Sequence record: PP355091.1
DNA length: 64,000 nucleotides
Reading direction: 5' to 3' (one strand)
Origin: Escherichia phage 235Ecol030PP
The notes beneath the pieces are model-generated. The model did no database searches. It was given only the letters and a program-made list of their open reading frames with translations, and had not been told where the DNA came from. Position numbers and translations under genes: made by a program. Numbering within the stretch: position 1 is the stretch's first letter; each line of letters starts with the position of its first letter. Positions 1 through 64,000 of the stretch are shown piece after piece.

Positions 1-11
1 AATTTTCCTTA

Positions 12-2189
12 TTAGGCCGCAAGGGCCTTCATAGTTTTAGCGATTTGGGAAACTTCATCATCACTTAAAGAACTGCGATATCCGATGAAGTCGGAAACAA
101 TACGGAATTTCTTGGTAAACTCAGCAACCATTTTATCACTGTTTTTTGAAGCATTATTTGATAATACATCAAAAAGATTAGTTACTGTCCAGATGTCATG
201 ACCAATGGTATCTTTTCCACCATTAAAATATACACCGCGCAATGAACTAACTATATTAGCGAGTCGTGTATATTCTTCAGAAACTTCATCTGTACTGAAG
301 TACTTCATCATAAAATCTAGTTCAGGATACTTGATAATTTTATCAATATATCGTTGAGCTGAACTTGAATAACCTACATACTTATCATAATCTACATCAT
401 CAAAAGCATCTACATATAAATCACGCAAAGCTTCAAAAATACATTGGCACTGACCGAGTTCTTTTACCTTTTTCTGCAAAAGCGGACGAATAACATAAAA
501 TTCATTAATGCCAATAAGATTAGCCATACGAATCAAAATATTCATAGATGGATGACAAAGAGATGTAGTACCATCCATAGAGAAAATATCAGAACGATGC
601 ATATACGCTACATACCCAGTAATTTCATCTGCTTCTGATGTAAGCGTAAATAATTCCTCTTTTTCCCAGCGCCCGTCTTTAATTTCAAACTTAAATGCTG
701 TAGCAGCTTTAGGACGAGGAGCTTTACTTTTAACTACCTTTGGAATATAGCTTTTAACTAAAGCTTCAATTTCTGACAAATAATGAATGTTAACTTCATC
801 ACTTTCAAACATTGCCATAATATCAGGAAGCAAATCAATCTGCGATTCTACTTCTGGGTTAATAAACAGAAGACGCTCATTGTGATGAATATTCAAAGTG
901 TTATTAAATTCACTATCATCTAACGCATGTGCTAATCCACGGACAATATTAACACGATTTTTAATATTATCAATAACGATATTAATTTTTGTTGTATTAA
1001 TACCAAACAGACGATAACTTGATGCAACGGCTGAAGTTTCATGACTTTGCTTAATGCGCTTCAGTCGAGGGTCAAGATTTACTTCATACACAACCCCTGC
1101 ATTACATAACTTACTGTCAGGTTCAAACATGCTCTGCATCTTTTTATATGACAGATTTTTAGTCGTGAATTTGACTGAATTGCTAATCATATAATCTCGA
1201 GCAGAATACCCCATCTTCATCAATTCACGATATGTGTGACGAGGAGATGTAGATTCTTTAAATCGTTTTACATCTTCATTAAATGCTTTCTCACTAAGCT
1301 CTTTAACTCGTTCAATAATATTTTTACGAGTACGATCATCCAGTGAAAGAGCTTCACGTGATGGAGCAATATCAAGTGAACCCATTGGAAACTTAATGTA
1401 ATTCACTTCATTGCGAATGCTTAGCCAGTTACGGTCTCTAATAACACCATCGATAGGATAAACAATACCGCCGTAGATAGCATATAATCCGCCACGATCA
1501 GGCCAGTATCTTTCTGGATTTACACCATAATAATCATCAAAATCCGGAAAATAATCAATTTCGCGGTCAAGACCATTAATGATAGCCAAATCTTTGAACG
1601 GTCGCATGATATAAGAAACTTCATAAGCAAAGTTTCTAAAGTCTTTTTCTTCAACTGGAACTACGATTTCAATACCAGTTTTATCATCTGGACCCATTTC
1701 TTTTACGAATGTAGGTTTAATCTGTGGACCATCACCATCCATGTAAGCTACATAACCACGAATTTCACCTTTATGATACGAAGTAATACTAAACGTATCA
1801 GTATAACTAAACGGAGATTTAGAACCTAAACCAAATCCGCCAATGAAATCGTTAGATTCAGCCTTAGATGAACTGAAGTATGAATTATACAACCCAGGAG
1901 AATTATCATCACCCTGAATATCAAAATCACTCATACCCGGACCAAAATCTCGGCAAACAAATCGTGGATCTAAACGTCCAGGAACTTGTATGATAAATTT
2001 TTCAGGATTTCCATTGAGAGCATGGGCATCAATCATGTTGGTAATTAATTCACGGACTACTGCGCGAATCTTGTTTGTATACAAATCAGATGATAGAATT
2101 TTAAATACTTTAGGAGATGCTGTGATGCTAAATGCTTTTGATTTAGAACCATTACCAAGAATTGTTTCTTTTTCAGTGGTGATAATCAT
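12..2189 (-). CDS. rIIA: rIIA-like protein, 725 aa
   Basis: 725-aa ORF with GHKL/Bergerat-like N-terminal segment ([10 protein letters not shown]); size and position next to topoisomerase gene match T-even rIIA; recalled, not searched. Confidence 0.85.
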
Positions 2190-2199
2190 AATTTCCTCA

Positions 2200-2403
2200 T
2201 TAATTCATATTGCGTTTAATAACTTCAGCAACTTCTAGTAGTTCATCTTTAGTTGCGGTGTCGGATTGAATTTTATCTCTAATATCTTTAAAGCGGTTTT
2301 TAAATTCTTCGGCTTCTCCCATATCGAAAAAGCGTTGAATGATTCTATATTCTCGATGAACTGCTTTATCAAAAAGTTCTAAATTTACTTTATATGATTT
2401 CAT
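2200..2403 (-). CDS. hypothetical protein, 67 aa (positional equivalent of rIIA.1)
   Basis: compact ORF between topoisomerase gene and rIIA, downstream of an early promoter. Confidence 0.55.
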
Positions 2404-2428
2404 TTCAATATCCTCATTTGCCCAATTA

Positions 2429-2458
2429 ATTATACCACATCCTTGTGGTAAAGTAAAC
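2429..2458 (-). promoter_or_regulatory. T4-type early promoter (GTTTAC -35, TGnTATAAT -10)
   Basis: minus strand GTTTAC-18nt-TATAAT with TGG extension. Confidence 0.7.
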
Positions 2459-4278
2459 TACTGGCTCATCCATTCTTTACGAAGGTCAGCATTATCTCCC
2501 ATGAGCATTTCAAAAAGCTCTTTCCAGTTCTCAGGAAGTTTAACAACATCATATACTGGGTTTTGAATCATCTCACGATATTCAGATTTTTCCAAAGAGC
2601 CAAGTCCCTTAATATAACGGATGCTATGTTTAGGTAGAGTATCTTTGGCACTCTCATATTCAGCGACTGTATAAAACCATTCTTGTTTTTTACCGACCTG
2701 AGCGATGATTACAGGAGTTTTGACAAAGCGAATTCGTCCTTGCTCAAACAATTCTGGCCAATTACTAAAAAATCCGAGCAGAGAAGGATAAATGCTTCCT
2801 AGACCATCATGGTCAGCATCAGTCATAATAGCGATATTATGATAATTCAAGTTTTCAGCTTTTTCACCAAGAACTAGACCAGTTATTGCGCAAATATCAA
2901 ACAGTTCTTTGTTTTTAAGCATATCTGCATAAGACATACCCCAACTGTTGAGAACTTTACCACGTAATGGATAACCACCGTGAAGTTCTTTATCACGAAC
3001 ATCAATAAGATATCCGATAGCCGAATCACCCTCAGTCAAGAAAAGAGTAGTGTCAGCATCTTTACCACAAAGATTCGCTTTAATATGTTTATGAACCTTA
3101 GCTTTAGAAGCCTTTTTAGCCGCTTTAGTTTCTGCTGCTTTTTCTGCCGCCAATTTACGAGCTAATGCTGCTTCAATAATCGGCATTAAAATTGCTTCAT
3201 TATTTAGAATAGCACGTGAAATCTTTTTAGCATCAAGTTGAATATGACTACGGATTTCACCAAATGGAGAAGTCAAACGCTCTTTAGTTTGAGAATCAAA
3301 TCGCATGTTTTTCATATCACGAACAAACATAACGATAGTCAAACATTCTTTGACACGCGCTTTAGTTACATCAATTTTGAATTTACGTTTGATTTGTGGA
3401 ATAAGGTCTTCACAAATATCATCCATAACACAGTCAATGTGATGGCCACCATTCTTAGTGTGAATGTTATTCACATAAGTTAATTGACGAAAACCATCCG
3501 GTGAACGACCAACCGCAATAGAACAATTTTCTTGTTCTTGAACGATAGCATGTTCATCATACTGTCGTGCATATTTCTTAAAATTGCCCTGAACCTTTTT
3601 ACCATTAAAGGTAAATTGAATATCAGGATAAACTACTGCAAGTGTCTGGAGACGATCCAGTGTAATGTCAAGATAAACTTGGGACAGCTCATTAGTTTCA
3701 AATGACATAAAATCTGGAATGAAAGTAACACGAGTTCCTTTCCATTTTCCAGGAATAGTTTCCCAGGATTTATTTTCCATGCCATTTGAACAACGAACTA
3801 CAATATTATTTTGACCATCGCCAGTTTCACCAACAAACATCACAGAAAAAATGTTTGTCAAACTAGAACCAACACCATTCATACCGCCAGTGACGCGTTC
3901 TTTATCATCACCGAAGTTACCACCTGCTTTTGGAATAGTCCATGCAGCAACAGGACCAGGAATTTCTTCACCGGTAGGTGTTTTAACCATCGCCTGTGGA
4001 ATACCACGACCGTTATCTTCAACTGTTACTTGATTGTTTTTAATAGTAACATTAATTTTATTTGCGAATTTAAACTTAGTACGAATACCTTCATCTACTG
4101 AGTTATCGATAATTTCATCAATAAGCTTAACAAGACCAGGTACATACTGAACACTTTCCCATTTACCAAACAGAAAGCGCTCATGCATTTCATTAGCAGA
4201 AGAGCCAATGTACATGCCGCTACGCTTTTTGATATGTTCAATATCGCTCAGAATTTTAATTTCATTCTTAATCATCAC
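2458..4278 (-). CDS. 39: DNA topoisomerase II large subunit (GyrB-like ATPase + Toprim), unsplit 606 aa
   Basis: KRSGMYIGS ATPase N-terminus, GHKL motifs, Toprim LTEGDSA and DxD (TDADHDG); continuous ORF, no internal stop or bypass gap. Confidence 0.9.
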   Translation of the reverse strand: MMIKNEIKILSDIEHIKKRSGMYIGSSANEMHERFLFGKWESVQYVPGLVKLIDEIIDNSVDEGIRTKFKFANKINVTIKNNQVTVEDNGRGIPQAMVKTPTGEEIPGPVAAWTIPKAGGNFGDDKERVTGGMNGVGSSLTNIFSVMFVGETGDGQNNIVVRCSNGMENKSWETIPGKWKGTRVTFIPDFMSFETNELSQVYLDITLDRLQTLAVVYPDIQFTFNGKKVQGNFKKYARQYDEHAIVQEQENCSIAVGRSPDGFRQLTYVNNIHTKNGGHHIDCVMDDICEDLIPQIKRKFKIDVTKARVKECLTIVMFVRDMKNMRFDSQTKERLTSPFGEIRSHIQLDAKKISRAILNNEAILMPIIEAALARKLAAEKAAETKAAKKASKAKVHKHIKANLCGKDADTTLFLTEGDSAIGYLIDVRDKELHGGYPLRGKVLNSWGMSYADMLKNKELFDICAITGLVLGEKAENLNYHNIAIMTDADHDGLGSIYPSLLGFFSNWPELFEQGRIRFVKTPVIIAQVGKKQEWFYTVAEYESAKDTLPKHSIRYIKGLGSLEKSEYREMIQNPVYDVVKLPENWKELFEMLMGDNADLRKEWMSQ

Positions 4279-4330
4279 TTATCCTCGTTTGGTTTCGGGA
4301 ATATTATACTCCGGTAATCATAAAGTTAAA

Positions 4331-4342
4331 GGCCCGAAGGCC
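4331..4342 (-). other. UUCG-tetraloop hairpin upstream of the topoisomerase gene
   Basis: GGCC-UUCG-GGCC. Confidence 0.5.
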
Positions 4343-4344
4343 TT

Positions 4345-4605
4345 TTATTTAAAACGAATAGTTGAATCCTTAAAGAACAGCCCAGAACATACTGTTCCTT
4401 CTACTTTCTGCCCGGTAGGTCCAATAGCACGAAATCCAGTATGTTGGAAATCATTTTCAGAGCAACCGAGCCAGTTATATCCAGTGATTTCAATATTAGT
4501 AAAACCACTTGAAGACAAAACTTTGGTTGCATTATCAGCATCAGTACATCCTGCTAAAGACACTGCTAATACTAATGCTGCAATAGAACGATTAACATAT
4601 TTCAT
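4345..4605 (-). CDS. putative lipoprotein, 86 aa
   Basis: N-terminal signal peptide with lipobox (LAGC). Confidence 0.6.
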   Translation of the reverse strand: MKYVNRSIAALVLAVSLAGCTDADNATKVLSSSGFTNIEITGYNWLGCSENDFQHTGFRAIGPTGQKVEGTVCSGLFFKDSTIRFK

Positions 4606-4607
4606 AA

Positions 4608-4784
4608 TTACCCTTTAAGCAAGTCGTAAAATCCGCCATTCACATGCTTAGGAGCGGAAACTAACCGAATAGCAATCCGATGACAATCAGGACATACATC
4701 AGTATCCCTTTCAGAAATTTTCTTGATTTTTTCGTATTCTTTTGCGCAGTCTTTGGATTGGCATTTATAATCATAAAGCGGCAT
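4608..4784 (-). CDS. small zinc-ribbon protein (FmdB-like CxxC...CxxC), 58 aa
   Basis: ATG start 3 nt after upstream stop; two CxxC pairs (CQSKDC, CPDC); below ORF-track length cutoff, translated by hand. Confidence 0.45.
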   Translation of the reverse strand: MPLYDYKCQSKDCAKEYEKIKKISERDTDVCPDCHRIAIRLVSAPKHVNGGFYDLLKG

Positions 4785-4786
4785 AA

Positions 4787-5206
4787 TTATTCCTTAAAGT
4801 GAGCTTTCAACATCTGATACAAGGACCATGCTTGTTCATTATTTTCAATAGTAATTTTCATGACTGGGAATTCTGTGAAATCTTCTATTTGTTCTTGCTC
4901 TTCCTGCTCTTGTTCTTCAGCTGCCTGGTATGGATTTTCAACTTCATTAAAGAACTCGGCTTCGTTGCTAGAAAGCCAGATAAAGTTTTCGTCAATGACT
5001 GTACCTCGTGATGAATATCCAACTGTGCCAGTAGATGTCACAATTTTAGTAGGACGCCCGTAATAGTCAACATCTAAAATTTTAAAAGGTTCCATACCTA
5101 AACGCCGCGCATAGATTCCGTTATCAGTATGGTCTTTAATAAAATTTTCTTGAGCTTGTTTATTTTTAAATTGATACCATTTATTAACTTCAAATTTAAT
5201 AGCCAT
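4787..5206 (-). CDS. hypothetical protein with acidic EQ-repeat, 139 aa
   Basis: ORF with [10 protein letters not shown] low-complexity segment; coupled to downstream gene. Confidence 0.6.
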
Positions 5207-5421
5207 TAATAAATTTCCTTCCAGTAAGTTGTGCCATCTTCAGTAATTTCACGAAATACACCATAAATTGGCTGTTTATCGCCGACTTTCTCATACACAT
5301 AAACAGAAGTCAAGTGAGTAAACTTGCTAGTATGTTCCTTTTGAACTACTACCAAATCTGGATCGAATAATACATCTTCAAATTCGTCATTAGTGCAGTT
5401 CTGAACAATTTTACGTTTCAT
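5206..5421 (-). CDS. hypothetical protein, 71 aa (size and position resemble T4 cef)
   Basis: SD GAGGAAA before ATG; early promoter-like element upstream at ~5539-5568. Confidence 0.55.
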
Positions 5422-5592
5422 TACAATTTCCTCATTAATTGAACATTGGAGCGATGCGTTTCAGAAGAGTATCAGCACCTTTAGCGAATTTCCATTTTAT
5501 TCTCCAAGTTGTTTTCTATATCAGTAGTTGATATTGATATAGTACCATAATCAACTACTGATGTATATAGTTTTATGAAAAAATTTTAAACT

Positions 5593-6090
5593 TTATGCAC
5601 AGCGAGCTTTGCTATAGTGTTTAATCCAACTTTCAGGAATGACTTTGTATGTTCCTAAAAATACCGCGTTGTACAGCTTAACACCATCTTCTACCCACTG
5701 ATCGGTAATGTATGCGCACATAGCACGAGTACGGTGTTTTTGAACAACCCCTTCCTCATCTTCAGTAAATTCAAACTCATAAGGAGCAATGAACTTGATA
5801 GCTTGACCAAGTTTCCACTTAAAGTCTACACCTACATGCGAAGTATCAATCGTTTCAATTCCTTTAGCGGGAACAGCTTTCAAAAACGCAGATTCAAGAA
5901 ATTTCGCGCGAACATAACCAAACTGAGGTTTAGACTTTCCATCTTTAGGAATGATACGCACTTTTACTTCAGAATCTTCATCTTTAACGCCGTGTTTAAG
6001 CTGAATGCTTACAATTTCGACCAATTTTCCTGCTGCTTTAGAACGGGATTTATCAGATACACGAGCAATTTCACCAATATTAATAATCAT
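5593..6090 (-). CDS. hypothetical protein, 165 aa (paralog of 6167..6706)
   Basis: ORF; C-terminal block TDQWVEDGVKLYNAVF shared with neighbour. Confidence 0.65.
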   Translation of the reverse strand: MIINIGEIARVSDKSRSKAAGKLVEIVSIQLKHGVKDEDSEVKVRIIPKDGKSKPQFGYVRAKFLESAFLKAVPAKGIETIDTSHVGVDFKWKLGQAIKFIAPYEFEFTEDEEGVVQKHRTRAMCAYITDQWVEDGVKLYNAVFLGTYKVIPESWIKHYSKARCA

Positions 6091-6166
6091 AGTTATCTCT
6101 CACTTGTTAAAAAGATTTTATACTCCACGGGACCATTATACTCTGGTCCCAAGAGTTTGTAAACTA

Positions 6167-6706
6167 TTAATTCAAAATAGCTACCACTGCACTACGAGGT
6201 ACTACGCTAAAATCACCTGCATGAACAACGTTCAGAAGTTCAACACCATCTTCAATCCATTGGTCTGTTACCCAACCACAGACCGAAATAAATGGAGTCT
6301 TGATAGCTACCGCATGAGTTAGAAGGTCAGTAGGATCGCATTCTTGGAAGAGAATAAGCTCTGCTTCAAAGACTATAGTTTTAATTACTTCATCATTATC
6401 TAAGCGATGTGCTCGAATCACATAAGCTTTATTCTTATCATGCCAATTACTTTTTGAAAAACTTTTAACCACAAACTCGCCTTCACCAAAAACACTGGTC
6501 AATGCTTTATAACCCAAATTTAGTTCAGTAGTTTTAATTTCAGTTTCAACCAGTTTGTAGGTTTTGCCAATTTCAATAGCGGTAGTCATAGTAGGTTCCT
6601 TAATTTCCAGTGGTTTAACAGGGCATACATAAGTGCTTACAACATCAAAATCAATCAGTTTAGCTACCGGATTTGGTATGTATTCAGGATTATAATTAAA
6701 TTTCAT
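6167..6706 (-). CDS. hypothetical protein, 179 aa (paralog of 5593..6090)
   Basis: ORF; C-terminal block TDQWIEDGVELLNVVH shared with neighbour. Confidence 0.65.
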   Translation of the reverse strand: MKFNYNPEYIPNPVAKLIDFDVVSTYVCPVKPLEIKEPTMTTAIEIGKTYKLVETEIKTTELNLGYKALTSVFGEGEFVVKSFSKSNWHDKNKAYVIRAHRLDNDEVIKTIVFEAELILFQECDPTDLLTHAVAIKTPFISVCGWVTDQWIEDGVELLNVVHAGDFSVVPRSAVVAILN

Positions 6707-6708
6707 AA

Positions 6709-7209
6709 TTATCTCATTTCAATAAAATCTACGAGTTCAGCATGGGATTTACGGAACATTACTTGGTGCCCGCCAATGATAACTTCATCTTCAGGAACTT
6801 CGTATACAGCGAGATAAAATCCTTTAGAAGATAATTCTTCCCGCTCTTCTCGTGTGAACCATCTCATCATATCATATTCGCTAGCGAAAGCAAAATGATA
6901 AAGAGCTATAAACCATCCTGGAATATGATATTCTACTCCAACATAATCTTTCTTGAACTTAGTATTAATTACTATATTAGCGTTTTTAACTAATAGTTTA
7001 TCTTCGTGTGGTAAAGGAATTCTTTTATTATTATCGCTATGATGCATAAAATTAGGTCTGTCATAACCTACGTGTAATAACCACTCTTCACTCCATGAAT
7101 CTATTATACTTCTATATGGCGTTATTTGAACACAAAGATTTCGACGTATTGTTATAGCATCTTCATAATTAAGAATACTAAAAGATGATTCAACACGATA
7201 AATTTTCAT
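6709..7209 (-). CDS. hypothetical protein, ~166 aa
   Basis: start trimmed to ATG preceded by SD GAGGA; the longer track ORF runs into the upstream promoter. Confidence 0.55.
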   Translation of the reverse strand: MKIYRVESSFSILNYEDAITIRRNLCVQITPYRSIIDSWSEEWLLHVGYDRPNFMHHSDNNKRIPLPHEDKLLVKNANIVINTKFKKDYVGVEYHIPGWFIALYHFAFASEYDMMRWFTREEREELSSKGFYLAVYEVPEDEVIIGGHQVMFRKSHAELVDFIEMR

Positions 7210-7234
7210 TTTATTATCCTCAGTAGCTATGGTG

Positions 7235-7266
7235 TTATAATACCACAACTAACCGAGGAAGTAAAC
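7235..7266 (-). promoter_or_regulatory. T4-type early promoter
   Basis: GTTTAC then ~18 nt then TATTAT on minus strand. Confidence 0.55.
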
Positions 7267-7272
7267 AACTTT

Positions 7273-7956
7273 TTATCGTTTTGTTGGAAGAGACAGAGGA
7301 TCGCACTCTTCCTCTGACGGAGCATCTTCAAGACCCATAGCGTATCGCAAAGCATACTTCATCATCAGGATGTCTTTCGCACAGTCATGAATAGAATTAT
7401 GCGCAACGAATCCATCTAAAGTTCCTTTTGGAAGAGGACATGTGGTCATATCACGAACAAGCAGAAGTGCTTCAATTCTGGTACGAATATCACGCTGATT
7501 CCAAAATTTACAAGGTTCTAACTTAAATGTATCAAGCTCATTCTCAGAAACACCATTAAGACGTTGAATATCGCGAATGAGATCGACTAAAATTGGAAAA
7601 TCAAACGACATTCCACGGCACCAGCCTTGAGATTTCCAAGGATCGATATTATGCGCATTGATGTAATCATTAAATTTTACAATACCATCGATAGTGCTTA
7701 CATCTTCATCTGATGGTGCAATATTTTTTCGAGCTTCAGGAGATTGGTTCTTCCACCATTCAATAGTGCTTTTAGTAAAAAGACGATGTCCTTTTTGGCT
7801 TTTTAAATCAAATTTGATTTTAATGCCACGTGAAACTAATTCATCGAATGTTTCAACGACTTCTGGATTAGGGTCAAAAGCAATTACAGCCAAATCAATA
7901 ACAGCTGCTTTTTCGCCGCTTCCCATTGTTTCAAAATCTATAATAAAATCAAACAT
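7273..7956 (-). CDS. dexA: exonuclease A (DnaQ-like DEDDh 3'-5' exonuclease), 227 aa
   Basis: Exo I motif IDFET near N-terminus, Exo III H-x4-D (HNSIHD); size and position match T-even dexA. Confidence 0.8.
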   Translation of the reverse strand: MFDFIIDFETMGSGEKAAVIDLAVIAFDPNPEVVETFDELVSRGIKIKFDLKSQKGHRLFTKSTIEWWKNQSPEARKNIAPSDEDVSTIDGIVKFNDYINAHNIDPWKSQGWCRGMSFDFPILVDLIRDIQRLNGVSENELDTFKLEPCKFWNQRDIRTRIEALLLVRDMTTCPLPKGTLDGFVAHNSIHDCAKDILMMKYALRYAMGLEDAPSEEECDPLSLPTKR

Positions 7957-8159
7957 TAAATTTTCCTTGCTAAATCGCGAATTTGACCTACAGTATAGTC
8001 TTGAATATAAACTTTATTAATGGGCTCATCAATAAATTTTGCCACAGATTCAATGTCTTTTTGTATCTCTTCAAGACTGTATACTATCTTTGAAGCTTTT
8101 TCGCGAATAGTAATATTTTCAGGACCTGGATTTTCTTCAATGACATCTTTAACACTTGT
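7956..8159 (-). CDS. small hypothetical protein (paralog of 8191..8451); start uncertain
   Basis: shares LEEI..D and I.DY..G.I motifs with neighbour; start set at an internal Met to avoid overlap. Confidence 0.45.
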   Translation of the reverse strand, partial: TSVKDVIEENPGPENITIREKASKIVYSLEEIQKDIESVAKFIDEPINKVYIQDYTVGQIRDLARKI

Positions 8160-8190
8160 CATAAGAGATTTAAACTGCCACCAACTTAAT

Positions 8191-8451
8191 TCAATCATTA
8201 ATAACCGCCTTATAAAGATAGCTAATTTCACCTAAAATATAATCACTGATTGTAACAGTTTTTACTTCACCACAAAAGAATTCTAACGCAATCAAATCTC
8301 GTTCAATTTCTTCCAATTGAAGCATTAACTTGCCTGATTCAGTTTTCACATTTTTGCGATTTTTGCTATAAGCTATTTCATAAATTTCGCTTACTTTATC
8401 TTGAAGAAGATAAAACTGATCTTTAGTTATTTCCACGAATAGCTTCCTCAA
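8191..8451 (-). CDS. small hypothetical protein, 86 aa
   Basis: ORF immediately downstream of dda; paralogous to adjacent small ORF. Confidence 0.55.
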   Translation of the reverse strand: MRKLFVEITKDQFYLLQDKVSEIYEIAYSKNRKNVKTESGKLMLQLEEIERDLIALEFFCGEVKTVTISDYILGEISYLYKAVIND

Positions 8452-8457
8452 ATTTAA

Positions 8458-9777
8458 TCATACATAAAATACATCATAACGACCACGGGTAACACCAACA
8501 TAAAGAAGTTGTTGGGCCAATTCAGCATCTGCATAATGAATACAAGGCGTATAAATGAAAGCACGGTCTACAGACATACCCTGAGCTTTATGGAATGTTG
8601 ATGCAGGAAGTGCTTTCACTTTACTAAACTGTGATTTAGCATCCCAAAAATCACTCCATGGAGCTTTTCCGCCTTTGTTCCAATTTTTATAAGTTTCTGC
8701 CGTTTTACCTAAAAATAGGTTAAACTTATATAACTCTTCATCAGATGAAATTATTTTAATCTTTTCACGATAATATTCATCATCGCCATAAGTTTCTACT
8801 GTTAAATCCCAATGACGAATTAGATATTCTCCAGGAACACCACGAGCTTTAACAAATGTTGATGTATATTCTGCTTCTATAATACGAACTAATTGTCCGT
8901 TATTAAAAATAATTTCTGACACAGGCTTTCCATCAATTTTATATGTTTTAATTAATGGTTCCTGCATTACAATAATTTCACCGACAATAAAATCTTTATC
9001 AGTTTCAAAAATCTTTTTACGAATAATGCTATTTAACTTATCAACAGATTTATTCGTAAATGCCATTACGCGATTTTCAAACAAATCATCTAGAGATTTG
9101 ACGATTGAAAAATAATTTACCATAAAATCGCGTAAAGCGGTATCACCAGTAAATCCACGTACTCCATGCCCGTCAACAACTTTATCATAAATCCACTTAC
9201 CGCTACGAACGTCAGTAGCTACATCAATAATAGGAGCATTACTGCGTTTAACTTCAGTGAGTTCACACTGATAAAAATCTTTATGTGTAAAGAATGGACT
9301 GATATAAGCAGTATTTTCTCCTGGGTCAACAGGTCTAATTTGCTTATTATCACCTATTCCAATTATAGTACACCACGGCGGGATAGTTGAAAGCAGAATT
9401 TTAAATAGCTTTCTATCATACATTGACACTTCGTCGCAGATTAATACCCTGCATTTAGCTAAATCTGGTACTTCCTTCTGTTCAAAAAGAACATTTTCTT
9501 CATATGTTACTGGGTTAATTTTAAGAATACTATGAATAGTACTCGCTTCTTTCCCTGATAGTTTTGAAAGAATCTTTTTAGCTGCATGTGTAGGAGCTGC
9601 TAAAATAATACCAGTTTCACCCGTAGATATTAAAGCTTCAATGATGAATTTAGTAAGAGTAGTCTTACCAGTACCAGCAGGTCCATTAATAGTTACATGA
9701 TGTTTCTTTTCTTTAATAGCCCTCATAACGATGTTAAAGGCATTTTTCTGGCCTTCGGTCAAATCATCAAATGTCAT
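8458..9777 (-). CDS. dda: Dda-like SF1B DNA helicase, 439 aa
   Basis: Walker A GPAGTGKTT, Walker B LICDEVSM, SF1 helicase motifs; size matches T4 Dda. Confidence 0.9.
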   Translation of the reverse strand: MTFDDLTEGQKNAFNIVMRAIKEKKHHVTINGPAGTGKTTLTKFIIEALISTGETGIILAAPTHAAKKILSKLSGKEASTIHSILKINPVTYEENVLFEQKEVPDLAKCRVLICDEVSMYDRKLFKILLSTIPPWCTIIGIGDNKQIRPVDPGENTAYISPFFTHKDFYQCELTEVKRSNAPIIDVATDVRSGKWIYDKVVDGHGVRGFTGDTALRDFMVNYFSIVKSLDDLFENRVMAFTNKSVDKLNSIIRKKIFETDKDFIVGEIIVMQEPLIKTYKIDGKPVSEIIFNNGQLVRIIEAEYTSTFVKARGVPGEYLIRHWDLTVETYGDDEYYREKIKIISSDEELYKFNLFLGKTAETYKNWNKGGKAPWSDFWDAKSQFSKVKALPASTFHKAQGMSVDRAFIYTPCIHYADAELAQQLLYVGVTRGRYDVFYV

Positions 9778-10085
9778 CGTAAATTCCCTGCAATTGGTAT
9801 ACTAACAATACGCCCAGTATCTAAAATTCGCTGATATAATCTTTGTGTGTCTACGTCAGGCTTAACATGTTTAACTTCTATTTTATTAAACCAAAACTTG
9901 CGTGGAGTCTCAACTAATCTTGGAATTCCCTTGCCTAAAGCTAGTTGATACTGCTCTTTAAGAGTGGTAAATACTTTGTCAGCAATATTCCATTCAAAAA
10001 ATACAGCAGGACGATGTTCATCAAGTGGAACTGGCGCCGTAAATCCGTCTTTGTCTCGGTAAACTATCGCATACACATAAACCAT
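9774..10085 (-). CDS. hypothetical protein, 103 aa
   Basis: ORF coupled to dda start. Confidence 0.6.
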   Translation of the reverse strand: MVYVYAIVYRDKDGFTAPVPLDEHRPAVFFEWNIADKVFTTLKEQYQLALGKGIPRLVETPRKFWFNKIEVKHVKPDVDTQRLYQRILDTGRIVSIPIAGNLR

Positions 10086-10086
10086 A

Positions 10087-10833
10087 TTATCCTCGGATAA
10101 GTTTAAAAATTGAACAATTTAGCGGGTATCCTCTTTTCAGTTTAAGTTTATCAATAAAAGACAAGTTTTGATACCGCTCTACACCTTGAATAATTTTATC
10201 ACACATATCATATTGCATTTCTGCTTCTGACAACTTTTTCACAATTTTCCAATCCGAGCCTTTAAGAAGAACGTTCAATTTAACAACTTCAGCGCCTTCG
10301 GCTATGCGAGAACCATCAATACGTGCTTTAAGTGCTATAATCCTTAGCTTAATGTCAGAGGTCTGTTTTGATTTAGAAAGCTGAGAAATGTGTTCAATTC
10401 GGTTTTCACGTTTTTTCTGTATAGCTTTAATTTGATTATAAGTCTTTTTGATTTTAGCCCATTTCTTTTCATCTAAATTTAGTTTATGAACTTTTTTCGC
10501 AGATGAACGACCAATTCGCAAAGCAAATAAATCACGCTTTTCAATCAACTCTTCTAAAGTATAATCAGAACGAAATGTATTATACTTTTTCTTTACTGCA
10601 ATAACATTCCCTTTAATGTATCCAACGTTATTATCAAAACGTTCTAATGATAATTTCTCTCCTTCAATACGATTATCAAAAGGTTCTCCCGAGTAAGCAC
10701 AAACTTTCTGATCTAAAATGTTCTTAATGTAATTGAAGTCTAAGTTAAAATCTTTAGAACGTCTTTTTGCAGATGCCTGAGTATGCTCTAAACGACGTTT
10801 AATTTTACGAATTTGATTATTAGACAGCTTCAT
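10087..10833 (-). CDS. hypothetical basic protein, 248 aa (position of T4 srd)
   Basis: Lys/Arg-rich ORF downstream of modA; assignment by position only. Confidence 0.55.
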   Translation of the reverse strand: MKLSNNQIRKIKRRLEHTQASAKRRSKDFNLDFNYIKNILDQKVCAYSGEPFDNRIEGEKLSLERFDNNVGYIKGNVIAVKKKYNTFRSDYTLEELIEKRDLFALRIGRSSAKKVHKLNLDEKKWAKIKKTYNQIKAIQKKRENRIEHISQLSKSKQTSDIKLRIIALKARIDGSRIAEGAEVVKLNVLLKGSDWKIVKKLSEAEMQYDMCDKIIQGVERYQNLSFIDKLKLKRGYPLNCSIFKLIRG

Positions 10834-10914
10834 ATTTTTCTCACATCTTACGGTCGGTTAACTACTTATACTATAACATTTTTACCTTAACTTGTAAACA
10901 ACTTTATGTAAAAA

Positions 10915-10939
10915 TGCTTTAAAACTTTCATGGTATAAT
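10915..10939 (+). promoter_or_regulatory. plus-strand MotA-box middle promoter candidate, antisense to modA
   Basis: plus-strand TGCTTTA-12nt-TGGTATAAT. Confidence 0.35.
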
Positions 10940-10956
10940 GAATCTAAGTCCTTCCA

Positions 10957-11559
10957 TTATAGATTAAATCCTTCAAAATCAAGAGTATAGATAGTATATG
11001 TTGAATACTTTTTGTACTCATATCTATCTGCAATTCTAAATACACTTCCAGCTGGTATCATTACTTCTTGTTCATCTGAAACTAATTCCATATTACGATA
11101 ACGATGGCTATCCGGAAACTTAAAGTTTGGATTGTATTCTTTACAGCGTAGAGCTTTTATAGCATACTCCTGGAAATTGAATACCATAGGAGCTTTGAAT
11201 TCAAAAATAACTTGTGTGTTATACTCTAAACCAGAAGCAAAATGTAGAGCTATATTTTTATCATATGAAGCTGATACTACTTTATCAAATGTAATAATAT
11301 CAATTCCTTGATTTAACACTTGCTTAGTCTCGACTGGAACACCTCTCCAAAGAGGTTTATCGTTTGGTTCCAAACGAGATTTGATTATTTCATTTAACCA
11401 AGTATGGTCATCTGGTTTGTTGGTAATACAATGAATTAAAAGTTCAATTTCAGATAAATTAAACCCTTCAGAAAGTAATTCTTCACGAATAGAAGCACGC
11501 ACCGATGCATCCATTGATTTTATTTTAAAATCTTTTAGTTGCATTACTGAGTATTTCAT
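10957..11559 (-). CDS. modA: ADP-ribosyltransferase (R-S-ExE type), 200 aa
   Basis: ART triad: LWRG, SASYD, DEQEVMIP; size 200 aa matches ModA; which of the pair is modA vs modB is by size only. Confidence 0.6.
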   Translation of the reverse strand: MKYSVMQLKDFKIKSMDASVRASIREELLSEGFNLSEIELLIHCITNKPDDHTWLNEIIKSRLEPNDKPLWRGVPVETKQVLNQGIDIITFDKVVSASYDKNIALHFASGLEYNTQVIFEFKAPMVFNFQEYAIKALRCKEYNPNFKFPDSHRYRNMELVSDEQEVMIPAGSVFRIADRYEYKKYSTYTIYTLDFEGFNL

Positions 11560-12179
11560 TCAACTACCTCAATATCATAAACTTTAAATGTTCCAAATGA
11601 ATCGTGTAATTTTTCTTTTGAAATAGAAGTTATTTTATACTTTCCAATTGGAATCATCCATTCTTGTTCACGCACAATCATCATTAAGTTATCAGTACGC
11701 TCTGAATCTAGCCCATCAGTATCTTCATACGTGTACTTAAACTCAGTATTAGGAGAAGAAAGTATAATATCGCTGATATGGTCAGAATAATTAAAAGCTT
11801 TATCAGTTTTTAAGCGAAGTATTATTTTAGTAAAATATTCAGCGTAAGAAAAAGAACATGCTGTGAGCAAACTAGTAGTAAATGAATCTACTCTATTCGT
11901 TGAAAACACTTCTCCAACTTGTAAATCTTTAATAAGTTCTTCTGTTGATTTTGATATACCACGATATAACTGATAAGGTGATTTAGTTAAATGCTTTTTA
12001 ATGATTTTATTCAATTGCCGATGAAGAGCTTCATTCTTTTTGGCTTCCATACATTGCCAAAGAACAGACTGCTCAAAATCAGTAAATTTTTCACAGACCT
12101 TTTTATACATATCATATTGAAAATCAACGCTTTCAGCTTTTATAGATAACTGTTCAACATCTGCAAGATTAATAATCAT
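11556..12179 (-). CDS. modB: ADP-ribosyltransferase paralog, 207 aa
   Basis: ART triad: LYRG, FSTNR, REQEWMIP; paralog of the adjacent gene. Confidence 0.6.
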   Translation of the reverse strand: MIINLADVEQLSIKAESVDFQYDMYKKVCEKFTDFEQSVLWQCMEAKKNEALHRQLNKIIKKHLTKSPYQLYRGISKSTEELIKDLQVGEVFSTNRVDSFTTSLLTACSFSYAEYFTKIILRLKTDKAFNYSDHISDIILSSPNTEFKYTYEDTDGLDSERTDNLMMIVREQEWMIPIGKYKITSISKEKLHDSFGTFKVYDIEVVE

Positions 12180-12205
12180 GATAGCCTCCGTATACTTCAG
12201 AAGCT

Positions 12206-12235
12206 ATCATATCATCGTTAGGAAGGAAAGTAAAC
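12206..12235 (-). promoter_or_regulatory. T4-type early promoter
   Basis: GTTTAC...TATGAT. Confidence 0.5.
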
Positions 12236-12246
12236 AACTTTTTGAA

Positions 12247-12429
12247 TTATTTTGCCCAGGGAGCCCAAGGCGGAGGGTCAAGATGGTATGAAGCTAGTTC
12301 TTCTAGAAGAGCATCTGGGGCTTCAATTCCATAATTCTGTAATACTATACGGTACTCTTTCTTATAATCACTGGAATCATTCTGGATATTCGTAGAATGA
12401 TTATCTTCTAACATCTCAAATAAATCCAT
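12247..12429 (-). CDS. hypothetical protein, 60 aa
   Basis: ORF downstream of an early promoter. Confidence 0.45.
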   Translation of the reverse strand: MDLFEMLEDNHSTNIQNDSSDYKKEYRIVLQNYGIEAPDALLEELASYHLDPPPWAPWAK

Positions 12430-12437
12430 ATTAATTC

Positions 12438-12908
12438 CTAGCGATAAAAACCAAAATGACGATTAGCTTCAGCAATCTTTCTTTCTTCTTCGGACATTCT
12501 CCAGCGTAGTCCAACATCAAAATGAGCCCAGACCATCCTAACAAATGCATTTATATCTTTAATATCTTCAATAATGAATGTTTTACTTTTAGAAGGTTGA
12601 CTCGCTAATTTAACTTTATCGTCTTCAAACATGTCAAAAAGACCATATTCATGAGCTCTTTTATAGCCTTTAATAGTTAAAGCTTCAGAAGAAGAAAATG
12701 GTGAATCTGTATTCTGCAAAATATCTTCAGTATGCTTTATAATTAGAATAATATTTTCTGGATATTTTCTTTCTTTTATATCTTTAATTAAAAAATCCGG
12801 ATTTTCTGCTAAAGGAATAATTAACGAGCAATTTTTATCAAGTGTATTTACTGATTTACCTTCTTTAGACATAAATTCTATTGAATAATGTTTTGCTACT
12901 TCAATCAT
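12438..12908 (-). CDS. hypothetical protein, 156 aa
   Basis: ORF. Confidence 0.55.
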
Positions 12909-13061
12909 GGGATTTCCTTTTGCCTACTAATGGACCATCGGGAATTTTGTTTTCCTGGATATATTTCTCATTTTCTTCCATCATTTTACTGCCAATTTTA
13001 AGAAGCAAATCCATTGCTTCATTTGCTTTAGCCTTTGCCTCTTCTAACGTCATATCTTTGC

Positions 13062-13265
13062 TCATGATTTATCACCATAGATGTCTCTCATCAATTTAAG
13101 CGCTGAGCGTTCTAATTTCTTTTCTTTCTCAGCACTAATCATTGATTTCATCCATTCTTCCGATTCGTTCTGCATTTCTTTATTTGCTTGTTCAACCCAA
13201 CCATCATCAATGTACATTGAGTTTGGTCTATTGAACCATTCAAACATTTTCTTCAGAACTTTCAT
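13062..13265 (-). CDS. hypothetical protein, 67 aa
   Basis: ORF. Confidence 0.45.
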
Positions 13266-13725
13266 TTATTTTACCTAAAACAATAGTAGGAGCATCGTCA
13301 AATTCATGAATTTTTAGCAATTTTGGATTTAAATTATTCCATACATAATAAATGAAGTATGATAAAGCATCTTCACTCGCAATTATAAATTTATTTCCTT
13401 TATCTATTTTCCAGTCATATACTGAATCGTACGAATAAAAAGATAAAGGGTTATCATTATACTGTTCTGCGCTAACATTAATGTATTCGGATTTAGTAAA
13501 TGCTTCAATTGCTCTAAACGGACTATTTGGCACAGTTTCAATAATTCCGATCTTTTTAAGTTTTATTTCAACATCTTCTGGAACTGGCATTGAAACGAAA
13601 TTTTCTACGAGATACATAGGGTTACAATAACCCTTATCAATCACTACGGCTACAGTAATTGGAACATCTTTAGCAAACGACATGCTATTACTGCTAATAT
13701 ACATTTCAAATAAAATCGCTTCCAT
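13240..13725 (-). CDS. hypothetical protein, ~161 aa (start trimmed)
   Basis: ORF; internal Met chosen to remove overlap with upstream gene. Confidence 0.5.
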
Positions 13726-13733
13726 AATTTTCC

Positions 13734-14228
13734 TCAATCGCAAGATGTAGATGAACAACCAGAATCACAAGAACTTCCACATGAATCACCAGTCCAAGAA
13801 CTAACAGCCGTGGCTGTTATAATAGGAGCGGTATCGATATAGCTTTCTGAACGTCTTGAATCTAAATGTTCTTTTAACTTTTTAGAATTCAATGGAAGCG
13901 CACCTGCACCAACATTACCAGCTTTTTCTGGTTGACGAATAATTTCTTCCATCGTATCGTCGCTCGCATAAACATTAGTATCATATGAATCAGAACTAGA
14001 CTGTGTATTAGATGATGTAGTAGGTACTGACCAGCGCCAAGGATTTTTATAATATTCTTGGGCTTCTTCATAAGTCATAGTAACTGCTTCTACTGTTCCA
14101 TCTCCCATATAAACATACTCAACTACAGTTAAAGGAAGGTAGTCATTTGAAATAGGAACTACACCTTCTCCAGGAGTTGTAGAGAAAAAATCCGTAAAGA
14201 AACTTTTAAACCAATTAAAGATAAACAT
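13734..14228 (-). CDS. hypothetical protein with Cys/Ser-rich C-terminal tail, 164 aa
   Basis: C-terminus [22 protein letters not shown]. Confidence 0.55.
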
Positions 14229-14434
14229 TACAAAAAGCCTCTCTTGAATTCGACTTGCTTTTCACCATAATCATATCGAATCTCTGCATTAAATTCAACA
14301 GAACCATCTGCGTACATCATAAATGAATGCACAACAACTTCTGTAGACCATGGTTGTAGTTCATATTTCTTCATTACATGTCGTGAAATGATAATATCTA
14401 AATCTTCATTTGGTTTAATCCAGCGATTTAACAT
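14228..14434 (-). CDS. hypothetical protein, 68 aa
   Basis: ORF downstream of early promoter at 14461-14490. Confidence 0.5.
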   Translation of the reverse strand: MLNRWIKPNEDLDIIISRHVMKKYELQPWSTEVVVHSFMMYADGSVEFNAEIRYDYGEKQVEFKRGFL

Positions 14435-14460
14435 AGTGCTCTCCTCTATAAGATAATTCT

Positions 14461-14490
14461 ATTATACCATACTCATTTTGGAAAGTAAAC
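14461..14490 (-). promoter_or_regulatory. T4-type early promoter
   Basis: GTTTAC-18nt-TATAAT. Confidence 0.7.
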
Positions 14491-14500
14491 CATTTAAATG

Positions 14501-14525
14501 AAAAAAAGGACTCCCGAAGGAGTCC
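14501..14525 (-). terminator. rho-independent terminator after soc
   Basis: GGACUCC-UUCG-GGAGUCC hairpin followed by U7 on the minus-strand RNA. Confidence 0.7.
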
Positions 14526-14533
14526 TTGAATTA

Positions 14534-14770
14534 TTAACCACCTATTGATGTAGGCGTAAACATTGCAGCATTCTTAGTTTTCCAAGTTGCTGCATCGGAA
14601 ACTACATCAGAATATGCTGCCTTTTCAGAAGGAAAGGTCTGATAATGAGAATCTGCAATACGATGCTCGTTAGAATAGATTTCAAATGGAACAGAAACTT
14701 CCATACCTTTAACTTCTTTGCCTTCACCCGCTGGATGAGTAAAGGTCTTGATGTTAACGAAACCACCCAT
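14534..14770 (-). CDS. soc: small outer capsid protein Soc (RB69-like variant), 78 aa
   Basis: MGGFVNIKTF...HYQTFPSEKAAY matches Soc family; late promoter TATAAATA upstream; terminator downstream. Confidence 0.8.
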   Translation of the reverse strand: MGGFVNIKTFTHPAGEGKEVKGMEVSVPFEIYSNEHRIADSHYQTFPSEKAAYSDVVSDAATWKTKNAAMFTPTSIGG

Positions 14771-14801
14771 AATAAACTCCTTTATTGTTTAATTACAGGT
14801 G

Positions 14802-14809
14802 TATTTATA
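14802..14809 (-). promoter_or_regulatory. late promoter (TATAAATA) for soc
   Basis: exact TATAAATA on minus strand ~35 nt upstream of soc ATG. Confidence 0.65.
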
Positions 14810-14951
14810 ACTTACAATTTAGCGGCTTTCCAGAGTTGTTCAATAATCTCTTGGTCTATTTCTTTAGTTATTTCATTACGTAATAAAGCAGTAAGGGCTT
14901 TCGCCCTTTTCTTATTCAACTTTTTGAGTTGGCGTTTATTTAAACGGGACA

Positions 14952-15470
14952 TTAATAACCTCGGTCTTGACGTGCGAAATTTTCAGCATTTTTCAGATAA
15001 TAAAGTTTAAAGATTTCTTCTGCTGTAAGACCAAGACCCTGGAACATATTCAGAACGAAATGAAGAATATCAATCATTTCGAATTTAATTTCCAACTGGT
15101 CTTGTGGAGACAAATCAGTAATCAGAGTTTCACGTCGTTCACCATGTTGTGCCTTCCACGGCTTCCATACACTGCTGGCGGCTTTTTCACCATTGCTCAT
15201 ACCACCAAGTGAAGTCAGCAGTTCACGGAATTCATCATCAATATAATCTTTCTGATTACGCAGCCAATCAACAACATCACCAGCAGTGGCCAATTCATCA
15301 GGATGTTTGTTATGTTTAGGCTTGTCATTTGCCAGACGAACCTGTAGAGATTTCTGCATGTCAAGCATTACCTGCAGCGGGTCTTTTTCATCACCGAGAA
15401 TATCCCAATATTCATTTTGAGCTTTATCAGCGCCTTCGATCAGATGACTACATTCGTTGAAATGTGGCAT
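14952..15470 (-). CDS. 56: dCTP pyrophosphatase (MazG-like), 172 aa
   Basis: size and position between soc and primase region; MazG-like helical fold assumed; recalled T4 gp56 ~171 aa. Confidence 0.7.
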   Translation of the reverse strand: MPHFNECSHLIEGADKAQNEYWDILGDEKDPLQVMLDMQKSLQVRLANDKPKHNKHPDELATAGDVVDWLRNQKDYIDDEFRELLTSLGGMSNGEKAASSVWKPWKAQHGERRETLITDLSPQDQLEIKFEMIDILHFVLNMFQGLGLTAEEIFKLYYLKNAENFARQDRGY

Positions 15471-15471
15471 G

Positions 15472-16122
15472 TTATTTTTCCTTTCTTATGAAGTTTTCTA
15501 TCATATGTCTATAGCAGATATTAGGATAACCTGCCTTGACAGCTATTTTATTAAATTTTGTGCGCTTAGGTCTATTATTATAAACCCACAACTCGTAAAG
15601 CGAATCATACGAATTCCATATCTCACCACGTCTTGGATTCGGTAAACCATATCGAGGTGAATTTTTACCGCTAAATCTTCCTTTTCGGGCTTTACTCATA
15701 TTAGCCTTGGCTTCATCGGATATAATTTTACCTTTATGAGCTAGACGCATTTTAGCCTTAGTTTCTTCAGGTGTTTTTAACCCCTTTATCCACGATGGTT
15801 TTCCAAACCTTGGATTATTTTCACCCGAGAAAAGAGCAGAGTTTTGGATTTTAAGAGTTTCTATTAATCTACTTGTTAATTTAACACCTTTATTATATCG
15901 CATTAAATTTACAGCATAATGCAATCCTCTCACATCTGGATATATTTTAGTTAATAATCTATGAGCTATAAAATGCTCACGCGCAGTTAACTCAACAAGA
16001 TTGTTTTTGCCATCTTCTCCTCCCATACATCTAGGAATTATATGATGGCGTTCTTTATATCCGCCAAGATTCCGGCATTTAGCTTTTGTAATTAAAGCCG
16101 AGTAAATTTTTTGGTAATTCAC
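15472..16122 (-). CDS. HNH (His-Me finger) homing endonuclease with NUMOD3-like repeats, 216 aa, GTG start
   Basis: motif ERHHIIP...N...EHFIAH; basic GK/KG repeats; C-terminal helix-turn-helix-like tail also seen in the other endonuclease ORFs in this window. Confidence 0.7.
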   Translation of the reverse strand: MNYQKIYSALITKAKCRNLGGYKERHHIIPRCMGGEDGKNNLVELTAREHFIAHRLLTKIYPDVRGLHYAVNLMRYNKGVKLTSRLIETLKIQNSALFSGENNPRFGKPSWIKGLKTPEETKAKMRLAHKGKIISDEAKANMSKARKGRFSGKNSPRYGLPNPRRGEIWNSYDSLYELWVYNNRPKRTKFNKIAVKAGYPNICYRHMIENFIRKEK

Positions 16123-16155
16123 ATATATCCTTTCAATTCATGGGTTAGTAGATTA

Positions 16156-16179
16156 ATTATACAATAAATATATAAAGCA
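16156..16179 (-). promoter_or_regulatory. MotA-box middle promoter candidate (TGCTTTA-11nt-TATAAT) upstream of the HNH gene and gene 56
   Basis: minus-strand TGCTTTA followed 11 nt later by TATAAT. Confidence 0.5.
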
Positions 16180-16192
16180 ATAAGGAGGATAT

Positions 16193-16393
16193 ATGGTACA
16201 AAAATTAATGGCACTTGTTAATGCCATCAAAGGTAATAAAAAGCGTATAGCTTTTACTATTTCTGCTATGGTAGGAATTTTACTCTGGAACTTTATTTTA
16301 TCACCTGTTGCTATTGCTCATGGCGTTAGTATTCCAGTAGTTACTCTTGATACATTCGTAGATTTAGCATTTGCTTTAGTTGGGTTAATTTAA
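16193..16393 (+). CDS. plus-strand small hydrophobic protein, 66 aa (putative 2-TM membrane peptide)
   Basis: strong SD AAGGAGG 4 nt before ATG; hydrophobic segments; lone plus-strand ORF in a minus-strand region. Confidence 0.4.
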   Translation: MVQKLMALVNAIKGNKKRIAFTISAMVGILLWNFILSPVAIAHGVSIPVVTLDTFVDLAFALVGLI

Positions 16394-17418
16394 ATCTTAG
16401 CATATTTAGATAGCCGCATTTTAGCCATTAACCCCTGGGCAATATTATTTTTCATATATTCCATAATTTGTTCAGGGGTTGCACCTTCCTTTCTAATCAT
16501 ATCATTAACATCTTTTGATTTCCAGGGAGATTTATCCCAAAACATAACCCTTTCTCCTGCATCAACTAATTTAGTCATTCGCTTAATAGTGTCAGGATGA
16601 CGAGGTTCATTATCTAAAACCCACACTCGTCTATCTTTAAATGGAACAACTTCTAGGTCTAATTGACCACCCGTAATAGCTATACCATTTTCAATAAAAA
16701 GTGAATCTATAGGTCCTTCTAGAACATATACATCGCCATCTTTAACTCGTTCGACTCCATAGATTTTTGTTGCTTCAGGATAAGCTTTGATGGTGATATA
16801 TTTTTGAGGAGCATCTTTCTTTAATGCACGTCCTTGAAAAGACTCAGCTTTTCCATTAGCATTATAAATTGGAATAACAAGACGAGGCTCAGAAATTTCC
16901 TTTTTATATGTTCCCGGTGCTATGCTATTAACCAATTTAGGCCATTCGGTTGTAAACCAAAGATATTTCCATTTATCCTTTGGAATACAACGAGCTTTTA
17001 CGTATTTTATAATTGGATGGTCTTCCGCCAATTTATCTAATCTAACGCATGACGGAAGAGATTTAATTATTTTCTTTTCAGGTTGTTTAGGAAGTTCTTT
17101 AGGTTTTTCTACTGGACGACTTTTACCTTTTTCTTTTCTTATTTCAAAGATATACTCACGATATAAATCAGGTTCAAACTCCTTTAAATATATTCCGATT
17201 GGTGCATGATAATTACAGTTATAACAATGAATATTTCCTTCATTATTATCACCATAATACCATCCACGGGCTTTATTTTGGTCGGTTTTTGAATCTCCAC
17301 ACACTGGGCATCTAAACCGTAATTTAAAAGTTGAACTATTATTTACTTGTGTGAATTTAGGTAAATGAGCTAATGCACGGTATGCAAACTCATTATCAAT
17401 CCAAGGTATTGATGACAT
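16390..17418 (-). CDS. 61: DNA primase (zinc ribbon + Toprim), 342 aa
   Basis: CPVCGD...CYNC zinc ribbon, Toprim acidic motifs; size matches gp61. Confidence 0.9.
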   Translation of the reverse strand: MSSIPWIDNEFAYRALAHLPKFTQVNNSSTFKLRFRCPVCGDSKTDQNKARGWYYGDNNEGNIHCYNCNYHAPIGIYLKEFEPDLYREYIFEIRKEKGKSRPVEKPKELPKQPEKKIIKSLPSCVRLDKLAEDHPIIKYVKARCIPKDKWKYLWFTTEWPKLVNSIAPGTYKKEISEPRLVIPIYNANGKAESFQGRALKKDAPQKYITIKAYPEATKIYGVERVKDGDVYVLEGPIDSLFIENGIAITGGQLDLEVVPFKDRRVWVLDNEPRHPDTIKRMTKLVDAGERVMFWDKSPWKSKDVNDMIRKEGATPEQIMEYMKNNIAQGLMAKMRLSKYAKI

Positions 17419-17583
17419 TTTTACTCTTCTTTTTCTTTAGATTCCTCTTTTTTCTTTTTAGGAATCTGTTCAGGACCTTTATTTACTACAGCGCCTGATG
17501 TTGTTCCAGTAGAGATATTTTCAGGACTACCACCTGAATCTCCAGCGACCATATCTTCTTTGATAAATTCTTTATATGTTTTC
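17419..17583 (-). CDS. small acidic/basic protein, 54 aa (position of T4 61.1)
   Basis: hand-translated ORF MKTYKEFIKEDM...; below track cutoff. Confidence 0.4.
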
Positions 17584-17586
17584 ATA

Positions 17587-18213
17587 TTAACCTCTATTCA
17601 TAAAAGCATTAAAAATTTGGTCATCAATAGAAACATTTGCTTTAGACTGTTTTTCGGATGGTAATTCATATCCACATATTACAATTTTATGATCAATATC
17701 AAAATACACAGAAGCAATATGATTAATGCTGTTTTCAGTAAAGTCTAAATCAACATCAATATCTTTTTGACCACAGCCCAAAGGATAAATAATGCGAGTA
17801 ATTCGATTATCTTTAACAAAGATTCCACCGACATACTCTGTGCTGCGTTTAAAGTCTACACGCCGACGAAATGAAAAATATTCAGGCTCTTTATGAGCTC
17901 GGCTCATAGGGCATAACGAATAACTAGAATAAGAGATGTCAAATCCTACGCCTTCAATATGAACTAAATTGTCATGATTAAACCAATTATAATCATATGC
18001 CAAGTCCATTAGATTGTCATATGTGAAAGGCACCGGATTAACATCATTGGTCACAAGCATATAATTAGCAACTGCTATAATTTCATTATTTTTAACGAAT
18101 ACAAACCGTGATTGATGCGAATGGCCTGGACCTGCGTTTTCACGATTAATGATATAACACTGGGCACCTTTATATTTGTATGTATCTTTGCACTTGTGCA
18201 TTTGATAAAGCAT
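17587..18213 (-). CDS. hypothetical protein, 208 aa (position of T4 61.2)
   Basis: ORF; its first 39 codons and 5' leader are duplicated in tandem upstream. Confidence 0.7.
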   Translation of the reverse strand: MLYQMHKCKDTYKYKGAQCYIINRENAGPGHSHQSRFVFVKNNEIIAVANYMLVTNDVNPVPFTYDNLMDLAYDYNWFNHDNLVHIEGVGFDISYSSYSLCPMSRAHKEPEYFSFRRRVDFKRSTEYVGGIFVKDNRITRIIYPLGCGQKDIDVDLDFTENSINHIASVYFDIDHKIVICGYELPSEKQSKANVSIDDQIFNAFMNRG

Positions 18214-18377
18214 TATTCACCTACCACTTCAGCGATCGAATACAAACCGTGATTGATGCGAATGGCCTGGACCTGCGTTTTCACGATTAATGATATAACA
18301 CTGGGCACCTTTATATTTGTATGTATCTTTGCACTTGTGCATTTGATAAAGCATTATTCACCTACCACTTCAGCGAT
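18096..18377. repeat. perfect tandem direct repeat, 2 x 141 bp (18096-18236 and 18237-18377)
   Basis: the two copies are identical base-for-base on inspection. Confidence 0.95.
18238..18354 (-). pseudogene. truncated duplicate of the 5' end of the 208-aa gene (41-codon reading frame)
   Basis: inside repeat copy 2; ATG overlaps the stop of the spackle-like gene; frame closes after 41 codons at the repeat junction. Confidence 0.6.
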
Positions 18378-18647
18378 GATATTTTTATTATTAAAGTTTT
18401 TATCGCAATACAGAACATAATTATACTGCATTACACCACCAGACTTAAGCTGTTTTTGCACTTCAGCTTTCATTTCAGGACGATCACGCTTAACGATATT
18501 CATAATATCTGCTTCAATTTGAGTTTCAACCTCAGTCTGATCTGCAGTCATAGACCATTCGCACAAATCTTTATCATAACCTGCCATAGCAGGCTGAGCA
18601 GCACAAGAAGCTAAAGCAAAAATTGTAGCAAAGATAAATTTTTTCAT
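18354..18647 (-). CDS. sp: periplasmic protein with signal peptide, 97 aa (spackle-like, position of T4 61.3)
   Basis: signal peptide MKKFIFATIFALASCAAQPAMA; SD GAGGAG; size 97 aa matches spackle. Confidence 0.65.
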   Translation of the reverse strand: MKKFIFATIFALASCAAQPAMAGYDKDLCEWSMTADQTEVETQIEADIMNIVKRDRPEMKAEVQKQLKSGGVMQYNYVLYCDKNFNNKNIIAEVVGE

Positions 18648-18676
18648 GATTAATCTCCTCAGTAGTTTATGTTTAT

Positions 18677-18706
18677 ATAGTATCTCAATTTCCAATAAAA
18701 GTAAAC
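18677..18706 (-). promoter_or_regulatory. T4-type early promoter
   Basis: GTTTAC-18nt-TACTAT. Confidence 0.55.
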
Positions 18707-18708
18707 AG

Positions 18709-18966
18709 TTATTTTAAAACTTTTGCGTAATCACATGTTACAAACTGTTTCTCTAGCTTAACGATCTTACGAAAATACCTTTTACACTGACGAATCTGCC
18801 GCTTCGTAGGACGTACAACAAACTTAATAAATTCCACTCGACCAGATGGAGGACTTTCTTCTGGTGGAATATCTAGCACCAATTCCCACGTATCTGCAAT
18901 AAGTGCTTTGAATTGAGTATTTTTCCTGACGTTATACGGAGTAGGTTTAAATAAAACAATATGCAT
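18709..18966 (-). CDS. hypothetical basic protein, 85 aa (position of T4 61.4)
   Basis: ORF; positional assignment only. Confidence 0.55.
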   Translation of the reverse strand: MHIVLFKPTPYNVRKNTQFKALIADTWELVLDIPPEESPPSGRVEFIKFVVRPTKRQIRQCKRYFRKIVKLEKQFVTCDYAKVLK

Positions 18967-18967
18967 A

Positions 18968-19150
18968 TTATCCTCGGCAATCTACTTCACATACTTTCTT
19001 GTCATCAATGAAAGCTTTAACTAATGCTTTATTAACTTCAGCATACTGAGTAGTAGCCCATTGAACGTCATCTTTCATCATTGTGATTTCTTTAGTAAAC
19101 ATGCTTTCATTCTTAAACCACCCCATAAAAACTACCTTTACCAATTCCAT
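18968..19150 (-). CDS. dmd: small protein, 60 aa (position and size of T4 Dmd antitoxin)
   Basis: 60-aa ORF immediately downstream of an early promoter and upstream of the 61.x cluster. Confidence 0.55.
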   Translation of the reverse strand: MELVKVVFMGWFKNESMFTKEITMMKDDVQWATTQYAEVNKALVKAFIDDKKVCEVDCRG

Positions 19151-19178
19151 AACAATCTCCTATTTAACCAACAAGACT

Positions 19179-19208
19179 ACTATACCATAGTCTTGTCAGC
19201 TTGTAAAC
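19179..19208 (-). promoter_or_regulatory. T4-type early promoter upstream of the 60-aa dmd-position gene
   Basis: GTTTAC-18nt-TATAGT with TGG. Confidence 0.65.
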
Positions 19209-20635
19209 TAAAATTTTAATTCATTTGCCAAAGCATCTAACTGAGCTCGAGTCGATTCATTTCTTTGATAGCGATTCTGTTCAGCTTGTATCTGTTGTGA
19301 ACCTGCTACTTCATTCACTTCAGTTGGAGTAGAATCTTGTTCAATTTCTACCCATTTCTGATTTCCTTTTTGAACACCCATCAAAAACTTATTCCACTTA
19401 TTCTTATCACCATATCGTGATTTGATTTGCTTAATGAGTTGTTGTTCAGCAGCTGCTAGCTCCTCGGTTTCAATGACCGCAAGCATAAAATCAGCTGTTG
19501 CTGGAAGACCAGCAGATTCTGCAATATCGCTCATGTTAACATCGGAAGAGTCCCAAGCTTGTTTACCAACCTGTGCTGCAGTCCAAAGAACAGTTTCGGT
19601 TTCAACAGCCAGAGCACGCAATTCCTCTGCAATAGCTTTAACAGTTGTGTAACTATTTTCTGAATAAACTCTAATGCGGCAAGATTTACAAATACCTAGA
19701 TAGTCGACAATAATGATTGTTGGAACAAAATTCTTCTTGAGCTTCAATTCGTTTAAAAGTGATCGAAATGTATTAGCGTCTGCTCCACCAGTAGGATACT
19801 GTTTAACGATTAAACGACCAAGAGTAGATTTCTCACGCCATTTTTCCATTTTTCCTTTATACTCAGCGTAAGAAATATGCCCATCATCAATGTCATCAAG
19901 AGAAACATCAAGCATATTAGCATCAATACGCTTAGCGCAAACTTCTTCAGCCATTTCCATGGAAATGTAAAGAACATTATGTCCGAGCTGTAAATAATCT
20001 GCTGCCAATGAACACAATCCTAATGACTTACCAACGTTAACACCAGCCATTAAAACGTTCAGTGTTCCAGTCTCAGCTCCGCCTTTAGTAATTTTGTTCA
20101 GAATTCTGAGTTTAAATGGAACCTTACGAGCTTTATTCATATAAGATAACCAACGTGCTTCGTAGTCATCCATCCAATCATGACCAACATAGCTATCAAA
20201 TGAAATTGATAATGCCTGGCGCATGATGTCAGGAATAGCACCAACATCCGGCATTTTCTTATTTCGTTTTTCCGGAGGAAGTTCAGCATTGGTTTGAATT
20301 TCGATTATTTTAGACGTAGCATTAAACATCGCCCTTTGCTGAACATATTTTTCTGTTTCTTTTATTAACCAGCTGTGGTCTTCCGGAGAATCAGCTAGTT
20401 TTGAAATAAGTGTTTTTACACCAGAATATTCTGTTTCAGTAAATGAACTATTTTCTAATGCAACATTTAACGCATTAATAGATGGAACGCTATGATACTC
20501 ATTAACATGAGATTTAATTAATTTGAATGTATTTTTAGCTGGACCACTTTCAAAATATTCTGAATCCATATATGGCCAAACTTTTGAAAAATAAGCTTGA
20601 TCAAATATGAGATGAGAAAGAATAATTTCTACCAC
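19208..20635 (-). CDS. 41: replicative DNA helicase (DnaB-like), 475 aa
   Basis: Walker A GVNVGKS, RecA-like core; size matches gp41. Confidence 0.9.
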   Translation of the reverse strand: MVEIILSHLIFDQAYFSKVWPYMDSEYFESGPAKNTFKLIKSHVNEYHSVPSINALNVALENSSFTETEYSGVKTLISKLADSPEDHSWLIKETEKYVQQRAMFNATSKIIEIQTNAELPPEKRNKKMPDVGAIPDIMRQALSISFDSYVGHDWMDDYEARWLSYMNKARKVPFKLRILNKITKGGAETGTLNVLMAGVNVGKSLGLCSLAADYLQLGHNVLYISMEMAEEVCAKRIDANMLDVSLDDIDDGHISYAEYKGKMEKWREKSTLGRLIVKQYPTGGADANTFRSLLNELKLKKNFVPTIIIVDYLGICKSCRIRVYSENSYTTVKAIAEELRALAVETETVLWTAAQVGKQAWDSSDVNMSDIAESAGLPATADFMLAVIETEELAAAEQQLIKQIKSRYGDKNKWNKFLMGVQKGNQKWVEIEQDSTPTEVNEVAGSQQIQAEQNRYQRNESTRAQLDALANELKF

Positions 20636-20644
20636 ACTTACTCC

Positions 20645-21007
20645 TTAAAAGAATTTAAATTTTTTCTTTGACCTTTTATTAAATGCATCTTGTAGTTGCA
20701 TTGTAATACATTTTTCTACATGAGGAGCTAACTCAGCTTTTCTTTCTTGGTCAAGAACAGCAAAGTCCATTACAACCTTTCCATCAACCCAATCCAGTTT
20801 TGTTACATACACTATATGTGTAGAACCATCTTCTAGTTTAATGACAATCTCCTGGATAACATTTTCCATAGCAGATTTAATTATCTTAAGAGACTCATTA
20901 AAAAGACGTTCTTTTCTTTCTTCTTCCCCCTCCGAAGAGGGGGATTCGTCGATAATTTCTAGATCTAAATCTAAATCATCTTTATTCATTAAATTCTTCC
21001 ATATCAC
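20645..21007 (-). CDS. hypothetical acidic protein, 120 aa (position of T4 gene 40)
   Basis: ORF overlapping the uvsX 3' end; contains a GC hairpin in its 5' region. Confidence 0.5.
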   Translation of the reverse strand: MIWKNLMNKDDLDLDLEIIDESPSSEGEEERKERLFNESLKIIKSAMENVIQEIVIKLEDGSTHIVYVTKLDWVDGKVVMDFAVLDQERKAELAPHVEKCITMQLQDAFNKRSKKKFKFF

Positions 21008-22157
21008 TTAACTGTTCTAGGTCAGTTTCTAAATCAGCTGCTGATTTACTTTTACTTTCTGGAGATTTAAATTTTTCAACCTTTGAGTTAATCAATTCAT
21101 CAACTTCAGCTTCAACAATTTCATTACTATCAATAGCACCTAACTGATAAGCACGTTTAATAGCATCTCGGAATGGTTGATGCTTAAATAAAGGACCCCA
21201 GAATGTAGTACAGTTGGTATCTTTTGCACGCCAAGATTTTTCTTCGCGAATCATCTCGCCGGTTTCTTCATCAAGAAATTCACGAGCATACCAGCCATTT
21301 TTAGGTTTTACTACAAATCCTAATTCTAGCGCCATATCTAACAATCCAGAATAAGGATCGATACCACCGTCAAATTTAACATCAATAAAGAATTTACTTT
21401 TTTCTTTAACGGTACGAGATTTTTCTACATTTAGAACAAATTGATACCCCTGAAGATCAGAACCATCTTTAATTTGACGTTTACCGATAATGAATACAGT
21501 ATCAGCCGAATACATCGGTCCAGTACCACCTCCCATAACTGTTTTACTAAACATTTCTTGTGTTTCGTATGTATGGTTAATAGCAATACATGGAATATTT
21601 TTAGTACTAAAATAGGGAGTTACGATACGAAATAAGCTTTTCATTGTTTTAGCTCTAGTCATATCACTAACAACTTTTTCATTTAAAGCATCTTCAGTTT
21701 CTTTCTTAGAAGCTAAGTTACCAAGTGAATCGATAAAAACGACTACCTTTTCGCCGCGTTCAATTGCATCCAATTGATTAACCATGTCAATACGTAATTG
21801 CTCAAGTGATTGAACCGGAGTATGAATTACTCGTTCTGGATCGACTCCCATAGACCGCAAATAAGCAGGAGTAATACCAAATTCACTATCATAAAACAAA
21901 CATACTGCATCAGGATATTGACGCATGTAAGATGACACCATTGTTAATCCAAAGTTTGATTTAAATGATTTTGATGGACCTGCCAAAATTAACAGACCAG
22001 ATTGCATACCACCAGTAATTTCACCAGAAAGTGCAATATTCATCATAGGAATTTTTGTTCGAACTACATCTTTTTCATTAAAGAATTTAGATGCTGTTAA
22101 TTCTGCAGTCAATTTAGAAGTAGAAGCTTTAATCAAACGAGATTTTAAATCAGACAT
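20982..22157 (-). CDS. uvsX: RecA-like recombinase UvsX, 391 aa
   Basis: RecA fold with Walker A GPSKSFKS; size matches UvsX. Confidence 0.9.
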   Translation of the reverse strand: MSDLKSRLIKASTSKLTAELTASKFFNEKDVVRTKIPMMNIALSGEITGGMQSGLLILAGPSKSFKSNFGLTMVSSYMRQYPDAVCLFYDSEFGITPAYLRSMGVDPERVIHTPVQSLEQLRIDMVNQLDAIERGEKVVVFIDSLGNLASKKETEDALNEKVVSDMTRAKTMKSLFRIVTPYFSTKNIPCIAINHTYETQEMFSKTVMGGGTGPMYSADTVFIIGKRQIKDGSDLQGYQFVLNVEKSRTVKEKSKFFIDVKFDGGIDPYSGLLDMALELGFVVKPKNGWYAREFLDEETGEMIREEKSWRAKDTNCTTFWGPLFKHQPFRDAIKRAYQLGAIDSNEIVEAEVDELINSKVEKFKSPESKSKSAADLETDLEQLSDMEEFNE

Positions 22158-22165
22158 ATAATACC

Positions 22166-22843
22166 TTATAGTAGTGTTCTTGTTCCACGAAATACTTCGA
22201 GCATTCTTGCATAAGATTTATTTGGAAATCCAGCTTCAATTGCTAATTTTTTAAGCTTAATAGCACCGGGTTTTCCAGAGTTTTCCCATATTTCTTTAAT
22301 CTTTTCAATGTTATCCCACATTATTGGGTCACGTTTATGTGATGGTTTATTTCTATTATAACCATATGGATTATTAAGCAAAGCTTCTTTTCGTTTTGCT
22401 TTAGTTTCTTCTGACTGCTTTTTGCCTAGCTGGGCTTTCCGGCAAACATCACTAAATCCAAGATGTTTTGGTTTTCCTTTTTGAGCTTTTGAAATTTTTT
22501 CTTTGGTTTCTGATGAAACTCTATAACCAATTCTTCTACCACCCTCTCCACCAATTTTTAAATTATAAGTCATAGGATCATTTACCACATCTATTGTTAC
22601 TAATTCTCTTTCAGCATCACGGGCTGATTTAAAATCTTTATAAAACCCAAGAATGCTTAAATTAAAATTTTTCTTACCATACTTTTTCTTGGCTTGTGCT
22701 AATAAAGTTCCTGACCCCATATAACCATCATTTAAATCATCGGTTGAATGAGTTCCATAGTAAATTTTATTATTAACTAAATTAGTTATAACATAAGTAT
22801 AATTATATTTCTTTTCTTTATGTCTTTTCATGTCATTAATCAA
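22166..22843 (-). CDS. GIY-YIG homing endonuclease (Seg-like), 225 aa
   Basis: N-terminal YVITN...KIYYGTH (GIY-YIG), basic NUMOD-like repeats, C-terminal DNA-binding tail. Confidence 0.75.
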   Translation of the reverse strand: MINDMKRHKEKKYNYTYVITNLVNNKIYYGTHSTDDLNDGYMGSGTLLAQAKKKYGKKNFNLSILGFYKDFKSARDAERELVTIDVVNDPMTYNLKIGGEGGRRIGYRVSSETKEKISKAQKGKPKHLGFSDVCRKAQLGKKQSEETKAKRKEALLNNPYGYNRNKPSHKRDPIMWDNIEKIKEIWENSGKPGAIKLKKLAIEAGFPNKSYARMLEVFRGTRTLL

Positions 22844-23684
22844 CTGCTATTGGATGAATAGCATTAAACTTATGAAATGCTTCTGATTTTTCTTTACGCG
22901 AAACGCACATGCGAAGAACCTTTAGTGGTTCATCTTCTTCACCCAACGATTTTCGTTTTTCAATATTAGAAGTTTTCCAACGAGCTTGCTCTGGAAACTC
23001 TCTATTGATTTGTTCAAGCGCTCTATTATGTTTAGAATTACTACGAATTGAACTACACCCACCGGGAGCGTGTGATTTTCCAGATACAACCAGATATTTG
23101 AACAAAGCCAAATGTGGATAACCTTGATTAATTAAATTGAGAAATGCATACATATCTTCACATAAATCAATTTTTCCATACCCAATTTGTTCTGTCGTAA
23201 GTTTTCCGAGGTCATACCATGTATTCGTGAATCCATATGAATTTTCACGATAATTACCCCAAGATGAAGTAATTTTAAAAATAGGTAGACGAGCATGACC
23301 GTGATAATACCCGCAATCCATGGCATCTTCAACATATTGAATCAATTCATAGAACTGTTCACGAGTTAATTGATTAATTTTATCTACGCGCCGTTTATCG
23401 TCTCTCTTTCGTATTGAACTCATACGAATAGTAGTATCATCATCAATCATCCATATTCGTTGACCTGCATACATATCAGTAATTGCTTTACGAGTACCGG
23501 AAATTCCATTAACATCATCAGGAATAGTTACAATTTTAGCTCTAGACCCATAGGCATCATAATAAGCTTTTTCTTCATGTTCACGCACTACAATATGGGG
23601 TTCATAATCAATCGGAAACATATCAAGGGCAGAAACTGCCCCTACACGTTGATAGCTCGGAATTACGAATTGAATCATTTCCAC
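22836..23684 (-). CDS. GT-A-fold glycosyltransferase, 282 aa (at the beta-gt locus)
   Basis: N-terminal VIPSYQR and DxD-like IWMIDDD; does not match my recollection of T4 beta-gt (351 aa). Confidence 0.5.
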   Translation of the reverse strand: MEMIQFVIPSYQRVGAVSALDMFPIDYEPHIVVREHEEKAYYDAYGSRAKIVTIPDDVNGISGTRKAITDMYAGQRIWMIDDDTTIRMSSIRKRDDKRRVDKINQLTREQFYELIQYVEDAMDCGYYHGHARLPIFKITSSWGNYRENSYGFTNTWYDLGKLTTEQIGYGKIDLCEDMYAFLNLINQGYPHLALFKYLVVSGKSHAPGGCSSIRSNSKHNRALEQINREFPEQARWKTSNIEKRKSLGEEDEPLKVLRMCVSRKEKSEAFHKFNAIHPIAVD

Positions 23685-24415
23685 TCACCTTTATAGTCTT
23701 TTTTCACAATATGAGTTTCGCCAGTATTCCACCAATGATCAACCAAGTAAAAATGACGAGAATATACATGAAGACTTCCAACATTCCATATAATAGAACC
23801 TACTTTATACTGACGAGTTGAATCGCCTGCATTCAAATCAGATACTAATTTATCTAATACGTATTTTTGCCATGCATAATCATTACGGAATCCGAAGACC
23901 ACGTCATTTGAGCGCATGCTTACTACTGCATTGACTTTCTTATCACGAATCAGGTACTGTACTGTATTCGTACACATGAAATCTGACATACCATCTTTAT
24001 TGTAGTCAAATTGCATGGATGGACGAGTATAAATCATGATACCACGTCGAGAATCAGGATTTTGACCAAGTTCAGCTAAACACATGTCATATTGAGCATA
24101 GTTATCTTCTGACCAGATAGCCCAACCATAATTCGAGTTAATTTCACCTTTAGAAGATGCTACTTGTTGCCAAATCTTTGGTGTTTCACCCGGAATATCT
24201 TTAACGAACAAGCTCTTAGATTTATACCATTCAAGTTCACGCTGAATGTATTCATCATTAAGAGCGCCAAAAATAAACGGTTCATCTGCTACAAATGATG
24301 CGCCAATAATTTCAATAGTTTTAACACCAGTTTTATCAATTACGAAATCTTTTTCCTTTAATGCAATTCCCAAATGAAGACGGATTTCTTCAACTGTCAA
24401 AGAGTCATTAATCAT
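23675..24415 (-). CDS. 42: dCMP hydroxymethylase (thymidylate synthase fold), 246 aa
   Basis: size 246 aa; position upstream of the glycosyltransferase. Confidence 0.8.
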   Translation of the reverse strand: MINDSLTVEEIRLHLGIALKEKDFVIDKTGVKTIEIIGASFVADEPFIFGALNDEYIQRELEWYKSKSLFVKDIPGETPKIWQQVASSKGEINSNYGWAIWSEDNYAQYDMCLAELGQNPDSRRGIMIYTRPSMQFDYNKDGMSDFMCTNTVQYLIRDKKVNAVVSMRSNDVVFGFRNDYAWQKYVLDKLVSDLNAGDSTRQYKVGSIIWNVGSLHVYSRHFYLVDHWWNTGETHIVKKDYKGEWK

Positions 24416-24568
24416 TTAAACCTCAATTGATACATTCATATTTAACTTGTAACAGTAATAAACCCCAACCTAAAATAATAGTTGGAATCATAAGAGGAAC
24501 CGTTACACTATAGTATATACTTATTATAACCATCAAGATTAAAAGCAATGCTGTTATAATTTTGCTTT

Positions 24569-24820
24569 TCATTCCTTCTCTCTGATGATAATTACCTGAT
24601 TTGGCTGCGCAGACTTTTTAGTTTCACCTGCAATTGACCAAATAAATGTAATAAACCAACCAATAATTGACCAGTTAAACAGTAAAGACGTGAAAAAGAT
24701 TCCTACTGTCGATTTTGACCCACGCATCAAGGCGATAAACCATGGAAGCATGTATATAATAATAGCCAACACGCCTGAAACTAAAACCATAAAAATTGAA
24801 CCTGCTACTAAAGTTTCCAT
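24569..24820 (-). CDS. imm: small membrane protein, 83 aa (Imm-like superinfection immunity)
   Basis: two hydrophobic helices; size and position match T4 imm. Confidence 0.7.
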   Translation of the reverse strand: METLVAGSIFMVLVSGVLAIIIYMLPWFIALMRGSKSTVGIFFTSLLFNWSIIGWFITFIWSIAGETKKSAQPNQVIIIREKE

Positions 24821-24827
24821 GTTTTCC

Positions 24828-25208
24828 TCACTTAGTCAAATTTTTTACACATGAATTATAAGAATTCACTACATACTCCATCGGAGCATTTTTACCTGTA
24901 CGCCATTGGTAATTATTAGCCCAATTTGCCCAAAGTTCTGCGCAGTAGTTTTCAATTTTTTCTTCGCGTGTAATTACATCAGAATTACGATATGCTTGAG
25001 CAGATTCATCTGGACGAATAGCTTCGTCAAAATTCGCCTGCATTTGTTCTACTGTTTGCTTTGGAGCTTCTTTATAACACTTGACATTAGGATTATAAAA
25101 TTTGTTTGAACAGTTTACAATTTTTCCTACATCAGACTGATTTACTACCGGTCCTTGAGCTACACAACCAGTAAGACCTAATGCAATAACCAAAATAGCG
25201 ATTTTCAT
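24828..25208 (-). CDS. putative lipoprotein, 126 aa
   Basis: signal peptide with lipobox LTGC. Confidence 0.6.
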   Translation of the reverse strand: MKIAILVIALGLTGCVAQGPVVNQSDVGKIVNCSNKFYNPNVKCYKEAPKQTVEQMQANFDEAIRPDESAQAYRNSDVITREEKIENYCAELWANWANNYQWRTGKNAPMEYVVNSYNSCVKNLTK

Positions 25209-25218
25209 AATAATTTCC

Positions 25219-25467
25219 TCAAATGCAAGTAGTAATTACTCCAGTAGTGCTTATGCAGGTATTACCCATTTGCACACCTAAAGATCCATTTGTATTCACA
25301 TGAAGATTATCATCAATTTTAACTGATATTTTACCATTAGTGTGAATAACGGTGCTAGATTTAATCACAGGTTGAGTATCATTTTCAACACTAACAAATG
25401 GAACTGCTGCTAATGCAACTAAACACACTGCTAAGCAACCATAAACAATTTTCATTTCATTCTCCAA
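25219..25467 (-). CDS. secreted/membrane-anchored small protein, 82 aa
   Basis: N-terminal signal-like hydrophobic segment; early promoter and conserved leader upstream. Confidence 0.55.
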   Translation of the reverse strand: MENEMKIVYGCLAVCLVALAAVPFVSVENDTQPVIKSSTVIHTNGKISVKIDDNLHVNTNGSLGVQMGNTCISTTGVITTCI

Positions 25468-25492
25468 ATCCGTATCAGTAGTTGATAGTTGT

Positions 25493-25522
25493 ATAGTACC
25501 ATAGAAGAACAGGGATGTAAAC
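25493..25522 (-). promoter_or_regulatory. T4-type early promoter with conserved leader
   Basis: GTTTAC-18nt-TGGTACTAT, followed by ACAACTATCAACTAC leader. Confidence 0.7.
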
Positions 25523-25595
25523 AGTTTTGTGAAAAAATTTTTAGGGAATCCAAAGGGTCCAGAATCATCTCTTTTTCATAAGTATAGATTTATAT

Positions 25596-25616
25596 TACTT
25601 GTATGAAAAAGGGACC
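25596..25616 (-). terminator. rho-independent terminator after gene 43
   Basis: GGGACCUCCAGGUCCC hairpin followed by U5. Confidence 0.65.
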
Positions 25617-25639
25617 TGGAGGTCCCTAGATTTATTCTA

Positions 25640-28336
25640 TCAGCCAAACAGGAAGTCTAACGAAGCTTTTTCTTCATAGTCCATGCCAGCCGATTCACAC
25701 ATACCCGCAAGCGGTTTAACAAACGATTTTTGGAACAAAGTTGAGTGGTCAATCCAAGATAGCACATCAGAACGAATTTCTTTTGGAAGTTCTGTACCCG
25801 ATGGCCAAGCAATGCACTTGTCACCAAATGGATTTCCTTCACGTAATGGAAGAACCATTACTTTATTTCCATCCAAAATTGGAGCTACACCCAGACCACT
25901 AACAGCTCGACGATAAGTTAGCACACCACGAATATGGAACGGACATTTAAATCCTGGCCAACCTTTATCATCATATTTCGCTATATCGTTCGCAGTTTTT
26001 ACTTCAGCAATAACTTTATAGTCAAGTTGACGATATTCTTTCTCGAAGTTCTTGTAATATTCTTGGACAGACTCTTCACCTTCCTGAAGAATACGACGAA
26101 TACTTTCTTCGAGAGCTTCTTGTACTGCTTTTGGTGTTGAACTCTGCTGAGTTTCCATACCCATGATTTTTAGATGCGGTTCAGCAAATCGCTTATCTTC
26201 CATATCATAAACGTTCAGAGCATAACGCTTTTTCGCTTTCCAAAATCCGCCAATGCCCTTTGAACCAAGTGGAGGGCAAGAAATAGCTTCACGGTCCATA
26301 TGCATCAGATGCTCGCGGTTATTCATATAATCACATAACTCACGATATGCAACATCAATCATAGGTTCCATCTTTTTCTTACCGAACTGATTCATAAATT
26401 CAACCAAATCGTTCTGCTCTTTGAATCGGTCAAGACCAACTTTTTCAATAACTTTATCTACACAAACATATACCGAATCAGTATCACCTGCTGCAATGAA
26501 ATCTTCGCCATTAGTTCCGCATACTTTATTCAGATATTCATTAATTTTACGAGCAATCCACTGAATACCAACTTGGCCGAAAATTGTGATAGCAGTAGCA
26601 TTTCGCAAATCATAGTAACGAAAATGAATATTACCAAGAGCACCGTAAAGACTGTTAATAAGAATTTTACGGTTCAGCTGATTTGTGTTAGCAAGTGTAG
26701 CTGCTTTTTCACATTCCTCAATCAGACTATTGAGAACAGATTCAGTATAATTCGATAGTTCATTTAAGAAATCATCACTGAACTTAACATATCGTTCAAC
26801 TTCTGGTTTAGTTGAACAAGACCCTGCGCCTTTCATAATAATCTTTTTAATAGCTTCGGCATTCATTTCTTCAGCGAACATTTTCTTTTTCCAATCTTTA
26901 CGTTGGAAAAATACTTTAGCGATTTCCTTTGGAATGATACCTTCTTGATGCTTATCATACATCCATCCATTCGGAGAACAAGAATATTCTTCACTTGGCT
27001 TAGGAGCTGTTCCTGCGATATATTCATGGATTGGATGAACTTTAAATTGTCCACGAATAGTCTCAGGACTAATGTTAACCTGACGAATAATGCTCGGATA
27101 CAGAGACGTCAAGTCAAAACTCATAATATATCGACGAGCAATTGGTTTAGGTTCAAACACAAATGCACCCGGAAAACTTTGTTTAACGTGCGAACCTTGT
27201 TGAGGAATAACCTTATGTTCACCTTTCAATGAGTTAAAAATAATAGCATCCCAAGTTTTAATAGGACTCATTACACCGGAAAAAGGCATTTTAGCGTAAT
27301 AAGACATACTTAAAACTAGATCGATAAACCCGCGAATTTTATCAATTGCTTGAACTGATTCTACGTCAATGATGTTATAACTAATGTATCGTTGATGATT
27401 AGTCTCACGAAGTTTATTAATAGGACCGTCGTATGGTAATTTACCTTTTTTGGTTTCATGCTGAGCAACTGATTCCAAAGAGAATGACGGCAAATTAGTA
27501 AATGCGAATTTCTTATACAAATCTAAATAATCAAGAATAGATACGCCATCAATAGAATAAATTTCTTTGCTACCGTACACATTTTGAATTAGTTTAGATT
27601 TTACTCGACCGATTGGAGAGAAGCGTTTCATACTGCGTTCACCGAGAACCATTTTAACGCGATTCATGATATATGGAACGTCAAACCCCTCAATATTCCA
27701 ACCAGTAAAAATAGCAGGTCGTTTCTGTTCCCAGAGATTGATATATTCCATGAGCATATCGCGCTCATTGTCGAATGGCATATAAATTACTCGGTCAAGA
27801 ATTTCTTGAGGAACTTCATCGCCACCTTCACAGTCAAGCTTAGCAGCTAACTTTGCATCCCATTTTGATACTGAACCATACATTGAATTCAAAAGGTCGA
27901 AAACATAAAAACGATCATCAATTGAATCATAATGAGTGATAGCATCAATTTCATATTCAGCTTTCATTGGGTCAGGAAATTTATCACCAGTAACCTCAAT
28001 GTCACAGTTAGCTATACGAACAAATTTTCGGTCATAAACAATTTCTGAACCATATGTATCACTGATATAAGCGAGTTTAAAATCGTTCATACCGAGAGCT
28101 TCGAGACCGATGTCTTCCATTCGTTTCATCCAATCTCGAGCATCTTTCATTGATGGAAATTTTTGAGGAGCGCAGTTTTTACCATAGATGTCTTTGTACT
28201 TTGACTCTTCCTTACAATGCCTAAACATAGTTGGAAGATATTCTACTTCACGAGTACGTTCCTTTCCGTTTTCATCAATATAACGTTCAACAATGTTATT
28301 TCCGACTGTTTCAATAGAGATATAAAATTCTTTCAT
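25640..28336 (-). CDS. 43: family B DNA polymerase, 898 aa
   Basis: exonuclease and polymerase motifs incl. YGDTDS; size matches gp43. Confidence 0.95.
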   Translation of the reverse strand: MKEFYISIETVGNNIVERYIDENGKERTREVEYLPTMFRHCKEESKYKDIYGKNCAPQKFPSMKDARDWMKRMEDIGLEALGMNDFKLAYISDTYGSEIVYDRKFVRIANCDIEVTGDKFPDPMKAEYEIDAITHYDSIDDRFYVFDLLNSMYGSVSKWDAKLAAKLDCEGGDEVPQEILDRVIYMPFDNERDMLMEYINLWEQKRPAIFTGWNIEGFDVPYIMNRVKMVLGERSMKRFSPIGRVKSKLIQNVYGSKEIYSIDGVSILDYLDLYKKFAFTNLPSFSLESVAQHETKKGKLPYDGPINKLRETNHQRYISYNIIDVESVQAIDKIRGFIDLVLSMSYYAKMPFSGVMSPIKTWDAIIFNSLKGEHKVIPQQGSHVKQSFPGAFVFEPKPIARRYIMSFDLTSLYPSIIRQVNISPETIRGQFKVHPIHEYIAGTAPKPSEEYSCSPNGWMYDKHQEGIIPKEIAKVFFQRKDWKKKMFAEEMNAEAIKKIIMKGAGSCSTKPEVERYVKFSDDFLNELSNYTESVLNSLIEECEKAATLANTNQLNRKILINSLYGALGNIHFRYYDLRNATAITIFGQVGIQWIARKINEYLNKVCGTNGEDFIAAGDTDSVYVCVDKVIEKVGLDRFKEQNDLVEFMNQFGKKKMEPMIDVAYRELCDYMNNREHLMHMDREAISCPPLGSKGIGGFWKAKKRYALNVYDMEDKRFAEPHLKIMGMETQQSSTPKAVQEALEESIRRILQEGEESVQEYYKNFEKEYRQLDYKVIAEVKTANDIAKYDDKGWPGFKCPFHIRGVLTYRRAVSGLGVAPILDGNKVMVLPLREGNPFGDKCIAWPSGTELPKEIRSDVLSWIDHSTLFQKSFVKPLAGMCESAGMDYEEKASLDFLFG

Positions 28337-28394
28337 AGATATTCCTTAGTTTATAGCCCGAGTTATTAGGCTCTTGATATATTATACTCCAAAT

Positions 28395-28412
28395 AAGGGG
28401 TCGAAGCCCCTT
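28395..28412 (-). other. GC hairpin in the gene 43 upstream region (possible operator/terminator)
   Basis: AAGGGG-loop-CCCCUU. Confidence 0.45.
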
Positions 28413-28414
28413 GC

Positions 28415-28636
28415 TTAAATTAGTACTATTTGCCGGGTGAAAATTGTCAATCCATCTGCATTAATTGACTTAACGACTGCAGTAAAATGTTTTTGTTCTG
28501 GGTGAACTAATTTTTGAAATTCTACCTGAAATTTTAGTTGGAGGTTTTCTGGTAAATCAAAAAGTGTTTCTGTTGCAGAAAGATTATATTTTTCTTTAAG
28601 AGACGCCATGTATTCTTGCGGGGTTATAGCAGTCAT
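28415..28636 (-). CDS. hypothetical protein, ~73 aa (start trimmed)
   Basis: ORF between regA and gene 43; internal Met removes overlap with regA. Confidence 0.4.
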   Translation of the reverse strand: MTAITPQEYMASLKEKYNLSATETLFDLPENLQLKFQVEFQKLVHPEQKHFTAVVKSINADGLTIFTRQIVLI

Positions 28637-28637
28637 A

Positions 28638-29006
28638 TTAATTACCAATCGTATATTTAGGAACGAGTTTCCATTCATGTTTTTGTTTAAAAGAAATAAC
28701 TCGGAAGTTATTAGTTAAATCTTTCATAAAAGTTCTTTGACCAGGAACGATTTCAATCAGTCCCCAATCTTCTAACAGCCATGCAATCGAATCACGACGA
28801 ACTTCATCTTCTTCTGTCATTTCAACTTGACGGCCATCCATACGAAGCATTTCTTTAAAATGAACGATATAGTATAGTCCTTTTTTCTGAAGAATATGAC
28901 AGGACTGATACAGAACTTTATCTTTATTATTAGCAATTCCCATACGAGTCAAAGTTTCTTTTACTTTCAGAAAATCTTCAGGTTTTTTAAGAGTAATTTC
29001 AATCAT
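28638..29006 (-). CDS. regA: translational repressor RegA, 122 aa
   Basis: size 122 aa and position between 62 and 43. Confidence 0.85.
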   Translation of the reverse strand: MIEITLKKPEDFLKVKETLTRMGIANNKDKVLYQSCHILQKKGLYYIVHFKEMLRMDGRQVEMTEEDEVRRDSIAWLLEDWGLIEIVPGQRTFMKDLTNNFRVISFKQKHEWKLVPKYTIGN

Positions 29007-29007
29007 T

Positions 29008-29571
29008 TTACCATTCCAATGCTAGTTTTTTGAGTTGTTTCTGTTCTTTTACGTTCTTAGTCACTTCTTTCAAAAAATCATCCGTGACTAAACCTTTTAG
29101 TTCTTTTAATACTAAAGGAAGTTTTCCATTTTTAGTAAGAATTGATTTATAGTTAATTGCATCATTTGTATTAACTTGATACCGCTTAGCAAGTAACTTA
29201 ATAATCAATACTTCGGTGGAATCTTCAACTAGTTTTGCCCATTTACCATATCTTTTACCACGAGGAACTGCAGCCATTAGATAATTAAAATGGGCTTCAT
29301 CACTTAAGCCTGATCCAATTAAATTCATAGCATATACAGCTGGCATGCATTCAGGAAATTGTGATAATGCATTCTCAACCATGTATTTTGAATAATCTTT
29401 TTGAACAATAGAGCATTTAGTTTTATTATTAATAGCTCCAATTATTTCAAAAAACTCATTTTCAGCTTTTTCTTTAAAAGAATCAGCAGCGGATTGGACA
29501 GCTGTCCAATCTTTTGAATACCAAGCAACTTGATGCTCGTTTAATTGAATATCATCTTCAAATAAGCTCAT
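29008..29571 (-). CDS. 62: clamp loader small subunit, ~187 aa
   Basis: start set at MSLFEDD; position between 44 and regA. Confidence 0.8.
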
Positions 29572-29572
29572 A

Positions 29573-30532
29573 TCACTTCCACTGCATTTCACATGCCAAT
29601 TGAATGAAAAGATATGCTAAATGTAATTCAGTATTAGCCGCAATTCCATGATACTGGTTATTTTCACCAACAATTTCATACATACGAATAATACTTTGCG
29701 GAGTTACGCGTGTATAGATTTCTTCGGCAAGTTTACCCACGAACCACGAATAATCAGCCGCGTATTTTGGTGCTAAAGCTCTGAGTTGTTTAACATCTTT
29801 ATTTTTGAGAGACTCAAGAACATCATCAATAGCACCACGATCGTTAGTAACCAGTGATAAAATACCAGCATCCAAAACACCTTTAGATGAATAACTATCG
29901 AGCTCGCCAATAGTTTTACGAAAATCAGGAAAATTCTTTTTAACCAAAGCTGCTACAACTTTCATATCAGCTATAGCAATTCCTTCACGCTTGCAGATTT
30001 CAGTCAATCGACGAATCATCTGCTTCATCATTTCAATTTTATCTTCATCGGTCGGTTGACCGAATGTAATAACTCGGCAGCGTGACTGAAGCGGTTTAAT
30101 AATACCATCAATATTGTTAGCAGTAATAATAATACTACAGTTTGAGCTATAAGCTTCCATAAAGGAACGAAGATGTCGCTGAGACTCTGCTAACCCTGAG
30201 CGGTCAAATTCATCAATAACGATTACTTTTTGACGACCATCAAATGAAGCGGCGCTGGCAAAATTAGTCAAAGGACCACGAACGAAATCAATTTTACAGT
30301 CTGATCCATTTACAAACATCATATCAGCATTTACATCATGACACAATGCTTTTGCTACAGTTGTTTTACCTGTTCCTGGAGAAGGAGAATGAAGAATAAT
30401 ATGTGGAATCTTACCTTTACTTGTAATAGATTTAAAGGTTTCTTTATCAAAGGCGGGAAGAATACATTCATCGATAGTAGATGGACGATATTTCTGTTCA
30501 AGAATGTGTTCTTTTTCATTTACGGTAATCAT
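29573..30532 (-). CDS. 44: clamp loader large subunit (AAA+), ~319 aa
   Basis: Walker [13 protein letters not shown] box, SRC motif. Confidence 0.9.
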
Positions 30533-30565
30533 AATTTCCTCATTCAAGTTTTAGTGTAAATTATA

Positions 30566-30583
30566 AAGGGCCGAAGCCCTTTA
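30566..30583 (-). other. intercistronic UUCG-tetraloop hairpin between genes 45 and 44
   Basis: AAAGGGC-UUCG-GCCCUUU on minus-strand RNA. Confidence 0.6.
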
Positions 30584-31270
30584 TTAAAAATCGTGGGTAG
30601 AATCAGCTTCAAGAGCTACCACATAATTCGCGTGTTCACCTTCAAATTTAGCAGCACCTTGTTTACCTTTTGCCCAGAGCAGAAGTTTATAATTTCCTGG
30701 TTGCATTTTCATATTTGCCATATTGATAATGAAATTAAATGTATTTTCACCATCATAATCACCAAGAGTCAAAGAATATTTAACACGGGTCAGAGCAGAA
30801 TCTTCTACTTTATTAAAACCGTTAATTACGATTTTACCTTCTTTTACCGTGATAGCAATTGTATCAATTTGCAGACCACGAGATACACGCAACAGTTGTT
30901 GAAGGTCTTCAGCTTTAATTTCAGTAACAACAGATGCTACCGGGAATGGAATTGGTTTATTAGGAGCAACTACTGTACTCGGATCGGCTGCTGGCCAAAA
31001 AATTGTTGAGCGGGCATCAGCAATTTTAATATTTCCATCTTCTGACTGGGAAATTTCTGCATCATCATTAACTAGCGACAGAATACCGAGAAAACCGTTC
31101 AAATCGTAAATTGCTACATCAAAATCAATAACGTCAGAAATATTTGCTTCCGCATAAGTTGTACCATTAACTGCGCGAGTCATAATAAATTGACCGGATT
31201 TAAGCATAATACCAGAGTTAATAGTAGCGAAATTTTTCAAAATATTCAGTGTATCTTTAGACAGTTTCAT
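30584..31270 (-). CDS. 45: sliding clamp, 228 aa
   Basis: size 228 aa, position upstream of 44. Confidence 0.85.
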   Translation of the reverse strand: MKLSKDTLNILKNFATINSGIMLKSGQFIMTRAVNGTTYAEANISDVIDFDVAIYDLNGFLGILSLVNDDAEISQSEDGNIKIADARSTIFWPAADPSTVVAPNKPIPFPVASVVTEIKAEDLQQLLRVSRGLQIDTIAITVKEGKIVINGFNKVEDSALTRVKYSLTLGDYDGENTFNFIINMANMKMQPGNYKLLLWAKGKQGAAKFEGEHANYVVALEADSTHDF

Positions 31271-31325
31271 GTAATTTCCTTCAATTCAAATGAGATTTAA
31301 TTTTATAACTAATTTAATAAAGCAA

Positions 31326-31715
31326 TTAACGATTAAAATCAGCTGCGATTGTTTCGGCAACAATTTGAGCAGCAACAATCAGACGTTCATCTGCATTACC
31401 GCAATAATCATCTTCAAGACGTTCACCACATGAAGTCATAATAAATTTAGCACCGGCGTTTAGGGATTCTGTAGTATGTTTGCGCATTAGTTCAATCCAT
31501 TTATTACTTACTTCACGATCGATAGCTTCATAATACGCATGACGAGCAGGTGCAGATTTAATTTTGTTCTGAATAACTTCCATTGCGTTATCAGAAAGAG
31601 ACAAAACCCATGCTCGACGAATTTTATTTTGGTTTTGTGGATTTGATTCAGAACGCACGTGTTTTGGCTGAATATCTTTTACGTCAACAGTATAATTCAC
31701 AGTAATTTTAGTCAT
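31326..31715 (-). CDS. rpbA: hypothetical protein, 129 aa (size and position of RpbA)
   Basis: positional; 129 aa between 46 and 45. Confidence 0.55.
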
Positions 31716-31724
31716 AATACACCT

Positions 31725-31925
31725 TTAGTCATAATAATCAGTAACAGTCCAAGCTTCATTTCTATTGGACATTATTTTTGTATATTCTGATTTAAATGCA
31801 TTCCTAAGCATAGATTCAGTAACTATATGCTCTTCATTAGAAAAATTATTTCTCAGAATATATCGTTTTATTTCAGGAAAAGTTAATAGATGCTGTCCAG
31901 TTGAATATTCCATTTTTTCCTCCAT
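31725..31925 (-). CDS. hypothetical protein, 66 aa
   Basis: ORF. Confidence 0.45.
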   Translation of the reverse strand: MEEKMEYSTGQHLLTFPEIKRYILRNNFSNEEHIVTESMLRNAFKSEYTKIMSNRNEAWTVTDYYD

Positions 31926-31967
31926 AGAGATTATACTCTAATAAATTAAAGCATAATCTCTTATAAA

Positions 31968-33650
31968 TTAAACCATTACAGTAAATCGACCGACTTTCTT
32001 CATTTGAAGATGCTGACCATATTCTTGCGGGTCATGGTCTTTATGCGAAATTATAAAGACATTAGTGTTTTTCATTGAATTTATAATATTAGCTACACCT
32101 TTAATACCTTCGGCATCAAATGACCCATCAAACACTTCATCGAGTATTAATGTACTAATACTAACACCAGATACGATAGAAGCAATATCACGCCAAGTAA
32201 ATAAAAGAGCAATATCGATTCGTGCCTTTTCACCTTCACTAAATGAAGCATAACTAAAATCTTCACGACCACGGGATTTAATTGTCTCATTAAATTCTTC
32301 ATCTAATGTAAACACATAATCCGCTTCCATTATTTTAAGATAATGGTTAATCTGCTTATTAAATAATGGAATGTACTTTTTAATAATAGCACCTTTAATA
32401 CCAGAATCTTTGAGCATATCAGTCAAAATTCCTCGGTGGTATTTTTCCATTACTAAATTAGTTTTTGTCTTAACAATTTTATCAAGTTCTTCTTGAAGCA
32501 GTGCTATTTCATCAGCATGGTCAATAAACTCAGAAGATGCTTTTTCTATAGCCGCTTTAACCTTTTTGGCTTTATCTACCGTCGTGATTAGAGATTGCTT
32601 TTTATTGCGAATATCATTTGCCAACGACTGCTGGGTTTTAATATTATCTCGGTATTCATCAACAAGAACTTTTAAATTATCACGATGTGTTGAAAGCTGT
32701 TCAAACGAATGCGTGCATTCAGAAACTTTATCTTTAATTTTAGAAACAACTTTATCACCGGAACTTAATTGTGACAAACAGGTTGGACATAATCCACCTT
32801 CGTGATACATATTAATGACTTTATTATACGAGTCAATTTTTGATTTAATTAAAACTGCTTCTTGACCGATTTTATTAAATGCATCAGTCGGGTCTTCATC
32901 TAAAACAATATTAACTAATCTTTCATTAGCTTCTTCTATTTCCGATTTTAGCGTTCTAGCTTCTTTTGCCAAATCATCATACATATTTTGAAGACGAGTA
33001 AGGTTGTCACCCGTTAATTTTTTCTGGCGTTCAACGTTATCATTATATATTTTAATTTGTTGGATAATACTATCTTTTTTAACATCAAGCACTTGGTTTT
33101 GTGAATTTAATTCACGTATTAGTGCTTTATTAAGCTTATCCATTTCAGCTAATGTTCCTACCTCAAGCAGGTCTTCCACAAGCTTTCTTCGCGCAGGGGT
33201 CGACAACCCCATGAAAGGGGTATACCCTGCTGTACCAAGGACAACAATCTGCTTGAAACTGGCATATGACATTCCGATAAGCTGTTCAAATTCTGCTTGG
33301 AAATCTTTACTGCTGGCAGATTCATTAAGACGTGTACCGTTAACGGTGATTTCAAAAACGTTCGGTTTTTGTCCTCTTTTGATATAGTACTTTTTCTCAT
33401 CATATTCCATCCACAGTTCAACTAAAAGTTCTTTCTTATTTGTGCTGTTTATTAATTGACCTTTCTTTACATCACGAAATGGCTTGCCAAAAAGCCCAAA
33501 TGTGATGGCTTCTAGCATAGTAGACTTACCACCGCCATTTCGTCCAGTAATAAGAGTTTTTTGAACCTTATCTAATTGAATGTCAACCCCATTTTGACCA
33601 ACTGACATTATATTTTTATATTTTACTCTATTAAGTTTAAAATTCTTCAC
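31968..33650 (-). CDS. 46: recombination nuclease ATPase subunit (Rad50/SbcC-like), 560 aa
   Basis: Walker A GRNGGGKST, central coiled coil with CPTC zinc hook, C-terminal ABC signature/D-loop. Confidence 0.9.
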   Translation of the reverse strand: MKNFKLNRVKYKNIMSVGQNGVDIQLDKVQKTLITGRNGGGKSTMLEAITFGLFGKPFRDVKKGQLINSTNKKELLVELWMEYDEKKYYIKRGQKPNVFEITVNGTRLNESASSKDFQAEFEQLIGMSYASFKQIVVLGTAGYTPFMGLSTPARRKLVEDLLEVGTLAEMDKLNKALIRELNSQNQVLDVKKDSIIQQIKIYNDNVERQKKLTGDNLTRLQNMYDDLAKEARTLKSEIEEANERLVNIVLDEDPTDAFNKIGQEAVLIKSKIDSYNKVINMYHEGGLCPTCLSQLSSGDKVVSKIKDKVSECTHSFEQLSTHRDNLKVLVDEYRDNIKTQQSLANDIRNKKQSLITTVDKAKKVKAAIEKASSEFIDHADEIALLQEELDKIVKTKTNLVMEKYHRGILTDMLKDSGIKGAIIKKYIPLFNKQINHYLKIMEADYVFTLDEEFNETIKSRGREDFSYASFSEGEKARIDIALLFTWRDIASIVSGVSISTLILDEVFDGSFDAEGIKGVANIINSMKNTNVFIISHKDHDPQEYGQHLQMKKVGRFTVMV

Positions 33651-33862
33651 AAAAGATTCCTTTTAATGTATCTTTTAGACCATTCTATCATATCATCATA
33701 ATCTAAAAAGTATTCATCAAATTCAGCCATGCAAACAACACCTTGTGCTGCTTTTGATGTGATATAAATTATTCCAACATATCTAGAATCTTCTTCGGTG
33801 TAATCAATATTTGCTATGAATTCATCGTTAATGTCAAATGTCGAAAACTTCACAGTATGCAT
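33647..33862 (-). CDS. hypothetical protein (start uncertain)
   Basis: ORF coupled to gene 46 start. Confidence 0.4.
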   Translation of the reverse strand: MHTVKFSTFDINDEFIANIDYTEEDSRYVGIIYITSKAAQGVVCMAEFDEYFLDYDDMIEWSKRYIKRNLL

Positions 33863-34097
33863 CCTTAATACAAGATACAGCCATATCTTGTAATGATTTA
33901 GGTGTGTCATTATCTAAAATGTTGAAGTTAAAAGATACGGCCCAATCAGTGCAGACAGTAACCTTTTTAATACAATTATCTTCAACCTCTAGTGGTTCAA
34001 ACCAATATTCAATAATTTCTTTATGCCCAATATCATCTTTTACTTCGCATTCAAAATGCTGACTCATCATAACATTTTTAAATTCATCAAAAGTCAT
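33834..34097 (-). CDS. hypothetical protein, 87 aa
   Basis: ORF coupled to gene 47 stop. Confidence 0.45.
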   Translation of the reverse strand: MTFDEFKNVMMSQHFECEVKDDIGHKEIIEYWFEPLEVEDNCIKKVTVCTDWAVSFNFNILDNDTPKSLQDMAVSCIKDAYCEVFDI

Positions 34098-35113
34098 TGT
34101 GTTGCCTCTACATATAACTGATTTGCATATTGAATAAGTGCTTCACGGTCAGAATCAGTGATGTCTGGAATTGCATTAATGTATTCTTCCATCAATGTCT
34201 GAAGCGATTGAACTTCAACTTCTTCACTGTCATCTGACTCAACAGAGTTATCAATCTTTGACACAACTCGTAATGAATGCACAACTTTCTCTAGTTCAGA
34301 TTCGAACTTCGTTAGATTTTTGTCTACTTCAGTTACTATAACACGTACTGATAGATTTGTAAAATCTTTATAGTCAATTTTTCCTTTAAATGGATAATGA
34401 ATTCTACGATGCCAGGTAGTGTTGTTTGGAATAAATTCCATTCGTTCTGTTTCTGTATCAAACATCCAGAACCCACGAGGGTCATTCTCGTCACCTGCAG
34501 TTAGTGTCCATGGTGTCCCAATATATCTGACGTTAGCAGCCTCAGAGATAGTATGGAAGTGACCAGACCACACTTCTTTATAAGTCTTAAGGAAATCAGG
34601 TTCAAGACCGTGAGATTTCATTCCTTTATAAAAATAAAATCCATTCAGCTCCCAGTGACCAACACAAAAAGAAGCAGATGAAGTTTTGATGTGCTCAAGA
34701 ATTTCACCAGTATTTTCTTCGCACATCCAAGGAATCAAATCAATCAAACATCCGTCAAAATCTACTGTAGTAGGCTTATCATATACTTTAACATTAGGAT
34801 ATTTAGCCAAAAGCTCAGTAGAAGCATTTGGATGCATTACATTTTTGTAGTGGAGATCGTGATTTCCTACAATAGTATGTAATGTGATTCCAGCACCATC
34901 AAGCATTTGAACTATTTCACGGGCAAACTCCATAGTTTTATGTGTGATTGCTTTTCGCACATCAAAAATATCACCATATTGAATCCATACAGTAATTCCA
35001 TTTTTCTTAGAATATTCTATCGCTTGCTTAATTCCATCAATTTGAATACCGCGAATCCACTCATCATCAGCTTTAACGCCTAAATGCCAATCACCTAAAT
35101 TTAAAATTTTCAT
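34094..35113 (-). CDS. 47: recombination nuclease (Mre11/SbcD-like phosphoesterase), 339 aa
   Basis: calcineurin-like motifs GDWHLG, GDIFD, GNHD, GHWE. Confidence 0.9.
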   Translation of the reverse strand: MKILNLGDWHLGVKADDEWIRGIQIDGIKQAIEYSKKNGITVWIQYGDIFDVRKAITHKTMEFAREIVQMLDGAGITLHTIVGNHDLHYKNVMHPNASTELLAKYPNVKVYDKPTTVDFDGCLIDLIPWMCEENTGEILEHIKTSSASFCVGHWELNGFYFYKGMKSHGLEPDFLKTYKEVWSGHFHTISEAANVRYIGTPWTLTAGDENDPRGFWMFDTETERMEFIPNNTTWHRRIHYPFKGKIDYKDFTNLSVRVIVTEVDKNLTKFESELEKVVHSLRVVSKIDNSVESDDSEEVEVQSLQTLMEEYINAIPDITDSDREALIQYANQLYVEATQ

Positions 35114-35265
35114 ATATCAAGAACCGTCATTGAAATGCAAAATAAAATTATTGAAATAAATCCATCTGGAGTGCTAAAGAACCCAATCCAACATGCTCTA
35201 GCAAATAGATAGAATGCAAGAAAAAGTATCACATATCCAAGAAATATCATTATATCAAACTCCAT
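35110..35265 (-). CDS. small hydrophobic membrane protein, 51 aa
   Basis: hand-translated; stop overlaps gene 47 start (ATGA); two hydrophobic segments. Confidence 0.4.
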   Translation of the reverse strand: MEFDIMIFLGYVILFLAFYLFARACWIGFFSTPDGFISIILFCISMTVLDI

Positions 35266-35274
35266 ATAAAGCTA

Positions 35275-35292
35275 AAGGGCCGAAGCCCTTTA
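35275..35292 (-). other. UUCG-tetraloop hairpin overlapping the a-gt stop
   Basis: same AAAGGGCUUCGGCCCUUU element as at 30566. Confidence 0.6.
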
Positions 35293-36492
35293 TTTTGTAA
35301 TAATGTCAAACTGTTCTTTAAAGCAGAAGCTTGAATCTTGATGCTGATACAAAAATTCATATGCTTTTTCTCGCTCACGGTCATAAAGAGCTCGGTCAGA
35401 TGACAGTTCTTTAATACGCTCGAATGTTGATTCCATATCATTTTCATCAAACCAAATGATACCGCTATCATGTGAGGTCAAAGGAGTATTATCAACACGG
35501 AATTTTAAATTTTCGCCAGTAGATTTCCAAAATACCGGAATTGTTCCACATGCACCAAGCTCGAGATGAGTATATTCTAAAGAACGTTGTAAGTATTTCT
35601 GGTTAAGTTTACTCAACTGATATCCAAAGCCAGATTTACTCATTCGTTCAAGCATTTCACTATTAATATAACAATCTAGGATTTGTGCCGGTTGATTCGG
35701 CGTGAGATTCATTTTATCAATCTCACGATTACCATAATATTCATACGGAATACCTTTTTCCTTAATTGCAATAAAAGCAGGGGAACGTTCAAGACCTTCC
35801 ATTACAGTGGATTTACCAGCAGGTTTTAAGAATTTTTCGTGAAAATCAAACATCTGATAAAAACCTTTCCATGTAGTCGTACGACCAATCCAACGGTTGA
35901 TGTTCATGTTAATTTCAGAAACATCTTTCCAGTAGGTTGATCGAACCTTCGCAATATCCATAGGAGGCTGAAAGTTATATACTGCCGGCGCTTCTTCAAT
36001 ATCATCAAACAAAGAAACTGTTTCAGGATACCATTCTTTCATCAGAACTTTATTAAAATCGCCATTATCAGAATGACTAAAAATAACATCAGCTCGACGA
36101 ACAGTTTCTTCTAATCCCAAATTTCGACGCAAAGAAAGAACAGAATGATCATGCTGATAAACTACAACACGAATAGAAGGTTTAATATTATCTAAAAGTT
36201 TTTTATAGTTATTAATCGTGGCTTCTTGAACGGAAGTAGCAGGAACAGAATTAATAATTAGAATATCACAATCATTTACCAGCTTAAGTGCTTTATCGTA
36301 TTCTTTAGCTAAAATAACTGGAATTGAAAATGATTTGTGGTCATGAGAACTTGTACGAGTAAATGATTTATCTTTAGCATAAACCAAAGTTACTTCATGA
36401 CCATTTTTAATAAACCAATCACGTTGCTCAAGAGAAAATTTAGTTACACCGCAACCTTCAAGACCTCGAGCCAGAAAAATGCATACTTTCAT
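35290..36492 (-). CDS. a-gt: DNA alpha-glucosyltransferase, 400 aa
   Basis: size 400 aa and sequence recalled as T4 alpha-gt; putative middle promoter upstream. Confidence 0.8.
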   Translation of the reverse strand: MKVCIFLARGLEGCGVTKFSLEQRDWFIKNGHEVTLVYAKDKSFTRTSSHDHKSFSIPVILAKEYDKALKLVNDCDILIINSVPATSVQEATINNYKKLLDNIKPSIRVVVYQHDHSVLSLRRNLGLEETVRRADVIFSHSDNGDFNKVLMKEWYPETVSLFDDIEEAPAVYNFQPPMDIAKVRSTYWKDVSEINMNINRWIGRTTTWKGFYQMFDFHEKFLKPAGKSTVMEGLERSPAFIAIKEKGIPYEYYGNREIDKMNLTPNQPAQILDCYINSEMLERMSKSGFGYQLSKLNQKYLQRSLEYTHLELGACGTIPVFWKSTGENLKFRVDNTPLTSHDSGIIWFDENDMESTFERIKELSSDRALYDREREKAYEFLYQHQDSSFCFKEQFDIITK

Positions 36493-36516
36493 TTAATATC
36501 CTCATTGTTTTGGTTT

Positions 36517-36542
36517 ATTTTACCAAAAAAATTTATAAAGCA
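36517..36542 (-). promoter_or_regulatory. MotA-box middle promoter candidate upstream of a-gt
   Basis: minus-strand TGCTTTA-13nt-TAAAAT. Confidence 0.4.
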
Positions 36543-36737
36543 ATATAGGAGCCGAAGCTCCTATCCACATAATACGTCATACAGAGGCTCGTTAGAACTT
36601 TTAAATTTTATGCGCTTATATGTTATAGTTCCTTCTGCTTTAGCTTTATCGTGAGCCTCTTTAAAGCGTCTCATCATTTCCTCTTTAGAGGAACGAATTT
36701 TATTATAATCTATTTCAGAAGTCTGGGTGTTCATCTT

Positions 36738-36944
36738 TCATAACTGCCACCATTTTTTGACTTGATAAGAATCAACCCACACTTTCATATTAGGGTCTGC
36801 TCTTACAATAGGAGGATTAACTTCTTTAATTGAACTATCATGGTATTCTTTTTCAGAAATTTTCACACAAAGATGACCATTCAAAGATTCAGTAAATCCT
36901 GCATTAATTTTAAGACGCTTGAATTTTACGTGTGTAAGCATCAA
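36738..36944 (-). CDS. hypothetical protein, 68 aa
   Basis: ORF. Confidence 0.4.
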   Translation of the reverse strand: MMLTHVKFKRLKINAGFTESLNGHLCVKISEKEYHDSSIKEVNPPIVRADPNMKVWVDSYQVKKWWQL

Positions 36945-37227
36945 TCATATCCTCAATCTGCGATCTAGTAGTCTTCCAAAGAATACTGATGAGTTCATCG
37001 TTATATGGCTGTTTTAGAATATCCCGACTTTTCTTGATAGCATATTCGTATTGAGCAAAATTATTATTTTCAGCTGCAATCTGAGCGTGCTTATAAAGAC
37101 GATTCAGTTCACGTTTGTTTTTAGACAATAACTTATTTGCTTTTCTTTCTGCTTCAAGACGGTTCTTTTCTTCAATAGAAGAAATAAGCTTTTCCACTTC
37201 ATCATTGATTTCGGGTTTATCAGTCAT
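36910..37227 (-). CDS. hypothetical helical protein, 105 aa
   Basis: ORF. Confidence 0.5.
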   Translation of the reverse strand: MTDKPEINDEVEKLISSIEEKNRLEAERKANKLLSKNKRELNRLYKHAQIAAENNNFAQYEYAIKKSRDILKQPYNDELISILWKTTRSQIEDMIDAYTRKIQAS

Positions 37228-37228
37228 A

Positions 37229-37447
37229 TTATTTCTCTAATATAAAATAAAAATCATCATCTGTTAAATGATACCGATAGTTTAATTCTACACCATTAGA
37301 TTTAAAAGCGGTATCATACGGATTTTCTGGATCAATATCAATGTCAAGAGCTAAAACTTCCCTGAGATACATTTTAAGTAAATAGGGAATAGCTTCAACT
37401 TCAGGTATTTCTTCCAAGAATCCGGAGAGGTTAATCGTTAGCCTCAT
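37229..37447 (-). CDS. hypothetical protein, 72 aa
   Basis: ORF coupled to gp55 gene. Confidence 0.5.
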
Positions 37448-37994
37448 ATAAAAAATCCAAACTAGGAGAATCGTCTACAACACTTTTCTTTTCAGCCCCC
37501 GGTGTTCTATAGGTTGATTCTTCGTAATGCGTCATTTTATCGTAGATGTCTTGAATAAAAGTTTCATCTACTAACGCAACCATATCGTCGTCACGGCTGT
37601 CATAGACATTGTGAACGAAGTAACTATATTTCTTTGCAACTTCCTTACGTTCTTTTTTAATACGTTGGACGAATGCATTAAAACAAGCTTGAGTTATATA
37701 CGCATGTGGGTTTTTATATTTCGTTTCATCAAAATTATGAAGCCCCTTAATAGAAGCTTCTATACCATCTGCAATCATTTCTTGTTTCCAAGACTGGGTG
37801 TATCCTGAAAAGTTGAAACGTTTAGATAAGCCTTCTGCAATAAGCATAATGGCTAATCCGATAGTATCATTCTGACGAACTACTTTATTTGGGTCTTTAT
37901 TATTTGCTAATTCTGTTTTCCAATCAATAATAGCTTGTAAAAGCTCTTTATTGTTTACGTAATTATATTTAGGCTTAGTTTCTGACATTTTCAC
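37431..37994 (-). CDS. 55: late-transcription sigma factor gp55, 187 aa
   Basis: size and position; recalled N-terminus of T4 gp55. Confidence 0.8.
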
Positions 37995-38066
37995 CTCTTA
38001 GCTCAATTCATAGATCTATTATATCATAACATTTGAAGATCTATCTTAAAGCATAGAGGATATCAG

Positions 38067-38336
38067 TTATCTAAGTAAGCAGTATGCTTGGAATACTTTC
38101 TCCATCATCTTTTTAAATTCATGAATATCTATATAATGACTAGTTAGATCAGCATGATATAAAAAGTCTAAAAACTTTTCATGTGTGCTAACATATTCGC
38201 TTTCATTTAATTCAGAAACATGGCTTTCCCAATATCCAACACCAGTCTTATTTGGGAAAAATGAAATTTTCATATATTGGTCAACATAGAAAATACCAAA
38301 ATTTTCAATAGCAATAGAAATATTAATAAATTTCAT
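38067..38336 (-). CDS. hypothetical protein, 89 aa
   Basis: ORF. Confidence 0.45.
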   Translation of the reverse strand: MKFINISIAIENFGIFYVDQYMKISFFPNKTGVGYWESHVSELNESEYVSTHEKFLDFLYHADLTSHYIDIHEFKKMMEKVFQAYCLLR

Positions 38337-38548
38337 ACATTCATCAACTTAGCCGCTTCAAGAGCTGCATCTAGTGAATCAAATTGGTCAACGTATTCAA
38401 TCAATTCGCCATAATTAGCGTATAACCACCATTGGCTAAATTCATACTCAAGGATGAATCCATTTCCTTCAATTTGAGTTAAACCAATGCCATTTGTATT
38501 TACTTCGTATCCGGCAAGACGCAAATCATTGATAAGAGATTCATTCAT
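38333..38548 (-). CDS. hypothetical protein, 71 aa
   Basis: ORF. Confidence 0.45.
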   Translation of the reverse strand: MNESLINDLRLAGYEVNTNGIGLTQIEGNGFILEYEFSQWWLYANYGELIEYVDQFDSLDAALEAAKLMNV

Positions 38549-38550
38549 AA

Positions 38551-38877
38551 TTATGCCTTAGTAATTTTCAGATCAGCAAATTTTTTCTTGCGTTGATTTT
38601 TCATACGACGAATAGTTTTATCGGAAATTTCATGTTTTTGATAAGCTTTAGATTCTACACCAAAAGCTTTAACATCAAATTCTGACAAGATATATTGAAC
38701 CAACAATTCACGGACAGTATTGCGTCCAATCTTCTGATCATTCTGTTTCATCATCTGATGAAGCTCTTTTTCCCATTTATCCAAAATTTGAGGAGTTACA
38801 ATATCGTCTTTTTCTAGCAAAGAAACTACTTTATCATATGCGTAAGAATTAATGACGTTTTTAATTTGAATAGTCAT
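38551..38877 (-). CDS. hypothetical protein, 108 aa
   Basis: ORF. Confidence 0.5.
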   Translation of the reverse strand: MTIQIKNVINSYAYDKVVSLLEKDDIVTPQILDKWEKELHQMMKQNDQKIGRNTVRELLVQYILSEFDVKAFGVESKAYQKHEISDKTIRRMKNQRKKKFADLKITKA

Positions 38878-38929
38878 ATATTATCCTCAATTACGTTAAA
38901 ATTTTATTATCCAAAAAGGGCCGAAGCCC

Positions 38930-39130
38930 TTAGCTAAACTTTTTGGCACCCTTCCAGCCTTCATACATCATTGCGGCTGATATTAATATTGCTCCTGAGC
39001 AACTTGAATATTTGTGATTCCAAAACCAGTTCAGAAAAACTTCGTCATCAATACCTTGGGCTATCATATTTTCAAAGAACTGACGACGAGCTTCAGCAAT
39101 TCGCTGCGATAATTTAGATTCAGGATTCAT
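38930..39130 (-). CDS. hypothetical protein, 66 aa
   Basis: ORF following UUCG hairpin. Confidence 0.45.
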   Translation of the reverse strand: MNPESKLSQRIAEARRQFFENMIAQGIDDEVFLNWFWNHKYSSCSGAILISAAMMYEGWKGAKKFS

Positions 39131-39272
39131 TTAAATTTCCCACCAATTGCCATTTTCATCAATAAATTCAATCCAGTCATTTACTGACCACTTAGTTGTA
39201 TCGCCTTTTGGAGTAACATTTAAAGTGTATAATCCTTGTTTAAAAAGCATTCGTTTGATATTCATATTTTCC

Positions 39273-39566
39273 TCAGCTATAACGATAGCACTCGTTTGAT
39301 TTACGCTTAGCAACTCGTTGAGAAGTATTGTAATCAAAATCATCGTCAATGTAAACTGATTTTTTCAACTTTCTTACTTCACCGCGTAATTGACGATTTA
39401 GCTCATCTTTAACTTCTGAATCAATGCCTTTCATTCTACGCCATTTATCTGAGCGAAAAATGTTTTCAACCATATCTTTATGACTTACCCCATCAGGAGC
39501 TTTACGCTTTCCGAAATAGTCATAATCACGCACTTTTAAGTCTTTACGACGATACGTTTTACCCAT
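39273..39566 (-). CDS. hypothetical basic protein, ~97 aa (start trimmed)
   Basis: ORF. Confidence 0.4.
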   Translation of the reverse strand: MGKTYRRKDLKVRDYDYFGKRKAPDGVSHKDMVENIFRSDKWRRMKGIDSEVKDELNRQLRGEVRKLKKSVYIDDDFDYNTSQRVAKRKSNECYRYS

Positions 39567-39741
39567 GGAGTTTAATTTCCTTAGCAACTGAACTAAATAC
39601 AGCACGGTCACAAATCATGTGTTTATGTAACTTAAGTATAAGATAATAAACATCATAACCATTTACGTAAGTAACGCGAACAGCATTACCATTAATAAGA
39701 TAATACTGTCCCTTTTTAATTTCTTTATCAACCACAACCAT
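39559..39741 (-). CDS. hypothetical protein, 60 aa
   Basis: ORF downstream of early promoter 39772-39801. Confidence 0.45.
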   Translation of the reverse strand: MVVVDKEIKKGQYYLINGNAVRVTYVNGYDVYYLILKLHKHMICDRAVFSSVAKEIKLHG

Positions 39742-39771
39742 ATCAAATCCTCAAAGGCAATTCATATGTTA

Positions 39772-39801
39772 ATAATACCACGGTTTGAACTTGTTGTAAA
39801 C
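39772..39801 (-). promoter_or_regulatory. T4-type early promoter
   Basis: GTTTAC-18nt-TGGTATTAT. Confidence 0.6.
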
Positions 39802-39899
39802 AACTTTGTGAAAATTATTTTAGGGAATGATAAGAAGGGAACGATAGCTTAGAATGGTAATATACAGAATGTAAGAAAGAAAGGCCCAGAGGGCCCATC

Positions 39900-40223
39900 T
39901 TAGTCTTCTATGATATCTCTATCATATCCAAGTGAAATGAGAGTTTCTTTGAAGTGTTTAATGTTCTTTTGTCTAGAACCATTGATGAAAATGACTGGAT
40001 AACGAATGTTAAGAGATGTGAATCCAGCACGTTTAGCAAGAGATACAATCAGTGGACGATCATACTCAATCTTACCGTTATTTGTAAGAACTTTATAGAA
40101 AGTAAAAGGAGCATTGAGCTCCTTTAGAAGTTTTGTAACTGATTGACATCCAGGACAACGACCTACTTCTTCGGGGATGCCATAGATTTCAATCTTATTC
40201 TTTAAGTTCGAGTTTTGTTCCAC
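39900..40223 (-). CDS. nrdH: glutaredoxin/NrdH-like thioredoxin-fold protein; start codon uncertain (GTG shown, no in-frame ATG nearby)
   Basis: KIEIYGIPEE...CPGC redox motif; upstream in-frame extension looks like non-coding translation. Confidence 0.6.
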   Translation of the reverse strand: MEQNSNLKNKIEIYGIPEEVGRCPGCQSVTKLLKELNAPFTFYKVLTNNGKIEYDRPLIVSLAKRAGFTSLNIRYPVIFINGSRQKNIKHFKETLISLGYDRDIIED

Positions 40224-40506
40224 GAGAAATAATTCCTTGATAAGCCCAGTATGGCGGGTTAACAGAATCCTCACCAGAGTTTTCTTCAGGAAAATAAACC
40301 TGGATAACAAATCCAGATGCATCAAAGGTAAAATAAACCGTAGGCAGTTCACCTAACAATTCGGCACGAGCATTAATTTCTTCGAGATCTCGTTCACGTC
40401 CAGCCCAAAAACTAGGATTTAGACTACATTCGTAAAAATAATAGTCATTACCGAACATATCAAAACCATTCCAACTCTCTACTACATACCGCTCAAAACT
40501 AATCAT
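40195..40506 (-). CDS. hypothetical protein, 103 aa
   Basis: ORF whose stop lies 1 nt before the conserved start of the glutaredoxin fold. Confidence 0.55.
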   Translation of the reverse strand: MISFERYVVESWNGFDMFGNDYYFYECSLNPSFWAGRERDLEEINARAELLGELPTVYFTFDASGFVIQVYFPEENSGEDSVNPPYWAYQGIISRGTKLELKE

Positions 40507-40508
40507 AA

Positions 40509-40724
40509 TTAAGCCTTTTTATCAAGAACAGCATTCAGCTTGTTAGTAATTTTATCCAGACGCTCATTAAACTCACTAGAAGATAAACCCTTTTCTGGAG
40601 AAATCAAACTAATCACGAAAAATATAGCAATAAAAGGAATAAGGAAAATAGCTCCAACTGCCATAAACAGAAAGAATGTTACAGTTGTAAGAAAATCAGC
40701 TAAACCTTTACGAAATTTATACAT
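40509..40724 (-). CDS. small membrane protein, 71 aa
   Basis: long hydrophobic stretch TVTFFLFMAVGAIFLIPFIAIFFVISLI. Confidence 0.55.
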   Translation of the reverse strand: MYKFRKGLADFLTTVTFFLFMAVGAIFLIPFIAIFFVISLISPEKGLSSSEFNERLDKITNKLNAVLDKKA

Positions 40725-40839
40725 ATTTTACCCTTAATTAATTAACCAAGCATTGATAAGCACTAAACTATACTGCGAATAAAATTCTGGACCAAAATGA
40801 AAAATCATATCATTTATAGTATCCATAATATAATTCAAT

Positions 40840-41310
40840 TTAATCATGTTTCCACACCCCATCGGTATTTGACCAAAGTCGCTGATTATCTGATCCTCGC
40901 CACAGCTTTTTAGTCGGAAGATTTTTCTCATACTTCCCATCAATAATAACATCAACATATTTAAGCATTTCTAGTTGTTTAATATCTTCAAACTTATATC
41001 CTGTCCACAACCAAATGCTTTTATTTGGATAAAGATTTTTTACTGTTTGAACAATGCAATGAATAACATCTCGATTATCAGGATAGAGAGGGTCACCTCC
41101 GGTTATAGTCAATCCTTCTATATAATCATTATTCAAACATTCAATTAATTGTTCTAGTGTTTCACCAGTGAATGGAATACCATTTCTAGCATTCCATGTT
41201 GATTTATTATAACACCCTTCGCATTTATGCAAACAACCTGTAACGAAAAGAACTGTCCTGCATCCAGGGCCATTCACAAAGCAGCACGGGTATATTCTGT
41301 CATAATTCAT
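40840..41310 (-). CDS. nrdG: anaerobic RNR activating protein (radical SAM), 156 aa
   Basis: CxxxCxxC cluster (CLHKCEGCYN), size 156 aa. Confidence 0.85.
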   Translation of the reverse strand: MNYDRIYPCCFVNGPGCRTVLFVTGCLHKCEGCYNKSTWNARNGIPFTGETLEQLIECLNNDYIEGLTITGGDPLYPDNRDVIHCIVQTVKNLYPNKSIWLWTGYKFEDIKQLEMLKYVDVIIDGKYEKNLPTKKLWRGSDNQRLWSNTDGVWKHD

Positions 41311-42139
41311 TTATATATTTCCAATTATAGCCTTCAACACTTTTACGTTCGCCATTTAAACATTTTAAAATATTTCCTTTGCTAGAAATATTAAAATATT
41401 TTGCTGCGTCTGGTATATAATTAAATGTTTTTAAAAGAACACCATCTTTATATGCGCCAAATAAATTAAGAGTATATTTTTCTCGAAGACGTTGATGTTT
41501 CCTTTTCATAACCTCAGGATTTGCATACGCCAACCTCAATGAATTTCTATGTTTTTCTTTTACTTCAGGTTTTTGCATTGCTAACTTAGTTAGCCTGGAA
41601 ATTTTATTTCTAACTTCGTCAGTTTTCATTGCATTTGACAAATTTAATAAAGTTTTATTTCTAACTTCAGGTTTTTGCATTGCTAACTTAGTTAGTTCTC
41701 TATGTCTTTTTCTAAAATCGTCATCCTTCCATATATTTTTCGATAATTTTGACATAGAGCGGTGAAATAATTCCTTTTCACCGGAATACAATTTAAGAAT
41801 TTCATCCAATTCATCTGTATTAAATCTATCGGTATTCGAGTTTATCATTCTATGAAAGGCATAACACATTTTACTATTACTTGTTTTAGCTAAATAGTAA
41901 TGAGCTAACGCGTGGTCATAATATGACAAATTAACAATATTCCATTTATCTGTTTTATATTCAGGAAATATAGATTTGGGAAGCACGTGATGTGCTTCCG
42001 TTTTTCCTTTTATTTTAGGATTATTATAATTTTTTGTTATCAAATCAACATATGACAATAGTAAATCATTATTTTCTTCAAATATTAAAGATAATTTATC
42101 ATTCACAAAATCGCAAGGATAAAATCTATCATAATTCAT
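41300..42139 (-). CDS. HNH homing endonuclease (Mob-like), 279 aa, with NUMOD3 repeats
   Basis: AHHVLP...N...DHALAH HNH motif; duplicated LTKLAMQKPEV units; first 13 codons mimic the nrdG N-terminus. Confidence 0.75.
   Translation of the reverse strand: MNYDRFYPCDFVNDKLSLIFEENNDLLLSYVDLITKNYNNPKIKGKTEAHHVLPKSIFPEYKTDKWNIVNLSYYDHALAHYYLAKTSNSKMCYAFHRMINSNTDRFNTDELDEILKLYSGEKELFHRSMSKLSKNIWKDDDFRKRHRELTKLAMQKPEVRNKTLLNLSNAMKTDEVRNKISRLTKLAMQKPEVKEKHRNSLRLAYANPEVMKRKHQRLREKYTLNLFGAYKDGVLLKTFNYIPDAAKYFNISSKGNILKCLNGERKSVEGYNWKYINEL
41566..41700. repeat. direct repeat of ~27 nt within the HNH gene (NUMOD3 repeat units)
   Basis: aggtttttgcattgctaacttagttag occurs twice about 103 nt apart. Confidence 0.8.
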
Positions 42140-43441
42140 TGGTGTTTAACCCTATGCATGATTTCTTTATTTTTACCGAGATTAAATCCGCGTTCGTTCG
42201 GGTTTCCAAGATATCCGCATGTTCTTCTTATGGTGTTCATCTTTTTAGGATCAGTTTCTCCACAAATAGAACAAACAAATCCGTTTTCAGTAGGAGTCAT
42301 TTCATGGGTACTTCCACATGTAAAACATTTATCTACTGGCATATTAACACCAAAATAATCTAAATGCTGTGCAGCATAATCCCATACGGCCTCAAGACCT
42401 TTTAGGTTATTTTTCATATCAGGAAGTTCAACATAAGAAATGTGACCACCTGTCGCAATGAAATGATATGGGGCTTCGCGAGAAATCTTTTCAAACGGAG
42501 TAATATTTTCTTCTACTGAAACATGGAAACTGTTAGTGTACCAGCCTTTATCAGTAACATCTTTTACACTTCCATATTTTTCTGTATCAAGTTTACAGAA
42601 GCGATAACAAAGGTTTTCAGCAGGAGTCGAATACAAACTAAAAGCAAACCCAGTTCTTTCAGTCCACTGTTTAAGACGAGCATTCATTTTAGTTAAAATT
42701 TCTTGTCCAATATCACGACCGACAAGAATATTCAATTCATGAATACCAATGTATCCTAAAGACACTGAACTTCTGCCATTTTTAAATAACTCAATTATAT
42801 CGTCATCAGGTTTAAGACGAACCCCGAATGCACCTTCTTGGTAAAGAATAGGAGCAACAGTCGCTTTAACTCCTTTTAAGGAACTAATTCTACACATCAA
42901 TGCTTCAAAACATAAATCCATTCGTTCATTGAACAATTCAACAAATTTCTGTTCATTGAACTGTGTTCCAATATAAGAATCTAACGCAATACGAGGAAGA
43001 TTCAATGTTACAACGCCAAGATTATTACGTCCATCAAGAATTTCATTACCAGTCGAATCTTTCCATACGCTCAAGAAACTACGGCAACCCATTGGAGAAA
43101 CAGGAATAGATGAACCGGTGATAGCTTTATTGTTCTTAGCTGAAATAATATCAGGATACATTCTTTTGCTTGCACACTTTAGAGCAAGCTGCTTAATATC
43201 ATAGTTCGGATCGTCTTTGTAAAGATTAACGCCTTCTTCGACGAACATAACAAGCTTAGGGAAAATAGGAGTTATCCCATCACGACCAAGACCTTTAATA
43301 CGATTTTTCAGAATTGCTTTCTGAATCATTCGTTCAGTCCAGTCAGTTCCCGTACCAAATGTAATTGTTACAAAAGGAGTCTGTCCGTTTGAACTGAAAA
43401 GTGTATTTACTTCATCATTATATTCAGCATGAGTCGCAAAT
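42136..43441 (-). CDS. nrdD: anaerobic ribonucleotide reductase NrdD, exon 2 (boundary approximate)
   Basis: C-terminal glycyl radical motif RRTCGYLG and CxxC zinc ribbon; 5' limit set by the upstream endonuclease stop. Confidence 0.8.
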
Positions 43442-44470
43442 TCATGCTCGTTTATATGAAACAACAAAATTTGGATAGTCCATAGATATGCAACGTTCTT
43501 TTATAGTGCTAGGATGAAAATTTAGCGCTTTAGCTGCTTCTATATAAGACGTATACTTAATACCGTCAACAACCACATATTCAGGAACTTTATGAATAGT
43601 AGTCTTAATACTCAAAACAAGAGGATGAGTTTCGACTTCACTTTCAGTGCAATTTAAATATTCCGCTGCTTTTTTAAAACTTCTAAAAGTTTTATTTTTA
43701 AGCTTTATCGATACTTGTTTTTTACTTTTTCGACTATTGATATTATTTTGCACATGTTCCTTAGATCTTCCGTTTTTAGCATAATATTCAGCTACAGAAG
43801 ATTTTATATTGTTTTTATGAGATTCGGATAACACTTTACCCTTATGAGCATCTCTTAATTTTTGAATATGTTCTTCAGTATCCGGATGCTTATAAAACTT
43901 TTTACCGCCTATGGATTTATTTAAACATTTTTTGCTATAAAAATATTTACGTATGACCTCTTCTTCATGTTTTAATGCATCTTTATAACTATCAAATGTT
44001 TTTAAAATTATCCATTTAGTAGGTGTATCAGTTTTTAAGCGTTCATTTATATACTTAGATGACGTTGTGTAAGTTTTCCAGTTTGTGGGCTTGTTTTTAA
44101 TTGTTCTAAATTTTTTATAACCGATATAAATGTCGCCATTAGAAAACTTAACTAAGTATGTAAATGCGTCTTTATCTTTTATTTTAGTACAACGTCTTTT
44201 TATCCATTTCATTGTTTCACCTCGTATTCATAAGATAATCTTATTTATACAAGATGACTGCTGCATGTCGCCATGCAGATTAGACTATATCTTCATCTTT
44301 CGATGCCGGCCGTTTCGAATAGCATTAGCTTCTATTCTACACCGCTACATTCATCACGGTTAGTCGTTAGGCATTTAGTTCAAAAGAACATTTAGCACGG
44401 GATTGTCTACTAGAGAGGTTCCCCGTTTAGACCGGTTTTACATGAGCCTGAATTAAATTAACTCATACGC
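43431..44470 (-). mobile_element. group I intron in nrdD carrying a GIY-YIG endonuclease ORF (boundaries approximate)
   Basis: nrdD frame interrupted; conserved group I core strings (AAGATATAGTC S-element-like, AAACGGGGAAC) at 44213-44452. Confidence 0.75.
43442..44212 (-). CDS. intron-encoded GIY-YIG homing endonuclease (I-TevII-like), 256 aa
   Basis: GDIYIGYKK GIY-YIG motif; located inside the nrdD intron. Confidence 0.75.
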   Translation of the reverse strand: MKWIKRRCTKIKDKDAFTYLVKFSNGDIYIGYKKFRTIKNKPTNWKTYTTSSKYINERLKTDTPTKWIILKTFDSYKDALKHEEEVIRKYFYSKKCLNKSIGGKKFYKHPDTEEHIQKLRDAHKGKVLSESHKNNIKSSVAEYYAKNGRSKEHVQNNINSRKSKKQVSIKLKNKTFRSFKKAAEYLNCTESEVETHPLVLSIKTTIHKVPEYVVVDGIKYTSYIEAAKALNFHPSTIKERCISMDYPNFVVSYKRA

Positions 44471-44998
44471 CTGAAACGCGTCATAGACATCTTTTTCTGT
44501 TTTAGATTGAGCATAATTCAACGCATCAGCGATTTGCCATTTTTCTGCATCCTCAATATGTTTTGCATAGGTGCGTTTAACATAAGGAGAAAGTACTTTA
44601 TCTACATTCGCAAAAGTCGTTCCGCCATATTGATGGGAAGCAACCTGTGCAGTAATTTGTGCCATAATTGCAGTAGCAACGCCAATTGATTTAGGAGTTT
44701 CAATCTGTGCATTACCGAGCTTAAATCCGTTCTCAAGCATTCCTTTTAAATCTACTAAACAGCAATTAGTAAATGGAAGAGCAGGGGAATAATCAATATC
44801 GTGCACGTGAATAATTCCGCTTTCATGCGCTTTCATAATAAAAGACGGGACCATATTTTTGGCAATGTGTTTAGACACAATACCAGCCATAAGGTCCCGT
44901 TGAGTTGGAAAAACACGAGAATCTTTATTAGCATTCTCGTTTAAAAGGTCTTTATTAGTTTTATGAATCAATCCTTCAATTTCTTTTTCAATTGTCAT
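44456..44998 (-). CDS. nrdD: NrdD exon 1 (3' limit approximate; in-frame stop at 44453-44455 lies inside the intron)
   Basis: N-terminal region of class III RNR; frame runs into intron sequence. Confidence 0.75.
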
Positions 44999-45468
44999 TT
45001 TAAACTCTTTCTAAGCTGCTTCTTAAATGAAGCTATTAACTGTGTTTTGGTGTCAGATTCATTATATTCAAATCCTCTTTGAAGCATCTCGGCCATCATT
45101 TCCTCTTTTCCTAAACGAGAAAATTCCTTTGATTTATCTCCAACAAAGTTAGGGTGAATATTATTTTGGGTGTAATCGGATTTTAAATAAGTAAGTAAAT
45201 TTTCTAACCATTCAAGATAATCAACACCTTGTCCCTTTAAGCCAGAACGATTAAATTTATGCTTCATTTGACCTTCTGCGGCATTGCAGAGATTACAAAG
45301 CAATCCACGCACCTTTCCTGCTTTTGGTCCATTTAATTCATGGTCATGGTCGAGGTGATTAGCTTGAACATCAGGATTTAGTTCTCGTTGGCAAATTAAG
45401 CATTTACCGTTTTGTGCATTATAAAATTTCTGTTTTTCTTCTTTATATAATTTGCCAGTCAATAACAT
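44995..45468 (-). CDS. 49: endonuclease VII (Holliday junction resolvase), 157 aa
   Basis: CxxC...HLDHDH...CNLCN zinc/His-Me motifs; size 157 aa. Confidence 0.85.
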   Translation of the reverse strand: MLLTGKLYKEEKQKFYNAQNGKCLICQRELNPDVQANHLDHDHELNGPKAGKVRGLLCNLCNAAEGQMKHKFNRSGLKGQGVDYLEWLENLLTYLKSDYTQNNIHPNFVGDKSKEFSRLGKEEMMAEMLQRGFEYNESDTKTQLIASFKKQLRKSLK

Positions 45469-45507
45469 AATAAAACCCTTACCTTAAATAGATAAGGGTA
45501 TTTATTA

Positions 45508-45684
45508 TTTTCAAGTATTGTAAAACATTCGATGCAATCGTTTATACTGTCGAATCATCTTTTTAGTAGGACGAGAATAGGTTCCTACGCAAGTGGTCAT
45601 ATGAGGGTCCGTAGAATGTCCTTTAATAAAAAGTTTCCAAACCTTACCGCCATTTAACTTTTCAGTATAAACCAATTCGGTTTT
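45508..45684 (-). CDS. small protein, 58 aa, sharing its C-terminal 15 residues with the upstream gene
   Basis: hand-translated; ends ...IRQYKRLHRMFYNT. Confidence 0.4.
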
Positions 45685-45723
45685 CATTAAAATGCCTTGT
45701 CAGAAAAAGAATTTTGAGTTTTT

Positions 45724-46227
45724 TCAAGTATTGTAAAACATTTGATGCAATCGCTTATATTGCCGAATCTTTTGGTCAGAAAAAGAAATTTGATTTTCAA
45801 GCCATTCAATGTATTCTGCGGCAGCTTGCATCAGGTTACCTTCATAGCCATCGTTATTTTCTTGTGCAGCTAATTTAGCTAATGCGTATGAAATACGTTC
45901 ACCTTGAAAATCGGCTTTAGGCTTCTGAACAACTTGATTAGTTTGCTCTACAACTTCTTCAATTTCGCCATTTTCTACTGATTCAGTATTCCACAAACAC
46001 CAATACGTAATTGGCTTATCGTAGATGTTAATAATCTTTCCATCAGAAAGTTCAATTTCAATAATTCCAGTATCAGGTTCTATATCATCTTCACATTCTT
46101 TTGCAAGTTCACGAACTTTAAAGACAGTACCTGCACTAAGTTCCGGCCAGTAATTACATAGCCCTGTATCAGCACGATTAATTCTAAACCACTTATCTAC
46201 TGTAATCATGTCCCATCTCCATATCAA
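45724..46227 (-). CDS. hypothetical protein, 167 aa
   Basis: ORF; C-terminus ...IRQYKRLHQMFYNT. Confidence 0.55.
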   Translation of the reverse strand: MIWRWDMITVDKWFRINRADTGLCNYWPELSAGTVFKVRELAKECEDDIEPDTGIIEIELSDGKIINIYDKPITYWCLWNTESVENGEIEEVVEQTNQVVQKPKADFQGERISYALAKLAAQENNDGYEGNLMQAAAEYIEWLENQISFSDQKIRQYKRLHQMFYNT

Positions 46228-46504
46228 TTAAGTCATTTATCATTGGTTCATTATACACCGTTTCTTCATCAGTGTAAACCGGTTCTTCCGGCTCTGGCTC
46301 TACAGTTTCCCATCTAGCCGCCCACCAAGGTTTAACCCCGAAGCTTATTAAGTTCTTCATAATCAATCCAGGATTCTAATCCTGATGGCAAATCAGATTC
46401 AATTTCCCAAAGAAGCTCTTCAATTTTCTGAAGACGATCTAGTTCTTCGGCTGGAATAGTAACCATTGATGGAGTTCTTGATACACTAATATCGTAAATC
46501 ATAT

Positions 46505-46720
46505 TTACCCCAGTTTGACCATACAATCGCCGTATTTCCACTTAGAAATAGACTTTTCACCGTTAGAATAATAAACTTCGAGTTTAGCACGATTATTTTT
46601 AATTTGAATAACCTTGGCTGTCATCAAAGTTCCATACCCGTAATAAACTGCAACTTCATCACCTACATATACCGCGCTTCCGCGGTAATCATGGATATAA
46701 TCAGTTCCTTCGAGAATCAT
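46505..46720 (-). CDS. hypothetical protein, 71 aa
   Basis: ORF coupled to nrdC. Confidence 0.5.
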   Translation of the reverse strand: MILEGTDYIHDYRGSAVYVGDEVAVYYGYGTLMTAKVIQIKNNRAKLEVYYSNGEKSISKWKYGDCMVKLG

Positions 46721-46980
46721 TTAAAGTATTCCCGCAATTGGTCAAATCCACCAATATGACTTCCATCAGGAGCAAATACCTGAGGCATCGTCAATCCGAT
46801 TTGAGTATCACGACCTAGTTTAGTCAGAAGCTCAGCAATTTTCTCATCATCAAAAACACCTTTTTCCGGCATAATGTTGATAAATTCAAACGGCTGTTTC
46901 TTCACAGTCAAAAGACGTTTTGCATTATCACAATACACACATTTATGAATGTTGCTATCATAACCATATACTTTAAACAT
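46717..46980 (-). CDS. nrdC: thioredoxin/glutaredoxin NrdC, 87 aa
   Basis: CVYC active site, size 87 aa. Confidence 0.85.
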   Translation of the reverse strand: MFKVYGYDSNIHKCVYCDNAKRLLTVKKQPFEFINIMPEKGVFDDEKIAELLTKLGRDTQIGLTMPQVFAPDGSHIGGFDQLREYFK

Positions 46981-47210
46981 ATTATTCCTTAATTCCTAGT
47001 ACTTGTTTAAAAGTCTCGTCGTAATCAAGACTTTGGCCCGTTTGTTCTTTATGTTTGTATATAATATCACTTACTTCTGATAGCATATTTTTATATGAAC
47101 GAGTTAAAGCAGATTTAAGCACGCTGTATCTATCAGGAAATTTACCATGTTCATTATAATAAGCTATTGCTAATTCACGGACTGCCTTTTCAGCAGTCTC
47201 CATATATTCT

Positions 47211-47525
47211 TTACGCTTGGTCATTTTCTTCTCGGTCAAATCGGTGTTTACAATGGCGACATTTATAACGAAGATTACTAGTCTGCCAATGGACCAATTG
47301 CACCTGTTCAGTTCCACATTCAGGGCAATTAGGAACGTTTTTAGAAGCACGTTCGCGACGTTCAACCATGACCATTACAGAATCCCAATTAACAGGAGGG
47401 CTATAATCATCACAACCATGAATCTTTCCACGCATTTCCAGATCGTCTTCTTCACCAGCCATAATAATTTTAATTAGACTGGAATTACTAGAAGCTGCAA
47501 TATCTTCTAATAGACGCTTTTTCAT
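47211..47525 (-). CDS. zinc-ribbon protein, 104 aa
   Basis: CPECG...CRHC. Confidence 0.5.
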
Positions 47526-48448
47526 TTCAATACCTCAATAGCATTACGTAAACCATTTGCTTTGGCGGTTAAAGCCTTAAGAACTTTAGTATGCTCTTCA
47601 ATTTGTTTTTCAACTTCAATCAAACGGGCACTGAGATATTCACGTTCTTCGCTCAAGTTATCAACCTTTTCTACTTTAGGTTCTTTTACAACTGGCTTAT
47701 ACGTATTAGGGTTCTTCAGTTTAATTAGAATGCGTGAACTGTATAACATTGAACCATTATCTTCGGTTTCATCATACATTTCCACTACGTCCATGATTTT
47801 TAACATCATGCGGAGTTTATAAGACAACGAACGAATAGTTTTGTTGTGCTTATTAATTTCTTTAGCTGTCATGGTGCCGAGATTACGTGAGTAATAATAA
47901 GGAACCTGGATATTAATTAATACTGATGAACCACCTGGCTTGTGTGTTACTTCATCAGCAATAACCCAGTCCTTAACATGAACTGTATTTGTACGGTCAT
48001 CGCCTGCGGTAAATAGTTTACGAGCATGCTTAAAAAGCATATTCACTTGGTCATTGAATTGACAAGCAAATTTATCAGCAAATTTAGTTTCAGGAATGGT
48101 AGATAACCAATCAGCCAAATGGGTCTTTTTAACATCGTTAACAATAGTAAATTCAACCAAATCGGTTATAGATGTCTCAGATTTAATGAAGCTCGGCTTC
48201 ATAAAATTTTTAATGTTATCGCGAGCTACAGTAGAAGATAACATACGAGAACGTTTAAACCATTCAAGCAAATTGCCCAACGAATGAGAATAAGCGTTTT
48301 GAGTATCTTTACAGATATGATTTTCCTGGCCAACATATTGAAGGAAATCACGAAGAATATTATTAATTACTGCTCTGTGTCCGATCTGATAATTGCGGTG
48401 TTTAGTAATAAGACTGTCAAAATAATCAATATAATGTTTACGAGTCAT
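47522..48448 (-). CDS. hypothetical protein with C-terminal coiled coil, ~308 aa
   Basis: start trimmed to ATG after SD GAGGAG; amphipathic heptad-like C-terminus. Confidence 0.65.
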   Translation of the reverse strand: MTRKHYIDYFDSLITKHRNYQIGHRAVINNILRDFLQYVGQENHICKDTQNAYSHSLGNLLEWFKRSRMLSSTVARDNIKNFMKPSFIKSETSITDLVEFTIVNDVKKTHLADWLSTIPETKFADKFACQFNDQVNMLFKHARKLFTAGDDRTNTVHVKDWVIADEVTHKPGGSSVLINIQVPYYYSRNLGTMTAKEINKHNKTIRSLSYKLRMMLKIMDVVEMYDETEDNGSMLYSSRILIKLKNPNTYKPVVKEPKVEKVDNLSEEREYLSARLIEVEKQIEEHTKVLKALTAKANGLRNAIEVLK

Positions 48449-48477
48449 ATTAATCTCCTCAGTAGAAAGTAAGAACA

Positions 48478-48506
48478 TTATACCACATCCTTGTGGCAAA
48501 GTAAAC
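48478..48506 (-). promoter_or_regulatory. T4-type early promoter
   Basis: GTTTAC...TGGTATAAT. Confidence 0.7.
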
Positions 48507-49525
48507 TAGTTCAGTGCATTTAGTGCATTGTTCAGTTTAGAACGTTGCTTTGTCAGATTTTGAACCCTTGACTGAGCTTGTTCTAACGCCTTTTCAGCTT
48601 CTAACACTTCATTGGTCGCTTTAACGAGTTCATCATCTACTGCCTTAAGAGACTTCTCAATCGCATCCGCGTGCCATTTTTCAACAGGTTTAAGACTCGG
48701 ATTTTCAATAGGAAGAAAATTCACTTTATTGAATTTCCATGCATCTTTATTACTTGAACTATACATCCAAAATTTAGGATCGTTTGATGAGTAATTAGAT
48801 AAATTTAAGTTATCTTGCACTTCTTGCTTTTTCTCTTGCGGGACTTCGTCCTTTCTCAAAAAATCGTATTTAAATGAAACGATCATATCAAGTTCATATG
48901 TTGTTGTATGTTCCCAATTTCGTTCAAAACGAGGTAAAATCTTAGATTGAACAGCAGCAACAACATCCATATACTTAAATGCTTCTGTCAACTGTGATTT
49001 AAGGCATTCACAAATTGAAAGAGAATTTTTAGTATTAGGCTTAAAGCTAATTCGTGCAGTTCTATTATTTTCTTTTAACGGTCTTACTTCCATCCGAAGA
49101 GTATAACCATCAAATTTCAGATTCTTTAAGTTAATATCAGAACCTTTTAATCGACTAGCCGTCGACAAAATTTGCTTTAATTGTTTACGGAACAGAGCAA
49201 TAAATCTCCATTCAAGACGATAATGATTTGGATTAAAAAATCCTGTTGATAAATCGACCTTACTTTGACCAACGCCTTGAACAAATAGAGGATTTTTATA
49301 ATCAATAGTTTTACAGAAATCGGTGAGCTGCTCACGAGCAGTCATTTGAGTAATATACCCTGCTTTACTAAAATTACGCACCCATTCACTGCTATTCATA
49401 TACTTAAAGTGAATGGAACTATTAACTCTATCAGGGTCTAAATTATTTTGGCACAAAAATGTCATAACATTACGAGTATAGCTGGCATTACGAACCATAT
49501 CTTCAATTTGAGAACGAGTTTTCAT
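48506..49525 (-). CDS. hypothetical protein with C-terminal coiled coil, 339 aa
   Basis: ORF; C-terminal LEAEKALEQAQSRVQNL... Confidence 0.65.
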   Translation of the reverse strand: MKTRSQIEDMVRNASYTRNVMTFLCQNNLDPDRVNSSIHFKYMNSSEWVRNFSKAGYITQMTAREQLTDFCKTIDYKNPLFVQGVGQSKVDLSTGFFNPNHYRLEWRFIALFRKQLKQILSTASRLKGSDINLKNLKFDGYTLRMEVRPLKENNRTARISFKPNTKNSLSICECLKSQLTEAFKYMDVVAAVQSKILPRFERNWEHTTTYELDMIVSFKYDFLRKDEVPQEKKQEVQDNLNLSNYSSNDPKFWMYSSSNKDAWKFNKVNFLPIENPSLKPVEKWHADAIEKSLKAVDDELVKATNEVLEAEKALEQAQSRVQNLTKQRSKLNNALNALN

Positions 49526-49533
49526 GGTGTTCC

Positions 49534-50442
49534 TTAAGATTTAAGTAAATCAACAATTTTAATTAATTTTTCACGTTCAGATTTAGCTTTACTACTCAAT
49601 CCAGATAGTCTGAAAATTTCATCATCATATTGCTGAATAGAAATATTTAGCTCTTCAATCTGCTTATTAAAATAAGCAATTTGTTCAGAATGTTTTTCAT
49701 TACTGCGAACTGGTACAGGTTTTGTAGGTAATTTAGATGAACTGGATTCATCCGGGCGATAAATTAAAATACAATTTGAACCAATCGGACATTTAGCACC
49801 AGACACATATTCTAATGTTCCGGCTTCTTTTAAAACTTCAAAAGCTAAACAGAGATGATGCCCCATATTAACATAATCTGTAGAGCGAGCTCTGATGTAA
49901 TAATCATCTCCACGAGTACTAAATTTAAAGCATTTAAGGTCTTCTGTATTATTAGTTTTAAAAATCATTTGTTTATCTAGACCTTTAGCTAATCGAGCGC
50001 CTAATGCTAATAATCGTCGTTGATTTTCCCACAAATCCGCAATCATTTGGTCAAATGATAATTTCGGCATTAGTCGACCATAAAGGTCGTATCCTTTATT
50101 ATAATTGCGAAGGATTTCACTCGCGTTAATGCGAGACAACGCTCCAATTTTATTAAGGGCTTTCATGATGCGATTAGATAAACCCATTCCAGACCCGTTT
50201 GTTCGTTGTAAATGTTTATCTAATCCAAACCCAATATCAACTTTAAATTTATCTAAAATTTCAGCATGAACATCTCTGTCAATAACATTCAAATCCAAAG
50301 TTGGGTTAAATCTATGAAAAAATTTATCTGGCTCTCCACGACGAAGTACAGTCCATTCATTCAATTTTTTATTAACTAAAGATTTAATTACTGCATTGAC
50401 ATTATTAATTACTACTGACATATTTTCCTCACTCAATTTCAA
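49534..50442 (-). CDS. hypothetical protein with C-terminal coiled coil, 302 aa
   Basis: ORF; C-terminal QIEELNISIQQYDDEIFRL... Confidence 0.65.
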   Translation of the reverse strand: MKLSEENMSVVINNVNAVIKSLVNKKLNEWTVLRRGEPDKFFHRFNPTLDLNVIDRDVHAEILDKFKVDIGFGLDKHLQRTNGSGMGLSNRIMKALNKIGALSRINASEILRNYNKGYDLYGRLMPKLSFDQMIADLWENQRRLLALGARLAKGLDKQMIFKTNNTEDLKCFKFSTRGDDYYIRARSTDYVNMGHHLCLAFEVLKEAGTLEYVSGAKCPIGSNCILIYRPDESSSSKLPTKPVPVRSNEKHSEQIAYFNKQIEELNISIQQYDDEIFRLSGLSSKAKSEREKLIKIVDLLKS

Positions 50443-50836
50443 TTTTACTAAATATACAGAATAAGATGGAACAGACTATATAAGCACCACACACAGATTG
50501 AACTAATACCATTCCAAAGAACCAAACAATATTATCAAACAATGTCTGTTTTACGTCGAAAGGACGTAAACTTACAGTAATATTATCGTCTTTTTCTATT
50601 GAAGAATACATCTCTGGGGAAATATATTCACTAAATCTATAACCGTCTTTGAGTTCATATACGGCAATAAACGATAAACTAGACCCCTTTCCTTGAGTTC
50701 CTGTAAGGGTATTAACTACAGTAACATCATAATCTTTATAATGCATATAATCATTAATTGCGTAATAACCATATGCAACTACTACACATAAACAACATAT
50801 CAATAAATTCAATCTTTTAATTATCAACTGTTTCAT
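50429..50836 (-). CDS. membrane protein, 135 aa
   Basis: N- and C-terminal hydrophobic helices. Confidence 0.55.
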   Translation of the reverse strand: MKQLIIKRLNLLICCLCVVVAYGYYAINDYMHYKDYDVTVVNTLTGTQGKGSSLSFIAVYELKDGYRFSEYISPEMYSSIEKDDNITVSLRPFDVKQTLFDNIVWFFGMVLVQSVCGAYIVCSILFCIFSKIEIE

Positions 50837-50891
50837 AATAATCTCAATTAAAAGGGCTTAGAACCATTATACCATCCTTGGTATAAAGCGG

Positions 50892-51419
50892 TTATGCGAG
50901 TACCGTCTTTAACCGTTCTTCAAACTTCCGAAGAGTATTTTGGCGTTCAGCTCTTTGCTTTTTGTAAGTTTCAATACGCTCTGAAATGAGAGTGTATCGT
51001 TCATTTACTGATTCTTTCATAAAATCAGGAATTTCACGAGAAGCTTTAATCTCGTCAAATTTATCAATAACAGCTTGCTCTTCAGCAATTAAGTTATCAT
51101 ACATCAAAATATCTTTCTTGATGAACTCAATATCTTCTTGAGTTACACGAGATAATTTAGATGCTTTATCCTTTTTGTACTGTTCGTTAGTATCACGAGA
51201 CCAGTGTAATGTACGATTTTTATTCGTATTCTTGTAAATTTCTACAATACCAATCTCATCAATAATAACGATCCAATTCCAACGGGATTTGTAAATTTGT
51301 CCTCCATCAACCGTGATTTCACCTCCGATTGAGATGTCATTAAAGAACTTGCTTTGTGCTTCAGATTTAAATTTACCATCGTTGTAATTTACCAGGTTGA
51401 AAATATCTTTAGCGTTCAT
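50892..51419 (-). CDS. hypothetical protein, ~175 aa (start trimmed)
   Basis: SD GGAGGAA before ATG; upstream track extension is a translated promoter. Confidence 0.6.
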   Translation of the reverse strand: MNAKDIFNLVNYNDGKFKSEAQSKFFNDISIGGEITVDGGQIYKSRWNWIVIIDEIGIVEIYKNTNKNRTLHWSRDTNEQYKKDKASKLSRVTQEDIEFIKKDILMYDNLIAEEQAVIDKFDEIKASREIPDFMKESVNERYTLISERIETYKKQRAERQNTLRKFEERLKTVLA

Positions 51420-51447
51420 TTTGTGTTCCTCCGTAGTTGATAGTTGT

Positions 51448-51477
51448 ATAGTACCACAGAGGAACGGTCTTGTAAAC
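51448..51477 (-). promoter_or_regulatory. T4-type early promoter with conserved leader
   Basis: GTTTAC-18nt-TGGTACTAT. Confidence 0.7.
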
Positions 51478-51479
51478 AA

Positions 51480-51794
51480 CTAAAAGAAACTTCTTTCACA
51501 ATTTTTTCCACTGAACCACGCACTCACTGCTTTCTTAGTCTCAGGAGCAGTGTTATCCATAAACCATTCAAAGGCAGCCTTTTTATGATTCTGGAGGGCT
51601 TCTCGGGCTTTAATCTGCTCACGGTCTATTAACACTAACATATGAGCCTTTCTTGTCACCAGGGGCTTCTTATGATTTTTTGAATACTCCCAATCATTTG
51701 TCCATCGCATCGTTGTTGCGAACTGAAATACTGCTTCTTTAATTTTAGTTTCGTAAATTTCACGAGCCTTTGAGTATAACATCATTACCTCCAT
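51480..51794 (-). CDS. hypothetical protein, 104 aa
   Basis: ORF. Confidence 0.5.
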   Translation of the reverse strand: MEVMMLYSKAREIYETKIKEAVFQFATTMRWTNDWEYSKNHKKPLVTRKAHMLVLIDREQIKAREALQNHKKAAFEWFMDNTAPETKKAVSAWFSGKNCERSFF

Positions 51795-51884
51795 TTACCA
51801 GTTTAATTCTAGTCATCTTTTTGATGGCAGTCCATATAATCTATTTCTGAACTGCCTTTTTGTCTTAGAAGGCCTCTTATGAAT

Positions 51885-52871
51885 TTATTTCAGAAGAGTA
51901 ACCTCAGCGATTTCTTGCCAACCGTTTTTGTCGGTCATAATAAAGTCAGCAAGATAAAGAGCAGTACGCAGTGAAACATTGCGTAAACGATTAACATTAA
52001 CTTTCATCCATGATAATGCTTTATAAGTTTCTTCATCAGAAAGACCGCGCTTTTGCATCATGTCGGTTGAAAGAATAACATCTTCAACCCTGACCATAAT
52101 TTCTTCATTAGTGTGAACACCCAAATCTAAATAAACTGAGCGGGACACTAATGCTTGTAAATGTGGAGCAAGTTTAGTACCACGGTCTAATTCGCGGTCA
52201 ATGTCAACGTTTGTGATAAAAACAATCGTTCCTTTAAATTCAAACTCACGCTCAATGCCTTTTTCTTCTAAGTAAGAAGATGCAGTGCTCCAGCAGACTT
52301 TACGGGTCTCTCCAGTGTCCAGAGCAGCTTTCAGAAGATTAAGAATGTCCATATCAGAGAAAACATCCACATCATCAATCAAAAGGACAGAATTCTCTTC
52401 ACGATTATTCCAAAGCTGTTCATAAAGACCGATACCAGAGATTTTACCATTAATGCTTTTATACTCAATGTATCCAATATCATTTGCTTTATTTAAAGCT
52501 TTATCTAAAGAATACGTTTTACCAATACCTGCTGCTCCCGAGATAATTAATGAACGAATGTTTCCGTTAATAATACCATTCGTCATCATTCCCATAACAT
52601 TAAATCTTTTATTAATGCGGGTTTTCATATCTTCATATGATTCTTTAACTTCTTCAACTTTTACACCATCATATGAAATGTCTGATTTGTAAACCCAAAC
52701 ACCGCGACGTTTACCGTCAATTTCAACAAAAACTTTACCATCTCCTTGTGCATCTACCGGAGCATTATCTGGGAACCATTCGCCTAAGAGCTCAAAAGTT
52801 CCAGAGATTTCTTTACCGAAGTAGATACCCTTATTGATAGTTACAGTTTTCATTTTATTCTCCAATTTCAC
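51885..52871 (-). CDS. AAA-like P-loop ATPase, 328 aa
   Basis: Walker A GAAGIGKT, Walker B VLLIDDVD. Confidence 0.7.
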   Translation of the reverse strand: MKLENKMKTVTINKGIYFGKEISGTFELLGEWFPDNAPVDAQGDGKVFVEIDGKRRGVWVYKSDISYDGVKVEEVKESYEDMKTRINKRFNVMGMMTNGIINGNIRSLIISGAAGIGKTYSLDKALNKANDIGYIEYKSINGKISGIGLYEQLWNNREENSVLLIDDVDVFSDMDILNLLKAALDTGETRKVCWSTASSYLEEKGIEREFEFKGTIVFITNVDIDRELDRGTKLAPHLQALVSRSVYLDLGVHTNEEIMVRVEDVILSTDMMQKRGLSDEETYKALSWMKVNVNRLRNVSLRTALYLADFIMTDKNGWQEIAEVTLLK

Positions 52872-52889
52872 ATTTGTTTTGATAGGGTA

Positions 52890-52919
52890 ATAGTATCACA
52901 CTACTACCCTTCTGTAAAC
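52890..52919 (-). promoter_or_regulatory. T4-type early promoter
   Basis: GTTTAC-18nt-TACTAT. Confidence 0.6.
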
Positions 52920-52922
52920 AAT

Positions 52923-53186
52923 TTATTTTAACATTCGCCAAATTTTTACTGCTTCGCGACGAGATACTTCTACAGCTCCAAGTTCTACAGCTTTTTGGCG
53001 TCGCCGAGCGTGTAAGTCATAATGTTTAATGCGTTTATCTTGAAACCAAGAACGTTTCATTCCTATTGCTTCTGCCATTTCATGAAGCTCTTCAATATCT
53101 CCATCAGTGAACATATGACAATTTTTAGTTGGATGACCGCGAAGTTTCCATCCATGATTCATTAAAACATCTACGTAAACTGTCAT
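52923..53186 (-). CDS. hypothetical protein, 87 aa
   Basis: ORF. Confidence 0.5.
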   Translation of the reverse strand: MTVYVDVLMNHGWKLRGHPTKNCHMFTDGDIEELHEMAEAIGMKRSWFQDKRIKHYDLHARRRQKAVELGAVEVSRREAVKIWRMLK

Positions 53187-53332
53187 TGATTCTTCTCCAA
53201 ATAAGTTTCGATAATTTTCTGGGCGAGATAAACCGCGTTATCTTCAGTTGCGTCTTCTAAGAAACTTTCAAAACACTCTGAAATTTCTTCTGTGTCAATC
53301 AATTTTTTTACTTCAATTGGTGTAATTTTCAT
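53183..53332 (-). CDS. small acidic protein, ~50 aa (start trimmed)
   Basis: ATG downstream of early promoter 53370-53399. Confidence 0.4.
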   Translation of the reverse strand: MKITPIEVKKLIDTEEISECFESFLEDATEDNAVYLAQKIIETYLEKNQ

Positions 53333-53369
53333 TTTGTTTTTCCGTTTAAGTGTTTGTTTTGATAGTTGT

Positions 53370-53399
53370 ATAGTACCATAAAGCTTTATGCTTGTAAAC
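53370..53399 (-). promoter_or_regulatory. T4-type early promoter with conserved leader
   Basis: GTTTAC-18nt-TGGTACTAT. Confidence 0.7.
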
Positions 53400-53420
53400 C
53401 ACTTTGTGAAAAAATTTTTG

Positions 53421-53448
53421 AAATAAAAAAGGGAGCCCGAAGGCTCCC
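53421..53448 (-). terminator. terminator after the nucleotidyltransferase-fold gene
   Basis: GGGAGCC-UUCG-GGCUCCC hairpin followed by U-rich tract. Confidence 0.65.
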
Positions 53449-53450
53449 TA

Positions 53451-54464
53451 TCATTTATAATAACTTCGGTGGTTTTCAAGATAGACCTTCTCAAGGAAGT
53501 CATCCCAAAAACTCATGTCTACTGTTTTAGGCATACCGTTCTTAGAAGCTTCAGTAGATGCTGCTTCTACTTGATCGACCACATCTTCCAAAAACTCTTG
53601 AACTGTTTTAAATGGATGTTTACCCAACTTCACGTCGAGAATAAATGGAGCATCTTGAAGTGGATAGACTAAGTCACCAGTTTTGTAAATTTCCAATAGT
53701 TGGAGTCCACCACGGCAAGCATGACTCAGAGCTTTCCAGTCAATGCCTTCATTGGCTTCGGCCTTACGAGCACGTTCACCGTATTCAGCATCTAATTTGT
53801 TCAGTGACTGCTTAAGCTCAATAAGAGAAAGCGTTGTCTGATATTTACGACCCAACACAGTGTAGAACATTTGTGGGCCTGTTTTCTCATGATTATGGAA
53901 CACCCATTCACAGAACTCGTTTTCAGGGAGTCTGTGTTTGATATCTTCTACCTTAGTACGACGAAGTCTATCAGGGATTCCTTCTTGATAATCAACCCAC
54001 TGATCGGGGATTTGATTAACTACTTTCAATACATCACGCAATGCGGCCAAACGAGAGCCCTTAACACCATATTTAGAAGCTTGCTTGCGAACATATCCTA
54101 AATAGGATTTCATGTTAGTTGTATAAAACCGTGAACGATTGTCTTGAATAAACTTCCATACATCAGGCAAATCAGATTTAACTACCAGTTCAGGTGGAGT
54201 ATGGAGCATATCCAATGCCACAGTTTCACCATCTGCTGCTAATTTAAAGAAATATTTAAGACTGTATAGTTCATGGTCAATATCATCTTTAGTGTTTTTA
54301 GATGATGTGTTGTTAGTGTTTTTACTCATATGCTCTTTAACATTTCCGATAAGAATATCGCGAGCAGGAGGAACAAAGATTTCTTTAAAATCTACATCAG
54401 ATTCTGGAGTAGAAGTTCCATAAAGATGACTACCAAAATAACTTTTCATTACTGTTTTCATCAT
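53451..54464 (-). CDS. nucleotidyltransferase-fold protein (Pol-beta-like GS...DxD at N-terminus), 337 aa
   Basis: YFGSHLYGTSTPESDVDF; terminator hairpin immediately downstream. Confidence 0.6.
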   Translation of the reverse strand: MMKTVMKSYFGSHLYGTSTPESDVDFKEIFVPPARDILIGNVKEHMSKNTNNTSSKNTKDDIDHELYSLKYFFKLAADGETVALDMLHTPPELVVKSDLPDVWKFIQDNRSRFYTTNMKSYLGYVRKQASKYGVKGSRLAALRDVLKVVNQIPDQWVDYQEGIPDRLRRTKVEDIKHRLPENEFCEWVFHNHEKTGPQMFYTVLGRKYQTTLSLIELKQSLNKLDAEYGERARKAEANEGIDWKALSHACRGGLQLLEIYKTGDLVYPLQDAPFILDVKLGKHPFKTVQEFLEDVVDQVEAASTEASKNGMPKTVDMSFWDDFLEKVYLENHRSYYK

Positions 54465-54946
54465 TCAGCCTTATATTCAATAACAGGACATACTTTAGCT
54501 TTACGAGCTTTTAAAAATTCAACGATAATCGATTTCTTGGGTTGAATAGGCTCAAGTCCATTTTTGATTCGTTCTTCGTTTTGTACAATGAGCTCAATTT
54601 CTTTATTGAGCTTTCGGTCGTTATATTTGTCTAACAACCAGGAAGGACCAATTACCGCCCCAACAGCAATAAGAACCATAACCGATAATGCTAAAATGCC
54701 TATACCAATTGAAGCCGGAACTAATGTCCATAGACTACTAAAGACAAAGAATTTAATTAAAATTTCTTGGCCAATTATTGCGGCACCTGCTAAAGTTGCA
54801 AATCCAACAATTGAAACAGCTAATACCGGGAGAAACGTTTTCCAAAAATAAGCACATAACGTTTTTGGACGATTCCATGTGCTATTAAATGCCGAGTAAA
54901 TTTTATAGTGCCAAGAGTTTTCATTAATAATCATAATTATAATCAT
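54461..54946 (-). CDS. membrane protein, 161 aa
   Basis: 2-3 predicted transmembrane helices. Confidence 0.55.
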   Translation of the reverse strand: MIIIMIINENSWHYKIYSAFNSTWNRPKTLCAYFWKTFLPVLAVSIVGFATLAGAAIIGQEILIKFFVFSSLWTLVPASIGIGILALSVMVLIAVGAVIGPSWLLDKYNDRKLNKEIELIVQNEERIKNGLEPIQPKKSIIVEFLKARKAKVCPVIEYKAE

Positions 54947-55464
54947 CCTTTCATTGAAGGTGTAACAGTTGTTAAATACTTAATCATAGCTTCAGCTTCT
55001 GATTTTGATAATGAAATTTCTCCATTGTTTTGACGAATAGAAATAAAATCCGGATGACGGTCACCACCAGCTTTTAAAACACACATATAAGTATCAGTTT
55101 CGCCTTCAATATTTGAAATGATTGAAGCAGTTCCACATGAATGCGGTTTTTGATAAATCAATACAGCTTTTCTTCCACCGTTTGACTGTTCATAGGCTTT
55201 TAATACATCAAGCAAATCAGTTCTTTTATCAATAGCTAAGATGTTATTTTCATCTTCAATATTAAATCCTTCGGATACTTCATAAAGAGTTACCCATAAA
55301 TCACCGATGTCAATAACAGCATTTACTTTTCCACGGCTTTCAAGAGTATGACAAATTTTCTTGATTTCATCATAACTCATTTTAATAATATCATCTCCTT
55401 GAATAAGGAAGATGTCATTTTTAAATTCAACGCGAATTAAACCACTTCCACTTGAAATAAACAT
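54943..55464 (-). CDS. hypothetical protein, 173 aa (paralog of 55471..56034)
   Basis: shared GFNIE and KSEAEAMIKYLTTVTPSM-type C-terminus. Confidence 0.6.
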   Translation of the reverse strand: MFISSGSGLIRVEFKNDIFLIQGDDIIKMSYDEIKKICHTLESRGKVNAVIDIGDLWVTLYEVSEGFNIEDENNILAIDKRTDLLDVLKAYEQSNGGRKAVLIYQKPHSCGTASIISNIEGETDTYMCVLKAGGDRHPDFISIRQNNGEISLSKSEAEAMIKYLTTVTPSMKG

Positions 55465-55470
55465 ATTTCC

Positions 55471-56034
55471 TCACTTTGAAATCATAGTTGGAATGACAGA
55501 ATCAAGATAAGTCTTTAGTGCAATAGCTTCGTCTTTGGTAAATGTGACAATATGTGCTCGAGAATCATCAATTTGACGAATAGTTAAGACATCTCCTTCT
55601 TCATAGCATTTTGATACATTTAAAACAGTTTCATCATTCTGATCGCACTGATCGCAAGCGTTAGTAATAATAGCATTGCAATTTTTAAGCCATTTTAAAC
55701 TGTGTTTTCTTTCATTAGAATAATAAAAATATTTAATGTAAGTTATAAAATTATCCCAATTATTAATTGATAAGCATATTGACTCGCTTTCAATGTTAAA
55801 TCCTGGGCATAAAGAATAGAAATGAATTTTATGCTCATCATTAATGCTTACAATTTTATCAGTGTAAGGTTTTTCAATTTGGGTTAAATGAATAATTTCG
55901 CTAGGCGTAAAATATAGCATATCGTCTTCTTGCGTCAAACGATACATATTATTTACTTTTTCTATAGCCAATTCACCAAAAAGTGAACTAACTTCTAATA
56001 CTAATCGTTTCATATTAATCCTTTTTATTGGCAC
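55471..56034 (-). CDS. hypothetical protein, 187 aa (paralog of 54943..55464)
   Basis: shared motifs with neighbour. Confidence 0.6.
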   Translation of the reverse strand: MPIKRINMKRLVLEVSSLFGELAIEKVNNMYRLTQEDDMLYFTPSEIIHLTQIEKPYTDKIVSINDEHKIHFYSLCPGFNIESESICLSINNWDNFITYIKYFYYSNERKHSLKWLKNCNAIITNACDQCDQNDETVLNVSKCYEEGDVLTIRQIDDSRAHIVTFTKDEAIALKTYLDSVIPTMISK

Positions 56035-56293
56035 GAATTTGTTCTAAAATTTTAGAATATTCCTTTGTATCAGATTTACGTACAATTGATACACTATAAG
56101 GCATACTATCGGTGTCTTTTATAAAGCGTTCCAAATGACACTCTAACAAAATTTCTGGATTATAAATCGTGTACATCAAATTACCTGTTGCTCCACGATA
56201 TTGGCAGATTTCTACTGATTGAACACCATTCCATAATTTTGTTAAAACTAAATCACCTACTTCTAATTTAGGAAAGCCCATGTTATTCACCAA
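56015..56293 (-). CDS. hypothetical protein, 92 aa
   Basis: ORF. Confidence 0.5.
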   Translation of the reverse strand: MVNNMGFPKLEVGDLVLTKLWNGVQSVEICQYRGATGNLMYTIYNPEILLECHLERFIKDTDSMPYSVSIVRKSDTKEYSKILEQIRANKKD

Positions 56294-56468
56294 TTAAAGT
56301 TTCAATATAAGAATCAAGATTTACTTTAGCTTCTTCCATAAGAGTTTTGTATTTAATCTTGTTAGCATGTCCGGAGAAAGCTGATTCATCAATAATTGTT
56401 GATGTATGAACAGCTTTACTATACGTCTCAATTAATTCTCTTAATTTAAAAGCCTGCTCACTTGTCAT
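56283..56468 (-). CDS. small helical protein, 61 aa (family member)
   Basis: N-terminal M.SEQ..KL..LI pattern shared with four other small ORFs. Confidence 0.5.
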   Translation of the reverse strand: MTSEQAFKLRELIETYSKAVHTSTIIDESAFSGHANKIKYKTLMEEAKVNLDSYIETLIGE

Positions 56469-56600
56469 TACATACTCCTTTGAATAATATCAATAATGTT
56501 GTTCACCAGATTATAAGTAAACATTGGGTAATTATATTGAATCATCACATACACAACAAACAAAACTTTCATTCTCTTCTCCTTGGCAGTTGACAAGATT

Positions 56601-56630
56601 ACTATACCATAACCTTGCCAACTTGTAAAC
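56601..56630 (-). promoter_or_regulatory. T4-type early promoter
   Basis: GTTTAC-18nt-TGGTATAGT. Confidence 0.65.
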
Positions 56631-56795
56631 CGTTAAATGTTGTTTTCAATAAAATTTTGAAGCTTTGTGTGAGCATCAACCATGATTTTCATTTCTTCTT
56701 TTGCGAAAGCTGTACCTCTTTCCCGAGCAGAATACTCATAGTCAGAAACTGCATTAGCATATTCTTCAATTAGCTTCATTAAAAACATCTGCTTT

Positions 56796-56990
56796 TCAGT
56801 TTTCATTATTCCACCTAATCATTTCAAGATATTGAACTAACTTAGCTTTAGATTTATCCAAATCCTTTTTAGCTGCTTCTATACCGTCGTATGAATATCC
56901 TTCACAATGCTCAACTGCTAATTGATATGAATCTATTTCAATATCACGTGCTAATTTAATGATTTTTTCAAACTGTTCGCGTGTTAGCAT
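56796..56990 (-). CDS. small helical protein, 64 aa (family member)
   Basis: MLTREQFEKIIKL... pattern. Confidence 0.5.
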   Translation of the reverse strand: MLTREQFEKIIKLARDIEIDSYQLAVEHCEGYSYDGIEAAKKDLDKSKAKLVQYLEMIRWNNEN

Positions 56991-56992
56991 AC

Positions 56993-57175
56993 TTAAACTC
57001 TCGTATTATGATCGATAATTTCATCAAGAAACATATCTAACGCTTCTACAGCATTATCAACTTTAGCTTCAAGTTCTTCAATACCTGATAAGGCAAAGTT
57101 AATGCGTTCCTCATCTGCTTTACGAATTAAAGATACCAATTCCTTAATTTTATCCGCTTGTTCGATACTAATCAT
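56993..57175 (-). CDS. small helical protein, ~60 aa (family member; start trimmed)
   Basis: [17 protein letters not shown]... pattern. Confidence 0.45.
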   Translation of the reverse strand: MISIEQADKIKELVSLIRKADEERINFALSGIEELEAKVDNAVEALDMFLDEIIDHNTRV

Positions 57176-57363
57176 TATTCCACCACATATGAAAGAGAGA
57201 ATATTGCACACGCCATGTGAGTTGCAACTTCATCACACATATTATAACGTTTCTTAAGAAGTTCTACAAGTTCTTCACTAGTAACTTCATCCATGTCGAC
57301 GAAAAAATCACCATTAATGATGACGTAGATATTTCCTTCTTGATTGAGTGCTTCAATTTTCAT
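57175..57363 (-). CDS. small protein, ~62 aa (start trimmed)
   Basis: SD GAGGAG before ATG; early promoter upstream. Confidence 0.5.
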
Positions 57364-57391
57364 GATGTTCTCCTCTTTATCCGATAGTTGT

Positions 57392-57421
57392 ATAGTACCA
57401 CAGCTCAAACGGAAAGTAAAC
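57392..57421 (-). promoter_or_regulatory. T4-type early promoter with conserved leader
   Basis: GTTTAC-18nt-TGGTACTAT. Confidence 0.7.
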
Positions 57422-57432
57422 CGGTAAAATGA

Positions 57433-57454
57433 AAAAAGTCTCCCGAAGGAGACT
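57433..57454 (-). terminator. terminator hairpin
   Basis: AGUCUCC-UUCG-GGAGACU followed by U5. Confidence 0.6.
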
Positions 57455-57458
57455 AATG

Positions 57459-57845
57459 TTATTCGAGGGAAAGAAGATACTTACTCTGGTAAAACATTCC
57501 AGTAATATCATCTATCGTGCTTTGGATGGCTGGAGGCATTTCTTTATAAATGCTGTTAGATTGGTCTAGTATGCGATCAATCATTTTAATTGTGTCGGTA
57601 GGAAGTTTACTGGCATCTGGAATTGAAGGTGTGTATTTTCTACCAGAATACCCCAAATATTGCTCACCAAATTTATCAATCAAATCTGGCAACTCGGAGA
57701 AAATAAAATCGTATGCTTTGTGTCTAGCATAACTTTTAGTTTCAAAATGTGCAGAATGAAAATAAGCTTGTGCAGCCATTAATAAACCTAAGTATTCATC
57801 TGCCTTTGAAGGTTTTCCACTTTGTGAAAAGTCACTGAATTTCAT
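57459..57845 (-). CDS. hypothetical protein, 128 aa
   Basis: ORF followed by terminator hairpin. Confidence 0.55.
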
Positions 57846-58135
57846 TCAGTCTCCAATTTAATGTTCATAATTCTAGCGTATGATTGTGCCATCTCCGCGC
57901 CTCGCTCTATACATTCAAAATCAGAAGAGCACGGGTCATTTTTATAGGTCGTTCTCATAAAACTATAGAATTGTTCAGACGATTCTACGCTTTTATTTTC
58001 AAAAAGCATATAAACATGCCTAATACCAGATTCCATAAATTTATCAAAATGAGGATCAACATTCGCTTCAATCGATGGAGATAAAACAAATGACAATCCT
58101 AGCATGGCAAATAGTGCCGTTGCTTTTAAGGCCAT
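57842..58135 (-). CDS. rI: lysis inhibition regulator rI (signal-anchor protein), 97 aa
   Basis: N-terminal signal-anchor MALKATALFAMLGLSFVLS; size 97 aa. Confidence 0.75.
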   Translation of the reverse strand: MALKATALFAMLGLSFVLSPSIEANVDPHFDKFMESGIRHVYMLFENKSVESSEQFYSFMRTTYKNDPCSSDFECIERGAEMAQSYARIMNIKLETE

Positions 58136-58147
58136 AAAGGCCTCCTA

Positions 58148-58360
58148 TCATTTTTGTCCTGTATTTACTTTATGCCGATGCACGGCCTTAACTTTATCAA
58201 GGTATTTTTCAAAATTTCGCAATCTAGTATAGTCTGCCGGAGATTGGTTGAGTGATACTTCTCGACGCAAAGCTGAAATGATATTTCCAACTTCCCTACG
58301 AATTTCATCTAATTGAAGCACAGTAAGATTGCGAAGTTGCTTTTCAGTTAATTGTAGCAT
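58148..58360 (-). CDS. hypothetical protein, 70 aa
   Basis: ORF. Confidence 0.45.
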
Positions 58361-58402
58361 ATATACCCCTTTAGTTAGATAAACCTATTTATAACTTTTG
58401 CA

Positions 58403-58984
58403 CTAACCGAGCTTTTTAGTTAATTCATTCCAATGTTTTCTACACAAAGAAACATAAATTTCATCACCAATACAGATTTGATTACCTTCTTTAACTGGTG
58501 TTCCATCTTCCATTAATCGAGCTGTCATAATCGCTTTTTTACCGCAATGACAAACTGCCTTTAGTTCAATAAGTTTATCTGCAATCGCTAAAAGTTCTTT
58601 AGAACCTTCAAATAATTTTCCAGCGAAATCAGTCCTTAATCCATAAGCCATAACAGGAACATTATATGTATCAACAATTCGACTTAATTGATGCACTTGT
58701 TCAGTTTTTAAAAATTGGGCTTCATCTACAAATACACAATGAATATCTTTTTGTGCTTCAGCCCATTTATAGAACTCGAAAATATCCATATCATCTGTAA
58801 TAATATTCGCTTCCTGCTTAATTCCAATGCGAGAAACGACTTCACAGACAGAATCGCGAGTATCAATAGCAGGCTTAAGAACTAATACACTCATTCCACG
58901 TTCTTTATAATTATGTGCAGCAGTCAAAAGAGAAGCAGATTTTCCAGCATTCATTGCTGCATAAGTAAAAATTAAACTCGCCAT
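58403..58984 (-). CDS. tk: thymidine kinase, 193 aa
   Basis: P-loop MNAGKSASLL, zinc-binding CHCGK...C motif; size 193 aa. Confidence 0.85.
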   Translation of the reverse strand: MASLIFTYAAMNAGKSASLLTAAHNYKERGMSVLVLKPAIDTRDSVCEVVSRIGIKQEANIITDDMDIFEFYKWAEAQKDIHCVFVDEAQFLKTEQVHQLSRIVDTYNVPVMAYGLRTDFAGKLFEGSKELLAIADKLIELKAVCHCGKKAIMTARLMEDGTPVKEGNQICIGDEIYVSLCRKHWNELTKKLG

Positions 58985-58985
58985 T

Positions 58986-59174
58986 TTAGTCCTTAGTTAA
59001 ATTTTCTAAATATGTTTCTAAATCATTTTCAGCTTTATCGATAGATTTTACTAATTCGTAATATGTTTCGGCATCTCCATATTCAGAAGATATTTCAAAA
59101 GACAAATCCTTTTCTAAACTAATAATTTCACCAACTAAAAATAATATTTCGTTCTTTTGTTCGCGAGTAATCAT
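58986..59174 (-). CDS. small helical protein, 62 aa (family member)
   Basis: MITREQKNEILFLVGEI... pattern. Confidence 0.5.
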   Translation of the reverse strand: MITREQKNEILFLVGEIISLEKDLSFEISSEYGDAETYYELVKSIDKAENDLETYLENLTKD

Positions 59175-59356
59175 AAGGAATTTATATAATCAATGAGTTC
59201 TTGTTCTTTATTATCAAATTCTTTGGAAAGTTCTTCATATTCATTTGCGCTAAAAGGACCGCATTCATTACAAACTTTTTCCAATTCACTATTTTTATCC
59301 ATAATTTCGTGGATAAGAGAAAAGAGTTTGTCTTTTTGTTCTTTGCTTAGGCTCAT
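59171..59356 (-). CDS. small helical protein, 61 aa (family member)
   Basis: MSLSKEQKDKLFSLIHEI... pattern. Confidence 0.5.
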   Translation of the reverse strand: MSLSKEQKDKLFSLIHEIMDKNSELEKVCNECGPFSANEYEELSKEFDNKEQELIDYINSL

Positions 59357-59522
59357 ATATTAATTTCCAGAAGTTTTAAAATAATTCGCTTTTGCTTAAA
59401 TATTTCCACAGTTAAATGATCAGTATCTTTTTGACCAATTCCAATGGCAAAACCTTTATTAACAGCGAGTTCAATTAAATTATCAAGTTCACGTAACACT
59501 TCATATTGTAACTCAGAACTAT

Positions 59523-59735
59523 TCATTTTGGTTTACCTTCTTTAACGAAATCAGGATAAGGATAAAATCCTGAATAAAATCCTTCACCTTTATGATTGAT
59601 GCATCCTTTATTAGAACAATAGCACCAATAATCGAAATCACAAGCCATTTCATCGTTGCATAAAGCAAAAACAACCGGCCACTTACACTTTTCACAGTGG
59701 GCATTTTTAAGAATACTAGTTTGGCTCATAACCAT
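59523..59735 (-). CDS. Cys-rich small protein, 70 aa
   Basis: multiple CxxC-like pairs. Confidence 0.45.
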   Translation of the reverse strand: MVMSQTSILKNAHCEKCKWPVVFALCNDEMACDFDYWCYCSNKGCINHKGEGFYSGFYPYPDFVKEGKPK

Positions 59736-59953
59736 GTCACCTTTAAGCAGTATTCTTCTACATGTTGTTTACGACCTTTCTTATCAATAAAGGTATATTC
59801 AACGAATGTTCCAATGTAGTCTTTATCTACATCATGTGGACTATTAATTGGACATTTAGTACGGCAAATGCGTTCCCATTGACGAATAATTACTGCTTTG
59901 TTTTTAGGATCAAACGGATGTGGATAATGTATATTCATAATAATGGTTCCCAA
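59726..59953 (-). CDS. hypothetical protein, 75 aa
   Basis: ORF. Confidence 0.45.
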   Translation of the reverse strand: MGTIIMNIHYPHPFDPKNKAVIIRQWERICRTKCPINSPHDVDKDYIGTFVEYTFIDKKGRKQHVEEYCLKVTWL

Positions 59954-60402
59954 TCAACAATCACAATTTCTAATTTAGAGGAATATGCATCTAAAATCCC
60001 CTCAATAATATCCCAGTTCCCTTTACCTATGCCTGCACCAATCCTAGGCATATAGATTGTAGGTTTAATTAGTTTATTTTCACCAAACTCATTTAATTCT
60101 AACATACAATTCATTAAAGCGGAATACTCAAAATTTGGCCCTGGCTGAAATTGAGTATAAAGGTTGAAGCAATACGCTTTATGAGTCCTAAAGTATTTTT
60201 CATAAACTGAGTAAGAACCGAGTTTAGTTACATCACCCCATTCAGTCTGTAATTTATCAGCTTCCAAAATTTTAGGGAAAGCTTTGGTTAATTGACCCGC
60301 TACGCCTGAACCCATAGTATGAAAACAATTGCATCCATGCGCAATATTTTTACCTTCAGCGAAAAGGGCGACAATATCGCCCTTGATATATTTTACAATC
60401 AT
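59935..60402 (-). CDS. macro-domain protein (ADP-ribose binding/hydrolase-like), 155 aa
   Basis: N..H...GSGVAG and GAGIGKG glycine-rich loops typical of macro domains. Confidence 0.55.
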   Translation of the reverse strand: MIVKYIKGDIVALFAEGKNIAHGCNCFHTMGSGVAGQLTKAFPKILEADKLQTEWGDVTKLGSYSVYEKYFRTHKAYCFNLYTQFQPGPNFEYSALMNCMLELNEFGENKLIKPTIYMPRIGAGIGKGNWDIIEGILDAYSSKLEIVIVDWEPLL

Positions 60403-60746
60403 CTAGTACTCAATCCTCGATTATAAGAATCTACCAAACGGTCAACCATTGAATGACAAGCGGCTTTATCTTTCTCCTCCGCAACTGAACATTCTAAAGT
60501 ATTCCACTTTTTAGCATATCGTTTTAACAATGTATAGTTTTTGTATCTGCTTGATTTATCCCTTTCTCCGTCTTTATATGCATATATTAATTTCTGTGCA
60601 AATTCAGCTTGGCATGCTTTATTTTTCCCACAATAATCTGCCGCAGTGCGGTTTACATATTCTCTAATTTCAGTATATGATGTATCTGCTGACGCAGAAG
60701 CAGAAAATGAAATTAATCCTATACATAAAACTAAAATTTTAGTCAT
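60399..60746 (-). CDS. secreted protein with signal peptide, 115 aa
   Basis: signal peptide MTKILVLCIGLISFSASASA. Confidence 0.55.
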   Translation of the reverse strand: MTKILVLCIGLISFSASASADTSYTEIREYVNRTAADYCGKNKACQAEFAQKLIYAYKDGERDKSSRYKNYTLLKRYAKKWNTLECSVAEEKDKAACHSMVDRLVDSYNRGLSTR

Positions 60747-61284
60747 TTACTATTTCCAAAAGTTTATTATTTTTAAGGTAATTAGCCTTTTCTAGGACTT
60801 CAGAAGCATATTTAGAACCAGCTTTAACATTCCATCCCGAATTATAAGAGGATATTGCTTTTCTTATATCGCCCTTATGTATATTTAACCAATAAGAAAG
60901 TTCAATGTACGCCCAGGAAGCTGAATTGGATCGTTTATTCAACATTCTTTTTATTTCAGCATCGGTCATATTATAACCAAGTTCCTTAACTCTTGCTCGC
61001 ATAGTAGGCAAATAATTTTGGAACATTCCGTAGGCGTGATGCTTTGGTTTAGATTTTAAATTAACTCCGCCAGAGCTTTCTTGCCATAAAATGGCTGCCA
61101 TTATATGACCTAATCCGCTCTTGTGGATATTTTTGTGTGTTTTATATTTTCCATCCTTAGAAAATTGTTCCCCGAATTGATACGCGTAACGCATGTTATC
61201 GAGTTGGACATTACTGAAAGTATGCTCGGAGCTATGTGCCATCATTGAAATGGCCAATAGACCAGCGAGTAGTGCTTTTCTCAT
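60739..61284 (-). CDS. secreted lytic transglycosylase-like protein, 181 aa
   Basis: signal peptide; SLT-like ...WQESSGG... and YNSG motifs. Confidence 0.55.
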   Translation of the reverse strand: MRKALLAGLLAISMMAHSSEHTFSNVQLDNMRYAYQFGEQFSKDGKYKTHKNIHKSGLGHIMAAILWQESSGGVNLKSKPKHHAYGMFQNYLPTMRARVKELGYNMTDAEIKRMLNKRSNSASWAYIELSYWLNIHKGDIRKAISSYNSGWNVKAGSKYASEVLEKANYLKNNKLLEIVND

Positions 61285-61291
61285 GCTTACC

Positions 61292-61753
61292 TCATTGAGT
61301 TTTAATTACTGCTTTAGAAGCCTTTCCTGGTAAACGACGACTGTTGATAATTGCCATCCTACATTGAAGTGACGGGTCTTTGAATTTCGCATTAGGTTTA
61401 CAAACTGTAAATCCAAGCCAAAGATTTCCATCTGTGATTTCTAAACGTCCAGGACGATATTCAACCCCATCAATAAAATCCTCGTCAATGTCAGGACGCG
61501 GAGGCATACTCAGGAATTCATTAACTTCTAAAACATGGTCTTTTATTTTATGGAATAATTCAAAAACATATGTCTCATCAATCTCCCGTTGAATTGCGCG
61601 ATCAAGAAGATGCTGAGAATATTTTAGATGAAACGATGAGACCCCTGCTGCTTTTGATGCCTCACGAATCTCATTGTTAATTTGACGAAACTCCGACTCA
61701 AAGTGACGACGAAGCTTATTTCGACGGATAAAAACTTCTGTATTGATAGTCAT
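61292..61753 (-). CDS. regB: endoribonuclease RegB, 153 aa
   Basis: size 153 aa; sequence recalled as RegB; early promoter upstream. Confidence 0.75.
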   Translation of the reverse strand: MTINTEVFIRRNKLRRHFESEFRQINNEIREASKAAGVSSFHLKYSQHLLDRAIQREIDETYVFELFHKIKDHVLEVNEFLSMPPRPDIDEDFIDGVEYRPGRLEITDGNLWLGFTVCKPNAKFKDPSLQCRMAIINSRRLPGKASKAVIKTQ

Positions 61754-61780
61754 GTTATTCTCCTCTTAACTGATAGAAAA

Positions 61781-61810
61781 ATTATACCACAGTCAAGAGG
61801 AAAAGTAAAC
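61781..61810 (-). promoter_or_regulatory. T4-type early promoter upstream of regB
   Basis: GTTTAC-18nt-TGGTATAAT. Confidence 0.7.
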
Positions 61811-61812
61811 AG

Positions 61813-62091
61813 TTATTCTTTAAATCTAATCAATTTATTCATAGACTTTGAAACTTCGGCACGAACCTCATGTAGATTTTTGAGCTGTTCAAGACGCTGC
61901 GTATAGTAAGCAATTTCATCTTCTTCGAGACAGTCCTGCGAATCTTCTTTAAGATAACGTGCATAGTCCTGGAAAGCGTTACGGACTACTTCCTGGAAGT
62001 CATCAAGACTTTGAATTTTCTTAGGAGCAACAGATACACGACGAGGGGCAGTATAATACTCATAACCAAACCCTGCGCTTAATTGAGCCAT
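61813..62091 (-). CDS. hypothetical protein (start trimmed)
   Basis: ORF. Confidence 0.4.
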
Positions 62092-62357
62092 TAGTATTTT
62101 TCCTCTGGTTGGAACACTGCACGACAAGCCCACATACTGGCTTCTTTGAGTTTCGTTTTAGCAATAGTTAACTGATCGAGGCTTTCAGCATAATTCTTCG
62201 CGAATTCACAGTCTTCACAATTATCTAGTGCTTCCCAGAATTCATCGTATAAAGCGTCAAAGATAAGTCCTAAACGAACTTCAGCGTCTTTGATAGCATT
62301 CACTTTACCGATTTTCTCTTCAGTATGTGGCTTATAACCCTTAATATCTTCAATCAT
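62091..62357 (-). CDS. hypothetical protein (start trimmed)
   Basis: ORF. Confidence 0.4.
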
Positions 62358-62571
62358 ATTTGACTTCCTCACCAGTACATAAATCATATTCAACTAAACG
62401 AATGGGTTCATGAATGCCATATCCCTGAACAGAAATTTCTGTCGTAGGATAAATTCCATCAATATCACCCATATTCCACGCTTCATTAAATTGCTGTTCG
62501 CCTGAATTACTAAACCACTCGGCGAAAGCATTTAGCACATCTTCAGAACCTTCAATAATTATCTTTGCCAT
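62350..62571 (-). CDS. hypothetical acidic protein, 73 aa
   Basis: ORF. Confidence 0.45.
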   Translation of the reverse strand: MAKIIIEGSEDVLNAFAEWFSNSGEQQFNEAWNMGDIDGIYPTTEISVQGYGIHEPIRLVEYDLCTGEEVKYD

Positions 62572-62933
62572 TACAAACTTTCGGTGAAGGTACGAGCGAT
62601 AACGTCGCGCTGCTGTTCCGGAGTCAGAGAGTTAAAGCGAACTGCATAACCGGATACACGGATGGTCAGCTGCGGATATTTTTCCGGATGCTTAACTGCA
62701 TCTTCCAGAGTTTCACGACGCAGAACGTTAACGTTCAGGTGTTGACCACCTTCAATTTTAACTGTAGGCTGTTGCTCAATTTCAATTTCACGGGCATGCA
62801 AACCATAGAAAATTTCTGGGTCTACAAAAGAGTCCTCTTTAAAGGTTTTAGAAACGATAATTCGTGCTTGAATACCATCTTCAAAATAAATAGTACCTTT
62901 GTGTGTGCCTTCAAGAATTTGATATGCTTTCAT
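62571..62933 (-). CDS. autonomous glycyl radical cofactor (GrcA/YfiD-like), 120 aa
   Basis: C-terminal half matches the PFL/GrcA glycyl radical region incl. RVSGYAV. Confidence 0.85.
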
Positions 62934-62940
62934 ATAAACC

Positions 62941-63270
62941 TCAATTAGAAAATAAATTTATCCAAGATTGTTCTTTAATTAAAAATGGCTCAGAATCATA
63001 TGCCATTAAACTCTGTGTGATTAGTCCTTTAAAAGGCCCATCAATAAATTCCATGGTAAAATATGGAATTTTATTCATTAGCCGTGCATTAGGAGCCGTG
63101 CACAAAACTCTGCATCCTTTGAATACGCCTTTTTGTAATTTGTATTGCTTAGGATAAAATTCGCTCAAAATGTTATTTTTTGCCAAAATTTCAAAATGAT
63201 TCACCAATTTATTTTTAATAGTTTTTGGTGAAAAATAAAGATATTCGAAAAGCTGAGTGTCTGTCATCAT
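62941..63270 (-). CDS. hypothetical protein, ~110 aa (start trimmed to MMTDTQ)
   Basis: ORF coupled to the upstream gene stop. Confidence 0.45.
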
Positions 63271-63806
63271 TGCATTCCGATTACGAAAAACTGTGGACGA
63301 GTAATACCACCAATGCAACATTTAATATTACAGCAGCAGTGTACAGTGTCAATATGGACACTATAAATCTTATCCATATCAGGAGATTTGACAGGCTCAT
63401 CAATTATATATAAAATTCGCGAAAGCTTTAAACCTCTGAACTTGCTTCCTTTATTACCGATAAAACTGCGCACAGAATCAGTAAATAAACGAAAACGTAT
63501 ATCATCATTAGAATAACGCGAAAATTCCTTTTTAATGTTATTTGCAGAAATTTTAGCGTAAGCTGAAGTATTAGAAAGAACAATAACTGTTCCGCCATCA
63601 TACAACCAATTAGCAGCAAAGTTAGTCACAGCAATTGATTTACCGGATTGACGCCCACCATCTAGTCGAAGTGTGCAATACTGTTTAAGTAAGTCTTCAA
63701 ATGGCGGGATATATTCGTTTTTACAAATTTCTTCTACTCTAGCATCAGAATGGTGTGTAAAAGCATTCATCAGGGATAGATAAGGACCAGTTAAAAATGT
63801 TCTCAT
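63267..63806 (-). CDS. P-loop NTPase-like protein with Cys-rich C-terminus, 179 aa
   Basis: Walker A-like DGGRQSGKS, Walker B-like ILYIIDEP. Confidence 0.55.
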   Translation of the reverse strand: MRTFLTGPYLSLMNAFTHHSDARVEEICKNEYIPPFEDLLKQYCTLRLDGGRQSGKSIAVTNFAANWLYDGGTVIVLSNTSAYAKISANNIKKEFSRYSNDDIRFRLFTDSVRSFIGNKGSKFRGLKLSRILYIIDEPVKSPDMDKIYSVHIDTVHCCCNIKCCIGGITRPQFFVIGMQ

Positions 63807-64000
63807 TTCTTCTCTCTAAATTTGGGCCATTCCGTGGCGCATGAATTGTCCATTTCTGTATTTACCCATTACCGCACTTGGGCTCGACCTTATTACAGGT
63901 TGGCGGGAATCCCTCACAGAATCATGAGGTCCAGCTTGTTCCCATTTTATTTGAATGTAAATAGATCTGAGTTAGGAATTACGGGCTGCATTAGCAACGG

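Follow-up and report, generated by a model that had tools for sequence, protein, structure and literature searches.

A phage-specific structured RNA motif in the G+C-rich spacer upstream of a vs.8-like gene of Escherichia phage 235Ecol030PP

What does the G+C-rich block at the right edge of the window encode, the window being the whole stretch of 64,000 nt from Escherichia phage 235Ecol030PP (PP355091.1) that was analysed here? A sequence-only reading had described positions 63830-64000 as richer in G+C than the rest, prone to form structure and without an assigned ORF of 60 codons or more, and had left the choice between a structured RNA and the 3′ end of a gene starting beyond the window. 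The composition was judged correctly, as the block has 45.0% G+C compared to 34.35% for the window, a value reached by 0.77% of all 171-nt windows. With respect to ORFs, only one of 33 codons with a GTG start and one of 16 codons with an ATG start were found, and in a six-frame translation no frame is open across 63830-63971. Both of the proposed identities are true, each for a different part of the block: it consists of 29 nt from the tail of an ipIII-type gene and a noncoding spacer that carries one phage-specific structured RNA motif on the minus strand. The evidence for the latter comprises its noncoding nature, covariation, conservation across phage families and a steady strand and position relative to tRNA genes.

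Gene content at the right edge

The right-edge 1.5 kb shares 98% identity with the Escherichia phages vB_Eco-B1.1 and vB_EcoM_G8 (Tequatrovirus) and finds matches in 886 phage records. Every gene close to the edge is carried by the minus strand, on which the order from 5′ to 3′ is the tail of the ipIII-type gene, a spacer of 165 nt, a vs.8-like gene, vs.7 and a GrcA-like vs.6. An ORF of 120 aa at 62571..62933 with a glycyl-radical-enzyme-like end was at first guessed to be an exon of nrdD accompanied by a group I intron. This guess was dropped, the ORF being the GrcA-like vs.6 and Rfam showing no intron.

The outermost feature (63972..64000, minus strand) belongs to an ipIII-type gene for an internal head (virion) protein, of which it is the 3′ end. 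Its 29 nt translate to ...VANAARNS* and include the stop codon TAA (63974..63972), while the start lies outside the window. The assignment was made by six-frame translation and because the gene is annotated in vB_EcoM_G8, where the region is 98.6% identical and the counterpart, a 192-aa 'internal virion protein' (KMC07_gp121), ends at the same site. The earlier remark that the block is cut by the window boundary applies to this gene (64000..63972) but not to the motif, which is located entirely inside the window, and the simple explanation as the 3′ end of a coding gene is true of these 29 nt only.

The intergenic spacer itself (63807..63971, minus strand) makes up the G+C-rich block between the ipIII-type gene and the vs.8-like gene. 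Inside it, a pattern scan detected neither sigma-70-like promoters nor intrinsic terminators. The vs.8-like gene (63267..63806, minus strand, ATG at 63806) encodes a P-loop protein of 179 aa, of which residues 3-179 align to profile positions 2-177 of the 177 positions of PHROG 1488. In the T4 record (NC_000866, 64253..64912), vs.8 starts 40 codons further 5′, so that the motif is placed inside the protein. The frame through the motif is open in two of 42 T4-like contexts, namely T4 and one further phage (L017), and is interrupted in the other 40 by a stop inside the motif or between it and the downstream ATG; in the window, this is an in-frame TAG at 63818..63816. From these stops and the end-to-end fit of the 179-aa form to PHROG 1488 we therefore regard the T4 annotation of vs.8 as probably over-extended. 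The 16-codon ORF (MDNSCATEWPKFREKK, 63803..63853, minus strand) is located 5′ of vs.8, its stop TGA (63805..63803) overlapping the vs.8 ATG. That it encodes a conserved peptide is improbable, since relatives which have lost the frame still keep its nucleotides.

Structure and base pairing of the motif

The core motif (63864..63904, minus strand) is modelled as a compact three-way junction with a length of some 40 nt, which can be written as P1 (3-5 bp) / P2 ACCU-GURNNA-AGGU / C(R)A / P3 (2-3 bp, loop of 3-6 nt) / GGUAA / P1′. In the window it is read on the minus strand as follows: the 5′ strand of P1, GCCA (63904..63901), is followed by P2 with ACCU (63900..63897), the loop GUAAUA (63896..63891) and AGGU (63890..63887). 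The joiner J2/3, CGA (63886..63884), leads to P3, in which GC (63883..63882) and GC (63875..63874) enclose the loop CCAAGU (63881..63876). J3/1, GGUAA (63873..63869), connects to the 3′ strand of P1, composed of U63868, the bulged G63867 and GGU (63866..63864). According to the register obtained from a mutual-information scan, the pairs of P1 are A63901-U63868, C63902-G63866, C63903-G63865 and G63904-U63864. The sequence matches the consensus of P2, C(R)A, the P3 mini-hairpin and GGUAA exactly. A covariance model finds one copy in the window, at 63913..63857, with 72.5 bits (71.7 bits with filters off) and an E-value of about 1e-20 to 1e-23. As the runner-up reaches 13 bits with filters off, the motif is single-copy here.

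In T4-like phages, the junction belongs to a conserved unit of about 115-140 nt, which comprises a 5′ hairpin, the junction motif, a variable linker and a second hairpin of the form GCC-N7-GGC. The 5′ hairpin, CCUCA-UGAUUCUG-UGAGG (63912..63929, minus strand), lies directly 5′ of the motif and is kept in T4-like phages with varying loops. The second hairpin, GCCA-CGGAA-UGGC (63826..63838, minus strand), is kept in all T4-like relatives as GCC-N7-GGC with an NGGAA loop, 15-30 nt in front of the ribosome-binding site of the next gene, and its GCC/GGC pairing was predicted by RNAalifold in 22 of 22 sequences, with no covariation. Both sequences that had been quoted from the block as short GC stems map to these real hairpins, for which the minus strand gives the proper reading. 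GGCCATTCCGTGGCGC is the second hairpin (63838..63826) itself, whereas GGGAATCCC does not form a stem on its own and consists of the 3′ arm of the CCUCA-N8-UGAGG hairpin (63929..63912) plus the lead-in to the motif.

Pairing was tested on an unfitted MAFFT alignment of 42 distinct sequences, and the test was repeated on 58. The mutual-information scan, carried out with no structure imposed, delivered three column pairs in which every sequence has a Watson-Crick or wobble pair, and the P1 helix derived from it abuts P2 and contains a conserved bulged G after its first pair. All 42 sequences form the three core pairs of P1, with 22, 10 and 10 double-sided changes and 3-5 pair types each; among the 58 sequences these pairs are likewise 100% paired. 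The covariation score of the whole model is 0.338, compared to 0.096 ± 0.014 for shuffles (0 of 500 reach 0.338) and at most 0.085 for slid partners, where the close kinship of many of the sequences means that the shuffle controls overstate independence. A first register of P1 with a J1/2 of 3 nt was 70% paired and moderately supported (permutation p = 0.002); it was replaced by the register of the mutual-information scan. The minus strand is singled out by this analysis, because the G-U and U-G pairs of P1 are mismatches on the opposite strand.

At the second position of P3, 50 of the 58 sequences have a C-G pair, six have U-A and two are unpaired, and the variants with a short loop all pair (GUC/GAC, GCC/GGC, GCG/CGC and GCG/UGC). 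P2 is near-invariant with a single change from A-U to G-C, and thus its support comes from folding and almost none of it from covariation. Besides the P2 hairpin, the near-invariant parts are the joiners C(R)A and GGUAA and the bulged G. The helices are short, with only 2-3 bp in P3. RNAalifold recovered P2 and nothing else from the broad alignment, and from the T4-like sequences alone it recovered the 5′ hairpin, P2, P3 and the second hairpin with no covariation. In some relatives, the minimum-energy folds favour other pairings of the 5′ strand of P2 or of the P3 region. The stability of single-sequence folds was not above that of shuffles, and for the block the values are likewise unexceptional (z = +0.45 for the minus strand and -0.61 for the plus strand). 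It is conservation and covariation, not stability, that exceed chance in the block.

Distribution among phages and relation to tRNA genes

By sensitive BLAST, the segment 63824-63903 of the window was found to be conserved in distant T4-like phages of Klebsiella, Enterobacter, Salmonella and Yersinia. The 32-nt core of the window is 88-100% identical to that of T4-like phages, compared to 62-65% DNA and 38-47% protein identity for their adjacent vs.8. The motif unit of T4-like phages is usually located 5′ of vs.8; in one Klebsiella phage (L028) an IP-like gene lies between them. Outside this group, rV5-like phages (Vequintavirus: FV3, Murica, nomo), Pseudomonas phage PsgM04F and Vibrio phage F88 carry a core of some 40 nt with 86-95% identity, and a coliphage of 44 kb keeps a 32-nt stretch of the core at 91-94%. 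In these other families the core is placed within clusters of tRNA genes, the genes flanking it are unrelated to those of the window, and it is either without annotation or overlain by dubious short ORFs. Further copies, including those of uncultivated phages, were collected by pattern scans of IMG/VR and metagenomes. With the covariance model built from 42 distinct sequences, true copies score 45-76 bits and chance matches to the pattern alone at most 25 bits. The scaffolds flanking the motif vary from one phage family to another. Karamvirus-like phages have two tandem copies, and in PsgM04F-like phages and phages of 46 kb the core is placed inside a longer rod, GUUGUGAC...GUCACAAC. As a side observation, a look-alike family consisting of CCTGTAATAAGGTAGGAATGTTGCGGTAA and a terminator (L039, L042, L048, L053 and L056) reaches 13-19 bits on the covariance model.

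A search of 5,426 complete E. coli genomes gave zero matches to the motif at E-values up to 10. Among 185,579 bacterial and archaeal species genomes, six pattern hits were obtained compared to about nine estimated by chance; five of them were run against the model and did not exceed 25 bits, and the sixth differs little from one of those five. We therefore consider the motif to be phage-specific, given its absence from E. coli and from the bacterial and archaeal species genomes. A bacterial origin was rejected, the species-genome hits being at or below chance, low-scoring and unlike the motif in sequence.

The relation to tRNA genes was analysed at 33 loci without a T4-like signature, where all of the 116 tRNA genes are co-oriented with the motif. 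At 29 of the 33 loci the strand of the motif carries a tRNA gene no more than 1.5 kb away, and at none does the opposite strand; two of the four loci without a near tRNA gene end about 100-130 nt from the motif. Relative to the tRNA genes in the sequence analysed at 28 loci, the motif is located 5′ of all of them in 16 cases, between them in seven and 3′ of them in five. The distance to the nearest tRNA gene ranges from 33 to more than 700 nt. T4-like phages carry their tRNA cluster on the same strand, 6-8 kb upstream of the motif.

Known RNA classes and possible roles

ARAGORN reported no tRNA or tmRNA gene in the window, and the Rfam tRNA model was silent at the motif in the window and in other loci. 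The 4227 models of Rfam 15, which include riboswitches, ribozymes, group I introns, YrlA, GOLLD and ROOL, gave nothing at the gathering score in the 64-kb window and nothing at E-values up to 10 on a 1.6-kb or a 166-nt piece, and the position of the motif was unmatched in seven other loci. The Rfam and tRNA searches that had been proposed as a check thus found nothing at the block; the scans are empty because the motif fits no Rfam family, not because the block is empty. YrlA (RF02553) is, like the motif, a noncoding RNA near phage tRNA genes, but its Rfam model has no match at the motif. In two loci (L003 and L052), weak YrlA matches below the threshold were seen away from the motif. Likenesses noted by eye to the UGUAAU turn of the SRP Alu domain, the 3′ minor domain of 16S rRNA (GUAACAAGGU, AACCUG), the L11-binding GUAAUA hairpin and the anticodon loop of tRNA-Tyr were rejected; they are resemblances over 6-10 nt, which we take by rough estimate to be at chance level. 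The sequence of the motif was found in none of the papers searched, and literature searches on vs.8 and denV, on T4 small RNAs and on T4 transcriptomes yielded nothing on its locus. We provisionally file the motif with the orphan structured RNAs of phages, as a family new to this kind; it may overlap with a catalogue from 2023 that lists about 10,000 candidate structured RNAs of viruses.

The conservation and pairing data make it very probable that the motif is an element under selection at the RNA level. As an overall explanation, we lean by a small margin of confidence towards a selected RNA motif that is embedded in transcripts and recognised by a conserved host component. The motif would then work as part of long, largely untranslated transcripts. 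In most phages the carrier would be the precursor RNA of the tRNA cluster, and in T4-like phages presumably a transcript that reads through from e, the ip genes and denV and enters the vs genes. The invariant hairpin and junction may be recognised by an RNA-processing or RNA-decay enzyme or by the transcription machinery of the host. Such recognition might mark a point of processing or 3′-end protection, or might keep RNA polymerase reading through untranslated RNA. A conserved host component is proposed as the reader since the phages concerned share nothing but gamma-proteobacterial hosts. The more specific statement that the motif acts in cis through a host factor is put forward tentatively, as a suggestion that may well prove wrong. 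The spacer without promoter or terminator pattern is in favour of embedding, as far as the window is concerned, and the variable position of the motif relative to tRNA genes among loci speaks against this explanation.

The HK022 put sites and the boxA leaders of rrn operons are cis-acting RNAs which act on RNA polymerase. An analogy to them would explain an RNA recognised by host machinery in long untranslated operons, and at 16 of 28 loci the motif stands before the tRNA genes. However, there is no demonstrable likeness in sequence, and the motif is not always found at the 5′ end of the cluster.

The strongest competitor to embedding is a trans-acting small RNA, for instance one that titrates a host protein or RNA as decoy or sponge. 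It would have a promoter to itself or be excised from tRNA precursors in the manner of rnaC and rnaD, and we consider it rather unlikely. In FV3 (rV5-like), a promoter-like site (TTTACA-17-TATCAT) is found about 135 nt 5′ of the motif and a weak terminator-like hairpin directly 3′ of it, followed by a strong promoter, an arrangement more in keeping with a separate small RNA gene than with embedding. The rod GUUGUGAC...GUCACAAC of PsgM04F-like and 46-kb phages offers a possible processing stem, and the co-orientation with tRNA genes speaks for this reading as well. On the other hand, the spacer in the window lacks any promoter or terminator pattern, and the flanking scaffolds differ from family to family. 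T4 is not known to make abundant stable RNAs other than eight tRNAs and species 1 and 2, which counts against a further small RNA. The latter two (rnaC/rnaD) resemble the motif in being phage noncoding RNAs encoded together with tRNA genes and on their strand, but no kinship in sequence or structure exists: a search of the T4 tRNA/rnaC/rnaD region with the covariance models R1 and R2 gave no relative, not even when the filters were off.

Less probable still, and in our view unlikely, is a new riboswitch aptamer or self-cleaving ribozyme, in which the invariant junction would serve as ligand pocket or active site, with P1 either regulating an event further 3′ or setting the point of cleavage close to the tRNAs. 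The architecture, variable stems around about ten invariant unpaired nucleotides (GGUAA, C(R)A and the bulged G), is typical for such RNAs; purine riboswitches and hammerhead ribozymes follow the same design of three drifting short helices and fixed junction nucleotides. The tandem arrangement in Karamvirus-like phages is known from some riboswitches as well. However, the riboswitch and ribozyme families of Rfam 15 remained unmatched on the 166-nt piece even at E-values up to 10, and an invariant stem such as P2 is unusual for both classes. No consensus of a junction riboswitch or ribozyme is known to fit the joiner lengths of 0, 3 and 5 nt and the joiner sequences of the motif. Neither a conserved expression platform nor a cleavage-site context accompanies it, and the downstream features vary by family. 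Two candidate expression-platform pairings, terminator/anti-terminator in FV3 and the 3′ strand of P1 with GGCCC in T4-like phages, were discarded since they are not conserved across clades. A precedent is given by the HDV-like theta ribozymes, which are likewise small structured RNAs beside tRNA genes in tailed phages (PMC10879173). These are nested double pseudoknots that abut the tRNA directly (PMC10879173), whereas the motif is a three-way junction at distances of 33 to more than 700 nt from the tRNA without a match to a ribozyme in Rfam.

A function at the DNA level, as a PeSL-like recombination anchor at the edge of the internal-protein locus, as a target of a homing endonuclease or through recent selfish transfer, is very improbable. 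The internal-protein locus is a known hot spot of shuffling (PMC4122927), and the 5′ neighbour of the motif differs even among close relatives (ipIII, denV or ip4) and similarity stops 40-90 nt 5′ of the motif. Exchange between families of coliphages could also yield their near-identity. PeSLs consist of an early promoter (TTTACW-N17-TAYWAT in the T4 group) and a simple stem-loop, are present in many copies per genome and are group-specific (PMC4122927, PMC2839356). They share with the motif that they are conserved intergenic elements in plastic regions of T4-like genomes, including the internal-protein locus. The motif is different in that it is branched and covarying, single-copy in the window and common to several phage families. 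The early-promoter half is absent, as the spacer has no promoter-like site and the lone TTTACA (63961..63956) has no -10 box at a distance of 17 nt. Moreover, pairing in P1 and P3 is maintained by compensatory changes, and G-U pairs as well as the co-orientation with tRNA genes pick one strand. The 'endonuclease' adjoining the motif in relatives is denV and not a homing enzyme, and the motif also persists in T4-like genera that diverged deeply and in phages of Pseudomonas and Vibrio.

An ordinary intrinsic terminator combined with chance G+C enrichment is even harder to believe: one GenBank record does mark the 5′ hairpin as rho-independent terminator (a WebGeSTer prediction) and the site follows late or structural genes in several phages, but this hairpin is followed by GAUUCCC instead of a U tract, the pattern scan of 63000-64000 found no intrinsic terminator, and sequence conservation across families together with a branched covarying structure is untypical of terminators. 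We give next to no credence to a coding role, either as the N-terminal 40 codons of Vs.8 as in T4 or as a small ORF, since the frame open in T4 and L017 is stopped in the other 40 T4-like contexts, the PHROG 1488 profile begins at the downstream ATG and covers the 179-aa form whole, the short ORFs that overlap the motif among the tRNA genes of other families are annotated on the opposite strand or comprise only about 30 codons, and the conservation is at the nucleotide level without a synonymous-site pattern. In favour of coding are the open frame of T4 and L017 and the hypothetical proteins that several GenBank records draw over the motif.

The interpretation given here, if true, would mean that T4, whose genome is among the best annotated, still contains an unrecognised RNA element under an over-extended vs.8. 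It would also add one more family to the short list of RNAs from phage tRNA clusters and correct many gene models in GenBank. The nearly letter-for-letter conservation of 40 nt across families, together with the tRNA clusters, points to a shared, sequence-specific interaction with host RNA or transcription machinery or with a metabolite. It is doubtful, though conceivable, that the motif represents a new functional class of RNA in virulent phages of gamma-proteobacteria, be it an aptamer, a minimal self-cleaving or processing ribozyme or a put-like RNA. In that case, these phages, T4 included, would use the motif to control or mature their untranslated tRNA operons. Since the motif is small, single-copy and present in genetically tractable phages such as T4 and the rV5-like phages, its function is directly testable.

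Start of T4 vs.8 and gene calls over the RNA motif

In T4, vs.8 (NC_000866.4 64253..64912; 978-1637 in L036, the compared locus that covers T4) is annotated with a length of 219 aa, and the RNA motif is covered by the extra 40 codons of this annotation. This stretch is broken by stops in 40 of the 42 related contexts. The relatives and PHROG 1488, the profile of the protein family, support a predicted T4 vs.8 protein of 179 aa with the N-terminus MRTFLTG, starting at about position 64792 of NC_000866. Short CDSs for hypothetical proteins are also annotated across the motif in other phages (L016, L025 and similar loci), some of them on the opposite strand. Examples are CDS0285/0286 of PsgM04F (L004 2275-2593) and XHQ01469 of EcoPhCCP1 (L014 1468-1563), and such genes were probably called in error on an RNA element that does not code for protein.

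A further record problem concerns 'Campylobacter phage C15' (L015, MG065654.1), which, together with 'A141' (MG065672.1), gave matches like those of rV5-like coliphages. Since the C15 record is classified as Vequintavirus and flagged UNVERIFIED, its Campylobacter host label looks doubtful.

Region directly upstream of vs.8

A second hairpin, GCC-A[ACU]GGAA[UC]-GGC, is located at 63826-63838 on the minus strand and is invariant across all T4-like relatives, where it and its counterparts lie about 15-30 nt 5′ of the ribosome-binding site of the next gene. With the GGA in its short loop, this hairpin may resemble binding sites of the CsrA type. The same region contains an upstream ORF of 16 codons, MDNSCATEWPKFREKK (63803-63853, minus strand), the stop of which overlaps the vs.8 ATG (ATGA). 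A similar arrangement was found in L016, and in phage ZN18 (L005) a difference of 1 nt fuses the ORF in frame to give an ORF of 195 aa. Because the frame is lost in other relatives, comparison of the sequences suggests that MDNSCATEWPKFREKK is probably not a conserved peptide.

Motif copies, leaders and look-alikes in other phages

In Karamvirus-like relatives of T4, the motif occurs in two tandem copies about 115 nt apart (L027 5089-5256, L031 9015-9183 and L107 357-525). The second copy is divergent and has a short P3 (GCC-CGC-GGC or GUC-CGC-GAC); in L027 it holds the sole P2 change, GCCU/AGGC. An untranslated leader, about 700 nt long and located 5′ of the tRNAs, contains the motif in PsgM04F-like phages and in uncultivated phages of 46 kb (L029 1930-2310; also L004, L018, L020, L022 and L032). 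This leader consists of repeated long stems (ACAGGUAAGAGCAUUG...CAGUGCUCUUAUCGUUGUGA) around variable inserts, one of which contains two T-arm-like hairpins, and an Rfam search with stems, inserts and hairpins gave no match.

In contigs of 21-52 kb (L039, L042, L048, L053, L056), CCTGTAATAAGGTAGGAATGTTGCGGTAA precedes a clear intrinsic terminator, for example at L039 1352-1406. This element has the P2 hairpin in common with the motif and reaches only 13-19 bits against the covariance model; either distant relationship or chance could account for the similarity.

Other RNAs were predicted in loci with the motif. In a viral contig of 70 kb, one member of the tRNA cluster was called by ARAGORN with the anticodon CUA and labelled tRNA-Pyl (L020 9535-9610); it is a possible amber suppressor. 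An uncultivated phage contig contains a group I intron (L052 4112-4333; Rfam RF00028, 90.9 bits) 2.4 kb from the motif.

Proteins encoded by vs.8 and vs.6

Vs.8 (63267-63806, minus strand) contains a Walker A-like GGRQSGKS and weakly matches terminase large subunits in their ATPase part (PHROG 2, E = 1.4e-5). The label 'RegB domain' protein, given to Vs.8 in several GenBank records, was unsupported by our searches. The ORF at 62571-62933 (minus strand, 120 aa), with a glycyl-radical motif near its end, was also considered as an NrdD exon; this reading was rejected, and the gene is vs.6 of T4, encoding a GrcA-like autonomous glycyl radical cofactor.
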